This document shows positions 1-64,000 of a stretch of 64,000 nucleotides of DNA, one piece after another (within the stretch, counting starts at the first letter, position 1; every line of letters starts with the position of its first letter). The DNA is taken from the NCBI GenBank assembly GCA_951406725.2, contig OX597826.1, positions 55,304,001 through 55,368,000 of the forward strand, written 5' to 3'. Below the pieces are notes generated by a model. That model worked only from the letters and a program-made list of their open reading frames with translations, made no database searches and had not been told where the DNA came from. The translations under genes were made by a program, and so were the position numbers. The DNA is from Octopus vulgaris. Its lineage: Eukaryota.

Positions 1-57
1 AAATGTGTGTGCGTGCATATACATATTATGCACACACACACACACACACACACTCAA

Positions 58-113
<56 letters not shown>

Positions 114-144
114 TTATGTATGTATGTATATATATATAAGCACG

Positions 145-175
<31 letters not shown>

Positions 176-317
176 TATATACATATACATAGACATATGT
201 ATGAATGTATGTATACATATATACACGTATATATATACGTATATATATGTATATATATATATGTATATATATGTGTGTGTGTGCGTGTGTATATATATAT
301 ATGTATATATATATATG

Positions 318-385
<68 letters not shown>

Positions 386-390
386 GTATA
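1..390. repeat. Compound (CA)n/(TA)n microsatellite
   Basis: Dinucleotide arrays visible directly; the overlapping YI/HT ORFs are translation artefacts. Confidence 0.97.
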
Positions 391-1117
391 CTTAGTTTGC
401 TACATAAAAATACGGATGCAAAAAGCATACGCACACATAACCAGGCAACCATATGTTTTGGGGGTTTTTTTCGTGTGTGCGTGAGTGAACATAGATAAAA
501 TATAAATAACGTTAATTGCTAGATATATAGAAATGGGGAAACACATGTACACAACCTGCCCATCTTATGGTATACAGATAGATATATGGGTATTTTGTTC
601 GTATAATATATTTATTTACATTGTCTCCTATGAAGTGTCAAGAAACTATTTCATACCACTCGTTATGCATATATCACGTCTTAAGACGTTTACGAGAACA
701 ACCTAAGACAGAGAAAAGATTTTTATGATCTACGGGAACCGAACAACGCTTCCGTTGCACGCTGAATGACTGCGTTATCAAATAGATCAACAATGTTTAA
801 TTAATCGTATGGTCCAAATATGCTGATATAAACGTTTTACGGGGAAAAACCAACATCATTATCTCACAATCTATCACATGAGTATAGCACGTAGCTTCGG
901 AGCCACTCAAACACCAGCAGATAGACTTCCTCAGTTCATTCGGAGACAGCGTTCTGACCAACGATTTGTGTCTTCATTTTTGGTTGTTTTGTCATTGAGT
1001 ATTTTCTATGATGATTGTATTATCAATTTTAATTTAAATATATAAAATATGACGTTCTTAATTTTATTTATCTAACGTCAAATAGCTTTTATTGTTTTAT
1101 TGTTTTATTGTTTTATT

Positions 1118-1326
1118 CTTTTATTCGCTTCAGTCACATAGTTGCGGCCATGCCGGAGCACCGCCTTTAGTCGAACTAATCGATCCCAGGACTTATTCTT
1201 TGTAAGCCTAGTACTTATTCTATCGGTATCTTTTGCCGAACCGCTAAGTTACGGAGACATAAACACACCAGCATCGGTTGTCAAGAGACGTTGGTGGGAC
1301 AAAGACAGTCACACAAACACACCCAC

Positions 1327-1360
<34 letters not shown>

Positions 1361-1431
1361 GTCGGGATTCTTTCAGTTTCCGTCTACCAAATTCACTCAC
1401 AAGGCCTTGGTCACCGAGGCTATAGAAGACA

Positions 1432-1482
<51 letters not shown>

Positions 1483-1552
1483 TCGTGATTCATTCAGTTT
1501 CCGTCTACCAAATTCACTCACAAGGCCTTGGTCACCGAGGCTATAGAAGACA

Positions 1553-1613
<61 letters not shown>

Positions 1614-1777
1614 ACGGGCTTCTTTCAGTTTCCGTCTACCAAATCCACTCACAAGGCTTTGGTCGGCCCGAGGCTATAGTAGAAGACACTTGCCCACGGT
1701 GTCACGCAGTGGGGCTGAACCTGGAACCATGTGGTTAGTAAGCAAGCTACTCACCAAACAGCCACTCCTGCGCCTAT
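1118..1777 (-). mobile_element. tRNA-derived SINE, family A (internal microsatellite), with internal tandem triplication
   Basis: Reverse complement of the copy at 4887-5312 (tRNA-like head at ~1700-1777). The block ttcagtttccgtctaccaaa...gaggctatag occurs three times, separated by (TA)n. Confidence 0.9.
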
Positions 1778-2029
1778 CACAGCCACTCCTAGTAAGTAAA
1801 TGAAAAAATGCTAATTTTCTTCAATGAAAAAAAAGACCAGTTAAACTAATAAATAAAACAGCATGTACAATTTAGATCGTGCTAAATCTGTCACATGAAG
1901 ATTCTCTGTGCTACCCATTTCTTTTTACGTCCTAAGCACAAACTGGTTTTCTTTAACAATTTACTAGTTAATCTGGACCTGTGCATAACTCACAACAGTA
2001 GTCATACTTAAACATATAGCAATCCTTAC

Positions 2030-2300
2030 ACTCTGGCCTAGTTTAACTTTCCCAATTGCGCTGTGGTCACTGCCAGAATCTGCCATATTAGCGAACTAGA
2101 TTGTACTGTGGAGAGAGCAAATCATGTCCACGCTGTCATACTGCACCTCACACTATTCTTCATTGCTTGTCACAGTTTGCAGTATGGTCCTCAGATAGTA
2201 GAAAATGGTATACTTAGAAGGCTGAATCTGTGAGCTGTGCTTCGTTACTCTTCCCGTTACTTGTGTGTCACAGGTCTGTTTCATCACGGGAGCCCTGGGG
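2030..2300 (-). pseudogene. Possible decayed LINE apurinic-endonuclease remnant
   Basis: Minus strand gives ...QVTGRVTKHSSQI... and ...ADSGSDHSAIGKVKL, resembling the APE motifs TW..SQIDY and AD.GSDH..L...KL. Very degenerate. Confidence 0.3.
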
Positions 2301-3193
2301 ATGCACAAGAAAATAACACCTTAACGTTTAGAATAAAATCTAGGATACCGGCAAATTCGTGATGCTGTTTAGCGGCAGAAATATCTCTATAAGAATACAA
2401 CTATAACATTTTTGCCATCTAGTGTGAAGCTTAAAGGTTCTGGCTTTGCAAGCCATTCTGAAATACGAGAAAAACAAGCAAAGAACTTTGCTCATTTTCC
2501 CGCCTTGGGAAAACTGCATCGAGGCTCTTTGACCTAATTTTAATAAGACCCGACTTTTCTGGAATTACACCATACCGTCATATAAAAGAAGGGTATTGCT
2601 CGATATAAATTGAGATATACAAATCGACAGAATGGTCACAAAACGAACGGAATTCTTTTATTTACAGGCATGCTCAACCAAAGCTGAACAAGAGGTAAAT
2701 AACAGTATTTAATGCTTACTCGAAACTGAAATATTCAATATGCGATTTGCTAGACACAACAGCCATTTTTGATTGCGTCACTTCCTACAATGTTACCATC
2801 TTTGCCCTCCACGTAAAAGTAAAACAAGAAAAGGATGGCAAAGGGTGTTGTTTATTATCCAACAACGAAACCTTCGTGGCTCATTTGATCTAATTTCAAT
2901 ATACAGCTCTAACAACGGAAGGACATTGCACAATTTAAAATGAGATATATAATTCAACAGAATAATCATGCGGTGAATTTAATTATAGGTTTACTAAAAG
3001 TATCAGAATGCAATTTGCTACGTAAAGCAACCACATTTTGTTCAATACGGACAACTAGAGAATTACAAATAATGTTTCATGCCAGCAAGAAAGAGAAGCA
3101 ATGTCAGGCATACAGTTCAATAGTTAAGTGATGAGAAATTCTGTATATTATTTACATCATCTTGTTTGTTATTAACACAACGTTTCTTCAGTT

Positions 3194-3482
3194 GTACCAT
3201 GCAGCCGTGGTAGGTTATACAGGGGTGAAACATGCCACCCCCTCAAAATAAGGGTAGACGAACATCGCAAAACTGTGACACAAGGAGATATTGATAAATC
3301 GGGTATAGCTGATCATGTATGGAAAAATGGAGACTACCTCCCCCTGTGGGATGTAGTTAAAATAATAGACAGAACACCACTGGAAAGTACGAAAACTAAA
3401 AGAAGCAGCAAATATGCTAGGACAAAACAACCTCCTAAGCAGACCGAGTGTAGATATGAGCAGCATGTGGGAACCGGTATTC
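3194..3482 (+). pseudogene. Penelope GIY-YIG endonuclease C-terminal fragment
   Basis: Translates VPCSRGRLYRGETCHPLKIRVDEHRKTVTQGDIDKSGIADHVWKNGDYLPLWDVVKIIDR, then after a frameshift HHWKVRKLKEAANMLGQNNLLSRPSVDMSSMWEPV. This matches the PLE pattern PC.CG..Y.GET...L..R..EH...S.IA.H...R..KEA. Confidence 0.88.
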
Positions 3483-3714
3483 AGGCAGCGAGCTGACAGA
3501 AACGTTAGCACGCCGAGCGAAATGCGTAGCCGTATTTCGTCTGCCGTTACGTTCTGAGTTCAAATTCCTCCGAGGTCGACTTTGCCTTTCATCCTTTCGG
3601 GGTCGATTAAATAAGTACCAGTTACAGACTGGAGTCGATACAATCGACTTAATCCGTTTGTCTGTCCTTGTTTGTCTTCTCTGTGTTTAGCCCCTTGTTG
3701 GTAGTAAAGAAATA
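3483..3714 (+). mobile_element. tRNA-derived SINE, family B (young tail), inserted into the Penelope ORF
   Basis: Head ggcagcgagctgacagaaacgttagc...gagttcaaattcc, conserved core gaggtcgactttgcctttcatcctttcggggtcgat, tail ...gtagtaaagaaata. Flanked by ggtatt on both sides. Confidence 0.92.
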
Positions 3715-3780
3715 GGTATTAAGGTAGGATAGAAAAATATTAGATTTATAGGCCCTAAAATTCACTCTATAATTGCCCAC

Positions 3781-3853
3781 GGGCATATGGCGTAGTGATT
3801 AAGAGCGCGTGCTACTAACCCCAAGATTCCGAGTTCGATTCCAAGCAGTGACC
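3781..3853 (+). promoter_or_regulatory. tRNA-like sequence (Pol III A/B boxes) inside the Penelope pLTR
   Basis: A box tggcgtagtgatt, anticodon-like arm gcgtg-ctactaa-cccc, B box gagttcgattcc. A better-preserved copy lies at 44103-44168. Not a bona fide tRNA (poor acceptor stem). Confidence 0.75.
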
Positions 3854-3952
3854 TGAACACTAATAGTAATAATATTAATAATAATAATGAGGATGATGAT
3901 AAACATGGAAAAATACCTTAGGGATGAGAACCCAGGTTCGAAATTTCCCCAA

Positions 3953-3990
3953 GACACCTGAAGAAGGCTAGAGGGTATATCAGCGGAAAC
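3953..3990 (+). ncRNA. Minimal type-I hammerhead ribozyme (PLE type), 3' arm deleted in this copy
   Basis: gacac-CTGAAGA-aggct...agcg-GAAAC. The missing GTTgtgtt arm is preserved in the inverted copy at 3158-3187 (revcomp gaaacgttgtgttaat). Confidence 0.7.
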
Positions 3991-4886
3991 AAGATGAGGA
4001 CAAATATCCGTCGAATATAAATAATGTAAATAATAAACTTCAGACATGTTTCGCTCTTATTATAACCTCAACCTTGCAGCATAGACTTCGCTGTGGTTCA
4101 CGATGTAGTGTCAAGAGAGTCTCTTATAAATTTATTATATTGTACACTGGTTGTCGGCAAACAGCTTTTACTCCGTGGTTTTAAATCATGTTAGACAATC
4201 AGGCAGTCATAAAACGAATGAATTCAATTTATTATACGTTTCATTCAATGTTGTGTTACTCTGTTTTATTGCTTCTTTATTTTAAATGCACTTTGAGTGC
4301 TATGAAACCAGATTTCAATACATGCGCCATAACACACAGAACAAACGAAGACTGTTAAAAATTCTCTTTTATTTTGATGTATTTCATTAAATGAAAATAC
4401 ACATCCGTAGATTAGCGCAAGCGGTGAGGAATAATCAGAACGGGAATAGTTCATTCGGTACTGAAAAACCTGGCAGAACTGCAAAGTCCAATCCGTGCTA
4501 CGGAATGGTGGCTTGTGAGCCTCAATGCCCCTGCAAGCTGTGCCAGTGGAGTGTAAATTCCTGGTAAGGAATTCTATACTACCTAGGGCAAAAGATACAG
4601 AAGAGAAAAATAAGGAATACCTCATCTCAGAAATAAATCTGGATTTTCGAACAGAGAAGCTTTCTTCTACACAACATCGACAATAACACCAAAGTTTACA
4701 AAATTCTTATCCAGGTTAAGATTCGATGCTTATATAAACAAAGAAATTTGGAGCCTTAATTAGGAGGGAAATTTAAACTATCACCCGTTTAAAACTTCGT
4801 CTCTTGACATATCGTAGCATACAGCGGAGTATTCTATTCTGGGGAGCTTTTCGTCCAGCTTCCTCTCCACAAATCTCGTATTTATA

Positions 4887-5044
4887 CAGGAGTGGCTGTG
4901 TGGTAAGTAGCTTGTTTACCAACCACATGGTTCCGGGTTCAGTCCCACTGCGTGGCACCTTGGGCAAGTGTCTTCTACTATAGCCTCGGGCCGACCAAAG
5001 GCTTGTGAGTGGATTTGGTAGACGGAAACTGAAAGAAGCCTGTC

Positions 5045-5097
<53 letters not shown>

Positions 5098-5312
5098 TGT
5101 GTGTGTTTGTGTGTCTGTGTTTGTCCCCCTACCATTGCTTGACAACCGATGCTGGTGTGTTTATGTCCCGGTTACTTAGCGGTTCGGCAAAAGAGACCGA
5201 TAGAATAAGTACTGGGCTTACAAAAAAGAATAAGTCCCGGGGTCGAGTTGCTCGATTAAAGGCGATGCTCCAGCATGGCCGCAGTCAAGTAACTGAAACA
5301 AGTAAAGAGAGT
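4887..5312 (+). mobile_element. tRNA-derived SINE, family A, near full length
   Basis: A box tggctgtgtgg, B box ggttcagtccc, CORE-like ccttgggcaagtgtctt, internal (TA)n/(TG)n, tail ...gcatggccgcagtcaa..actgaaacaagtaaa. Many copies in the window. Confidence 0.92.
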
Positions 5313-5699
5313 AATATCTATGTGTGTGTGTGGTGGTGGGGGGGGGGGCGTTGTGCATGCACGAATGCGTGTGTGTTTTGTGTCTTTTTGTCTGCATTTG
5401 TCCATTACTATGATTTGACAACAGGTAACTCTGTAACTTAACGATTCGGCAGGAAGAGAGTCATATAATAAGTACAAGGCTTTAAAAAGAAATAAGTTCT
5501 AGGATCCATTCATTGGCTTTAAAAAATTCTTCAAGGCTGCGCCCCAGCATGGTCGCAATCTAATGATTGACACATGTTAAAGATAAATGATACTGCATGT
5601 GTTTTAGTCTATACGCTTATTTGCTGTGTGCACTTTTAGTGTGCCGCTTCTTCTGTTATCTGCTTAATAAATACTACTTCTCTATGAACATTCATAAAA

Positions 5700-5840
5700 C
5701 GCCACTACACTGAGGTCGACTTTCCCTTTCATCTTTTCGGGGGTCGATAAATTGAGTACCAATTGCATACTGGGGTCGATCTAATCGACTGGTCCGCCTT
5801 CCCCAAAATTTCTGGCCTTGTGCCTGGATTAGAAAAGATT
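5700..5840 (+). mobile_element. SINE family B fragment
   Basis: Core gaggtcgactttccctttcatcttttcgggggtcgataaattgagtacc. Confidence 0.8.
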
Positions 5841-6307
5841 CATATAACGCGACCGACATGGGGATATCAATTAACAAACATTTCTGTTGGCCTTATAGAT
5901 GTCTGTGTGTGTCAGTGCGTACCCGTATATGCACGTGTGTCTGCCTCTAGATCGATAGAGACATGTAGAAGTTTGTAATATGTATATACTCAACCAAGAA
6001 GGACCGATAAAATTACATATAAACATACACCGCACTCATTCACATACTCACACATAAGCACATGCATGTACTCACGCATACACACATGTGTATGTATATA
6101 CACATAGAAAACGTTTATGTTTCTTCTATCTCCAATGGTACTTACACAAGAAGTTGCAGTGATCCAAGGAATAAATGTCGAAATCGCCATGACATTAGAT
6201 TGACGGCTGAGGACGATTTTTACAAATTATTTCCGCTTCTTCTATTCTGGGCAAATGTTAGTCTACATAAACGCACAAATGTATCTATATGCACTAGCAC
6301 CCCGCCC

Positions 6308-6310
<3 letters not shown>

Positions 6311-6362
<52 letters not shown>

Positions 6363-7042
6363 TATCAATATATACATCTGTATAGATATGTGTGTGAGCA
6401 TGCATGTAATTACATATTTCAGTCATGGTATTGAAGAAAAAAAGCCCGCGGTTATGTATTCTTAAAAACATTCATATGTCTCCGCGTCTATACAATTTTG
6501 GACAGACGAATATATAATCACAGTCAGTAAATGTATCACTTCATAAAATACATACGCATGCGTGCATATAAACATTATAAGCATACATAATCACCTTCGA
6601 ATATAGTCGTGTTTGTATATACATATATATATATATGTATCTATACACATATATATATATAACCATATATATACATATATATGTATATATATATGTATAT
6701 GAATATATATATATGTATATATACATACATATATATATATGTGTGTGTATGTATATATGTATATATGCACAGTCATACACAACCATGTTTACATATGTCA
6801 TACTTACGTATGTACATAGTCACACGCTGGCATATATGTACGCCCACGCGACCATGAATAAGAGCGTGTATATAGCCATACATGTATGCAAACATACATA
6901 AGTAGACACGTAATGTACATCCATTCGAAAAATTCATATTGATACACAGAAGACACATGCACACACACACACACACACACACACATACATACGCACACAA
7001 ATGTACAAACTGTCAGACGGATACACGACCACATAATACACA

Positions 7043-7074
<32 letters not shown>

Positions 7075-7240
7075 TACACACTGATATATATTCATTTCAA
7101 AGGGACATTTATCAACTGAATATTTTATGATTTCTCACTATTTCGCTATTCATTTGCGGTTTTGATTTTTGTTTTATGATTATTGTTTATTTTGTTGTTA
7201 ATTGCTGTTTTACCTTTTGTAAATCTGTATCTATAAATAA

Positions 7241-7276
<36 letters not shown>

Positions 7277-7603
7277 TCACACAACAAATATATGTAAGTG
7301 CCAGTGTTTAAGTATGTGTACGCGTGTGTATATGACTGTGTGAATGTATATAAAATTATGTATGTACATACACGAATACACGCGTATGCGTATGTATATT
7401 ATATATATATATATACATAAATGCATACATACGCACATGCATACATACATATACATACATACAAACATACATACAAACATACATACATACATACAGGTAG
7501 AGTTACACTTAGAAGCGTACGCTTGTACATACATGGATATCCACAAAGAAATGTATGTATTTATTTATATATGTATTAAACAGCAATTGAAATGTGTGTG
7601 TAT

Positions 7604-7651
<48 letters not shown>

Positions 7652-7775
7652 GTAGAAGCATATATATATATTTAAATATATGCGTGTATACGTTATACAC
7701 ATATGTATAATCCCCCGCACACATGCATCTACAGAGATACACTTGTATGTCTATACGCATATGTGCGTGCTTGTT

Positions 7776-7816
<41 letters not shown>

Positions 7817-8478
7817 ATGTATCTATGTACGAACGAAAGTATATATCTGCACAAATACCAATCTGTGATCAAAGTTACAAATTGATTTAACTGGAAATGA
7901 ATTTTCTGACAATTGCATCGCAAATCTCATCTGCCCACATTACCAAATTATCGAACGTTACACCCGAATAATCTGCCAACGGATGTTCTATCTGCTACTC
8001 CTACTGTTGTTTGTTGATAGAGAGAGTATCAGAAGATATAGGAGGAACACACACGGATAGAAGAAGGAACAGAAACAAATCAAACATGTAGAAAAAAAGA
8101 ACAACAGATAGAAATAAATACGATAGATATATAAGAGAAACATATATGAAAGAATATATAAAATGAATGAATTGCTTTATACAGCATCTAATGACGGAGT
8201 TGTTATTGGTGACGGTGATGATGATGAAGCTGGTGTTGGTGATGTTGGTGGCGGTGTTGGTGGTGGTGGTGGTGTTATTGTTGTTGGTGTTGGTTGTGGC
8301 GGTGGCGGCGTCGGTGTTGGTAATGGTGGTGGGTATTGGCGATGGCATGTGTTATCGGAAAGAACTGCGCGGTGACATTAAGCTAAAAGCCTGTGATGCA
8401 AACTCTGAAACCATAGGAGTCAGGAGTCAGGTTTCACCGGACTGCCACCTATGTCCCTATATGTATATATATAAATAT

Positions 8479-8542
<64 letters not shown>

Positions 8543-8591
8543 AACACACACACACATCAATATATATATACATACATATATATATACACGC

Positions 8592-8634
<43 letters not shown>

Positions 8635-8695
8635 AATATATACATATATGTAAATATTTCCGCATTATACATACATGTATATATCTACATACATA

Positions 8696-8787
<92 letters not shown>

Positions 8788-9020
8788 ATCTATGTATGCA
8801 TACGTATATATATGTAAAAGTATGTGTGCATGTATTTTGTACACAGATATATAGATATACGCACAAATATTTACATAAATATTTAAATATTTATTTAAGT
8901 ATGTAAGCATAGATGCATGTACACACAGACACGCACACTGACACGCGCGCACACACACACACACACGAACGAACGCACGCACGCAAGCATGCACGCGCAC
9001 GCATATACATACACACATAT
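6311..9020. repeat. Microsatellite-dense region ((TA)n, (CA)n, (TACA)n, (GGT)n)
   Basis: Direct inspection; short unique islands at ~7860-8010 and ~8340-8460. Confidence 0.9.
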
Positions 9021-9192
9021 ACTCACCTGCGCCTAATATACTCCGGCAAATATACTAAATTATGCAAATAAATATATATATCTGATTTTTGTACATAGGC
9101 ATGCATGTGAATATACCTCTGCACGTATGTGTGCATGTGTAGCGTGCATTCGTGTCTCTATGTCTACTTGTACATCACGTGTTTCTAAACAG

Positions 9193-9261
9193 ATCTGACG
9201 TGCTGTTAACTGCATATTTAATATGGCGATGGCGATCGCTGGTGTGTTCTAGCTATCGCAG
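9193..9261 (+). CDS. Candidate 69-nt cassette exon of an unidentified host gene
   Basis: Acceptor tttctaaacAG at 9191-9192 and donor CAG|GTAATG at 9262. Length is a multiple of 3, with one open frame (SDVLLTAYLIWRWRSLVCSSYR). No homology recognised. Confidence 0.3.
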
Positions 9262-9729
9262 GTAATGCAATACAGCGTCGCCATATTTAATGAGTCACAT
9301 GACTTTACATGACCACAGCTTTCTATCAACAGGTGATCAGCTCTGTTGACTGCAATGGTTCGGTTGATCACCACCTGTTACTCCTTTACATTATCCGAAC
9401 CCCGCTTTATTTTTTTACACTCGTTTTTATTTCGCTTTCTTTTTCTCTTTCCAAGAACATTCATTAGTGAAATAAGTGTAATAGCTCTGCCTTGATGAAG
9501 CATATCGTGAGATCACAATGAGAGCCTATCTCGCTGCTGCTAATGTCATTGTTCAGTGCTGCTTTTGCTTGATTTGTTGATGTTTTTGTTGTTGTTATTC
9601 CACCCTCCTGCTGTGTAGATTCGGCTAAATATGGAAATTACTAGAACTCATCATCATAAGACAAGAGAAGACTACATTATCGTTATTTGACAGATTCGTC
9701 AACTACATTATCGTTATTTGATAGATTCG

Positions 9730-10085
9730 TTAGAAATTCTGACAAAATTTCTGTCGGCACTCTACGTTCCGAGTTCAAACCCTACCGTGGTCACCTTCGC
9801 CATTCTTCTCTCTGAATCAATGAAATAAAGTACCAAACAAGTACTGCGATCGATGGTATCCACTACCACCTAATCCCTAAAATTACTGTGAGGCCTAGAA
9901 AGTATTATTATTATGTAGCAGCATTTTACCCGTCTTTACGTTCTGAGTTCAAATTCCGCTGAGGTCGACTTTACATTTCATCATTTCAGGGTCGATAAAA
10001 TAAGTACCAGTTGAGCACTGGGGCTGGTGTAATCGACTTACTCCTACCCCCGAAATTACTGGCCGTTTGCCAAAATTTGAAACCA
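9730..10085 (+). mobile_element. Two decayed SINE family B copies
   Basis: gagttcaaa B boxes at ~9771 and ~9946, each followed by the family-B core. Confidence 0.8.
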
Positions 10086-10089
10086 CTGT

Positions 10090-10091
10090 TA

Positions 10092-10148
<57 letters not shown>

Positions 10149-10164
10149 CATCATCATCATCCTT

Positions 10165-10196
<32 letters not shown>

Positions 10197-10198
10197 TA

Positions 10199-10262
<64 letters not shown>

Positions 10263-10807
10263 CATCATTATTGACTGCGGGAGAGCATGACTACCCATCT
10301 GATAAGGGTACACCAGGCATATGCATCACAACCACATGTTCGCGACATACTGATCGCACATCACGATGAACAGTGTATGACCTTGCAGGTGGGGCCCCGT
10401 AAGAATTTTGTTCAGTTTGAGCGGCCCATCTTGCTCAAATGGTCCCTGAATAACGGTTTTCAAGAATGGTGAACGAAACACCTATGTTTCCAGAGGTGAA
10501 TTATCCAAACACCAAAGAATTCCTCTCAACACATGGCTATGATACTCTCTCACTACTTTTGCTCATGATCAGAGAAGCACATATCTTCTGACACTAAGGG
10601 ACGTGTTCAACTGGTTAAGGTCAAACAACTGACAAATAAATCTGTGTATTGAGCAGAATATTTGCTGTAGCCCATCTTTTATACCAAAACAAAACAATGT
10701 ACATGACAACACTTCCAATCAGTTGAGATCAGAAGCCACGAGAGCCACTGCCTGGTACTGCATCATGGCATTTATTATTATGATTATTATTATTATTATT
10801 ATTATTA

Positions 10808-10860
<53 letters not shown>

Positions 10861-10864
10861 GTTG

Positions 10865-10935
<71 letters not shown>
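10090..10935. repeat. (ATT)n/(ATC)n trinucleotide arrays interrupted by a ~500-bp element
   Basis: Arrays at 10090-10272 and 10773-10935. Confidence 0.95.
10273..10772 (-). mobile_element. ~550-bp non-coding (TAA)n-associated interspersed element, copy 1
   Basis: Reverse complement of 63356-63902 and 58968-59537, with the same terminus (aatgcc.tgatgcagtaccaggcagtgg). Short internal deletion near the other end. Orientation is conventional. Confidence 0.88.
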
Positions 10936-12031
10936 GCACCGCATTGGCAAAAATCATTCAAAGTATTGAAAAAAAAATCATTGTGGTACTTCTGGGTCTT
11001 GACATTTTATTTCTCATCATCACGAGACTAACTTTGCATTTCAACTGTTCTTGATTGATAAATGAAAGTTTCATTCAAATGTTTGGGCCGATTTCTTTGG
11101 TGGAGGTTCTCCGCCACATTGCTGGCTTTATATCTATTTCAAAAACAATTATTGCACTTCCATCCCTTAGTTTCTTGAGCTGAATCCAATAACAGCGACT
11201 CTATGTGATTCATTAAGCTGCTAGTAATGGTAGACAAATGGCTGTCTTGAATATAACTGAAAGATATTTTGGATAATATATTATTAGATAAAATGTGAAT
11301 GCAAAACAAAATGGAAGAATGACAGACCGATTAAAGCTAATCTCGGATTAAACAATAGCAATGACCATCAAAATAATCTAAGAGAGGTATCTCTTCGGGT
11401 TTACTTAACCTGTTAGAAATAGCAATTAAATCCCCTGCAAACAAAACCTTACTGCTTTCAAAATGTAAATAGTTTGTATAATGTATTAGAAGATACACTA
11501 AAATTGGGACCCCCCACCCCAAAAAATGAGATTATCACAGCCAGAGCGCTTCCAAACATGGTTCTGTTATATAAATTCTTAAATAACGCTAAAGATCAGG
11601 TATGCTTTCCAATATACTCCAACAACTATTTTATTGAGCTGAACATCTTTTGTGTTATTCTCATCTTCGATATCCTGTACGGCAGTGTTATATGACGAGG
11701 TATCTCAACCTCGGCATATTTTGCATTCTGTGTCATGATGTGATGTGTTACGCACACACACACACACACACACTGTTGTTTTGTGGAGACTTATTTTTGT
11801 AGTAAAAGAAATAGTTGCCCTTTGACTGCTATTTCTAATATTTTCGGTATGTGGTTTAAGCAACTTGTTGCAAAAAAACCCTTATTATAATTATATAAAT
11901 TTTTACCGAATATGGTCCTTTTCCATACCGAAATACTACTAGGTGAAATTTATTGATTTTATTAAATTAATTATATTTCACCCTTTATCTGTATATATAT
12001 ATATATATATATACAACCCCACCATTTATTG

Positions 12032-12074
<43 letters not shown>

Positions 12075-12673
12075 CACACACACACACACACATATGATAG
12101 AGTCTTACACAGTTTCCGTCAGACAAATTCATTCAGAGGGCGTTGGTCGGCGTGAGGCTACAGTGGAAGACACTTCAGCAAGATGCCGCGGAGCGGAACT
12201 GAACCCGAACATACTTGGGTGCAAAACGATTTTCTTAACTACAAAACCACACACGCACACACACACACACGCACACACACACACACGCACACACCCGCAC
12301 ACACATATTCATGCAGACACTCACGCGCGCAAACACACACTCACACAAGCACACACACACGAACACATACACACACACATATATATACATATAAAAGAGG
12401 TTTTTGTTTTCGTAAAATGTTCAATGATATCTTACACGCATTTCATTAACAGAGAATAATCAGTCACCAGAGAACGTAAATAGTAATACCCAGTGTAATA
12501 CTGATAATCATGGTTTGGTGATGAAAAGCGTATAACGTTGAAAATTAATATTCTGTCAAAGACTGTTTAATCTGTTTAGTGTTCAAAATTGTATTCTGTG
12601 ACACCTCAACTAAACGATACGCGGAAATACGTGTCCTCACTGAGATAAAGGAAGAGACATGGAGTTTTAAATA

Positions 12674-13167
12674 CCGTAAATCCTCGAGTATAGTCCGTCC
12701 TTGAGTATAATACGCAGGGGATTTTTAGGGGGGGGTTGTACCTCTGAAAAACCTAAACCTTGTGTATAATACGCACCCCTTCTCTAACTTGAATCGTGCG
12801 TAATTAAGCCAGCAACACCTAGTCGAACAAACACTTCCGCGCATGCGTAATACAATAATGATATTCTTAATTGTTATATGGGAATGTAAATATGTTTGCA
12901 AATTATTTTTGTTACATGTTATTCTGTGTTCTGAATACTTTTATTTTAATAAATGTTGCTTACTGCAAGTTATAGATGGTTCTTCATTGCCTTCAGACTT
13001 AGCTTAAGGTATTTTTGCACCCGACATCACAAAATGCGTCTGAATAAATATTGCCGGGCATTGCTTAGAAAATATTTTTCATTTTTAACCTCGTATATAG
13101 TACGCACTAGGGATTTTGACCTTTAAATTTTGGGGAAAAAGTGCGGATTATACTCGAAGATTTACGG
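12674..13167. mobile_element. Tc1/mariner-superfamily (Tc2/pogo-like) MITE
   Basis: TIRs ccgtaaatcctcgagtatagtccg / cggattatactcgaagatttacgg, TA on both sides, sub-terminal gtataatacgcac-like repeats, no ORF. Confidence 0.9.
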
Positions 13168-13169
13168 TA

Positions 13170-13300
13170 CTGATTACTTGTAGCGCAACTTAAGTTCTTG
13201 TATCACACTACATACATACATGTATCCCCATTACAAGTTTAGGCTTATGTCTGTAATTATTGGGGCACTGGGATATGTAAAACATTGTATAAACACCAAG
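13170..13300 (+). pseudogene. Decayed restriction-like-endonuclease LINE 3' fragment
   Basis: YPHYKFRLMSVIIGALGYV resembles the P.IIGALG motif at the end of R4/Dong ORFs (compare IPIIVGALG in the 24898-25584 ORF). Confidence 0.5.
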
Positions 13301-13784
13301 TTTTCTCTTGCTATAAATACATCCAAAGCAATACTATTTCATGGACCCATAAAAATACCACTAGGGATCCCCAATCAGCCTTTTATTTTGTTTTATGGTC
13401 CCTGAAAAAACTTATGCGAACTCCCAGCGGGTATATGAACCCTTGTTGAGAACCAGTGGTAAAGGCTATATGTTATGTGTACTTTGTAACACGTTATAGG
13501 TTTGTAAACATATTTTTAATGGCTTGCAACTTCATAGGATATAAGTTATGTTAAATGTTCGTGTTATAATGTCGATAATTAGCTATTTAAGAGCCTGTGT
13601 TGCATTATTTTATTAGGTACTGATTGTGCGAAGTACAAACTGTATTCATTTGTTGAGTAATTATATTGCAAAATATATTTTATTTTGAGTTTATTATTGA
13701 GTTGTGATTGTGTAAAAGCTGAGTTGTGTTATATTATTGAGTGGCGACTATATCTATTTGACCTGTCATATTAGGTAAGATTTT

Positions 13785-14515
13785 AAAATCATACTCAATT
13801 TCTGTTCTTCCTAAAACCAATGTTAAAGGAATCGTGCAGCCAACAAACTATTGTAGTGATAAATTCTCTCTTCAGGAGAGTTTTCTTTTCATTTCAATCT
13901 TTCTCAGTAACTCCCCTGATGGTGTAATTTCACACATCCAGTTCACACAGCCATGTTTTTATTCTGCGTTTAGTAAAGTCAGTGACGTTGTTTAACTATC
14001 CAAATAATTTTATACATTCCATCATTCACGAATCGGGAATCGAATTATAAGTTCCCTTCTAATCTGCCCAGGCTATTTCCAAGTCCCTACGTCTGCTGTT
14101 CCAATCTTTCAATATCTTTGTGTCTATTAGAAACTGTTCTTTAGTCCCTCTACTGATCCTAGACAGCCAAAAATGCATCGTAGGATGAGAAGAAAGACCA
14201 AAGTTTTGCTTCTTCTAGCAGACAAGCTGTCCCTCTGACAATAGCGTTTCTGCTTCAAAACAATATATACATATCATTTGCAATAATTACAGTTAAAAGT
14301 TTCCACATCAAAGGAAGGCAAAACATTACGTGAAAATTGTCTTTTAACACCACAATAATTCTTCACATATAATCCATGCAAGCAATCTAGCCTCAATGCT
14401 AATAATCTTATTCAGTTCCACGAATATCTTCTCCGTTTACTGCATTGCAGTAAACTATGGACAATTGTGTTGAACTGTTGCGTAATCGTATAAAGTAAGT
14501 CGTGAATTGCTGTTT
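13785..14515 (-). pseudogene. Decayed R4/Dong-type reverse transcriptase
   Basis: Minus strand gives CLPLMWKLLTVIIANDMY...SRGTKEQFLIDTKILKD...LEIAWAD*KGTYNSIPDS*MMECIKLFG, matching TCLP.MWKLLT..I / SRGTKDQLLID / AWIDYKKAYDSVPHSW. Stops and frameshifts present. Confidence 0.8.
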
Positions 14516-14580
14516 TTTTCTGACATAATAGTGTAATACTATAAGTATTACACCGTGTAGAGTCGTGTAGCATCATGTGA

Positions 14581-14777
14581 TATAAGAGGAAGTGCTGAAA
14601 AGTTCCTGGCTTTGGGTAAAAGAAAATACAGGACGGTTAGTTATGATATCATTCAACATATTCTCCTCTCAGATTCGCGGTTATTCTAAGGGCTGTAAAA
14701 GAACTCGGAAAGTTGGGCCTCCAACCAGTCCTTTTGCGACACCCTTGAAACAAGGAACTTTTTAGCAATGCTACGTA
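14581..14777 (-). mobile_element. Mariner-derived non-autonomous element
   Basis: Degenerate TIRs (gtgctgaaaagttcctggcttt / aaacaaggaactttttagca..cgta). Opposite-orientation relative at 28346-28553. Confidence 0.7.
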
Positions 14778-14789
14778 CTGTAATGTAGT

Positions 14790-15010
14790 ATAATGGTTTC
14801 AAGTATTGGCCCAAGGTGAGCAATTTTAGAAGCAATGGGGCTAGTCGGTTATCGATCCCATTGCCTAAATGGTAATGCTTTTTTTATCGACTCAGAAAGG
14901 ATGAAAGACAAACTCAACATCAGCAATATTTCCTATGAGACTGTAAAACGGAAGTAAGACCGCTAAGCAGTTACTCCGATGTGTTAACGATTCTGCCAGC
15001 TTGCCGCCAT
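14790..15010 (-). mobile_element. Old SINE family B copy
   Basis: atcgactcagaaaggatgaaagacaaactcaac core and aacgattctgccagcttgccgcc head, in reverse. Confidence 0.75.
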
Positions 15011-15317
15011 AGTGAAAAATAATAAAATGCAATGTGATAGAGTTCTGTGTGATGTAGTGTATCGTAGCGCAGTGTTGATGTGTCACATGACCTGTTCTCA
15101 TGTAGCGTAATGAAATGCAGCTTCGTCTTTTTATGTTTTACTTGCTTTAATCACTGGAGTGCAGCCATGCTGGGGCAACGCCTCGTAGGGTTTTAGCGGA
15201 ACAAATCGATCCCACTAATTATGATTTTTTTTTATGCAAGGTACTTATTTTATCGGTCTCTTTCATTGAACCACTTCTTTACGATGACGTAAACAAACTA
15301 ACACTGGTTGTAAAGGG

Positions 15318-15357
<40 letters not shown>

Positions 15358-15394
15358 CTTTACTCTTCTATTATTTTCAAAATTTACTCTTTTA

Positions 15395-15980
15395 TTTGCT
15401 TCAGTCATTTGATTGCGGCCATGCTGGATCACCGCTTTTAGTCCAATAAATCGACCCCAAGATTTATTCTTTGTAAGTTTGTAAGCCTAGTACTTATTCT
15501 ATCGCTCTCTTTTGCCGAACCACAAAGTTACGGGGTTGTAAATACATCAACATCAGTTGTCAAGCGATAGTGGAGACTCACAAGCACACGCACACATACT
15601 CACACACACATACACACACTCACACACACATATGTATGCGACAGGCTTCTATTAGTTTCCTATTTCTTTACTGCCCACAAGGGGCTACACACAGAGGGGA
15701 CAAGCAAGGACAGACAAACGGATTAAGTCGATTATATCGACCCCAATGCGTAACTGGTACTTATTTAATCGACCCCGAAAGGATGAAAGGCAAAGTCGAC
15801 CTCGGCCGAATTTGAACTCAGAACGCTTCTATCAGTTTCCTTCTACCAAATCCACTCACAAGTGTTTAATCGAGCCGAGACTATAGTAGAAAACACTTAC
15901 CCAAGGTGCAGTGGGACTGAACCCGGAGCCATGTAGTTGGTAAACAAGCTACTCACTACACAGTCACTTCTGCACCTATA
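15395..15980 (-). mobile_element. SINE A interrupted by a 5'-truncated SINE B (15661-15824)
   Basis: 16-bp target duplication gcttctat(t/c)agtttcc at 15645-15660 and 15825-15840 flanks the B copy. Confidence 0.88.
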
Positions 15981-16123
15981 TGTATATACTTTTACTCTTT
16001 TACTTGTTTCAGTCATTTGACTGCAGGTATGCTGAAGCACCGCCTTTAGTAGAGCAAATCGACCCCAGGACTTATTCTTCACTAAGTTACACATGTATGT
16101 GCGTCTGTGTGTATATGTATATT

Positions 16124-16663
<540 letters not shown>

Positions 16664-16779
16664 AATATATATATATACATACACATATATATATGTGTGT
16701 GTGTATATACAAACACACACATATAAAATCACATATGGCATAATATAATGTGTGCATTCTTTGTTGTGAATGCGATATT

Positions 16780-17600
16780 CTTAGTGTTCTACAATAAACA
16801 ATACTGCTCGTAATATCCTATAACGTTGCGATGTGTTCTATAGTAATCTAGAATTCTATCTTATTTAGTATTCTATAATATTGTATAGTATACTATAGTA
16901 TTATTTCGTCATCTCTAATATTGCGTAGTATTCTGTAGTGTTGTATATTAATGTGAGTACCCTGTAGTAGGCTACAGTATTTCATAGTACACTATGGCAT
17001 TATGTTGTACGCTACAGTGTCGTGTTGTATACTATAGAACTATATAGAACAGTATTCCATAGAGGTGCATATAAATCTAAAGTTTTATGTAGTTCTCTAC
17101 AGTGTTGTGCAGTTAATTGTAATACTATACAGTGTTCAATAGCGGTGCGTAGTAAATTGTAGAACTCTACAGTGTTTTATAATGGCGTATACTAATTTAT
17201 GACATTCAGTAGTACATCATAGTCTCGACTAAGGATACCATAGTACTCCGTAATATTCAGTAGTAATATGTAGTGTACTATAGAGCTCTGTAGTATACAA
17301 TAGTAATGCACATCATAGTCTATGGTGGTATGTACTAAACTATGACGGTAAGTAATACACTGGTAAGTAGCAGAACAATATGTAGAACACCTGTGGCCCG
17401 AGGAAAATTCTGAACGGTACGACTAACGAACCTGAGGATAAGCCAGTCTGATGAAATCCGCTTCAAAAGTGGTACTACTGCTTGGAGTATACTATAATAT
17501 TTTATAGAATACTATTGTACTGTGTAAATATTTTATCCCGCTGTGTGGTATCCTAATGGTTATGTATAATATATTGCAAAACCGTGTAATATCGTTGTGC
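16780..17600. repeat. Highly diverged ~11-bp tandem repeat (consensus near TAGTATTCTAT/TAGTATACTAT)
   Basis: Recurrent tagta..cta(t/c) units, e.g. tagtattctataatattgtatagtatactatagtatt. Confidence 0.65.
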
Positions 17601-17685
17601 GGGATTGTGATTCAAATATATTCACACATCTCGAAGATATTAATTCATATTACAACACAATATATATAAATAAATAAATAAATAA

Positions 17686-17728
<43 letters not shown>

Positions 17729-18054
17729 CATAATGCATACATATATGTGTATATATATATATATATGTTATATATAATTCTTGCCTATTGTAGTTCTTGC
17801 CTTTGGTTGGAATTCCCTCCATCGAACCAACACCTCTTGGAGGTTGAAGCAATGACAGATATCTAATGCCGCAACACTCCGCCCTGCCCTGCCCCCACCT
17901 TGCCCCACCTTGCCCCACCCCGCCCCGACGCCACTGCGCCAATATTACTTATTCTGTTACCATAGAGAAGCAAATGACAAGAACGAAGAACAAAGCAGCT
18001 CAACTATAACATTGTTTTGAATTCTTTTTCTCAAATAAATGGTAAACATATGAA

Positions 18055-18564
18055 CGGTGGGGGGCAAGAAATGGTAATGGTAGCGACGGTGGTGGTGGTG
18101 GTGGTGGTGGTTGTATTGGCGGTGATGGTGTGTGGTGGTGGTGGTGGTTATTGTGGTTTTGGTAGTTGCGAAGGTAGTGGTCGTGGCTGTGGTGATTGTT
18201 GTGGTTATTGTGGTGGTGCTGGTGGTGGTAGTGGTGGTGATGATGCTGGTGGTAGTTGAGGTGAGGTGGAGGTGGTGGTGCTGGTGGTGGTGGTGGAGGT
18301 GGTGGTAGTGGTGGTGGGTAGTGGTGATGTTTGGTAGTGGTGATGTTTGGTAGTGGTGCCGGTGGTAATGGCAGAGGTGGTAGTGGTGGTGGTGGTGGTG
18401 ATGGTGCGCGTGAGAGTGTTGATCTTCGCGGTGGTGGAGGAGCGGGTCCTGGCGATAGTGGTGGTGAAAGTGATGGTGGTAGTGGTTGGTGCGATGGGGG
18501 TGGTGACAGTGAGGATGGTGTTCCTGCTGCAATTTGTAGCCATTTGGTAATGTTGTTGCTGTTG

Positions 18565-18596
<32 letters not shown>

Positions 18597-18650
18597 GGTT
18601 GGGTGGGGGTCGAGTGCTGGTGATATTCCGGTTAATGGTGGTGGGGGCGA
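18055..18650. repeat. Degenerate (GGT)n/(GTT)n array
   Basis: Direct inspection; source of the poly-V/G/H/T ORFs. Confidence 0.92.
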
Positions 18651-18760
18651 TGAGAATGATGGGATACTTTAGGGGGATTTTCAAATATTTCAAAATGAAT
18701 TTTTTATTCTTATTATTTTTCAACTACATTAAAACATTCACCACACATACACAAACATAA

Positions 18761-18792
<32 letters not shown>

Positions 18793-18942
18793 GCACAAAC
18801 AAATGAATGTGTTTGTGTCTGTCTACGTGTGTATTTATGTGTGTGTGTGTGTGTGTGTCTGTGTGTTTGTGTGTTATAAAGTAGCAGGAATATATTTGTA
18901 AAAATAAATACTCACGCACGCAAATATACATATAATACTAAA

Positions 18943-18944
<2 letters not shown>

Positions 18945-18991
<47 letters not shown>

Positions 18992-19121
18992 TAATATATA
19001 GTATATATGTATATATAAGTATATACATATATGTATATATAAATATATATATATATGTACATATATATGTATATATATGTACATATATATATATATATAT
19101 ACATATGTATATATATGTATA

Positions 19122-19213
<92 letters not shown>

Positions 19214-19281
19214 ATGTGTATGTATTTATTCATACTCGCATGCATATACGTACATTTATTTAGAGAGAGGGGAAGTTTGAC

Positions 19282-19329
<48 letters not shown>

Positions 19330-20338
19330 GGATATATATATATTCGTACATATATATATATCCATATATATAGACATAGACGCAAATATGCATAGACACA
19401 GATGCATGCGCACGCGTGTATTTGCTCAGTGCTTGAGCGTGTTGACTCTCTGTACTGTGGATATCTCCATACGAATACACATGTGTGTATATAAACTCAC
19501 TTAGTGTATATAATGACTGACTTCACCCTCTTTGTACATACCTATATATATATCTGTATATATGAGTGTGTATGCGTGCATGCATGTGTGTATGTGTTTG
19601 TGCTCGCTTATGTATGTATCTCTTTATATATATGTATATATACATATGCGTGTATGTATATAAAATTATATATATTTATGTAAATTTATATATGTACACA
19701 CACATACATATATATATATACATATATATATTCACATATATATATGTACATATATATACATATATATATTCACATATATATATATGTGCATATATATATA
19801 TAAATATGTCTGTATGTATATATATGTTTATATACATACATACATACACACATACATACATACATACATACATACATACATACATACATACATACATACA
19901 TACATACATACATACATACATACATACATACATACACACATACATACATACATACATACACACATACATACATACATACCTACATACATACATACATACA
20001 TACATACATACATACATACATACATACATACATACATGCCACAACCTTTCCCTCTAGCAGTCGGCCTGACTACCTGCGATTTCGTTTGTCTTGTTTCCCT
20101 ATTGATCTGCATGTATGTTTATCTATTTGGTGATTTATCGATCTGTCTGTACCCCGTGTTTTCATCCGTCCATATCCCCATCTACAGTCGGTTCTTTATC
20201 TCCTTCTCTACATTATGCATGCATTCATGTATGTATGTGTGTACGTATGTATGCGTGTATGTATGTATGCATGCATGCATGTATGTATGTATGTATGTAT
20301 GTAATCTATCTATCTATCTATCTATCAGTCGTTCTGTA

Positions 20339-20385
<47 letters not shown>

Positions 20386-20386
20386 A

Positions 20387-20447
<61 letters not shown>

Positions 20448-20633
20448 CTATCTACCTCTATCTCTCTCCATCTATATATCTATCTCTATATCTCTCTATC
20501 TATCAATCTATCTATATATATATGTATGAATGCATATATATATGTATGTAAGCCTAGTACTTATTCTATTAACGAATCGTAAACATACCAGCATCAGTTG
20601 TCAAGCAGTATTGGGGGTGTTGGGACAAACACA

Positions 20634-20689
<56 letters not shown>

Positions 20690-21724
20690 TGTATACGACG
20701 GGCTTTTCTCAGTTTCCGTCCACTAAAGAAATTCAAAAGCTTTATTCGACCTGAGGCTATGGTAAAAGACACTTGCGTAAGGTGCCACGTAACGGGACCG
20801 AACCCAGAACCATGTGGTCGGTAAGCAAGCTACTTATCCCACTGCCACTCCTGTGCCTAACACACACACACACACACGCACACACACATATATATATATA
20901 TATCTGTTTGCTTATATCCATTTATCTATATATCATTATCTGTCTCTCCATTCAAATATACATACGTGTGCGCGCCTATTTGTGTATAAATGTATGTAAG
21001 TGTGAGGATGTGTGTGTGTGTGTGCGTTTGCCTATGCATGCGCCTGTTTGCGTGCACGAGAGCTCCTATACATAACCATATACTATAAATGCACGAAATT
21101 ACGTATACACATAAGTATAGACGAACGCACGTATGTATGTCGTAAGCCGTGTACATATACCCATCAGGAATTTTGTTGTTTTAAAATCTTCTATAGATTC
21201 CCAATAATTGGATATTCGGTGACATCAAATACTGATTGGATTCTGGGGGTAGAAGGATTCTGTTTTGACTCGTGCTTACATAATTTAGGCGGCGGATAAT
21301 AAAACAATACGAAATAGATATGTTGATACGGGTATATGCATGTGTACATGAATGTATGTGCCTGAAATTTAGATATTAGCGATACATATGTATGTATGTA
21401 AGTATGTATGTATCTATAAATACACACAGACACACATACACACACACACGCGCACACACACACGCACACACACATATATATTTATGTATATGTCTCTATA
21501 TGTGTGTCTGTATACATATATATCTTCATGTGTATGTCTGAATGTATACATGTGTGTGTATGTGTGTGTGTAGAGTATATATACATGTATATTTCTATAT
21601 TATATATATATATACATACACACGCATATTTCTACATACGCTTAGATGCAAACTTAAAATATACACATATAATCACAGATATATATAGATATTACTATAT
21701 AGATATATACATACATACATACGA

Positions 21725-21771
<47 letters not shown>

Positions 21772-21944
21772 TGTGTGTGTTTATATTCACACCTACACAC
21801 ACACACACACATACACATATGTATATATTGATATGGAAATATACTTCTTATATGTATATACGTATATATCTTTCTATGTATGTGTCTATATATTTATACA
21901 CGCTCCTACATACATACATACACACACACAAACATATATATGTG

Positions 21945-22012
<68 letters not shown>

Positions 22013-22070
22013 GGTATGTATGTATATATGTATATATGTGTATATTGGTGTTTATGTGTATATCTGTGTT
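18945..22070. repeat. Compound (TA)n/(TAGA)n/(TACA)n/(CA)n microsatellite region
   Basis: Direct inspection. Confidence 0.92.
20545..20857 (-). mobile_element. SINE family A copy
   Basis: gtaagcctagtacttattctat...(CA)n...cagtttccgtc...gccactcctgtgccta. Confidence 0.85.
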
Positions 22071-22645
22071 TTGCTGTTTCTGCCTTTAGTATATATGTGT
22101 GCTTTTTCTTCATAGTTACAAGTGTTCTTTAAATAAATTTGGTTATTCCTGTTTCAATATGAACATCAAAGATAACGAAGTAATAAAAGTTATTTTATTT
22201 CAGAAATTATTGAGTATAAACCTATGTTCTTGTCTCCTTACTAACATAACAGTTTTCTCGCGGCTTTCATGGAAGTCTCTAAAAGCAATTCTACAAATAG
22301 AAATTGAAAAAAAAAAAAAAAAAGAGCGTTGCTTGTTGGACCCGGTGGCTGTGAGCTTTTGTCGGTTATTTGATGTAGTTTTAAACATTCATTCACATAG
22401 AAACAAGTTTCGAATCTCCATCGCAGTCGTTGCTGTTTAATTTGTTTTGGTGATTAGATTTCGACCATGACGGAAGGAGGTGCCATCATGAATGATTTAG
22501 TCGCTCGAATTCGACGATGGTACTTATATGTAATACTTATGTTATTGGGTATTTTTATCAGAACCGTTAAGTGCCATTGAGACGAACAAGCCAACACCAG
22601 TTGTTAAGCGGGGTTTGCGTAACAGACACAAACACACACACAATA

Positions 22646-22782
22646 AGGCGGCGAGCTGGCAGCATCGTTAGCACGCCGGGCGAAATGCTTAGCGGTATTT
22701 CGTCTGCTGTTACGTTCTGGGTTCAAATTCCGTCGAGGTCGACTTTACCTATTTGTAACCCCTTGTGGGCAATAAAGAAATA
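22646..22782 (+). mobile_element. SINE family B, internally deleted
   Basis: aggcggcgagctggcagcatcgttagc head joined to the ccccttgtgggcaataaagaaata tail. Confidence 0.85.
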
Positions 22783-24136
22783 ACAAATACACACACACGC
22801 ATACGCACGTTCATACACAAGCCCACACACACACACACACATGAAATTGAATCAGTGGAGTAAATGCCTGTCCGTTCAGGAAACATTCAATGTAATGCGT
22901 TGCGTAATTCTGAGGACATTTATTAAAATGATTTGTAATAATTATTATAATATGTTAACTAAGACCCATTTCGTCCTTCTTTGCTTTTAGCCTCTGGATT
23001 CCGGTTGTGTGCCGGAGACAATGTTAAGTACGATGTCTTAAATAACGCACACAGCAACTATTTAAGACATCGTACTCGTACCAAAGTTCAAACCCCTTCT
23101 AAGCAGTGGAATATCGGAGATGCTAGAAATCTCGGCAACATTGTCATAAGAGGAAAGTGGAAGATAAAAGTAACAATAAACATTAGTTAAGAAGACCAAC
23201 TATCTGCGTTGAAGACATAAACGGTTACCACACCGGCAGTAGCCGTGTTGTGTTATTCACAAGTCGGGATAAGCAAAGATTGTGAGTTCGAGTCACCAAC
23301 GGAGCGGAGCATTTTCTATAGGCACAGACCAGTCTCTGGGTTTAAGAAGCTGTTTTGGGTTTAGTCCCACTGCAAGGCATCATGGGAAAGTGTCTGTTGC
23401 TGTAACCCCGGGCCGATCAATGCCTTGTGAGGGAATTTATTAGACGGAAACGGAGTGGAAAGTTACCGCCTAGCAACAAATATCACTACTTGTCAGTATG
23501 GATTCGCCTCTCCAATCCTAGTAGCAATACTACCGATTAGCCAAGATTCATATGTTCTCAGTCATAATTTCTGACAGTCACAAAGCCACATAATGTGGTG
23601 GGAGGAATTTAGTTGATATTATCAGCTTCAGTATGGTAGCTTATCTCGGTCTCCAAAGAAGAAATACCGTTAAGCATTTTGTAAGGCGTATGCTAACGAT
23701 CCTGCCGGCTCTCCGCCTTCAACAACACACATCAAGAACAACAATAAACATAGCAGCAATAATCCTTTCTACCATAAGAACAAGGTCTAAAAATTTGGCG
23801 GTGGTGGCAAGTCGATTTTATTGAACCCAGTGCTTGAATAAGCATCAGTAAGTAATCCACTTCTCTAGACATTACTCCTTCCACAACGTTAAACAGGTCA
23901 ATATTTTAGGGGTGACAACACCATATATGCAGTCCCTAACATCGTGACCACTACGAGTAACTCAAGGAATCACTTTTGGTTGTCTGGTATGCTAGAAATA
24001 ACACACAACCCTCCTTCACACGATACAGTGTCGTTTAAAAAAAAAGAAAGGACACATTGGATGGTTGATGTAGTCTCATCGTTTTGACAAGTTTACCCCA
24101 GCAAGATGGCCTAGGGTCTAAATAATAATAATAATA

Positions 24137-24477
24137 GACAACGTGTCTCTAAAAGAAATGGAGAAACTCTCAAAATACAAAGACCTGGAAATAGAGGTAA
24201 CTAGAATGTGGAATCTGAAAACAGAAACAATTCCTATCATAGTAGGTGCATTAGGCATGATAAAAAAAATATTCAGACAAATACATAACAAAAACACCAG
24301 GACTTACAAACACATATAACATACAGAAAATTGCACTACTAGGCACTGCACACATCCTACGCAGAACACTTTCCATACAATAACCATCAGAGCATCACAA
24401 CAAATCACAGCACATACCCAAGGCACACAGAACTGTGCTCGGTAGTGAAGTGAAAGCACGCTATAAAAATAAAACTA

Positions 24478-24480
<3 letters not shown>
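24137..24480 (+). mobile_element. 5'-truncated Dong/R4-type LINE 3' end in (TAA)n
   Basis: Almost identical to 25339-25687 (one extra A and a few other differences); (AAT)n on both sides. Confidence 0.93.
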
Positions 24481-24559
<79 letters not shown>

Positions 24560-24563
<4 letters not shown>

Positions 24564-24752
24564 TTTCAAATTTTGTTACAAGGCAGGTCGTGGAAGGTGG
24601 GGACGAGTCGATTACATTGACCCTAGTGTTCAACTGGAACTTATTTTTATCGACCCCGAAAGTATAAAAGGCAAAGTCAACCTCAGCGGAACTTGAAATC
24701 AGAACGTAAGCATTTCGTCCCACAAGCTAACGATTCTGCTAGCTCGCCGCCT
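24560..24752 (-). mobile_element. SINE family B (older tail)
   Basis: Reverse core and head ...aacgattctgctagctcgccgcc. Confidence 0.85.
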
Positions 24753-24754
24753 TA

Positions 24755-24831
<77 letters not shown>

Positions 24832-24833
24832 GT

Positions 24834-25684
24834 CCATGGTAAATACTGGACTAAACTAAACGCAAAAGAAATAGACAAAGAAAAATCCCAGCAATGGTTG
24901 AGAAGCTCAGGACTCAAAGCAGAAACAGAGGGATTTTTAATTGCAGCACAAGACCAAAGCCTCCCCACCAGAAATTACCAAAAACATGTAATGAAAAGAA
25001 ATATTACAAGTAACTGCAGAATATGTGGAGATGGACAAGAAACAATAAATCATATTATCTCTAGCTGCCCAGTCCTGGCTAAGAAGGAATATATTCACAG
25101 ACATGACAGAGTTGGAACTTACATACATTGGAAGCTATGCCAACATTATGGAATAACAACAGAAAAAAGATGGTATAGGCACACACCAGAAAAGGTCACA
25201 GAAAACGAGAAAGCAACCATACTCTGGGATATGCCGATACACACAGATAGAGAAATTAAGGCCAACAGACCAGATATAGTTGTCAGAGACCATGAAGAAA
25301 AAAAATGCTTTCTAATTGATGTATCAGTACCGGCAGATGACAACGTGTCTCTAAAAGAAATGGAGAAACTCTCAAAATACAAAGACCTGGAAATAGAGGT
25401 AACTAGAATGTGGAATCTGAAAACAGAAACAATTCCTATCATAGTAGGTGCATTAGGCATGATAAAAAAATATTCAGACAAATACATAACAAAAACACCA
25501 GGACTTACAAACACATATAACATACAGAAAATTGCACTACTAGGCACTGCACACATCCTACGCAGAACACTTTCCATACAATAACCATCAGAGCATCACA
25601 ACAAATCACAGCACATACCCAAGGCACACAGAGCTGCGCTCGGTAGTGAAGTGAAAGCACGCTATAAAAATAAAAATAAAACTA

Positions 25685-25687
<3 letters not shown>
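24834..25687 (+). mobile_element. 5'-truncated Dong/R4-clade non-LTR retrotransposon inserted in (TAA)n
   Basis: Open reading frame to 25584, ~100-nt 3' UTR, and (AAT)n on both sides. Confidence 0.95.
24898..25584 (+). CDS. C-terminal CCHC zinc knuckle and restriction-like (PD..D..K) endonuclease of an R4/Dong LINE (partial ORF, no true start)
   Basis: AAQDQSL.TRNY, CRICG...ETINHIISSC, RHD, RPDIVV...LIDV...EKLSKYKDL, PIIVGALG; uninterrupted frame. Confidence 0.93.
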   Translation: MRSSGLKAETEGFLIAAQDQSLPTRNYQKHVMKRNITSNCRICGDGQETINHIISSCPVLAKKEYIHRHDRVGTYIHWKLCQHYGITTEKRWYRHTPEKVTENEKATILWDMPIHTDREIKANRPDIVVRDHEEKKCFLIDVSVPADDNVSLKEMEKLSKYKDLEIEVTRMWNLKTETIPIIVGALGMIKKYSDKYITKTPGLTNTYNIQKIALLGTAHILRRTLSIQ

Positions 25688-25741
<54 letters not shown>

Positions 25742-26346
25742 CATAATAATAATAATAATAACAACAATAATAATAACAATAACAATGATAATAATAATAA
25801 TCACCGTAACAACAACCACATACCTCGTTAGGTTCTTATATCCATGCTCAGCTGTTAGTAGATTTGCTATCTTCTGAAACAGGTTTCTTACCGTCTTCAG
25901 TAACAACACACAACGCTGTAAAATATAGTCCAGAAGATTAAGACAATTAATGTACTGAACGAAAAGGAATGCTTAATTAATTAATATTACACTAGTAATG
26001 AGAGAATACAATCATTAGTGATAATTAAAATACTTGTCAGGCTTGACAGGGGAGGTAACTTTGAAGCTAGGATTGATTTGAATTTAAATGGCGGCGTGTA
26101 AGGAGACGTTAACTGTAAGAGAAATTCGTGAAGCAAAGCAGCAGCAGTAGCATTATCGACTCCTTTCGGATCTTATTCCTTAACCGCTCGGCCGGCCGTT
26201 GCTACATCGTATTATTTCCTTAATAAGCCGTGTATGTCTACATCTAAAGATTCACAGATATCTTTCGCTGATACAAATCTTGAGATATGTAATAAACAAA
26301 GAACAACGATTGGGTGGCGAGCGGGACGGAAACAATTTATAGCATC

Positions 26347-26382
<36 letters not shown>

Positions 26383-26389
26383 GTATATG

Positions 26390-26483
<94 letters not shown>

Positions 26484-26588
26484 TAAGTATTAAATGTAGA
26501 TGTAGATGTAGAAGTAAAGGGAAAAGATTAAGGAAAGAAAGAAGTAGGGGAAGTAGAAGAACTACGAGTGGATGATGAAGAGAGAGAC

Positions 26589-26648
<60 letters not shown>

Positions 26649-27189
26649 TGATGATATAATAATAATGATAATAATAATAATAAGAGCAACAACAATAACA
26701 AGGATGCTGATAAATAAGAAGAAGGAGAAGAAACAGCTGCTAATGTTTCTAATATCTGTATTCGCTAAGTGATACGAAATCTATGTAATGCAACTAATTG
26801 ACTGAAGAACATCACTTAGCTATACACACTGGCATATTGTATTGGCGTATCTATATTGTTGAACATCTCTAATGGACACTGGCACCTGTCAAAGAGAATT
26901 AAGCAGTCTTTAGGCAATCGAAGAAAAACCAAAACTTTTAATGCAGACAGATAATGAAGTTCAGAGACGACTCTTGAGAGAAGAACTGAAGTTTTCTTAT
27001 TCAGCTGTAAATAAACACATCGAAGATTCAAGAGCGCTGTTCAAATATTCCGATATTTTTCATATTTACAGCAACATAAATCTTCAAACCAACTGGATCG
27101 ATAACAGAACAGTGTAATAGAAAGATCTTGAGTTCGCATTTCCACAACGTTGAGTTGTACTCTTTATTAGGCATTCTCGGACCAATGAC

Positions 27190-27400
27190 AGAGTTTGTAT
27201 TTGGTTGTGATCGTTGGTTCTGCTACAAGAAGCAGCTGAATTACCCTCACATTTCATTCTGCCCATTTTAACAAAATGCAGTTGGATAATGTTAGACCCA
27301 GAGAGAAGATTGGAAAATGAGATTGAATGATCGTAAACGACTGACATCTGATGAAATGTCTCCAGGATTAGGTCAGACCTGGGGCTAAAGGACAACAACA
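27190..27400 (+). mobile_element. Old diverged interspersed repeat (related pieces near 11180-11340, 11390-11490 and 23960-24120)
   Basis: Shared degenerate motif ctg(c/t)tagaaatagca...ccctcaca...ggataat, ending in ggggctaaa..(aac)n. Family unassigned. Confidence 0.4.
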
Positions 27401-28009
27401 ACAACATGATTGTGTAAGTTAAAATGGTTATGTTGAACAAGATGATGACAGCAGTTTGGCAGAAACTTTACAATGTCGATCTAAATGCATTATGTGTTTT
27501 CCTATTCTCAAATCTCGTCATGGAAAGTTTGACTTTTATCTTACAGGGATCGACAAATGAGTGGAACCCATTTTAACTCATAAGACAAGATGCTCAAGAT
27601 AATTCAAGTGGCATCGAACACCGGAAACAAAATCATAACGAAATTTTAACCGCCCAACCGCGCCTCTAACTATTGTATCATTGACATGCAGTGTTACATG
27701 AAAACACCTGGCCTAGTAGTGAAGGTGATCAGCACATAATCATACAATCGTGGGTTCAATACTTGACCGTGCAGAGAATTATGTCAGTCAGCAAAGTATT
27801 ATATGTTTTGTTGCTAATATTCTAAACGAGTACTAGCCCGGTGTTGGTGTCGAATTCTCCCCCGCCAGCAGTTACGACTGAGACTTTTTGCTGTTCAGCG
27901 ATGACGGGGCCAGGAAGGTATTTCAATTTTCTCCCGAATACATAGAAACCTAAAGCATTTAGTAAAAGTACACAAACATATTCACACACATACACATACA
28001 TATATAAAT

Positions 28010-28168
28010 ATATACGACGGGCTTCTTTCAGTTTCCGTCCACCAAATCCACTCATAAGGCTTTGGTCGGTTCGAGGCTGTAGTAGAAGACACTTGCCCGA
28101 GATGCCACTGAACCCGGAACTATGTGGTTGGTAAGCACTACTTACCACACAGCCACTCCTACACCTAT
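28010..28168 (-). mobile_element. SINE family A 5' half
   Basis: acgacgggcttctttcagtttccgtcc...cacacagccactccta. Confidence 0.88.
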
Positions 28169-28345
28169 ATGATTACTAAACATGAAGAAACAGAATCGAA
28201 GATGACTGAATTGATGGCTGACATGGGCTGGTTCTCAGCATCGGTGTGTCAGTTGTTAGGAAACATAGATGAAAAATAACAAGAGTGTTACCTTACAATA
28301 AATGGATTCAAACGGAACGTCCAATGGACAAAAGTAGATCGTAAA

Positions 28346-28553
28346 CATGAAGGTGGGGAAAAGTTCCTGTTTTTAAGGGTATCACTAAAGGCATGGTTAG
28401 AGGCCCAGCATTCCGAGTTCTTTTACAGGGCTTAGAAAAACTAAGGGACCTTTACAATAAGTGACTTTGAGAAAGAAATATGTTGAATAAAATCATAATT
28501 GACTCATTCTGCTATAATTTCTTTTACCCAAAACCTATCAGAAACCCCTCGTA
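28346..28553 (+). mobile_element. Mariner-derived non-autonomous element
   Basis: Contains a transposase C-terminal remnant (..SEFFYRA*KN.. / ..KYVE*) and ends in ccctcgta; matches 14581-14777 in reverse. Confidence 0.65.
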
Positions 28554-28599
28554 TGATTGATTGATTGATTCTAGTTTCAGCTCATGAGCTGTGGCCATG

Positions 28600-28644
<45 letters not shown>

Positions 28645-28658
28645 TATGCACACAAACA

Positions 28659-28740
<82 letters not shown>

Positions 28741-29552
28741 AACTATGAAATGTCAGGAGATATGAGATATGAATATACCTCGTATACTACGCAACATCCT
28801 TAGGGTTACGTTTGTTTCGCAAATTACTTCATGTTATATTAATTTTAGCGTAGAAGAAAGTATGCTAACATGTTTGCAGCAATATGCATACTCGGCGTTA
28901 TACAATACAAATGTATATTCACAAATCAAAGCAAATAAAGAAAGCTAGCTCGTCAGATCACCAAGAAGATCAGAGAGTTTGTGTAGTGATTGAAATTTTC
29001 ACGCCACTGCGATCGTCAGCTGAGGGTTCCAGGGGTGTAAACGCAAATCGCGAGAGAAACGCTCAGCCTTACTTTCAATAAAAAGAAAACAAAACATATA
29101 AGTCAAGACTATTTGCAAGACGCAACGAAAATTTTAGGAAAATAAAAATAAGAAATTAGTGGAAATTTTGCCGGTGAATGTATTAAATTATAAGGCAGAA
29201 AAAGAAAGGACTCTCCCCAGATACAAGAGAATATGCTTCAACAAACGAACTCACATAAATAATCTTGCAAACCAAATCCAAAACATATAACCTATTCTGT
29301 ATTGAGCACTCCCCTTTCATTCGTCTTACACACACACACACGCTCACAGGTATATGTATACGGGCAGATGGTGGATATAGCTTACGTTCTCCGTTGACTT
29401 CGTCTATAAAAGGGTTCTGCCTTATATTTCAAGCACTTCCTCTTTTCCTTCTGCATCAATATTATTACAGTACCTTCTGAGTTTTATAAATTTCTAATAC
29501 CATTTACGCTGACGTGAACCATCACAGGCATACTAAATTTAGTGGCTATCTT

Positions 29553-32530
<2,978 letters not shown>

Positions 32531-32664
32531 ATAAATGCACACATACCAGTCATTTCACACACATATGCACACATATAAGTAGGGGCCACATTTAGATACA
32601 CAAACACAAGTGGATGATTGCTTCCATTGACATGCAGAATTTTTCTGTTACATATTGAAATACT

Positions 32665-33821
32665 CTCTACTCTTTTACTTGTTTCAGTCATCTGACTGCG
32701 GCCATGCTGCAACATCGTCTTTAGTCGAGCCAATCGACAGCTGGACTTATTCTTTGGAAGCCTAGTACATATCTTATCGGTTTCTTTTGCCGAACCGCTA
32801 ATTTACGGGGACGAAAACACACCAGCATCGGTTGTCAAGCGATGTTGGGTGGGGGACAAACACAGACACATAAACAAATACACACATATACATATACATA
32901 TCTACATATATACGACGGTCTTCTTTCAGCTTCCATTTACCATATCCACTCACAAGGCTTTGGTCGGCCCGAGGCTGTAGTAGAAGACACTTGCCCAAGA
33001 TGCCACGCAGTGGGACTGAACCCGGAGCCATGTGGTTTGTAAGCAAGCTACGTACCACACAGTCACTCCTGCGCCTATAACAACAGAAACATGCATATAA
33101 AGATGCATGCACACATACAGATGCAGGCACGACTGTGTAGTAAGGAGCTTGCTTCGTAACCACATGGTTCCAGGTTCAGTCCCACTGCGTGGCTCCTTGA
33201 GCAAGTATCTTTATACTATAGCCTCGAGCCGACCAAATCTTTGTGGATAGATTTGGTAGACGGAAACTGAAAGAAGCCTGTCGTATGTATATTTATATTC
33301 TTTCTTTCATTCTTTTACTTATTTCAGTCATTTAAGTGCGGTCATGCTGGGGCACACCTTCAAGAGTTTTAGTCAAAGAAATCGACCTCCCCCCCCACAG
33401 AGCTTACTTTTTGTAAGCGTAGTACTCATTCCATCGAACACCTTTGCCGAACCGCCTAAGTTGCGGGGACATAAACACACCAGTATCGGTTGTCAAGCTA
33501 TGGTGGGGGGACATACACAGACATGCGCATACATAAATATGTACATATGTGTGCGTGTATGTGTACGTGTATGAGTATATGTGTGTGCATGTGCTCGTCC
33601 CACATGACAACCGGTGATAGTGTGTTTGCGTACCTGTAACTTAGCGGTTCGGCAAAAAACTCGATAGATAAGTACTAGTATTAAAAGAATAAGTGCTGGT
33701 GCCGATTAGTTCGAGAAAAATCCTTCAAGGCGGTGCTCCAGCATGGTTGCAGGCAAATGACTGAAGCAAACTAAAGAATAAAAGAATAAAAAATAGAGAA
33801 AAATATACACGCACACACACA

Positions 33822-33870
<49 letters not shown>

Positions 33871-34012
33871 ACACACACATATATATTCTATATTTTATTT
33901 GTTTCAGTCATTTGACTGCGGCCATGCTGGAGTACCGCCTTTGGTCGAGTAAATCGACCCCAGGACTTATTTTTTGTAAGCCCAGTACTTATTCTATTGG
34001 TCTATTTTGCCG
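32665..34012. mobile_element. Cluster of five SINE A copies or fragments in alternating orientation
   Basis: Approximately 32665-33078 (-), 33122-33290 (+), 33310-33530 (-), 33600-33790 (+), 33895-34012 (-). Confidence 0.88.
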
Positions 34013-34049
34013 AATTGCTGGCATTTCCTAAACACATTAGTAAGATATT

Positions 34050-34400
34050 CATTACGGAATCATTCTGACAAACAATTACTTCCTGATCGAAAACACACAC
34101 TCCCGTCAAAAATGTGGTATCGCGATGGGTACCAAAACTGCTCCAGTCCTTGCGAACCTCATATATATTTGTTACTTGTATTTCTAAGAACAGACATTGG
34201 CATCCCGTTGCCAAAAAAAAAAATTCCAGCATTCTAATTAAAGAGTATAAAACCCACAGAATTTTCTCCCCTTATCCTCAGGAACTTGATAACTCCTACC
34301 CCATTTCCTGTTTGACGCATAAACATCCAACCTTCTCGAATAAAACACTACACTGAAACACATGCATCCTAATCCTTCAAACAAGTTTTTCAATGGAATA
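34050..34400 (+). pseudogene. Penelope-like reverse transcriptase remnant
   Basis: IILTNNYFLIENTHSRQKCGIAMGTKTAPVLANL matches the PLE RT motif NNYF...Q..G.AMG...AP..ANL; followed by thumb-like WHPVAKK...HRIFS. Confidence 0.82.
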
Positions 34401-34655
34401 CTATTGAACTTTTAAAGCTTAAAGACACTGTGATGTATTGGTATATTTATTTATTTATTTTAGTATATATTTACTATTTTTTTGAGAAAAAAACATTATT
34501 TTTTTCCCCTTTCTCATCTTGAAAATTTGCCATGCAATGAAAGCCACTTTGAAATCCATTTTAATCTTTCTTACACAATTTATATCAAAATTTGCTTTCA
34601 GTTTAGCATTCTGCTTTATTATTATTTTTTCCTTCATTTCTCCAACATTTACTGA

Positions 34656-34723
<68 letters not shown>

Positions 34724-34734
34724 TATATATGTAT

Positions 34735-34790
<56 letters not shown>

Positions 34791-34945
34791 GTATATCTAT
34801 CTATCTATATGTATATAGATAGATAGACAGATATATACGATGGTCGTCCACTCGTGACCGAGGAAGACCATTGCTGACTTTCGGGAACATTGTACGCTCC
34901 AGGACTAACTTTTATTTTGCATTTGTGGTTCCGTTGGTGTCTAAT

Positions 34946-34996
<51 letters not shown>

Positions 34997-35297
34997 GACA
35001 CATACATACGGAGACTGGCATGCACACACACACGTACCTAGCGTATGTTACAAAGTCATGCACAGATGCATTCTCGCATATACACACAAGGGTCCACAAA
35101 CTCACTCTGACACATGTGTATACGAACAAACAAGTGCACATGTACACATACATACTCGTACACAAGCACATATGTTACATTCTTCTCTTTAACACCCTAA
35201 CCATTCTCCCTGTCTCTGTCTCCCTTCTCTGCTTGCTTATGGGTCTCTCTGTCTGTCTACCATGGGAATAATGTCTATACTTAAATACTCTCACATA

Positions 35298-35740
35298 TGG
35301 CGGCGCGCTGGCGGAATCGGTTGCGCGTCGGGTAAAATGCTTAGCTACATTTCGCCCGTTTTTACGTCCTGAGTAAAAATTCCGCCAAATTTTGCCTATC
35401 ATCCTTTCGTGGTCGACGATGTAAGTACCAGTTGAGCACTAGTATCGATGTAATTGTCATGGCCCCTTTACCCAAATTTCAGGACTTGTGCCTATAGACG
35501 AAAGGATGGTCAAACACAGGCATACGTTCCACCTTATTCTAAAGCAACGAGCTGTCCGAATCGTTAGCACTACGACAAAATGTTTACACGATGTTTCTTC
35601 AGGCTTTACAGTCTGGTTTCAAATCCCGTCCTGGGCAGCTCTACCTTTTCGATAAAATAAATACCATGCTAGCCGTTAGATCAGTTGTAATCGAAATTGC
35701 TCCCACGCAGTAAAAATTGCTCGACTTATTCCAAAATTAG
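35298..35740 (+). mobile_element. Two decayed SINE family B copies
   Basis: Heads ggcggcgcgctggcggaatcg and gcaacgagctgtccgaatcgttagc with core remnants. Confidence 0.75.
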
Positions 35741-36313
35741 AAAAAATATTTTCAAACACACACATACACAAATACGCTCACGCATTTATACACATACATA
35801 TATATTTATTTATATACATATGTGTGTGTGTGTTCGTGTCTTGAAGACTGCCCGATTCCATCCATTGCTACTCAGAGTTCCACATACGCAAATTACAAGG
35901 AACATTGTCAGAAGGATCGCATGTATAGTTTACATATTTGAAACTGCAAGAAGCCGTGGAGTAAATCATTACATGTTATCCTATAATCATTTCGATGCCA
36001 TGTGTTTAGTGCTCTGTTTTTTGTTATTGTTTTTTATGTATAATACATAGATACAACATATATATATATATACGCATACATATATATATGTGTGTGGATG
36101 CATTTATATATGTAAATATATCTTATACTCCCTCTTTCCCTCTGTCTGTCTGTCCGTCTCTCCATCTACCTATCTATTTGCTCATCCATCTCGCTTACAC
36201 CAACTAATTCATTCACATACATAAAATATTCGCTAGTTGTTCCTCTCCCTCGCCTTTATAAACTCTCACACAAATACACATAAATACAACTACACACATA
36301 CATATGTAAACTG

Positions 36314-36357
<44 letters not shown>

Positions 36358-36688
36358 CTTCACTAACACACACACATATATATAAGATATTCGCTCTTTG
36401 TTTCCCTTCATTCTTTCATTCTACATCCAAATTCACAAATTCACATATATTACAAGAGCATTCGCTGTTATTTGTCCTAAAAAAGAGCTAAAATGTAAAT
36501 AAAATTGAAAAACAAGGCGAATAAAAACTTATATAAAATATTAGATATTTTCTAATATAAGTCTAAATTTAGACGAAGACATAGAATTTCCAAAGATATT
36601 ATAAATAGTCGGCATTGAAATGGTTGAAGTAATTTCGAATTGGCAGTCTACATTTTTATATTTGTTTGCGTTTTACTTTATTCATAGT

Positions 36689-36742
<54 letters not shown>

Positions 36743-37689
36743 GTGTGTAATTGTTATTCGTCTTTTGTGTATGTAGATATGTTTTTCTATTTTATCCTGT
36801 CTCCGTAGTTACAGGACCCGACACACCCTAAAGTTACCGAACCCGTATATATAAAAGGAGGCGCATTTGTTTTCATTAGAGAAAATAACTGAGATAATAA
36901 TATGTACCTCATCCCAAGAGACAATGCTGAAAATATATTTATTAAAATTTTATTTACGGTGACTTTGAATGTTTTTGAAATAGCAATGTTCGTTGTTTTT
37001 ATTCATTTTAAAAACTTGTAAGTTTACCCATAAAATATTATTATACAAACCATAACTCCCACCATTGAGAGAGGATATGGTATAATATAATATAGAAATT
37101 AACGATACATACAAATTTAATTACGAGCTACACGATATAAAAGAGAATATCTAACATTAAAATAGACAGACATACTAGCAACAGCGACGGATATACATAT
37201 ATATGTAGAGGATACCGATATAAAAATATGATAAACTGCCATCCGCATTCACAGCCACTACCACCAAAATTATCTATTGGGGATACCTCTATAAATTAAA
37301 TTCAATAGAGTAGACAGAATAATATGAGATGAACAGATAGAATAACAAAATCAAAGATGCATTTACATACATACAGATTCACTGATATCTATATTCACAC
37401 ATGCATACATATACATACATACATGCACACATTCATGGTCATAACCACACAGATACGCCAACATTGCCATTATAAACAACACACATGTAACCGAGAATAA
37501 ATACATAGACATAGATATTCATTCATGCTTGCGTTTGCTCATTGATGTCTATCAAATATAATACTAAACATCTTTAATTGTGGATGCTTTGAGAACAAAA
37601 CATCTTTATCGTTGATGTCTATTTTCCGGTTGTAGATGGGGTATGAAAATATTTGCTTGGGGTTTCCGAGGGTATTCCTGTGTCCACTG

Positions 37690-38270
37690 CTGCTTTCCAG
37701 TAAAAATGGTTTCCAGTTTAGGAAGAAAGCCACCGATTTTGAGGGAAGGGACTGAATTGACGTCACACTTCCTTTATTCTATCGACGTCGAAAAAATGAA
37801 CAGCAAAGTTGACCTCGGCAAGATTTCAACTTAGGACGTAAAGAGGTGGAGCAAATAACACAAGGTATTCTTTCCAACACAAATGACTCTGTCAACGCAC
37901 CGCCCTTCATCCAAAAAATACTACTTGTTATTCATTAAGGCAGGAGACAAGCAATTCTGAGGAGAGGTGGCTTAACCAATTACATAGCCTCCAATATTTG
38001 ATTGCTCCTTTATTTATCGACTCCGGAAAGTTGATCGGCGAAGTTGTCCTTGATAGAACTTGAAAACAGAATGCACAGAGCTGGAACTTATGCCGCAAGT
38101 ATAATGATTCTGCCAGCCCTCCAACTTTGCAATAAAGGTTTGAAATTTTGGCACAAGGCCAGCATGACGGGAGGCGATAGACGATTACGTCGACCTCAGT
38201 ATTCGACTCGTACTTATTTTATCGACCATGAAAGGATGAAAAGCAAAGTCACCCGCAGTGGAATTTGAAC
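37690..38270 (-). mobile_element. Cluster of decayed SINE family B fragments
   Basis: Three reverse cores of the form atcgac...aa.g.tgaa..gcaaagt..acc. Confidence 0.7.
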
Positions 38271-38329
38271 GTAGAAAACAAAGCTGACATCACTCTTGTA
38301 ATAGCGAATGCGTTCATTCTTCAACATTA

Positions 38330-39240
38330 CTGGTAATGACGTATGTCGCTTTTAAAGAATTACGGTTGCTTTTTTCCAAAATAGACTTTAGTTGGTTTTC
38401 GAACTACGCCTTGCCTTTAGTCATCAAACCCGGTATTGGCTATGGTGTAATGGGTTGTACATAATCATACGAGGGAGCGTGATGAATCTCACAAACACAC
38501 TACATGTCCGAGCCGACTCAAGGGATGTCTACACAGTGTGAATTCAAGACTACTGATATTGATTCGACAGTGTCCGTTTTTGTTGAAGTAAACAAATTGT
38601 CCTATCTCTCCTGGTGAGTGAAAGAATCATCTGGAGACAGTATATGTGTCGATCGTAATTTTTCCATATGTGCCACTCTTACAGGATATAAGAAACACAG
38701 GCTGGTTGTTATACGCATGCAATGGTATGACGAATGATACTGAAAAAGTTTCTTTCTGAATCTTCCAAAGTTAACCGAGGTTTATCTGTGTTAGTTTATA
38801 TTCTTTTTATCCAATGAGCTTTTACAGTAAATGATGCTACCTGGATACCTGAATAGATAAGAAGATCGGTGCAGCGTGTAATTGACAAATGACCATAACT
38901 TCTTTGGCGCTGAATCTCAAACCCATTCCATTAGAAACTGAATTAGCTGCTTAGATGAGAGCCCTAAAGGCTTCTAATATGTGAGTCTGCACGCCACAGG
39001 TATAAGCATATTGTAGCCCAATGATCTATTAAGAGCTGAGTTTTCTTAGTGGTCTCAATGCTTCTGCGGTTGAAAAGGCTCTCATTGAAACAAATTTTCA
39101 TATTGGTTATGCGTTTCCATCCTTCTGTATAACAATGTGATTGCACAGATGTGAATGATGTTAAACAATATAGAACCTGCCTTTGATATGAAAATTGCTT
39201 GCTAATGAGCTGTAAAGCGAAAATTACACTGTAGCCCAGG
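38330..39240 (-). pseudogene. Decayed RTE (BovB-like) reverse transcriptase C-terminal half
   Basis: Minus-strand pieces SLFNRRSIETTK, GMGLRFSAKEVMVICQ, RYPGSI, NFGRFRK, LGHVV, FENQLK align in order with RTE LFN.RRL..TK / GL.IS.KKT.VM.Q / YLGS / FGRL / W.GHV / FKDQLK. Confidence 0.7.
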
Positions 39241-39512
39241 TTGAATATATTAAACAATAGATATCCACGTAATTTTATAATGATTCAACACATTTCAATT
39301 GAGCATAAATATCGACAACTTAAGATATAAGATAACCGTAACAAAAGAGAGATCTAGGTTGTACGGAAGCATATAACCTCACGTTACTGTTTTTATATTA
39401 ACAAAAATGAAGCAAATATAAGCATTTGTGGTTTTTCCAAATGCATGTAGACCAAATACTTCATTGGCTTCACGTACCAAGCAAAACTATCTATCTATCT
39501 ATCTATCTATCA

Positions 39513-39555
<43 letters not shown>

Positions 39556-39617
39556 CACAGGTGTAGATATTCATACACATGCATATACATACGTATGTAT
39601 CTATGTATGTTTATAAA

Positions 39618-39718
<101 letters not shown>

Positions 39719-40701
39719 GGAAGAGAGGTGTGTGTGTGTGTATGCAAACAATAGAGTTAAGCAAAACAAGAAAAGTAGAAAAAAGAAAGAGGAGTAAAGA
39801 GAGTGAAATAACGGAATAAAAGACGGGACAATTTAGAAAAGAGAAACAAACGGGGAATGAAATTACAAAGAAACAGACACAGAAAAGACTACTATCTTCG
39901 AGTGAAATTGCTCCAGTGTAAAAAGCAGTAAAACATATCTAATGCAATACAGGTAGAGTTCTGAGGCTTAGATCAAAGCTGGGAGTCCAGAGGTGAAATC
40001 CCGGAGACGTTCCTATAAATATTCATTATGTAATGTGAGAAAGAAAGAAAGTGTTTAAAAAACAGCACAAAACCATCGCGGATAAAGCAATGTACGATAA
40101 GACTATGTATAGTAAACCTAGAATATCAGTTATATTTCCAATTAGTTTGTAATTAGAACCTCAGCGACACACAACTATGTTTCAAAGATTGCAATTTGAA
40201 TTTATTGCGTGCTAACAAGAGGAAAAGAAATTCTATTAATGTTGGTACTTACCACTGAAGTTAACATTTTCGGATTGTCAGTCACTCATATATATTGCAT
40301 AGAATACTAACTGAAACCGCTTTTAAAACATATCATACACAACATTCTCATTCGTTCAAATATCGAATCAAGATCAATTCTTCCTCATTATCGAAATATA
40401 CTTGGTCTAAAATACAGAGGTGAAAGCAATCCCATAATACAATGGAATATAACTTCAAAGGGGAAACTATACAATTGTCGCTGTAATAATTGCAATTTAT
40501 GCATGTATATTCTTACATGGCTATTAGATTACCTTATTATTACGGCTCAGTATAATTCATAGAACACTATTACTACAACATAAAGATATATTTACAGATA
40601 TTCAGAATACACACATACATGCATTCATATACGAAAATGTGTATGTTGTGTGCATATGAATACATATATATATATATGTGCGTGTGTGTGTGCGTATAAT
40701 A

Positions 40702-40768
<67 letters not shown>

Positions 40769-41084
40769 GTATGTGTGTTAGTGCATCACTATGAATGAAT
40801 ATAAACATAACGAAAATAATAATAATATGAAAAATACAGAAACACGTGTGACCTATTTTTATTTTACGCCTCTTTACAAACTGGGGAAGCACTTGTAAAA
40901 CCTGCAGCAGACATATTTATTGAACTTTGTTTCGTCTTCACTGAATATATTTGCATGAAGGCTTTCAATACGTTAGAATCTTTCCTATTGTGTTTGAAGA
41001 AAGAACATCAACAAGTGTATAAATATAACACCATTTAACGTGTGGTGTAGAGCGGAGGTGAAGTGAAATGTAAGGATCGACGAA

Positions 41085-43020
<1,936 letters not shown>

Positions 43021-43330
43021 TGCCGTTTCATTATATGCATCACCACCGAGCACCACAACTAGAAGCCGCCTCATCGGAGTAGCGCTCATTGCAAGAAATA
43101 TCGTATCGAATTACATTGGAATACGTGTTTCATAACTATGTACCATGCAAGAAAAATGGTATGTTCGAAAAATTCTTCACGTTGAAAGCAAGAGATACCG
43201 TCAAGTGTTCCTGCAAGATCCTCCTACCAATGTATATTGGGAATAGTTCCTCCAAGAAACCTCCAAAGTACCACAGTAGTGTGGCCACTTGTCAAAGAGA
43301 CCAAGGAGAATAGACCCGTATACCTTAATG

Positions 43331-43562
43331 GGGCGGCGAGATGCCAGAAACGTTAGCACGCCGGGCGAAATGCTCAGCGGTATTTCGTCTGCCGTTACGT
43401 TGTGAGTTCAAATTCCGCCGAGGTCGACTTTGCCTTTCATCCTTTCGGGGTCGATAAATAAAGTACCAGTTACGCACTGGGGTCGATGTAATCGACTTAA
43501 TACCTATGTCTGTCCTTGTTTGTTCCCTCTATGTTTAGCCCCTTGTGGGTAATAAAGAAATA
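43331..43562 (+). mobile_element. SINE family B, full length, young
   Basis: Complete head, core and ...gtaataaagaaata tail. Confidence 0.93.
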
Positions 43563-43899
43563 GGTATTTCTAACTGAAAGGCAAAAATTAGTTTCTGCGA
43601 GATTTGAACTCAGAACGCAAAATATCAGGAAAATATTCTATGCCTTAACAATTCTATCAGTCGATCATTCTTCTATATCTATAGTTAGTTTTAATTGCCT
43701 TTTAAACATTAATATCGTTTATCCTTGAGCATGTATTACAAGGGAGAGAAGTATTACTCGTTACAATCCGGGAATAGTTCCTCCAAGAAACCTCCAAAGT
43801 ATCACCGTTCGATTCTTATTTGAAGTTGCTTCACAAAATGTAGTTCAATAATATCATTCGAGATATCGGCACAACCAAATAATTAAGTTCTACATTTAA

Positions 43900-44257
43900 G
43901 AGATGAGGAATTATGTACATTATTTACAATATTTACATTTAACGGATATTTGTCCTCATCTTCAATGGAGACATATAGAGAAACTCCATCAAAAACTAGC
44001 TCGTCTTTCAAACCATCTAACTTTCCTGTGAAGATGAAAAGACTCAAAGCTAATAGCACCTGGCTTAAAGGATAGGAAAATATTAAATTTATAATTATCC
44101 ACGGGCGTATAGCGTAGTGGTTAAGAGCGCGGGCTACTAACCCCAAGATTCCAGGTTCGATTCCAGGTAGTAATATTTATAATAACATCGAAAAATACCT
44201 TAGGAATGAGAACCCAGGTTCTAAATTTCCCCAAGACACTTGATGAAGGCTGGAGGG
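43900..44257 (+). mobile_element. Penelope-like element remnant (family 1), second copy
   Basis: 43900-43962 is the inverted pLTR end. WRHIEKLHQKLARLSNHLTFL resembles a PLE ORF N-terminus. tRNA-like cassette at 44103-44168; truncated hammerhead gacacTTGATGAaggctggaggg at 44235-44257. Confidence 0.82.
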
Positions 44258-44599
44258 CATAAAGGCTGCTGTAGTTACCTGACATGCAATATCTACATCG
44301 CGCAAGAAATATGAAATGTGAGTCTCAGTTATGTATGACATAGCTCAGATCAATGGATCCGTGACTTGCACTTAGTTGACTATTTAAAACCCATAAATGG
44401 GCAAAGCAAATGCTGATAATGGTTTAAAGGTAAACAATAACAAGAGAAGTAGCAACAGCAAGAAGGAGAACGGCAGCAGTAGCAGCAGCAGCAGCAGCAG
44501 CAGCAGCTTCTACAAGAATGGTCGTGACGTTCGTATCATTAGATGATATATTCAACCAGTAAATCGCTTTACGTACTTAAGTTCTTCGTCCCTTATGAA

Positions 44600-44950
44600 G
44601 CGTAACCTACTTACAGTCGTTCTGCTGTATTCTCGGCTCAGAACTGTCATTAAGGCGTAGCATATCTATCTCTGAGGGAAGACCCTCCTCTCCTAGATTT
44701 TGTTGCTTTTAATTGTCATTAATGCTTCTGTAACTTTGGTTGTTCTACGTAGGGATGTTGTCCCTACGTAAGCTCATTTTTTCCTCTGAAGAAAGGCAGT
44801 CCACATTGGGCTGGCATATTTTCTTTGATCTCTCCAGCGTGAGAGTCCCCACCAGAAGCTTGCTCTGCGCTGACATAGTTCTCAGTCACTGAGGCATACA
44901 AGCCACTCCAGCGTATCGAGGACTGGATCTTGTAGTGGTAGCTGTTCACT
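44600..44950 (-). pseudogene. Decayed LINE fragment (region upstream of RT domain 1)
   Basis: SRWRDQ...KVTEALMTIKSNK/GEEGLPSE resembles RW.EHF...EV..A...K.NKAPG.DGLP.E. Confidence 0.55.
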
Positions 44951-45379
44951 AAAACACCGCAAAACGGTTTCGATTCTAGTTTGAATCCAATTTATCTCAC
45001 TATTGTCAGTAAATGTCTCTGGAGAAAAAAGAAATCATAAACGAGACAACACACTCTAATTTGCTGTTGTTTAAATTACTATAACTTTCAGCCTTGTAAA
45101 AATATATATATATAAATAAATAATAAAGAAGTAAACGAAAATGAAACGATACATTACATTACTCTATATTGCCAGTAAACTGGTTCGATCCTTACTTGAA
45201 ATCAATTCACTTATACGTCGTACTAATGTTCTTGAGGAAAACCAGATATGTCACAGATTGTAACTACTCATTTGTCTGTATATCAATGAACTTGTGTCGC
45301 AGAAGTAATCGATATTAGGCCCTCCTACCCCTCTATAAATATATTATACACACTTACCTACACATATCTGCGCATATGC

Positions 45380-45450
<71 letters not shown>

Positions 45451-45839
45451 CATATGTATATACATACATAATACATATGTATATATATACATATATATTC
45501 ATACTTACAAACATACATTCACATTCAGACATACACACATTCACACATCTATATAGATATAGATGTATCTACGTCTATGTAGTAACAGGCATACATACGG
45601 TGTATAGATTGAAATTGAAAAGAAATCGATATCGACATCATTGATAATCAAAATATGGTTTGTTTTCTTCCTTTGTTATTCAGTTTCAAATATTCACTTT
45701 CGTTACTTTAGGGGATTTCCTCGTATAAAACCATCGATAGATACATGATAAATACAATACGGAAGAAGATAAAAAAAATGAGAAAACAAATATTTTATAA
45801 TATGTATAAAATATATAAATGAAAATTGTAGTACAGTAA

Positions 45840-46584
45840 TACAGTCTCTCTCTTTCTCTCTTTCTCTTTCAATTTCCTTCTCTCTCGTCGTGTGTCACTC
45901 CCAGTCTTTCTTTTCAATAAAAAGTGAGAACAAATATTTTGCCATATATATAAAAGAGAAATCTCTCTCTCTCTCTTTCTTTTTTTGTTTTCTCCAGTCT
46001 TTCCTTCTCTTTTTTCTCTCTCTTGAAAAATAAAGAGCGAGAGAAAGAGAGGAGAGAGAGAAATATTTCCTAACATCTATGAAGTAGAAACATAATGTTA
46101 CTCTTTTTTCTCTACTCCTCTCTCTCTTTCTCTCTGCTCCTATCTCTCTTTCTGCTCCTCTCTCTCATCCTCCTCTCTCTCTGCTCTTCTGTCGCACTGT
46201 CTTTACTCACCCCTTTCTTTCTATCTCTATGTCTTCCGCAGTCTTTCTTTCCTTCAAAATAAAACAGAATCAGCTATTTATTTTATTATATACAAATACA
46301 ATCTCCTCCTGCTTTCACTCTCTCTCTCTCTCTCTTTCGTTCTTTCTCTCTCTCTCTCTCTCCCTGTCTTCTTCAGCCATTCCCTCTTTCGTCATCTCTC
46401 TACAAAAACAAAAACAGAAAGAGAAAGAAAGGCAGAGAAAGAAATATTTTACAATATATATACATGAGAAAGAAATACAATGTTTCTCTGCATTACTTTA
46501 TCTACCTGTCTCGTTTCCTCCCTTTATTTATCTCTGATCCTGCTTATGATTCTGCATTCACCTCTCATCTCTCTCTTCCTCGTT

Positions 46585-46624
<40 letters not shown>

Positions 46625-46730
46625 CCCTTCTCTATATTTCTGTAACTCTTGCTGTTCTCCTCCCTGTAACTTTCTTCATGTTCTTGTCCAACTGTATCTC
46701 CTCCCTCTCCCCCCTTATCTGCCCTACTCC

Positions 46731-46770
<40 letters not shown>

Positions 46771-46810
46771 TCCTTCCTTCTTTCTTTCTTTTTCTTTCAT
46801 TTCTACTCCA
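45840..46810. repeat. Extended polypyrimidine/polypurine tracts ((CT)n, (CTTT)n)
   Basis: Direct inspection. Confidence 0.85.
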
Positions 46811-46816
46811 AGGCAG

Positions 46817-46843
46817 CTTGCTAATGAGCGAAATTATGATATC
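46817..46843 (+). CDS. Candidate 27-nt microexon of an unidentified host gene
   Basis: Long pyrimidine tract, ...ctactccaaggcAG acceptor, 27 nt (LANERNYDI in phase 0), donor GTACGT, and a UG-rich stretch plus GCATG downstream. Confidence 0.42.
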
Positions 46844-47282
46844 GTACGTTGTGCGTGCGCTTGTGTGATTGTGTTTGTCTTTGTGTGTGTGTGAGAGAGA
46901 GAGAGAGAAAGAGAGAAAGAACGCATGTGGGATAGGGGTAGATGAACAATCAGTTAGATAGACACTGACACGTAAAGACTCGCATATATGTCACAGTCCA
47001 TATATTGATCTCAGTACGTGACTGGTATTTACTTTAACAAACACTGAATCATAAATGACAACTATCGATGTAAGCTTCAAAATCAGATAGTATATAGACG
47101 TGGCTAATGGCTGCAAATCATTTTACTCAGATTTCAAATTCTATTATTCCATAGACTTCAAAACCACCCTAATGATGGCGGTATGATTCTTGCAGAATCC
47201 CTTTAAGAATTGTGATGTGATTCTTTATTTCAAAATGCTGAGGTAAAAATCTTCGAAAAATCTGTACCGTGGAATCTATTAT

Positions 47283-48330
47283 TGGTTTCAAATTTTGGCA
47301 CAAGGCTAGCCGTTTCTAAAAAGGGGATTAAGTGGGTTACATCAACCTTAGTGTTCCATCCATATTTATTTTATCGACCCCGTAAGAATGAAACGCAAAG
47401 TTAACTTCGGCGGAATTTGAACTCAGAACGTGAAGACGGACAAAATAACGCTAAGAATTCTGCCCGGCATGCTAACGATTCTGTCAGCTCATCGTCCCAA
47501 TGGAATTTATTATTGGTTCAATATATTCTATCTCCAATTATTGCTAAAATGAATGAATTGTAAATGAAGTCAATAAACCACATATTTCTGATATATTTTG
47601 AAATTTTTATGTATTTATTTATCTCATTGTTAAACTATTCTGCCAATATTAATTTTTTGTAAGGCGGCGAGCGGGCAGAACCATTAGCATGCCGGACAAA
47701 ATGATAAGCAGCATTTAGTCTGTCTTTATTTTCTGAGTTCAAAATCCACTGAGATTGACTTTTTATCTTTCATCATTTCAGAGTCGATAAATTAAGTACT
47801 AGGGGTCGATGTCATCGACTTGCTCATCTCCACCGAAATTTCAAGACTTGTGCAAAAATTTGAACCAATATAAATTCTTTGTCATATCAATAGTTCCTAA
47901 TAAAGATATAATAAGTGAAATTCAGGGTAAGTGGGTGGATTAGATAAGATTTACCCCCACCCACATAAGATTGAGTGGAGTTTATTTTTATCAAATGCGA
48001 TGGCATGAAAAGCTTTGGTGAGAGCTGAACTCAGGACGTAAGGAACCAGAACAAATAACGAAAAGAAGTTTTTCAGACGCTGTAACGATTCTGCCATCAC
48101 GACGCCTTGTTACGACCGTCAATCTTTTCTACAACAGGCACAAGACCTGAAATTTTAATTTTGGGGAGGCGAAGGTTGGGGATGGATGGGGGTTGTCAAT
48201 TGCTTCAGGACTCCAGTCTTTGATTGGTACATATTTCATCGTGCTCCCACGCCCCGCCCGAAAGGATGATAACCAAAGTCGACCTCAGCGGAAATTGAAC
48301 TCAGAACATAAAGACAAACGAAATACCACG
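47283..48330. mobile_element. Cluster of four older SINE B copies
   Basis: 47283-47495 (-), 47662-47870 (+), 47920-48110 (-), 48125-48330 (-). Two show ~19-bp imperfect TSDs. Confidence 0.82.
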
Positions 48331-49219
48331 AATATATGTTTGCGTGTGTGTGTGTATGGATCTCTGTCTGTCTGTCTCTGTCTCTCTGTCTCTATCTGTC
48401 TGTCCGTCTCTCTGCCTTTCTCCCTCTCTCTCTATATATATATACATACAATAATTCCCACGGTGGTGCTCCAGTATGACCGCAGCTACATGACTGAAAA
48501 GAGTAAAAGAATAAAAGAATATATACTCACACATACGCATACACACCATATATCTATACATGTATATATGTGTGTGTGTTCGTGTGTGTGTATGTATATA
48601 TATATATATATATATGTTTGCGTCTGTATGCATGTTATGTATTCATATAAGTATATATTAACATTTGCTATATATATATATATATACCCACTAGGAAAAC
48701 CGATGGCAAATGACGAAAATGTTTTATGGATACTTGCCTGTATAATACATTAACCTACATTCTGAATTCCGATAATCTGTGTTTAATGTAAACCTCGTAT
48801 TGCTAACGTTCGCACTAATCGCCGACTGGTCACCACTAGTGATCGACTTCCAACAAAGCATACGTGAAACCAACATAAGCAAAATTCTCAATCCTCCTCC
48901 GTTCTCCTCCTTAAATTTAGATAAAAAGAGAAACAAAAATATGGAAGAAAACAACGCTTAACCGTTAGTACAAATGAAATATCATATCCTCCTTCCCATA
49001 GTAAAAAAACAGGGAATAATTTCAATTGGATGTATAATAAATGGTGCGAAAAATGGGGCGTGAAAAATGAAGCGCTGCAAGAAACAAATGAACCAGTTTA
49101 TGGTAAACATGGAGATATCTCTAGTGACACAAACGAAAGAAGAACGAAAACAATGAAAAAAAGAAACAAAAAAACACTTCAACGGAACAGAAATATATCT
49201 ACATAATTCAGGCATTTCT

Positions 49220-49378
<159 letters not shown>

Positions 49379-49744
49379 TGTATTTGTTTTATTATTTTTA
49401 TCTCTTTTATTAGTTTCACAGCTATGCTTCGTCTCCGAGGAGAGGCTACCACAACTGTACACATATAATTTTCAGAGACATAATGACTCGATCGAAGAAG
49501 CTTATACCGAGATAATCCTCTCAAGGTTGGAAACATGTGTGTTTCAATTTTTCTCCTATTTGAATTTAAATACACCATCTGCCCTATCTGCATCATTTGG
49601 TTTTTTTTTTAAATTTTATAAAACATTACTTCTCAAGCTTTATTAAAAATTTTTAATTGAGTCCTCATCTTTTACAAACACTTTTTGAGCTCCCTCTTGA
49701 TGTGATTCAACTCTGTTCTCTTCCATTATTTTTAATGTCTGTAA

Positions 49745-50306
49745 AGCGGCGAGCTGGCAGAATCGTTAGCGCACCTGATGAAATGCTTAGCGGTATTTCG
49801 TCTGTCTCTACGTTCTGAGTTCAAATTCCGCCGAAGTCGATTTTGCCTTTCGTCCTTTCGGGGTCGATTAAATATGTACCGGTCACGCACTGGGGTCGAT
49901 ATAATCGACTTAATCCGTTTGTCTGTCCTTGTTTGTCCTCTCTGTGTTTAGCCCCTTGTGGGTAGTAAAGAAATAGGTATTTCTCTAGTCGCTACGTTCT
50001 GATTCCAAATTCCGCCGAGGTCGACATTGCCTTTCATCCTTTCGGGGTCGATTAAATGATTACCAGTTACGCACTGGGGTCTATATAATCGACTTAATCT
50101 ATTTGTCTGTCCTTGTTTGTCCTCTCTGTGTTTAGCCTCTTGTGGGTAGTAAAGAAATAGGTATTTCGTTCAAATTCCGCCGAGGTCGACTTTACCTTTT
50201 ATCATTCCGGGGTCGATAAAATAAGTACCAGTTGAACACTGGCGTCGATGTAATCGAATCATCTTCTCCCCCAAACGTATTGCTCTTGATGCAAAATTTG
50301 AAACCA
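49745..50306 (+). mobile_element. Nested or tandem triple SINE B
   Basis: One head, three cores, two young tails and one old tail. Whole array flanked by a 21-bp TSD (49723-49743 / 50304-50324, two mismatches). Confidence 0.9.
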
Positions 50307-50414
50307 TTATTTCTAATGTCCGTACATGCAATATCAGGCCAGAGTAATTAAATTCAGAGGCACTTGTTCGACGCCTGTGACTACTTATGGCAGCACCAAT
50401 CCTAATATAGACTT

Positions 50415-50708
50415 ACATTCCGTCGGCTACGACGACGAGGGTTCGAAATGATCCGATCATCGGAACGGTCTGCCCCTGAGCACCCCACAGACATGGGTAA
50501 CCTTAATGTAGTTCTCAGGGAGATTTGGCGACACGAAATGTGAAAAGGCTAGCCCATTGAAATACAGGTCCTACTGACTTTTGTTAGCTGAGAGAACTAG
50601 AGCAACGTGAAAGAAAGTGTCTTCCTCAAGGACACAAGGCACCGCCGGGAATCGAACTCAGAACCTTACGATCTTGAGCCAAATACTCTGACCACTAAGC
50701 CACGCACT
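50415..50708 (-). mobile_element. tRNA-derived CORE-like SINE (family C variant)
   Basis: Reverse head gtggcttagtggt...gagttcgattccc followed by gtgtccttgaggaagacactttctttcacgttgctctag. Confidence 0.75.
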
Positions 50709-51759
50709 TTCACGAATCCTAATATACTCGACTACTATCAGCATAGATGGTACGTATTCGTTTGTGTTTATTCTCTTATTCAAATTTCCATGTTTGTTTA
50801 TAGTTATTAGAAGCAGTGGTTCTTAAAACATATTTGTGTGCAGTCGTATTTAACACTGAAGTGTGAGAAGATCTTTGCTGCGAAAACTCTCAGGAGAGAA
50901 ATTCTTATAGACAATGCAAGTGAAAACACGCCGCTCCGAGATGAGAATGACGCCATCGGAATGTAGGATACATGTTCCTTCTTCGTTATGTTTCCTAATT
51001 TACATGCACCGCAACTGTTGACCATGACCCACTAAGAACTGTCGTTCTCCCTTGAGAACAGCAAATAATAAATTTGCTGAAGCGTGTTGAATCTATCAAC
51101 CGGTTTACCATAATATTATATTTAATTATTTTAATTAATATTTAAAAAGTAGTCAGGAGCTAAATACACTTCTACCATACAGCTCCATGTTTGGCACTGG
51201 GTTATGCATTTAGGTGTATTATAAATAATTATACTGACCCAATGTTTTAACTGCTATAGGGAAAGTATCTGAAGGCGTTGGCACATGTTAGAAAATATTT
51301 CTGTGGGTCAGTACAATTCGATCAACAAATCATCCATCCATGGCCATTCCATCTTTATGTTTAATTTGTTATTATTATTATTTTATTTATCCAACAATTC
51401 CTGAAAAAGCTAATATAGTAAACGAGGAAGATGTGGCAATCATTTCTTGCTGATCATAAACAAGGTGTTTACTTGTTAACTCTTAATCTGCATAAGATAT
51501 GACCTAAAACACCACAGTAAAAAAAATTAACTGTCTAATGCAAATAAAAGATATTGCAACATTTACAAAAGAAACCCATCAAAGTTACGACTTTACACAA
51601 ATAATAACACTGACTTGAAGATGATGCAAACAAGAAGTTCTTTTATTTCCCTTCTCAATGCCACATTGCAGCAGAGAATACATTAAAAACTAAACACTTC
51701 ACACAGAACATTGATCCTTGTAAGTTAAACTGAAAAGCATAAAAATCAAAATTAAAATA

Positions 51760-52090
51760 AAAATCCTGTAATACAATATTAACGGCATTAAAAACACATT
51801 TATAGAACTAAAAGACTTTGTCATTCTACACGACATCCCGATAGTTGTATTACAGGAAACATTCTTACAACTAGAATAACTAATGTGTGAAATTTTACTC
51901 AAAGTAGATAGAACAGGTTCTTTCTCTGCGACACTAAACACAAACCAATCTCAACATACAGAGATCACAAATGACATTTGTAAAATAACAGTGAACATTA
52001 ATAGACTAAAAAAAAAGCAAGATTTCAAACTATAGACCAGCAACACGAACTCCATTGATATGTAATAAACACACGAACATATATGTATGA

Positions 52091-52136
<46 letters not shown>

Positions 52137-53140
52137 GCATTCACAGTAGAACATACACACACAAGCAGACACAAACACAAACACATATGTATGTATATGT
52201 GTGTGTGTGTGTGTGTGTATACACACTCGACTGCAAAACTTTAACATTCACAAACACGAACACTATGCAACTTGTTTTTTTTTTAAGCAGTAAAGGTTAA
52301 AGAACCCCACTTCGGTCACGAATGACCATAGGCTTGCACCTAGAAAGCCTCCCTCCGAGGCACAAGTCCTCGGCAAGGTTGTTTTAGGAGAGACCAACAG
52401 CCACTCAGGATACCAGCCTCATCTGTTCATGCCACCGATGTTGTCCGAGGGAAAGGCAAATGCTGCCACCCCTTGGCACCAGTGATGTCGCGACTCATTC
52501 CTACAACTCAGTGAACTGGAGTAACGTAAGATAAATATCTTGCTCAAGAACACAACACACAGCCCGGTCCGGAAATCGAATTCACAATCATATCATTGTA
52601 AACCCGACGATTTAATCACCGATCCATGCGCTATCACTGAATTATTACACTTAACAACATAAGTAATATTATATATCATCACAACTAAATCCTTTCACAT
52701 TTCAAGCAATCCATGCGCACAGACCTCTTTTAGCCAACCCTGGCATCCCTTTCCCCGACATTATATTGCGCTCCATTCAGCTAGCTACTAAAACTAAAGT
52801 TGGTAAAAAGCTTCTCGGTTTCTCTCAGACCAGCTATTAATTATAACAAAATACTTGGACAGGAATGAATAAAACAAAGACGTTTTTAGAAACTTCAAAC
52901 GAGTTCTATCAAGAACAGGAACAAGGTTTTTCATAATTCAGAAACTCCATAATAACCAACATACGAACTGAAATATGTTCTGCAAAATAATTATAGACAC
53001 ACTTGGAAAAAATATCACAAGAGACAACATAAAACATAAAACCTACAACCCCAATTTACACACCAGAAATTGCCAGTCTCATAAAAAAAAATCAGAGATG
53101 ACGTTAAATACAATACACCAAAACTACACACAACGGAACA
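51760..53140 (+). pseudogene. Decayed Jockey/I-like LINE endonuclease region, split by a microsatellite and a SINE
   Basis: IL*YNINGIKNTFIELKDFVILHDIPIVVLQETFL (APE start) at ~51762; FPDIILRS and SDQLLII (SDHLPI equivalent) at ~52750-52845; then FCKIIID...YNPN..PEIASLIKK. Confidence 0.75.
52292..52632 (-). mobile_element. tRNA-derived CORE-like SINE (family C; resembles octopus OR2-type)
   Basis: Reverse B box gaattcgatttcc and CORE-like gtgttcttgagcaagata...ctccagttcactgagttgtaggaatgagt. Related copy at 57350-57628. Confidence 0.8.
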
Positions 53141-53151
53141 AAATGATGATG

Positions 53152-53183
<32 letters not shown>

Positions 53184-53187
53184 AATG

Positions 53188-53249
<62 letters not shown>

Positions 53250-53253
<4 letters not shown>

Positions 53254-54370
53254 GTAAATCATAGAAAAACAGGAAAACTGACAAAACCTTATATGTTTTA
53301 TATCAACCATAATGCTAAAAGGAAAAAAATCTGTATACAGTAATTAGTATTATCGTCAACAAGAATTATCACATTACACCTTCTTTCATAATAACAATCT
53401 CAAATGATATACCTACAATGTAATATCAGGCAAACGAATGATATACCTACGACTTTTTGTGGAAGACATTTTCTGGAAATTAACTACAACAGAGAATAAT
53501 AAATAATGAACAAAAAAAAAACAGGCAGTATATATTTGTAGTAATCCAAATATATGCCTGTATCAATATACCACGATTTGGTTCCGTTCCTTCTGTCAGA
53601 CACCCTAAAAGAAAGGGAAATCTAGAAAGTAAAAGGACTGAAGACCAGTCAAAACTCGAATCAGACACATACATCTAAAGCATCAAGGTTTCCAAGAAAT
53701 CAATCACCAACACTTATAGCTCTTCGTACCAACAGTCATTTTCACAGAATCTAGAAGCTGGTTAAAATAAATGTAATTCTGAAAGCAAAATTAAATAATA
53801 CCACATAGGATCATTTCCATTTTCTTCATTGTACATTCCCAAATTTCTAGATAAACCAAATTTTACCATCAATATCGCCCATTTGCTTCTCCAAATAACA
53901 ATTTCCATTCGGATCACAAAACTAAACCACAACGCAACGCATAAAACTAACAGGTAGTCTCGCAATAAAAAAGACCTCCCGTAGATGTAACTCATGGAAA
54001 TCAGCCAAACCATGTTACCATTCAACAGTATCTGTATTTACAAATAAATGAATAAATAAATAAACAAGAAAATAAATATATAAAATAAACAGTACCAACC
54101 AAGAAAGAAAAATCAAAATTAAAAAAAGAATTATCTATTTTGTTGCATCTCTGGCCGCCAAAGCCTTTATCGGGTACAAGAACAGTACTTCCAAAAGTTG
54201 CAATTTTTCGAATGTCGTACAACATCGATCCACTTTGTTACGCAGCCTTTTCCAGCAATATATCCACCTATTCCCCACATGTTTTCAAGTATTACAACGG
54301 TGATAAAATTATTCACAAATCTTACCAGGACTCTCCAGACTACAAAACAGAACAACAACTCCAGCACTAG
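53250..54370 (+). pseudogene. Heavily decayed Penelope-like RT/GIY-YIG remnant
   Basis: tgtatcaatataccacgatttgg resembles LYTNIPHD.G; IIYFVAS../SLY/IG/TRTVL resembles IY...C.GC...YIG.T...L. Confidence 0.5.
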
Positions 54371-54748
54371 TACTTAAGTCATCCCGAAACTTAGTTCCAA
54401 CAAAAAAAAAAAAAAACATAAAGAAGTAAATTTCTCATCCGCTGAGTCCCTTGTCCGCAATTTAACAAACACGCACTACAACCAATCCTTACGCATATAA
54501 ACATAATTTGTAATTTTGACAAGAGGCCAGTAATTTTGAGGAGAGGAAGTAAAGTCGAATGTATCGAGCCAGTACTTCTAGTGACCTCGAAATGATGAAA
54601 GGCAAAGAGGATTTCGGTTGAATTTGAACTCAGAACATAAAGAGCCAGAAGAAAAGCCACTAAGCATTTTGTTCAAGACGTTAACGCTTCCCGTGCTCTA
54701 ATATTAAAATAGATAAACCACACACACACAAAAATAAATATATACAAA

Positions 54749-56166
54749 CTAGCAGTATAACCCGGCCTTGCCCGGGATTAAGTTACGATTATTAAGCTAA
54801 TCAAGTTCTTTATTTCAAACCAAACTAAGTAATATCGACGTCAAATTTGGGCAAAATCCGTTGAAATTGGTTATATTATATATATATATATATATTATAT
54901 ATATATAATATAATATAAATATATGTGGGCAACAGAAATGAACACACATGTACGTACGTACACCTATTGCATGTTTTGTGCATGCATACATGTTCATAAA
55001 CAGAAATGAATGGAAAGTAATGTGTGTGAGAGAGAGGGGGAGAAAGATGAAAGATTTAAAATATATAAATGATTTAAAATAAATATATTATAATTGTTGT
55101 GAGAGTATATATACTATGATTATAAAATATAGTGTCTTTCAAAAACATCCTAAATTTGAACACTGTATCTCGTGTTTAAGAAAAGGCAAAACATTTTACG
55201 TTTTATATTTTTGGGGAAAATTTTCGAAAAACATTTCAAAAATTTTTGGGCAAAATTTTCGAAAAACTTTTCAAAAATTTTTCAAAAATTTTTCAAAAAT
55301 TTTTGGGGTAAATTTTCAAAACATTTTCAAAAAATTTATTTTTAATTTTTGAGGAAAATTTTTAAAAATTCTTCAAAATTTTTGGGGAAAATTTTTTGAA
55401 AATTTCCCCCCCGAAATTTTTGAAACGTTTTTCGAAAATTTTTTCCAGTTTTAGAAAATTTTTTGAAAATTTTCCTCAAAAAGTTTTTAAAAATTTTTGG
55501 GGAAAATTTTTGGTGGTAATTTTCAAAAAATTTTTGAAAATTTTTGGGGGAAAAAAACTCTTGAGGAAAATTTTCAAAAAATGTTTCAAAAATTTTTGGG
55601 CAAAATTTTCGAAAAACTTTTCAAAAATTTTTGGGCAAAATTTTCGAAAAACTTTTCAAAAATTTTAGGGGGAAATTTTCAAAAAATTTTTGAGAATTTT
55701 TGGGGAAAACTTTTGAGGAAAATTTTCAAAAAATTTTTCAAAAATCTTTGGGCAAAATTTTCGAAAAACTTTTCAAAAATTTGGGGGGAAAATTTTTGGT
55801 GAAAATTTTCAAAAAATTTTTCAAAAATTTTTGAGGAAAATTTTCGAAACATTTTTCAAAAATTTTTGAAAATTTTACCAAAAAATTTTTCTCTAGAACT
55901 TTTGAAAAAATTTTTTCCCCAAAAACTTATCGAAAATTTTCGAAAAAGTAATAGCTTACAGGTATAATAACTTGTCCTGTACTTATCGGCTTTATAATCT
56001 TAAAAATCTTATTTTTCATGCTTGCATTTTTCCATGCAATCCATGAATTTGGCAGACGTTGCTGTTATAAGATAAGTAATAATGTGTCAATAATTTAAGA
56101 TTTTACCTTAGAGAAACACACAGACAGACAGATAGACACACATTCTTAGTTTTATATATATAGAGA
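54749..56166 (-). mobile_element. Non-autonomous Helitron
   Basis: Minus strand starts A|TCTCTATATATATAAAA followed by a (CTGT)n-like stretch. It ends with hairpin cccgggcaaggccggg (54761-54776), 8 nt, then CTAG|T. AT target, no TSD. Confidence 0.88.
55205..55950. repeat. Phased An/Tn-tract satellite inside the Helitron
   Basis: aaaatttt-type units every ~10-12 bp; higher-order ~33-bp unit tttgggcaaaattttcgaaaaacttttcaaaaa seen four times. Confidence 0.9.
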
Positions 56167-56169
56167 TAT

Positions 56170-56790
56170 TCGTTTCTACTCTAGGCCCAAGGTGTGAAAT
56201 TTTGGAGGAGGGGCCAATCGATTAGATCGACCTCAGTACGGAACTGGTTCTTAATTTATCGACCCCGAAAGGATGAAAGGCAAAGTCGACCTCGGCGAAA
56301 TTTGAACTCAGAACGTAGAAACAGACGAAATACCACTAAGCATTGCGCCCGGCGTGCTAACGTTTCTGCCAGCTCGCCGCCTTAAAGAGCCTTTTCCACT
56401 CTAAGCACAAAGCCCGATGTTTGGGTATGCAGGGGCCAGTCTAGTAGATTGACCCCAGTATGCAACTTGTACTTAATTTATCGACCCCGAAAGGATCAAG
56501 GGCAAAGTCCACCTCGGCAGAATTTGAACTCAGAAAGTAGACACAGACGAAATACCTATTTCTTTACTACCCACAAGGGGCTAAACACAGAGGAGACGAA
56601 CAAGGACAGACGAACGGATTAAGTCGATTACATCGACCTCAGTGTGTAACTGGTGCTTAATTTATCGACCCCGAAAGGATGAAAGGCAAAGTCGACCTCA
56701 GCGGATTTTGAACTCAGAACGTAACGGCAGACGAAATACGGCTACGCATTTCGCCCGGCGTGCTAACGTTTCTGCCAGCTCACCGTCTTA
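56170..56790 (-). mobile_element. Three SINE B copies in tandem or nested
   Basis: Three reverse cores atcgaccccgaaaggat..aggcaaagtc.acctc; heads at ~56383 and ~56788. Confidence 0.9.
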
Positions 56791-56924
56791 CAAACTATAC
56801 AAATATTAAGAGGTAAATGCAACTGCAAGACATTAATATGTATACATGACATAGCACAGAAAGTAAAGTGATGTATAAACGTAGAGAAATGAAAGAAATA
56901 TACTGTTTTTAACCATAATCAAGA

Positions 56925-57320
56925 CACTGCAACGACGATCTACAGAAAATACACTAGATGCATCTTGAATTATGCTTATGCTAGCTGGGACTTCGATTTT
57001 TCCATAACAGGTTCCAGTAAACTAAAAGCAACACAAACCATACTATATGTATTGAGAGACGTTATGCACAAGGTGCATACAGCAACGTTGTTCAACGAGA
57101 ATACTAAAATTCTAAGGCAGGGCATGCGGGGCCCACGATTTGTGCCCGCAGTGAGTTTGAATTCCTTAGGTCCTGTTGCTGCACCCTCAGTAAACATGAA
57201 CTTAAAATATATATAGAAGCGTCTTAAAGTAATCTGGTTCCACAAAGCATGATGAATATACAGACATAGGAAAACCCAGCAAGTAAATATCTTAACTGGT
57301 TTCGAAACTGTCCTGGGATG
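56925..57320 (+). pseudogene. Possible CR1/L2-type LINE C-terminal remnant
   Basis: NYAYASWDFDFSITGSSKLKATQ resembles DYAC.SW...L.....KLQ..QN. Degenerate. Confidence 0.4.
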
Positions 57321-57349
57321 TATAGCGCGTAGAACAAGTAAAAGTAAAG

Positions 57350-57628
57350 ATGCCTTTCGATTAAGAATGTACATGGGATTGCAAATCCGAAAAATGTTGT
57401 TTGTGGAAGACCGGCAGTCACCCATGAGTACCAGTCTCTCTCTCTCTCCACGCCTCAGATATCCAAGGGAAAGGTAGAGACCAATATAGCTTGGCACCAG
57501 TGACGTCGCAACTCATTTCTACAGATGAGTAACTGGAGTAATGTGAAGAACACACGTCCCCGTCCATGAATCGAACTCACAACCACGCGATTATAAGCCC
57601 GATACGCTAATCACTGAGCCACGCGCTT
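57350..57628 (-). mobile_element. CORE-like SINE family C copy
   Basis: Collinear with 52292-52632 (cttggcaccagtgacgtcgcaactcatttctacag...aatcgaactcacaacc). Confidence 0.8.
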
Positions 57629-57714
57629 TCAGAACGCGTAAAACAAATGCGAAGAAATAGCAACAGTTGAAAAATAAAATAATTACGGAAAATTTATTTT
57701 AAACTTCAAACTAG

Positions 57715-58331
57715 GGATCTTTACCTTTTGATGTACAGATTTTAAAAAATTATTTTTTGTAACTAAACACTTTCACTGGTAGAATGTGTCATATAAAACA
57801 TGTTTTACTCTTAGCACTTTTGAGAAAATGTTTCACCTTAAATTTCTCGTATTTCGGTAATTTCAACCAATCAATGTGTATTCAGCTGAATAAAATTACT
57901 GCCGTTGTTTGTCAACAACAACTATCGGCGGTGTATTTTTCGTTTGTCACTGATATTTATGACATCGTGTGTGCGTTTGTACTGGTTTTAAGGTTTTAGG
58001 GTTAGGGTTTGGGTCTTAGGGTTAGGGTTAGGATTTTATGGTTAGAGTTGTCATAAATAACAGTGACAAACGAAATATACACCACCGGAAGTTCTTTGTT
58101 GACAAACAACAACAGTAATTTTATTCAGCTGAATACACGTCCTTCATTGGTTGAAATTTCCGAAATACGAGACATTTAAGGTGAAATATCTTCGTAAATA
58201 TAAGTTTTTCTCAGAAATGCTAAGAGTAAAACATGTTTTATGTGACACATTCTACCGGTGCACGACGTTTGCAAGTGTTTAGTTACGAAAAATTATTTTT
58301 TAAAAATCTGTAGGTCAAAAGGTAAAGATCC
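57715..58331. mobile_element. Foldback MITE with ~250-bp TIRs, 8-bp TSD and a telomeric-repeat loop (Merlin-like by termini)
   Basis: Termini GGATCTTTACCTTTTGA / TCAAAAGGTAAAGATCC; TSD caaactag at 57707-57714 and 58332-58339; degenerate (TTAGGG)n at ~57985-58048. Confidence 0.92.
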
Positions 58332-58826
58332 CAAACTAGGACATCAAGTGTCACCGTGATATACGCCAGCAACACCGCCATGATTGAAACAACTGCCGCC
58401 ACCTTAAATTTTATTTCTATTAACAAGATACGACACCCAGTTTATTCAACGGTCGTACAGTATAAATGCTAAGACGTGAGTGTGTGTCTGTGTGCGGGTG
58501 AGCCTTAGAGTAAAGGCCAATAGTATAATAAGTATAGTCAAGTCGGAAATGCAAACAAGCTCACATTTTCATGCATATATAAGACAGGACAGGCGGTATA
58601 TCTTTGAAGTAATCCAAATACATGCCGTAATGGATAAACGAGCTTGCTATGGCATATATCAATGACTAATAGCTTCAAAGTGAAAAAAAATACAACAACT
58701 ATTAAAGCTGTTACGTACAAATCATTTCAGGGGATCATGGCTGCTCTGCTGTATTACTGCAAAACCTTAAGTGAATGTAATTGATATTGAATATTTACAG
58801 CACTGTAGTGCTGAGAGAAAAGTAAG

Positions 58827-58967
<141 letters not shown>

Positions 58968-59074
58968 AATGCCCTGACGCAGTACCAAGCACTGGTTTTC
59001 ATAGCTTCTGATCTTAACTGATTGGAAGTGCTATCATGTACATGTTTTGTGTTGGTATATATTATATATATATT

Positions 59075-59106
<32 letters not shown>

Positions 59107-59537
59107 AGCCATAGCAGATATTCTGTTCAATACCACAGATTTGCTTGTCAGTTATTTTCCCTTAAACCAGTTGAGATTGTCCTTTAGTGGCTGACGATAT
59201 GTGCATCTCCGATCACGAGCAGAAGTAGTTGGGGAGCATCATAGCCATATGTTGAGAGGAATTCTTTGAGGCTTGAACAATTTTCACCTCTAGAAACATT
59301 TGTACTTCGTTAAACATACTTAAACAAACCTTATTCAGGGACATTTTAAGCGGGATGGGCTACACGATCTGAAAAAGAAACTAGCTAAGCACCCACCTGC
59401 AAAATCATGCGCTGTTTCTCTTGATATGAAGTCACCAGGTCTCCACATATTGTTGTGATGCAGGTGCTTGCTGTACCCTTATCAGACGGCGTGTCATGAT
59501 GGGTATACTGGAGTTCGTATTTTACTTCAGTGTCACA
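58968..59537 (+). mobile_element. ~550-bp (TAA)n-associated element, copy 2 (older, with a (TA)n insertion)
   Basis: Collinear with 63356-63902; preceded by (TAA)n(TAG)n. Confidence 0.88.
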
Positions 59538-59540
59538 CTG

Positions 59541-59752
59541 AGAACACCCACTTTTCCCACGAACTTTGAATAACCCATTCCTACTCAACGTGTCGAACGC
59601 CTTTTCCAAGTCAACGAATGCAATGTAGAGAGGTTCGTTCTGTCCCCTGCACTTCTCTTGTAACTGCCTAAGGGAGAAAATCATATCCATCGTGGATCGT
59701 CTGGATCTGAAACCACTTTTAGTTTTGGGGTAGACCCTTTCTGCTAGTTTCC
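59541..59752 (-). pseudogene. RTE/BovB-like reverse transcriptase fragment
   Basis: LAERVYPKTKSGFRSRRSTMDMIFSLRQLQEKCRGQNEPLYIAFVDLEKAFDTLSRNGLFKV. Confidence 0.92.
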
Positions 59753-59991
59753 AAAAACACACACACACACACATGTATCAAAGGATATACATATAAATTC
59801 TTACATTCATATATGCATACATTCAAATATTCATTGATAAACACACGCACAGCACACACTAGAGCGAGCACGCACACAAACTGAAATCAACCGACACAGA
59901 GTCATCTGGTTTTTATTGTTATATAATTTTCTTTAGTCATTGCGCGGTGATCACTTTTAAGCTTTAAGCTTATAAAATACTATTATTATTA

Positions 59992-60115
<124 letters not shown>

Positions 60116-60184
60116 CAAAATTGTAAAACTCGACGCTGCTTAAAATAACCATCGCACATATATATAAGCATATGTATGCATATG

Positions 60185-60224
<40 letters not shown>

Positions 60225-60227
<3 letters not shown>

Positions 60228-60422
60228 AGAGTTTACGAAAAAAAAAAGACGAAGGCAGGTGGTGTACAAAACAAACAGATGTATTAGTATAACGCTCAGG
60301 AATAGAAAAAGGCTTTTACGTTTCGAGCCTACGCTCTTCTACAGAAAGGGACACAGAAAAAACAAGGAGAGAAAAAAAGGAGAGAAAAAATGTGTGTAGT
60401 GGCTAACGATCTATCATGGCGA
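60225..60422 (-). mobile_element. Short element in (TA)n, probable solo PLE terminal repeat (family 3)
   Basis: ~200-bp unique insert between (TA)n runs carrying a hammerhead-like motif at 60313-60348. Confidence 0.55.
60313..60348 (-). ncRNA. Variant minimal hammerhead-like motif
   Basis: Revcomp reads cttt-CTGTAGA-a-gagc-gtag-gctc-GAAACGTA-aaag: 4-bp stem I, 4-bp stem II, GUA site; A6 replaced by U. Confidence 0.55.
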
Positions 60423-61392
60423 CATGATATATATACATATATATATCATGTCGACTATATATATATATATAACGCGACATTATATATATATATATATATA
60501 ACGTTGAACTATAGGATTACTCCAGTTTTTTTAGAAAGTATATTTTGAGATATTAATTCTAACAAGTAAAACGATAAAAGGCTGACAGGAAACTGGAAGT
60601 TTTGGTCCGCTTCTCCTTATCAAACGCTCCTCTGTCGTTGAACAAAATGAATATTCGAAGTCACTATCAGTATTTTCTTGTTAAAAATTAAAACACACGC
60701 ACGCACGCACGGATAGATACACGCACATGCGTACCTGTCTGTCTGTGAATGAAGGTGAATATACACGACTACGTAGCGGTGTGTGTGTGTGTGTTGCAAA
60801 AATCGAACTGCTCTGATACTATTCATTTTCGGCGTTCTTTAAAAAAAAAACTCTTTAAATAACTCACATCAACGATCAAATATTTTATATTTAACCATCG
60901 TCAAATGACCGATAATTGTCATTAATTCGTTCTCAATATATCTTCAAGTAGGAGTTAGTCCATATTTTGGTTTTATGTTACCTCATGCTTCTTGCCAATG
61001 ATTGTTACCTGTTCGGTATCTTTTTTTTTTTTTTTTTTTATGAATATATTTTTTTTATTTGTTTATTCTTTATTCCGTTTTAGTATTAATGTGAAACTAA
61101 ACGCCAGAACGATTTTAGAAATTCAAAATTATTAACAGAATAAAACGCCATAATTCAATTCTGAAGTTTGGAATCTATTTATTTTCTCTCCTTTTTCTTT
61201 ATATTAATTATTTCATTTTAATCTTGTTTTATTTTTGTTTATTCATTTATGTATTTATTTATTGTTAAAAAATAAACGGTAGAACAAGAAAAGAAAACGT
61301 TTATATTCAAAAATACATTTAATGAAGTAATCATTATTCTTAAATCTTTTTTCATCTTTCTTGTTGTTGCGTTATCAAATAATTCCGTATAC

Positions 61393-61475
<83 letters not shown>

Positions 61476-61875
61476 CTTATACGCAACGCCTATAACATAC
61501 ATACACATATTCACACATATATTTAAATGTTCCTATATGTATGTATGTATGTATGTATGCATGCATGTATGTATGTATGTATGAGCTGTAATGGTGAACA
61601 GGTTCGCTTTGCCACCGCCTGATTCCGGATTTGATATCATTCAATGTGTGACATTTTGGCTACGCATCATTTCGTTAGCACTAGTTAAATAATACCAGAT
61701 GAGTTAAGCTTAATAGATGAAAATCATACGGAAGCCTGCTATAGATCTACGTACACACACATAGACACACACACACGCACACACATATATACATATATAT
61801 ACATTGATACACGCATACATACATACATACATGCATATATATATAGGTGAAAGAGTTAGTATGTGAAAGCACGTG

Positions 61876-61921
<46 letters not shown>

Positions 61922-62158
61922 TATTTATATATATGAACTATAATATTTATTGTTAGTGAATTCAAAAATTTTGCCGGATCACACTGAATATGCCCCGAGG
62001 CGAAACTTGAGTGGTTTTGAGAAAACGAACTGTGTATAATGTATTATATTCTACTTTCATTTTTAAATCTGCTCTTTGGTAGATGTTTTTGGGAAATTCC
62101 TGACCTTGCTCTAAATTAATAATTTTCCAACCCACATAACACAACTGAAATAAGATTC

Positions 62159-62759
62159 CATCATCATCATCATCCTTCGGAACTCCATTGACAATCCCTT
62201 TCCACATTACACGCTCCAGCATTGCTGGGTTCAGAACTCTAATATCCAGCCCTGAGTCCTGAGATATAGTATCTGGTAATGCCAGTTTCCCGGAGAAGAC
62301 ATTTCCAGAATGATACCAGATGTGATAACCTTTTTCTCAACTCGATCATAGCGGCCAGCAAATTGTAGCCGTTTCTGCTTTAGCTTGGGGGATATTGGTA
62401 ACAGATTTCTGTAGATGTTACTAAGTGTTGTGTGTGATCGATCTCCAACTGAATTTCAGTATCTGATGGAGAGACTGATCTCTTTGAATTTGAAGCAGGT
62501 GTTCTGCAGGGTGACACACTCGCTCCTTTCTTGTTCATCATTGTTCTCGACTGTGTCCTACGCTTTTTCCCAAACGGTATGGAGAAAAAGGGACCCCTTT
62601 TGAATCCCTGCCAGAGCAGTCAGCATTGTGCAGAATATTTAACTGATCTTGACTTTACTAATGATCTTGCCTTGATATCTCATTGTATTAAATATGCAGA
62701 ATCTTTGTTAGAAGCACTGGAGAAAGCAGCAAACCAGGTCGGCCTTTGCTGCAACGAAA

Positions 62760-62760
<1 letters not shown>
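62159..62760. pseudogene. RTE-type LINE remnant with an inverted 5' segment
   Basis: 62390-62760 (+): DGETDLFEFEAGVLQGDTLAPFLFIIVLDCVLR...LTDLDFTNDLAL...VGLCCNE. 62159-62386 (-): KLKQKRLQFAG...AMLERVMWKGIV plus a (GAT)n tail. Confidence 0.85.
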
Positions 62761-63280
<520 letters not shown>

Positions 63281-63296
63281 AATAATAATAATAATG

Positions 63297-63351
<55 letters not shown>

Positions 63352-63355
63352 TAAT

Positions 63356-63902
63356 ATGCAGTACCAGGCAGTGGCTCTCATGGCTTCTGATCTTAACTGA
63401 TTGGAAGTGTTATCACGTACATTGTTTTGTCTTGGTATAAAAGATGGGTTACAGCAAATATTCTGCTCAATACCACAGATTTGCTTGTCAGTTGTTTGAC
63501 CTTAACCAGTTGAGCATGTCCCTTAGTGGCTGACGATATGTGCATCTCTGATCACGAGCAGAAGTAGTGGCGGAGCATCATAGCCATGTGTTGAGAGGAA
63601 TTCTTTGGGGTTTGAATAATTCACCTCTGGAAACATGGGTGTTTCGTTCAACATCCTTAAGCAACTCTTATTCAGGGACCTTTTGAGCGGATGGGCTACT
63701 CAACCTGAAGAAAATTCTAACTGGGCCCCACCTGCAAGGTCATGTGCTGTTTATCTTGATATGAGATCACCATGTCGCGCACATATGGTTGTGATGCATG
63801 TGCCTGGTGCACCCTTATCAGGCGGGTAGTCATGATGGGTATATTGGGCTTCGTATATTTTACCCCAGTGTCACTTTGATGGCATGCACTGCTCTCTCAC
63901 TC
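63356..63902 (+). mobile_element. ~550-bp (TAA)n-associated element, copy 3 (best preserved)
   Basis: Flanked by (AAT)n on both sides; collinear with copies 1 and 2. Confidence 0.9.
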
Positions 63903-63910
63903 AATAATAA

Positions 63911-64000
63911 TTCCAGTACATACAGACCGAACCATCAAGGCCAGTAAACCAGATATTGTTGTGAAAGACCAAAACAATAAAGTTTGCTTATTGATCGACA
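63911..64000 (+). mobile_element. 5'-truncated Dong/R4-type LINE (second subfamily), running off the window
   Basis: PVHTDRTIKASKPDIVVKDQNNKVCLLID is homologous to PIHTDREIKANRPDIVVRDHEEKKCFLID of the 24898-25584 ORF; starts after (AAT)n. Confidence 0.88.

Follow-up and report, generated by a model that had tools for sequence, protein, structure and literature searches.

A tRNA-like head with Pol III-type promoter boxes in the terminal repeat of a coding Penelope-like element of Octopus vulgaris

In the textbook view, coding retrotransposons use Pol II, and Pol III transcribes only short non-coding passengers. The same expectation is stated for terminal-repeat elements in the available text of one study (PMC10886601), and the relatives of the element described here that have been studied use internal Pol II promoters, so far as the available text of those reports goes (PMC2377424, PMC8557442), which counts against the Pol III reading developed below. 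The closest described systems, PAc of Anolis (PMC11167929) and Penelope of D. virilis (PMC2377424), are characterized in the available accounts by a single reading frame for a reverse transcriptase (RT) plus, at the C-terminal end, a GIY-YIG endonuclease, inverted 5′ arms, a hammerhead in the pseudo-LTR (pLTR) that overlaps the beginning of the frame, a choice of two 3′ ends (the tail), and a promoter located inside the pLTR. The octopus family shares all of these traits. It differs in that an apparently tRNA-derived head with A and B boxes replaces the TATA-less Pol II promoter, in that the unit is free of runs of four T residues (T4), and in that the frame is open without an intron.

The hammerhead likewise resembles the minimal type I ribozymes of metazoan Penelope-like elements. 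The four features listed in the available text of PMC4209133, namely a conserved core, an extra base between positions 9 and 10.1, a G10.1-C11.1 pair, and a palindromic 15.2-16.2, are all present in the octopus family, as are the short stem I and longer stem II. The comparison shows no structural difference, and the cut triplet in this family is GUU.

Three other systems, again cited from the available text, combine some of these parts in different ways. First, the SINE-like Sm-alpha repeats of Schistosoma (reviewed in PMC6765202) also carry a Pol III-type promoter upstream of a hammerhead, but they are non-coding, tandem, and released by ribozyme cleavage, whereas the octopus unit serves a coding element as its repeat, is dispersed or inverted, and has ends that are not set by cleavage. 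Second, the TRIMp3 elements Helenus, Ajax, and Cassandra (PMC10886601) hold a small-RNA-derived Pol III promoter inside the terminal repeat. These are short, non-autonomous LTR elements whose autonomous partners are argued to need Pol II, whereas the octopus head sits in the autonomous element itself. Third, animal non-LTR retrozymes (bioRxiv 10.64898/2026.07.22.740005) are units without coding capacity that derive from pLTRs, contain a type I hammerhead, and are mobilized by Penelope-like enzymes, as are the short octopus copies, but they are defined by head-to-tail arrays, whereas the octopus copies do not appear to form a separate lineage. The available part of that preprint makes no mention of tRNA or Pol III.

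We found no description of a tRNA-headed pLTR in the literature covered, and it is absent from the available text of PMC4209133, PMC8557442, PMC10886601, PMC5786205, and the Octopus vulgaris repeat paper PMC13282606; supplements, repeat databases, and subscription journals lay outside this scope and may hold the family. Judged from the copies in the genome, the octopus element appears to be a real variant of the endonuclease-bearing (EN+) Penelope-like elements, whose pLTR carries a Pol III-type promoter as a family-wide feature.

Two broken copies in the octopus window

The window that we analyzed is a 64,000-nucleotide stretch on a chromosome-scale contig of the 2.8 Gb genome. It holds two copies of the head, and both belong to broken copies of a very abundant, protein-coding Penelope-like element. 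We number the element from the first G of the head in the first copy, such that +1 is window position 3781.

Copy 1 opens with an inverted arm (3110-3186, reverse strand) that runs from the pLTR tail back to the 3′ half of the hammerhead (GAAACGUU plus the 3′ strand of stem I). All of its remaining parts lie on the forward strand, beginning with a 5′-truncated, frameshifted remnant of the C-terminal GIY-YIG endonuclease coding region (3197-3488, 93% to the family). An unrelated, abundant SINE-like repeat (3484-3720) splits the end of the frame, and the last codons, the stop, and a spacer of about 30 nt follow (3715-3780), with a small terminal hairpin that overlaps the start of the head. The head, by alignment a derivative of tRNA-Arg(ACG), occupies 3781-3855, with an A box at 3788-3798 (one change) and a B box at 3833-3841. 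After a (TAA)n repeat and leader (3856-3923), the start codon stands at 3924 and a remnant of a minimal hammerhead at 3953-3982, comprising the 5′ strand of stem I, a CUGAAGA core, and stem II. Stem III and the cut site have been lost, together with the 3′ strand of stem I, in an 18-nt deletion. The pLTR tail (3983-4034) ends at the commonest 3′ end of the family, about +241 from the head.

Copy 2 likewise begins with an inverted arm of pLTR tail (43879-43962, reverse strand), which covers +198 to +272. On the forward strand, an N-terminal coding piece (43962-44069) is joined by a large internal deletion to a shortened spacer (44070-44102), which leads to the tRNA-derived head (44103-44170; A box 44110-44120, B box 44155-44163) and to the 5′ half of the hammerhead (44235-44261), where C3 is changed to U and the copy breaks off within stem II. 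The preliminary description of this DNA had reported both tRNA-like heads, a linker shared by the two copies, flanking Penelope-like coding remnants, and an inverted piece near 3158-3187, and we find each of these where it was placed. It had also reported two hammerhead cores; remnants of both are indeed there, but neither window copy retains a whole hammerhead.

Other repeats are found in the same window. The SINE-like family that interrupts copy 1 is very abundant, with more than 15 window fragments, some nested or in tandem (for example 3484-3720, 43332-43568, 49746-50257, 56218-56785, and 15659-15825). A further repeat with a tRNA head, which contains a (TA)n tract, is present in two copies, at 1131-1770 on the reverse strand, where the middle is triplicated, and at 4888-5290 on the forward strand. 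Near copy 2, a 39-nt direct repeat occurs at 43239-43277 and 43770-43808, 530 nt apart.

The family repeat and its reading frame

From the window fragments, the preliminary description had pieced together a ribozyme (GACAC / CUGAUGA / GGCUG..CAGCC / GAAACGUU / GUGUU) in which one base of stem II was inferred. That sequence, the inferred base included, is the majority in 30 other loci with an intact motif, which came from a search with copy 2 as the query in which 40 of 2,341 first-look candidates were scored. The family majority has the core, bulge, G-C pair, palindromic stem III, and stem I of a minimal type I hammerhead, which neither window copy does. A 24-letter probe over the 3′ half of the hammerhead has 4,043 exact matches versus 0 for the reversed control, and the stems, compared by eye, vary in paired fashion across unrelated families. 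The full core is present in 6 of 40 copies selected by their heads.

From its first base, the head aligns with host tRNA-Arg(ACG) at scores of 69-75, where sets of 1,000 shuffles reach no more than 45-47, and this tRNA is the best among the nine isotype labels compared, not all of which are host tRNAs. It is because of this direct alignment that we regard the head as a derivative of tRNA-Arg(ACG). Standard tools make no call. ARAGORN reports 0 tRNA genes in the 64-kb window. The Rfam check that had been proposed with tRNA and hammerhead models calls neither at 3050-4150, and over the whole window the 150 of 535 Rfam matches listed include only microsatellite-driven miRNA matches. The cloverleaf has decayed, such that an intact copy scores 16.6 bits in Rfam (E 0.68) against a cut-off of 29. 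The A and B boxes of the family head show no mismatch to their consensus, which we took from general knowledge. Separately, matches to the anticodon arm of tRNA-Arg occur in tandem clusters with a spacing of about 200-700 nt in this genome (G000:C2:211887730-211907123; C1:130863997-130899482; C20:5232725-5237986).

Is the head part of the element or a chance SINE insertion? The preliminary description favored the former and expected head and hammerhead to co-occur, and both expectations hold. When loci are selected by their endonuclease sequence, 26/30 continue into the head (scored by eye; the count includes the query locus and four apparent segmental duplicates). When they are selected by the head, 28/40 reach the hammerhead stretch and none reaches another conserved body; the remaining 12 stop early, mostly in the TAA repeat.

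The family unit measures 2,649 nt from head to head and contains one 835-codon RT and GIY-YIG frame, according to a consensus built by upstream walking and scripted polishing, whose depth is low (8-12 copies) in the first few hundred bases of coding sequence. The frame opens 112 nt after the head start with a start codon at +113, the hammerhead core is at +147, and the stop lies about 30 nt before the next head. In the family consensus, the frame runs through an intact minimal hammerhead, and the hammerhead stretch is likewise encoded in frame in the closest full-length homologue (P0009). The preliminary description had missed both this placement of the hammerhead inside the reading frame and the fact that the whole 2.65-kb unit is without Pol III terminators. 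We also weighed the possibility of an intron behind the tail but abandoned it, since no intron is needed to keep the frame open. The frame encodes, in order, an N-terminal domain, an RT (Pfam RVT_1, E 1.5e-10), and a GIY-YIG-type end, whose motif was read from the sequence, Pfam having no match on the two endonuclease pieces scanned. The domains PF00078, PF26215, and PF28514 are shared by 734 homologues. A putative placement in the Poseidon clade reflects domain order and likeness to PAc, the RT tree having been built without named Repbase references. Shares of common words in six other organisms are 0.64-0.80, and the spread of the family across species is read from these values.

A direct pLTR with the hammerhead flanks the frame at both ends. 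The 5′ repeat is contiguous with the frame in L095, L099, L315, L321, L331, and L339, and the 3′ repeat adjoins the frame end among the 30 endonuclease-selected loci. The hallmarks of EN+ Penelope-like elements are present, including 5′ truncation, inverted arms, and a two-step tail. Most sampled insertions are single or inverted and few have a second direct arm, with head-to-tail arrays judged from samples only. Fragments of the family occur in 6/57 evenly spaced 10-kb stretches of the genome, in agreement with a rough estimate of 20,000-30,000 arms genome-wide. Because long copies are diverged from the consensus (88-95% identical) and stops are found in most of them, the family looks inactive. 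In a search of the same genome for a control Penelope family with a 43%-identical protein, all 30 loci retrieved belong to the family under study.

RNA reads were also aligned to one locus (L037), using three raw runs of a related species and one contig set. The reads are unstranded, about three quarters of them continue into unlike sequence, and no pile-up at a start or end was reported, so they speak neither for nor against Pol III. In run X21, an expressed transcript of the related species carries a truncated endonuclease-region copy at L037:1865 (327 reads with the same flank).

Where copies begin and end

An indication of how the head might function comes from the 5′ ends of copies. Exact probes return 802 matches at -115, 896 at -27, 5,148 at +30, and 8,646 at +101, such that copy number is flat upstream and then rises 5.7-fold (about 6-fold) across the 5′ end of the head; per-probe exact-match rates are alike (0.34-0.42). 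We also mapped the 5′ ends of 86 insertions selected by their hammerheads, after removing 4 of 90 loci that were second arms of the same insertion. These ends fall at +110 to +175 (12), +70 to +109 (19), +6 to +69 (13), -19 to +5 (29), and further upstream (13). Among insertions that reach the head start, 29/42 end at -19 to +5, versus about 10% expected from the rate of loss within the head (naive binomial P 7e-20). In an independent set selected by the head, 28/40 copies start at -6 to +8, with the mode at -6/-5. We infer that reverse transcription running off the 5′ end of an RNA, some 13 nt ahead of the A box, would leave such boundaries. On the evidence as a whole, all of it from DNA copies, we assign a probability of roughly 0.6 to the reading that Pol III starts transcription at the head.

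Two observations count against this reading. A hairpin and an ATT motif overlap the start site (-15 to +10), and ATT is the preferred cut of the PAc endonuclease according to the available text of PMC11167929. Moreover, we saw no head-to-end copy, as 0 of about 7 near-full-length copies keep the head in the 5′ repeat. Alternatively, the element could be transcribed by Pol II and the head could be a passenger, derived from a tRNA or SINE fragment that the repeat captured once, with the 5′ boundary produced by fold-back priming at the hairpin, by endonuclease cutting at ATT, or by a chance Pol II start. Indeed, 7/25 scored junctions are fold-backs centered on the hairpin. However, the other 18/25 are not (4 further junctions were left unscored), and the modal start lies on the 5′ side of the inner stem, whereas a stall would leave the 3′ side. 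It also speaks against a passenger that the two boxes are perfect despite decay of the stems, and that an element with a different head sequence (L343, below) has the same box placement. We therefore consider a passenger head unlikely and continue to favor a Pol III start.

A second cluster of 5′ ends (19/74) lies at the TAA repeat and was kept out of the evidence, as it is probably due to microsatellite joining. In many copies (L247, L258, L270, L271, L303, L084, L088, and L089), the junction is between the element's TAA repeat and a (TAA)n tail that belongs to one other repeat family, which suggests insertion into, or microhomology joining with, TAA microsatellites.

At the other end, the short ribozyme-ended RNA envisaged in the preliminary description finds no counterpart among the copies: 27/28 hammerhead-bearing copies end 50-95 nt beyond the cut site (+233 or later), and none ends at it. 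Arm boundaries are not enriched there either (9/86, P 0.74; 1/24 internal 3′ ends), and we rejected the idea that the ribozyme sets copy boundaries for this lack of an excess. Instead, two 3′ ends predominate. Among 132 arm ends beyond +200, 64/132 are at +232-242 and 61/132 at +263-277. For cutting, the hammerhead is predicted to depend on dimerization or on assistance from a protein, and it does not set copy ends.

Copies with head and hammerhead but no ORF, whose existence had been anticipated, are very common and start at the head; by a rough estimate, the end repeat has given rise to about 15,000 such SINE-like copies. They could constitute a separate non-autonomous family, SINE- or retrozyme-like, in which Pol III would make a short RNA that runs from the head as far as the ribozyme or the tail and spreads from solo copies by means of a Penelope-like enzyme. 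Head-bearing copies outnumber spacer-bearing copies about 6:1, and the solo repeat has both promoter boxes and the tail at which reverse transcription would start, so solo copies could be templates. Nevertheless, no substitution splits the arms that start at the head from those linked to coding sequence, and neighbors do not sort by class (nearest-neighbor labels agree in 60/113 cases versus 57.7 expected, P 0.39). The ORF-less sequence is the autonomous element's own repeat, overlapping its first codons; solo copies retain the first 55 codons, and copy ends ignore the cut site. Among the traits of tRNA-derived SINEs (SINE2), the A/B-box head is thus present and a non-coding lineage of its own is absent. 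A separate family, as the preliminary description had proposed, is consequently the least probable of the readings considered here and, in our estimation, a poor candidate. Since there is neither a diagnostic substitution nor clustering apart from the coding-linked arms, the short copies are best read as SINE-like by-products of the same master sequence, although a solo copy may now and then act as a template.

Pol III terminators, a second element, and a possible mechanism

If Pol III starts at the head, the length of its RNA would depend on terminators. The sense strand of the 2,649-nt unit has 0 runs of TTTT versus 30 runs of A4. The absence of T4 has P values of 0.002-0.08 across nulls. 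In a synonymous permutation null, 3.0 T4 runs are expected (P about 0.025), and this null is well calibrated, with 120 T4 observed versus 122 expected in 27 control Penelope-like frames. T4 density is 2.6 per kb in controls of matched T content and 0.51 per kb in decayed copies of the family. Among 30 host tRNA genes, 24/30 have a T run within 40 nt, and because the first downstream run is exactly T4 in 10 of them, T4 probably terminates Pol III in this host. It counts against purging of T4 that G4 runs are likewise absent from the unit and that 4/27 control frames also lack T4. We conclude that the unit is T4-free, as long Pol III transcription would require, and that selection for T4 loss appears modestly supported.

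The controls came from 79 metagenome and 4 genome contigs, from which near-duplicates and short stretches were discarded by eye, leaving 71 stretches for scoring. They include 27 long open frames as well as 20 downstream repeats plus 4 other hammerhead sites, several of which represent one host family and are not independent. A search of viral contigs for control Penelope-like elements found none. Penelope-like elements also occur at L422-L425, on contigs that are binned with prokaryote genomes, probably as a result of host contamination. One control family without A and B boxes (L356:3501-5900, L368:3501-6120) has a T4-free coding stretch of 1.9-2.1 kb and a very T-rich repeat, and on this account we rejected the notion that T4-free frames are always paired with heads.

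A second case comes from metagenome contig JGI1357J11328_10009043, in which L343:25-2815 is a Penelope-like element that is intact, tandem, and 2,791 nt long. Its A and B boxes are perfect, stand 101 nt before its hammerhead (94 nt in the octopus family), and are followed by a TAA repeat, a placement matched by 0/60 shuffles. No box pair was found in 19 other loci examined downstream of the frame, several of them from one family. The L343 head has no clear homology to the octopus head; its best tRNA score is 51, with shuffles reaching 48, and Rfam gives no tRNA match. L343 has two T4 runs and no T5, where 3.9 T4 are expected (P 0.19), which counts against T4 purging. In the RT tree, it groups loosely with the octopus family (support 0.91), together with the T4-rich L365 and L424, which also counts against it; the repeats of those T4-rich members lie outside the contigs examined. 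L343 is possibly an active second example, from an unrelated host, and it may indicate that Pol III-driven Penelope-like elements exist in more than one host.

A single repeat thus holds the head, the start codon, the in-frame minimal hammerhead, and the two-step tail, and it is present at both ends of the 835-codon frame. In the mechanism that we propose, Pol III would start at the head, meet no terminator, and read on. The element protein would then start reverse transcription inside the RNA at a tail, at +235-241 or +263-277; internal priming at two sites has been shown in vitro for the anole element PAc, according to the available text of PMC11167929. Priming at the first tail would yield ORF-less copies of 240-280 nt with head and hammerhead, and priming at a later tail would yield longer, 5′-truncated copies. 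In L339, one unit's 3′ end is followed by the repeat and frame of a second unit, an arrangement that fits templates longer than one unit.

A bolder version of this proposal is that the element has swapped its Pol II promoter for a tRNA-derived Pol III promoter and purged TTTT over 2.65 kb, such that Pol III makes the coding RNA at more than unit length, and translation would then have to do without a normal cap. Pol III RNA is uncapped, which counts against this version, and we offer it tentatively, as doubtful.

In a coding element with a reverse transcriptase of its own, Pol III boxes at the promoter position are unexpected. If the boxes drive a long RNA, Pol III would naturally be making a messenger of nearly 3 kb, on which cap-independent translation could be tested. 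If they drive short RNAs only, the family would still show a route by which the end repeat of a Penelope-like element can itself become the source of SINE-like copies, here about 15,000 by the rough estimate. In either case, the defined 280-nt unit, with promoter, start codon, hammerhead, and priming tail, offers a system for testing the role of the hammerheads of Penelope-like elements.
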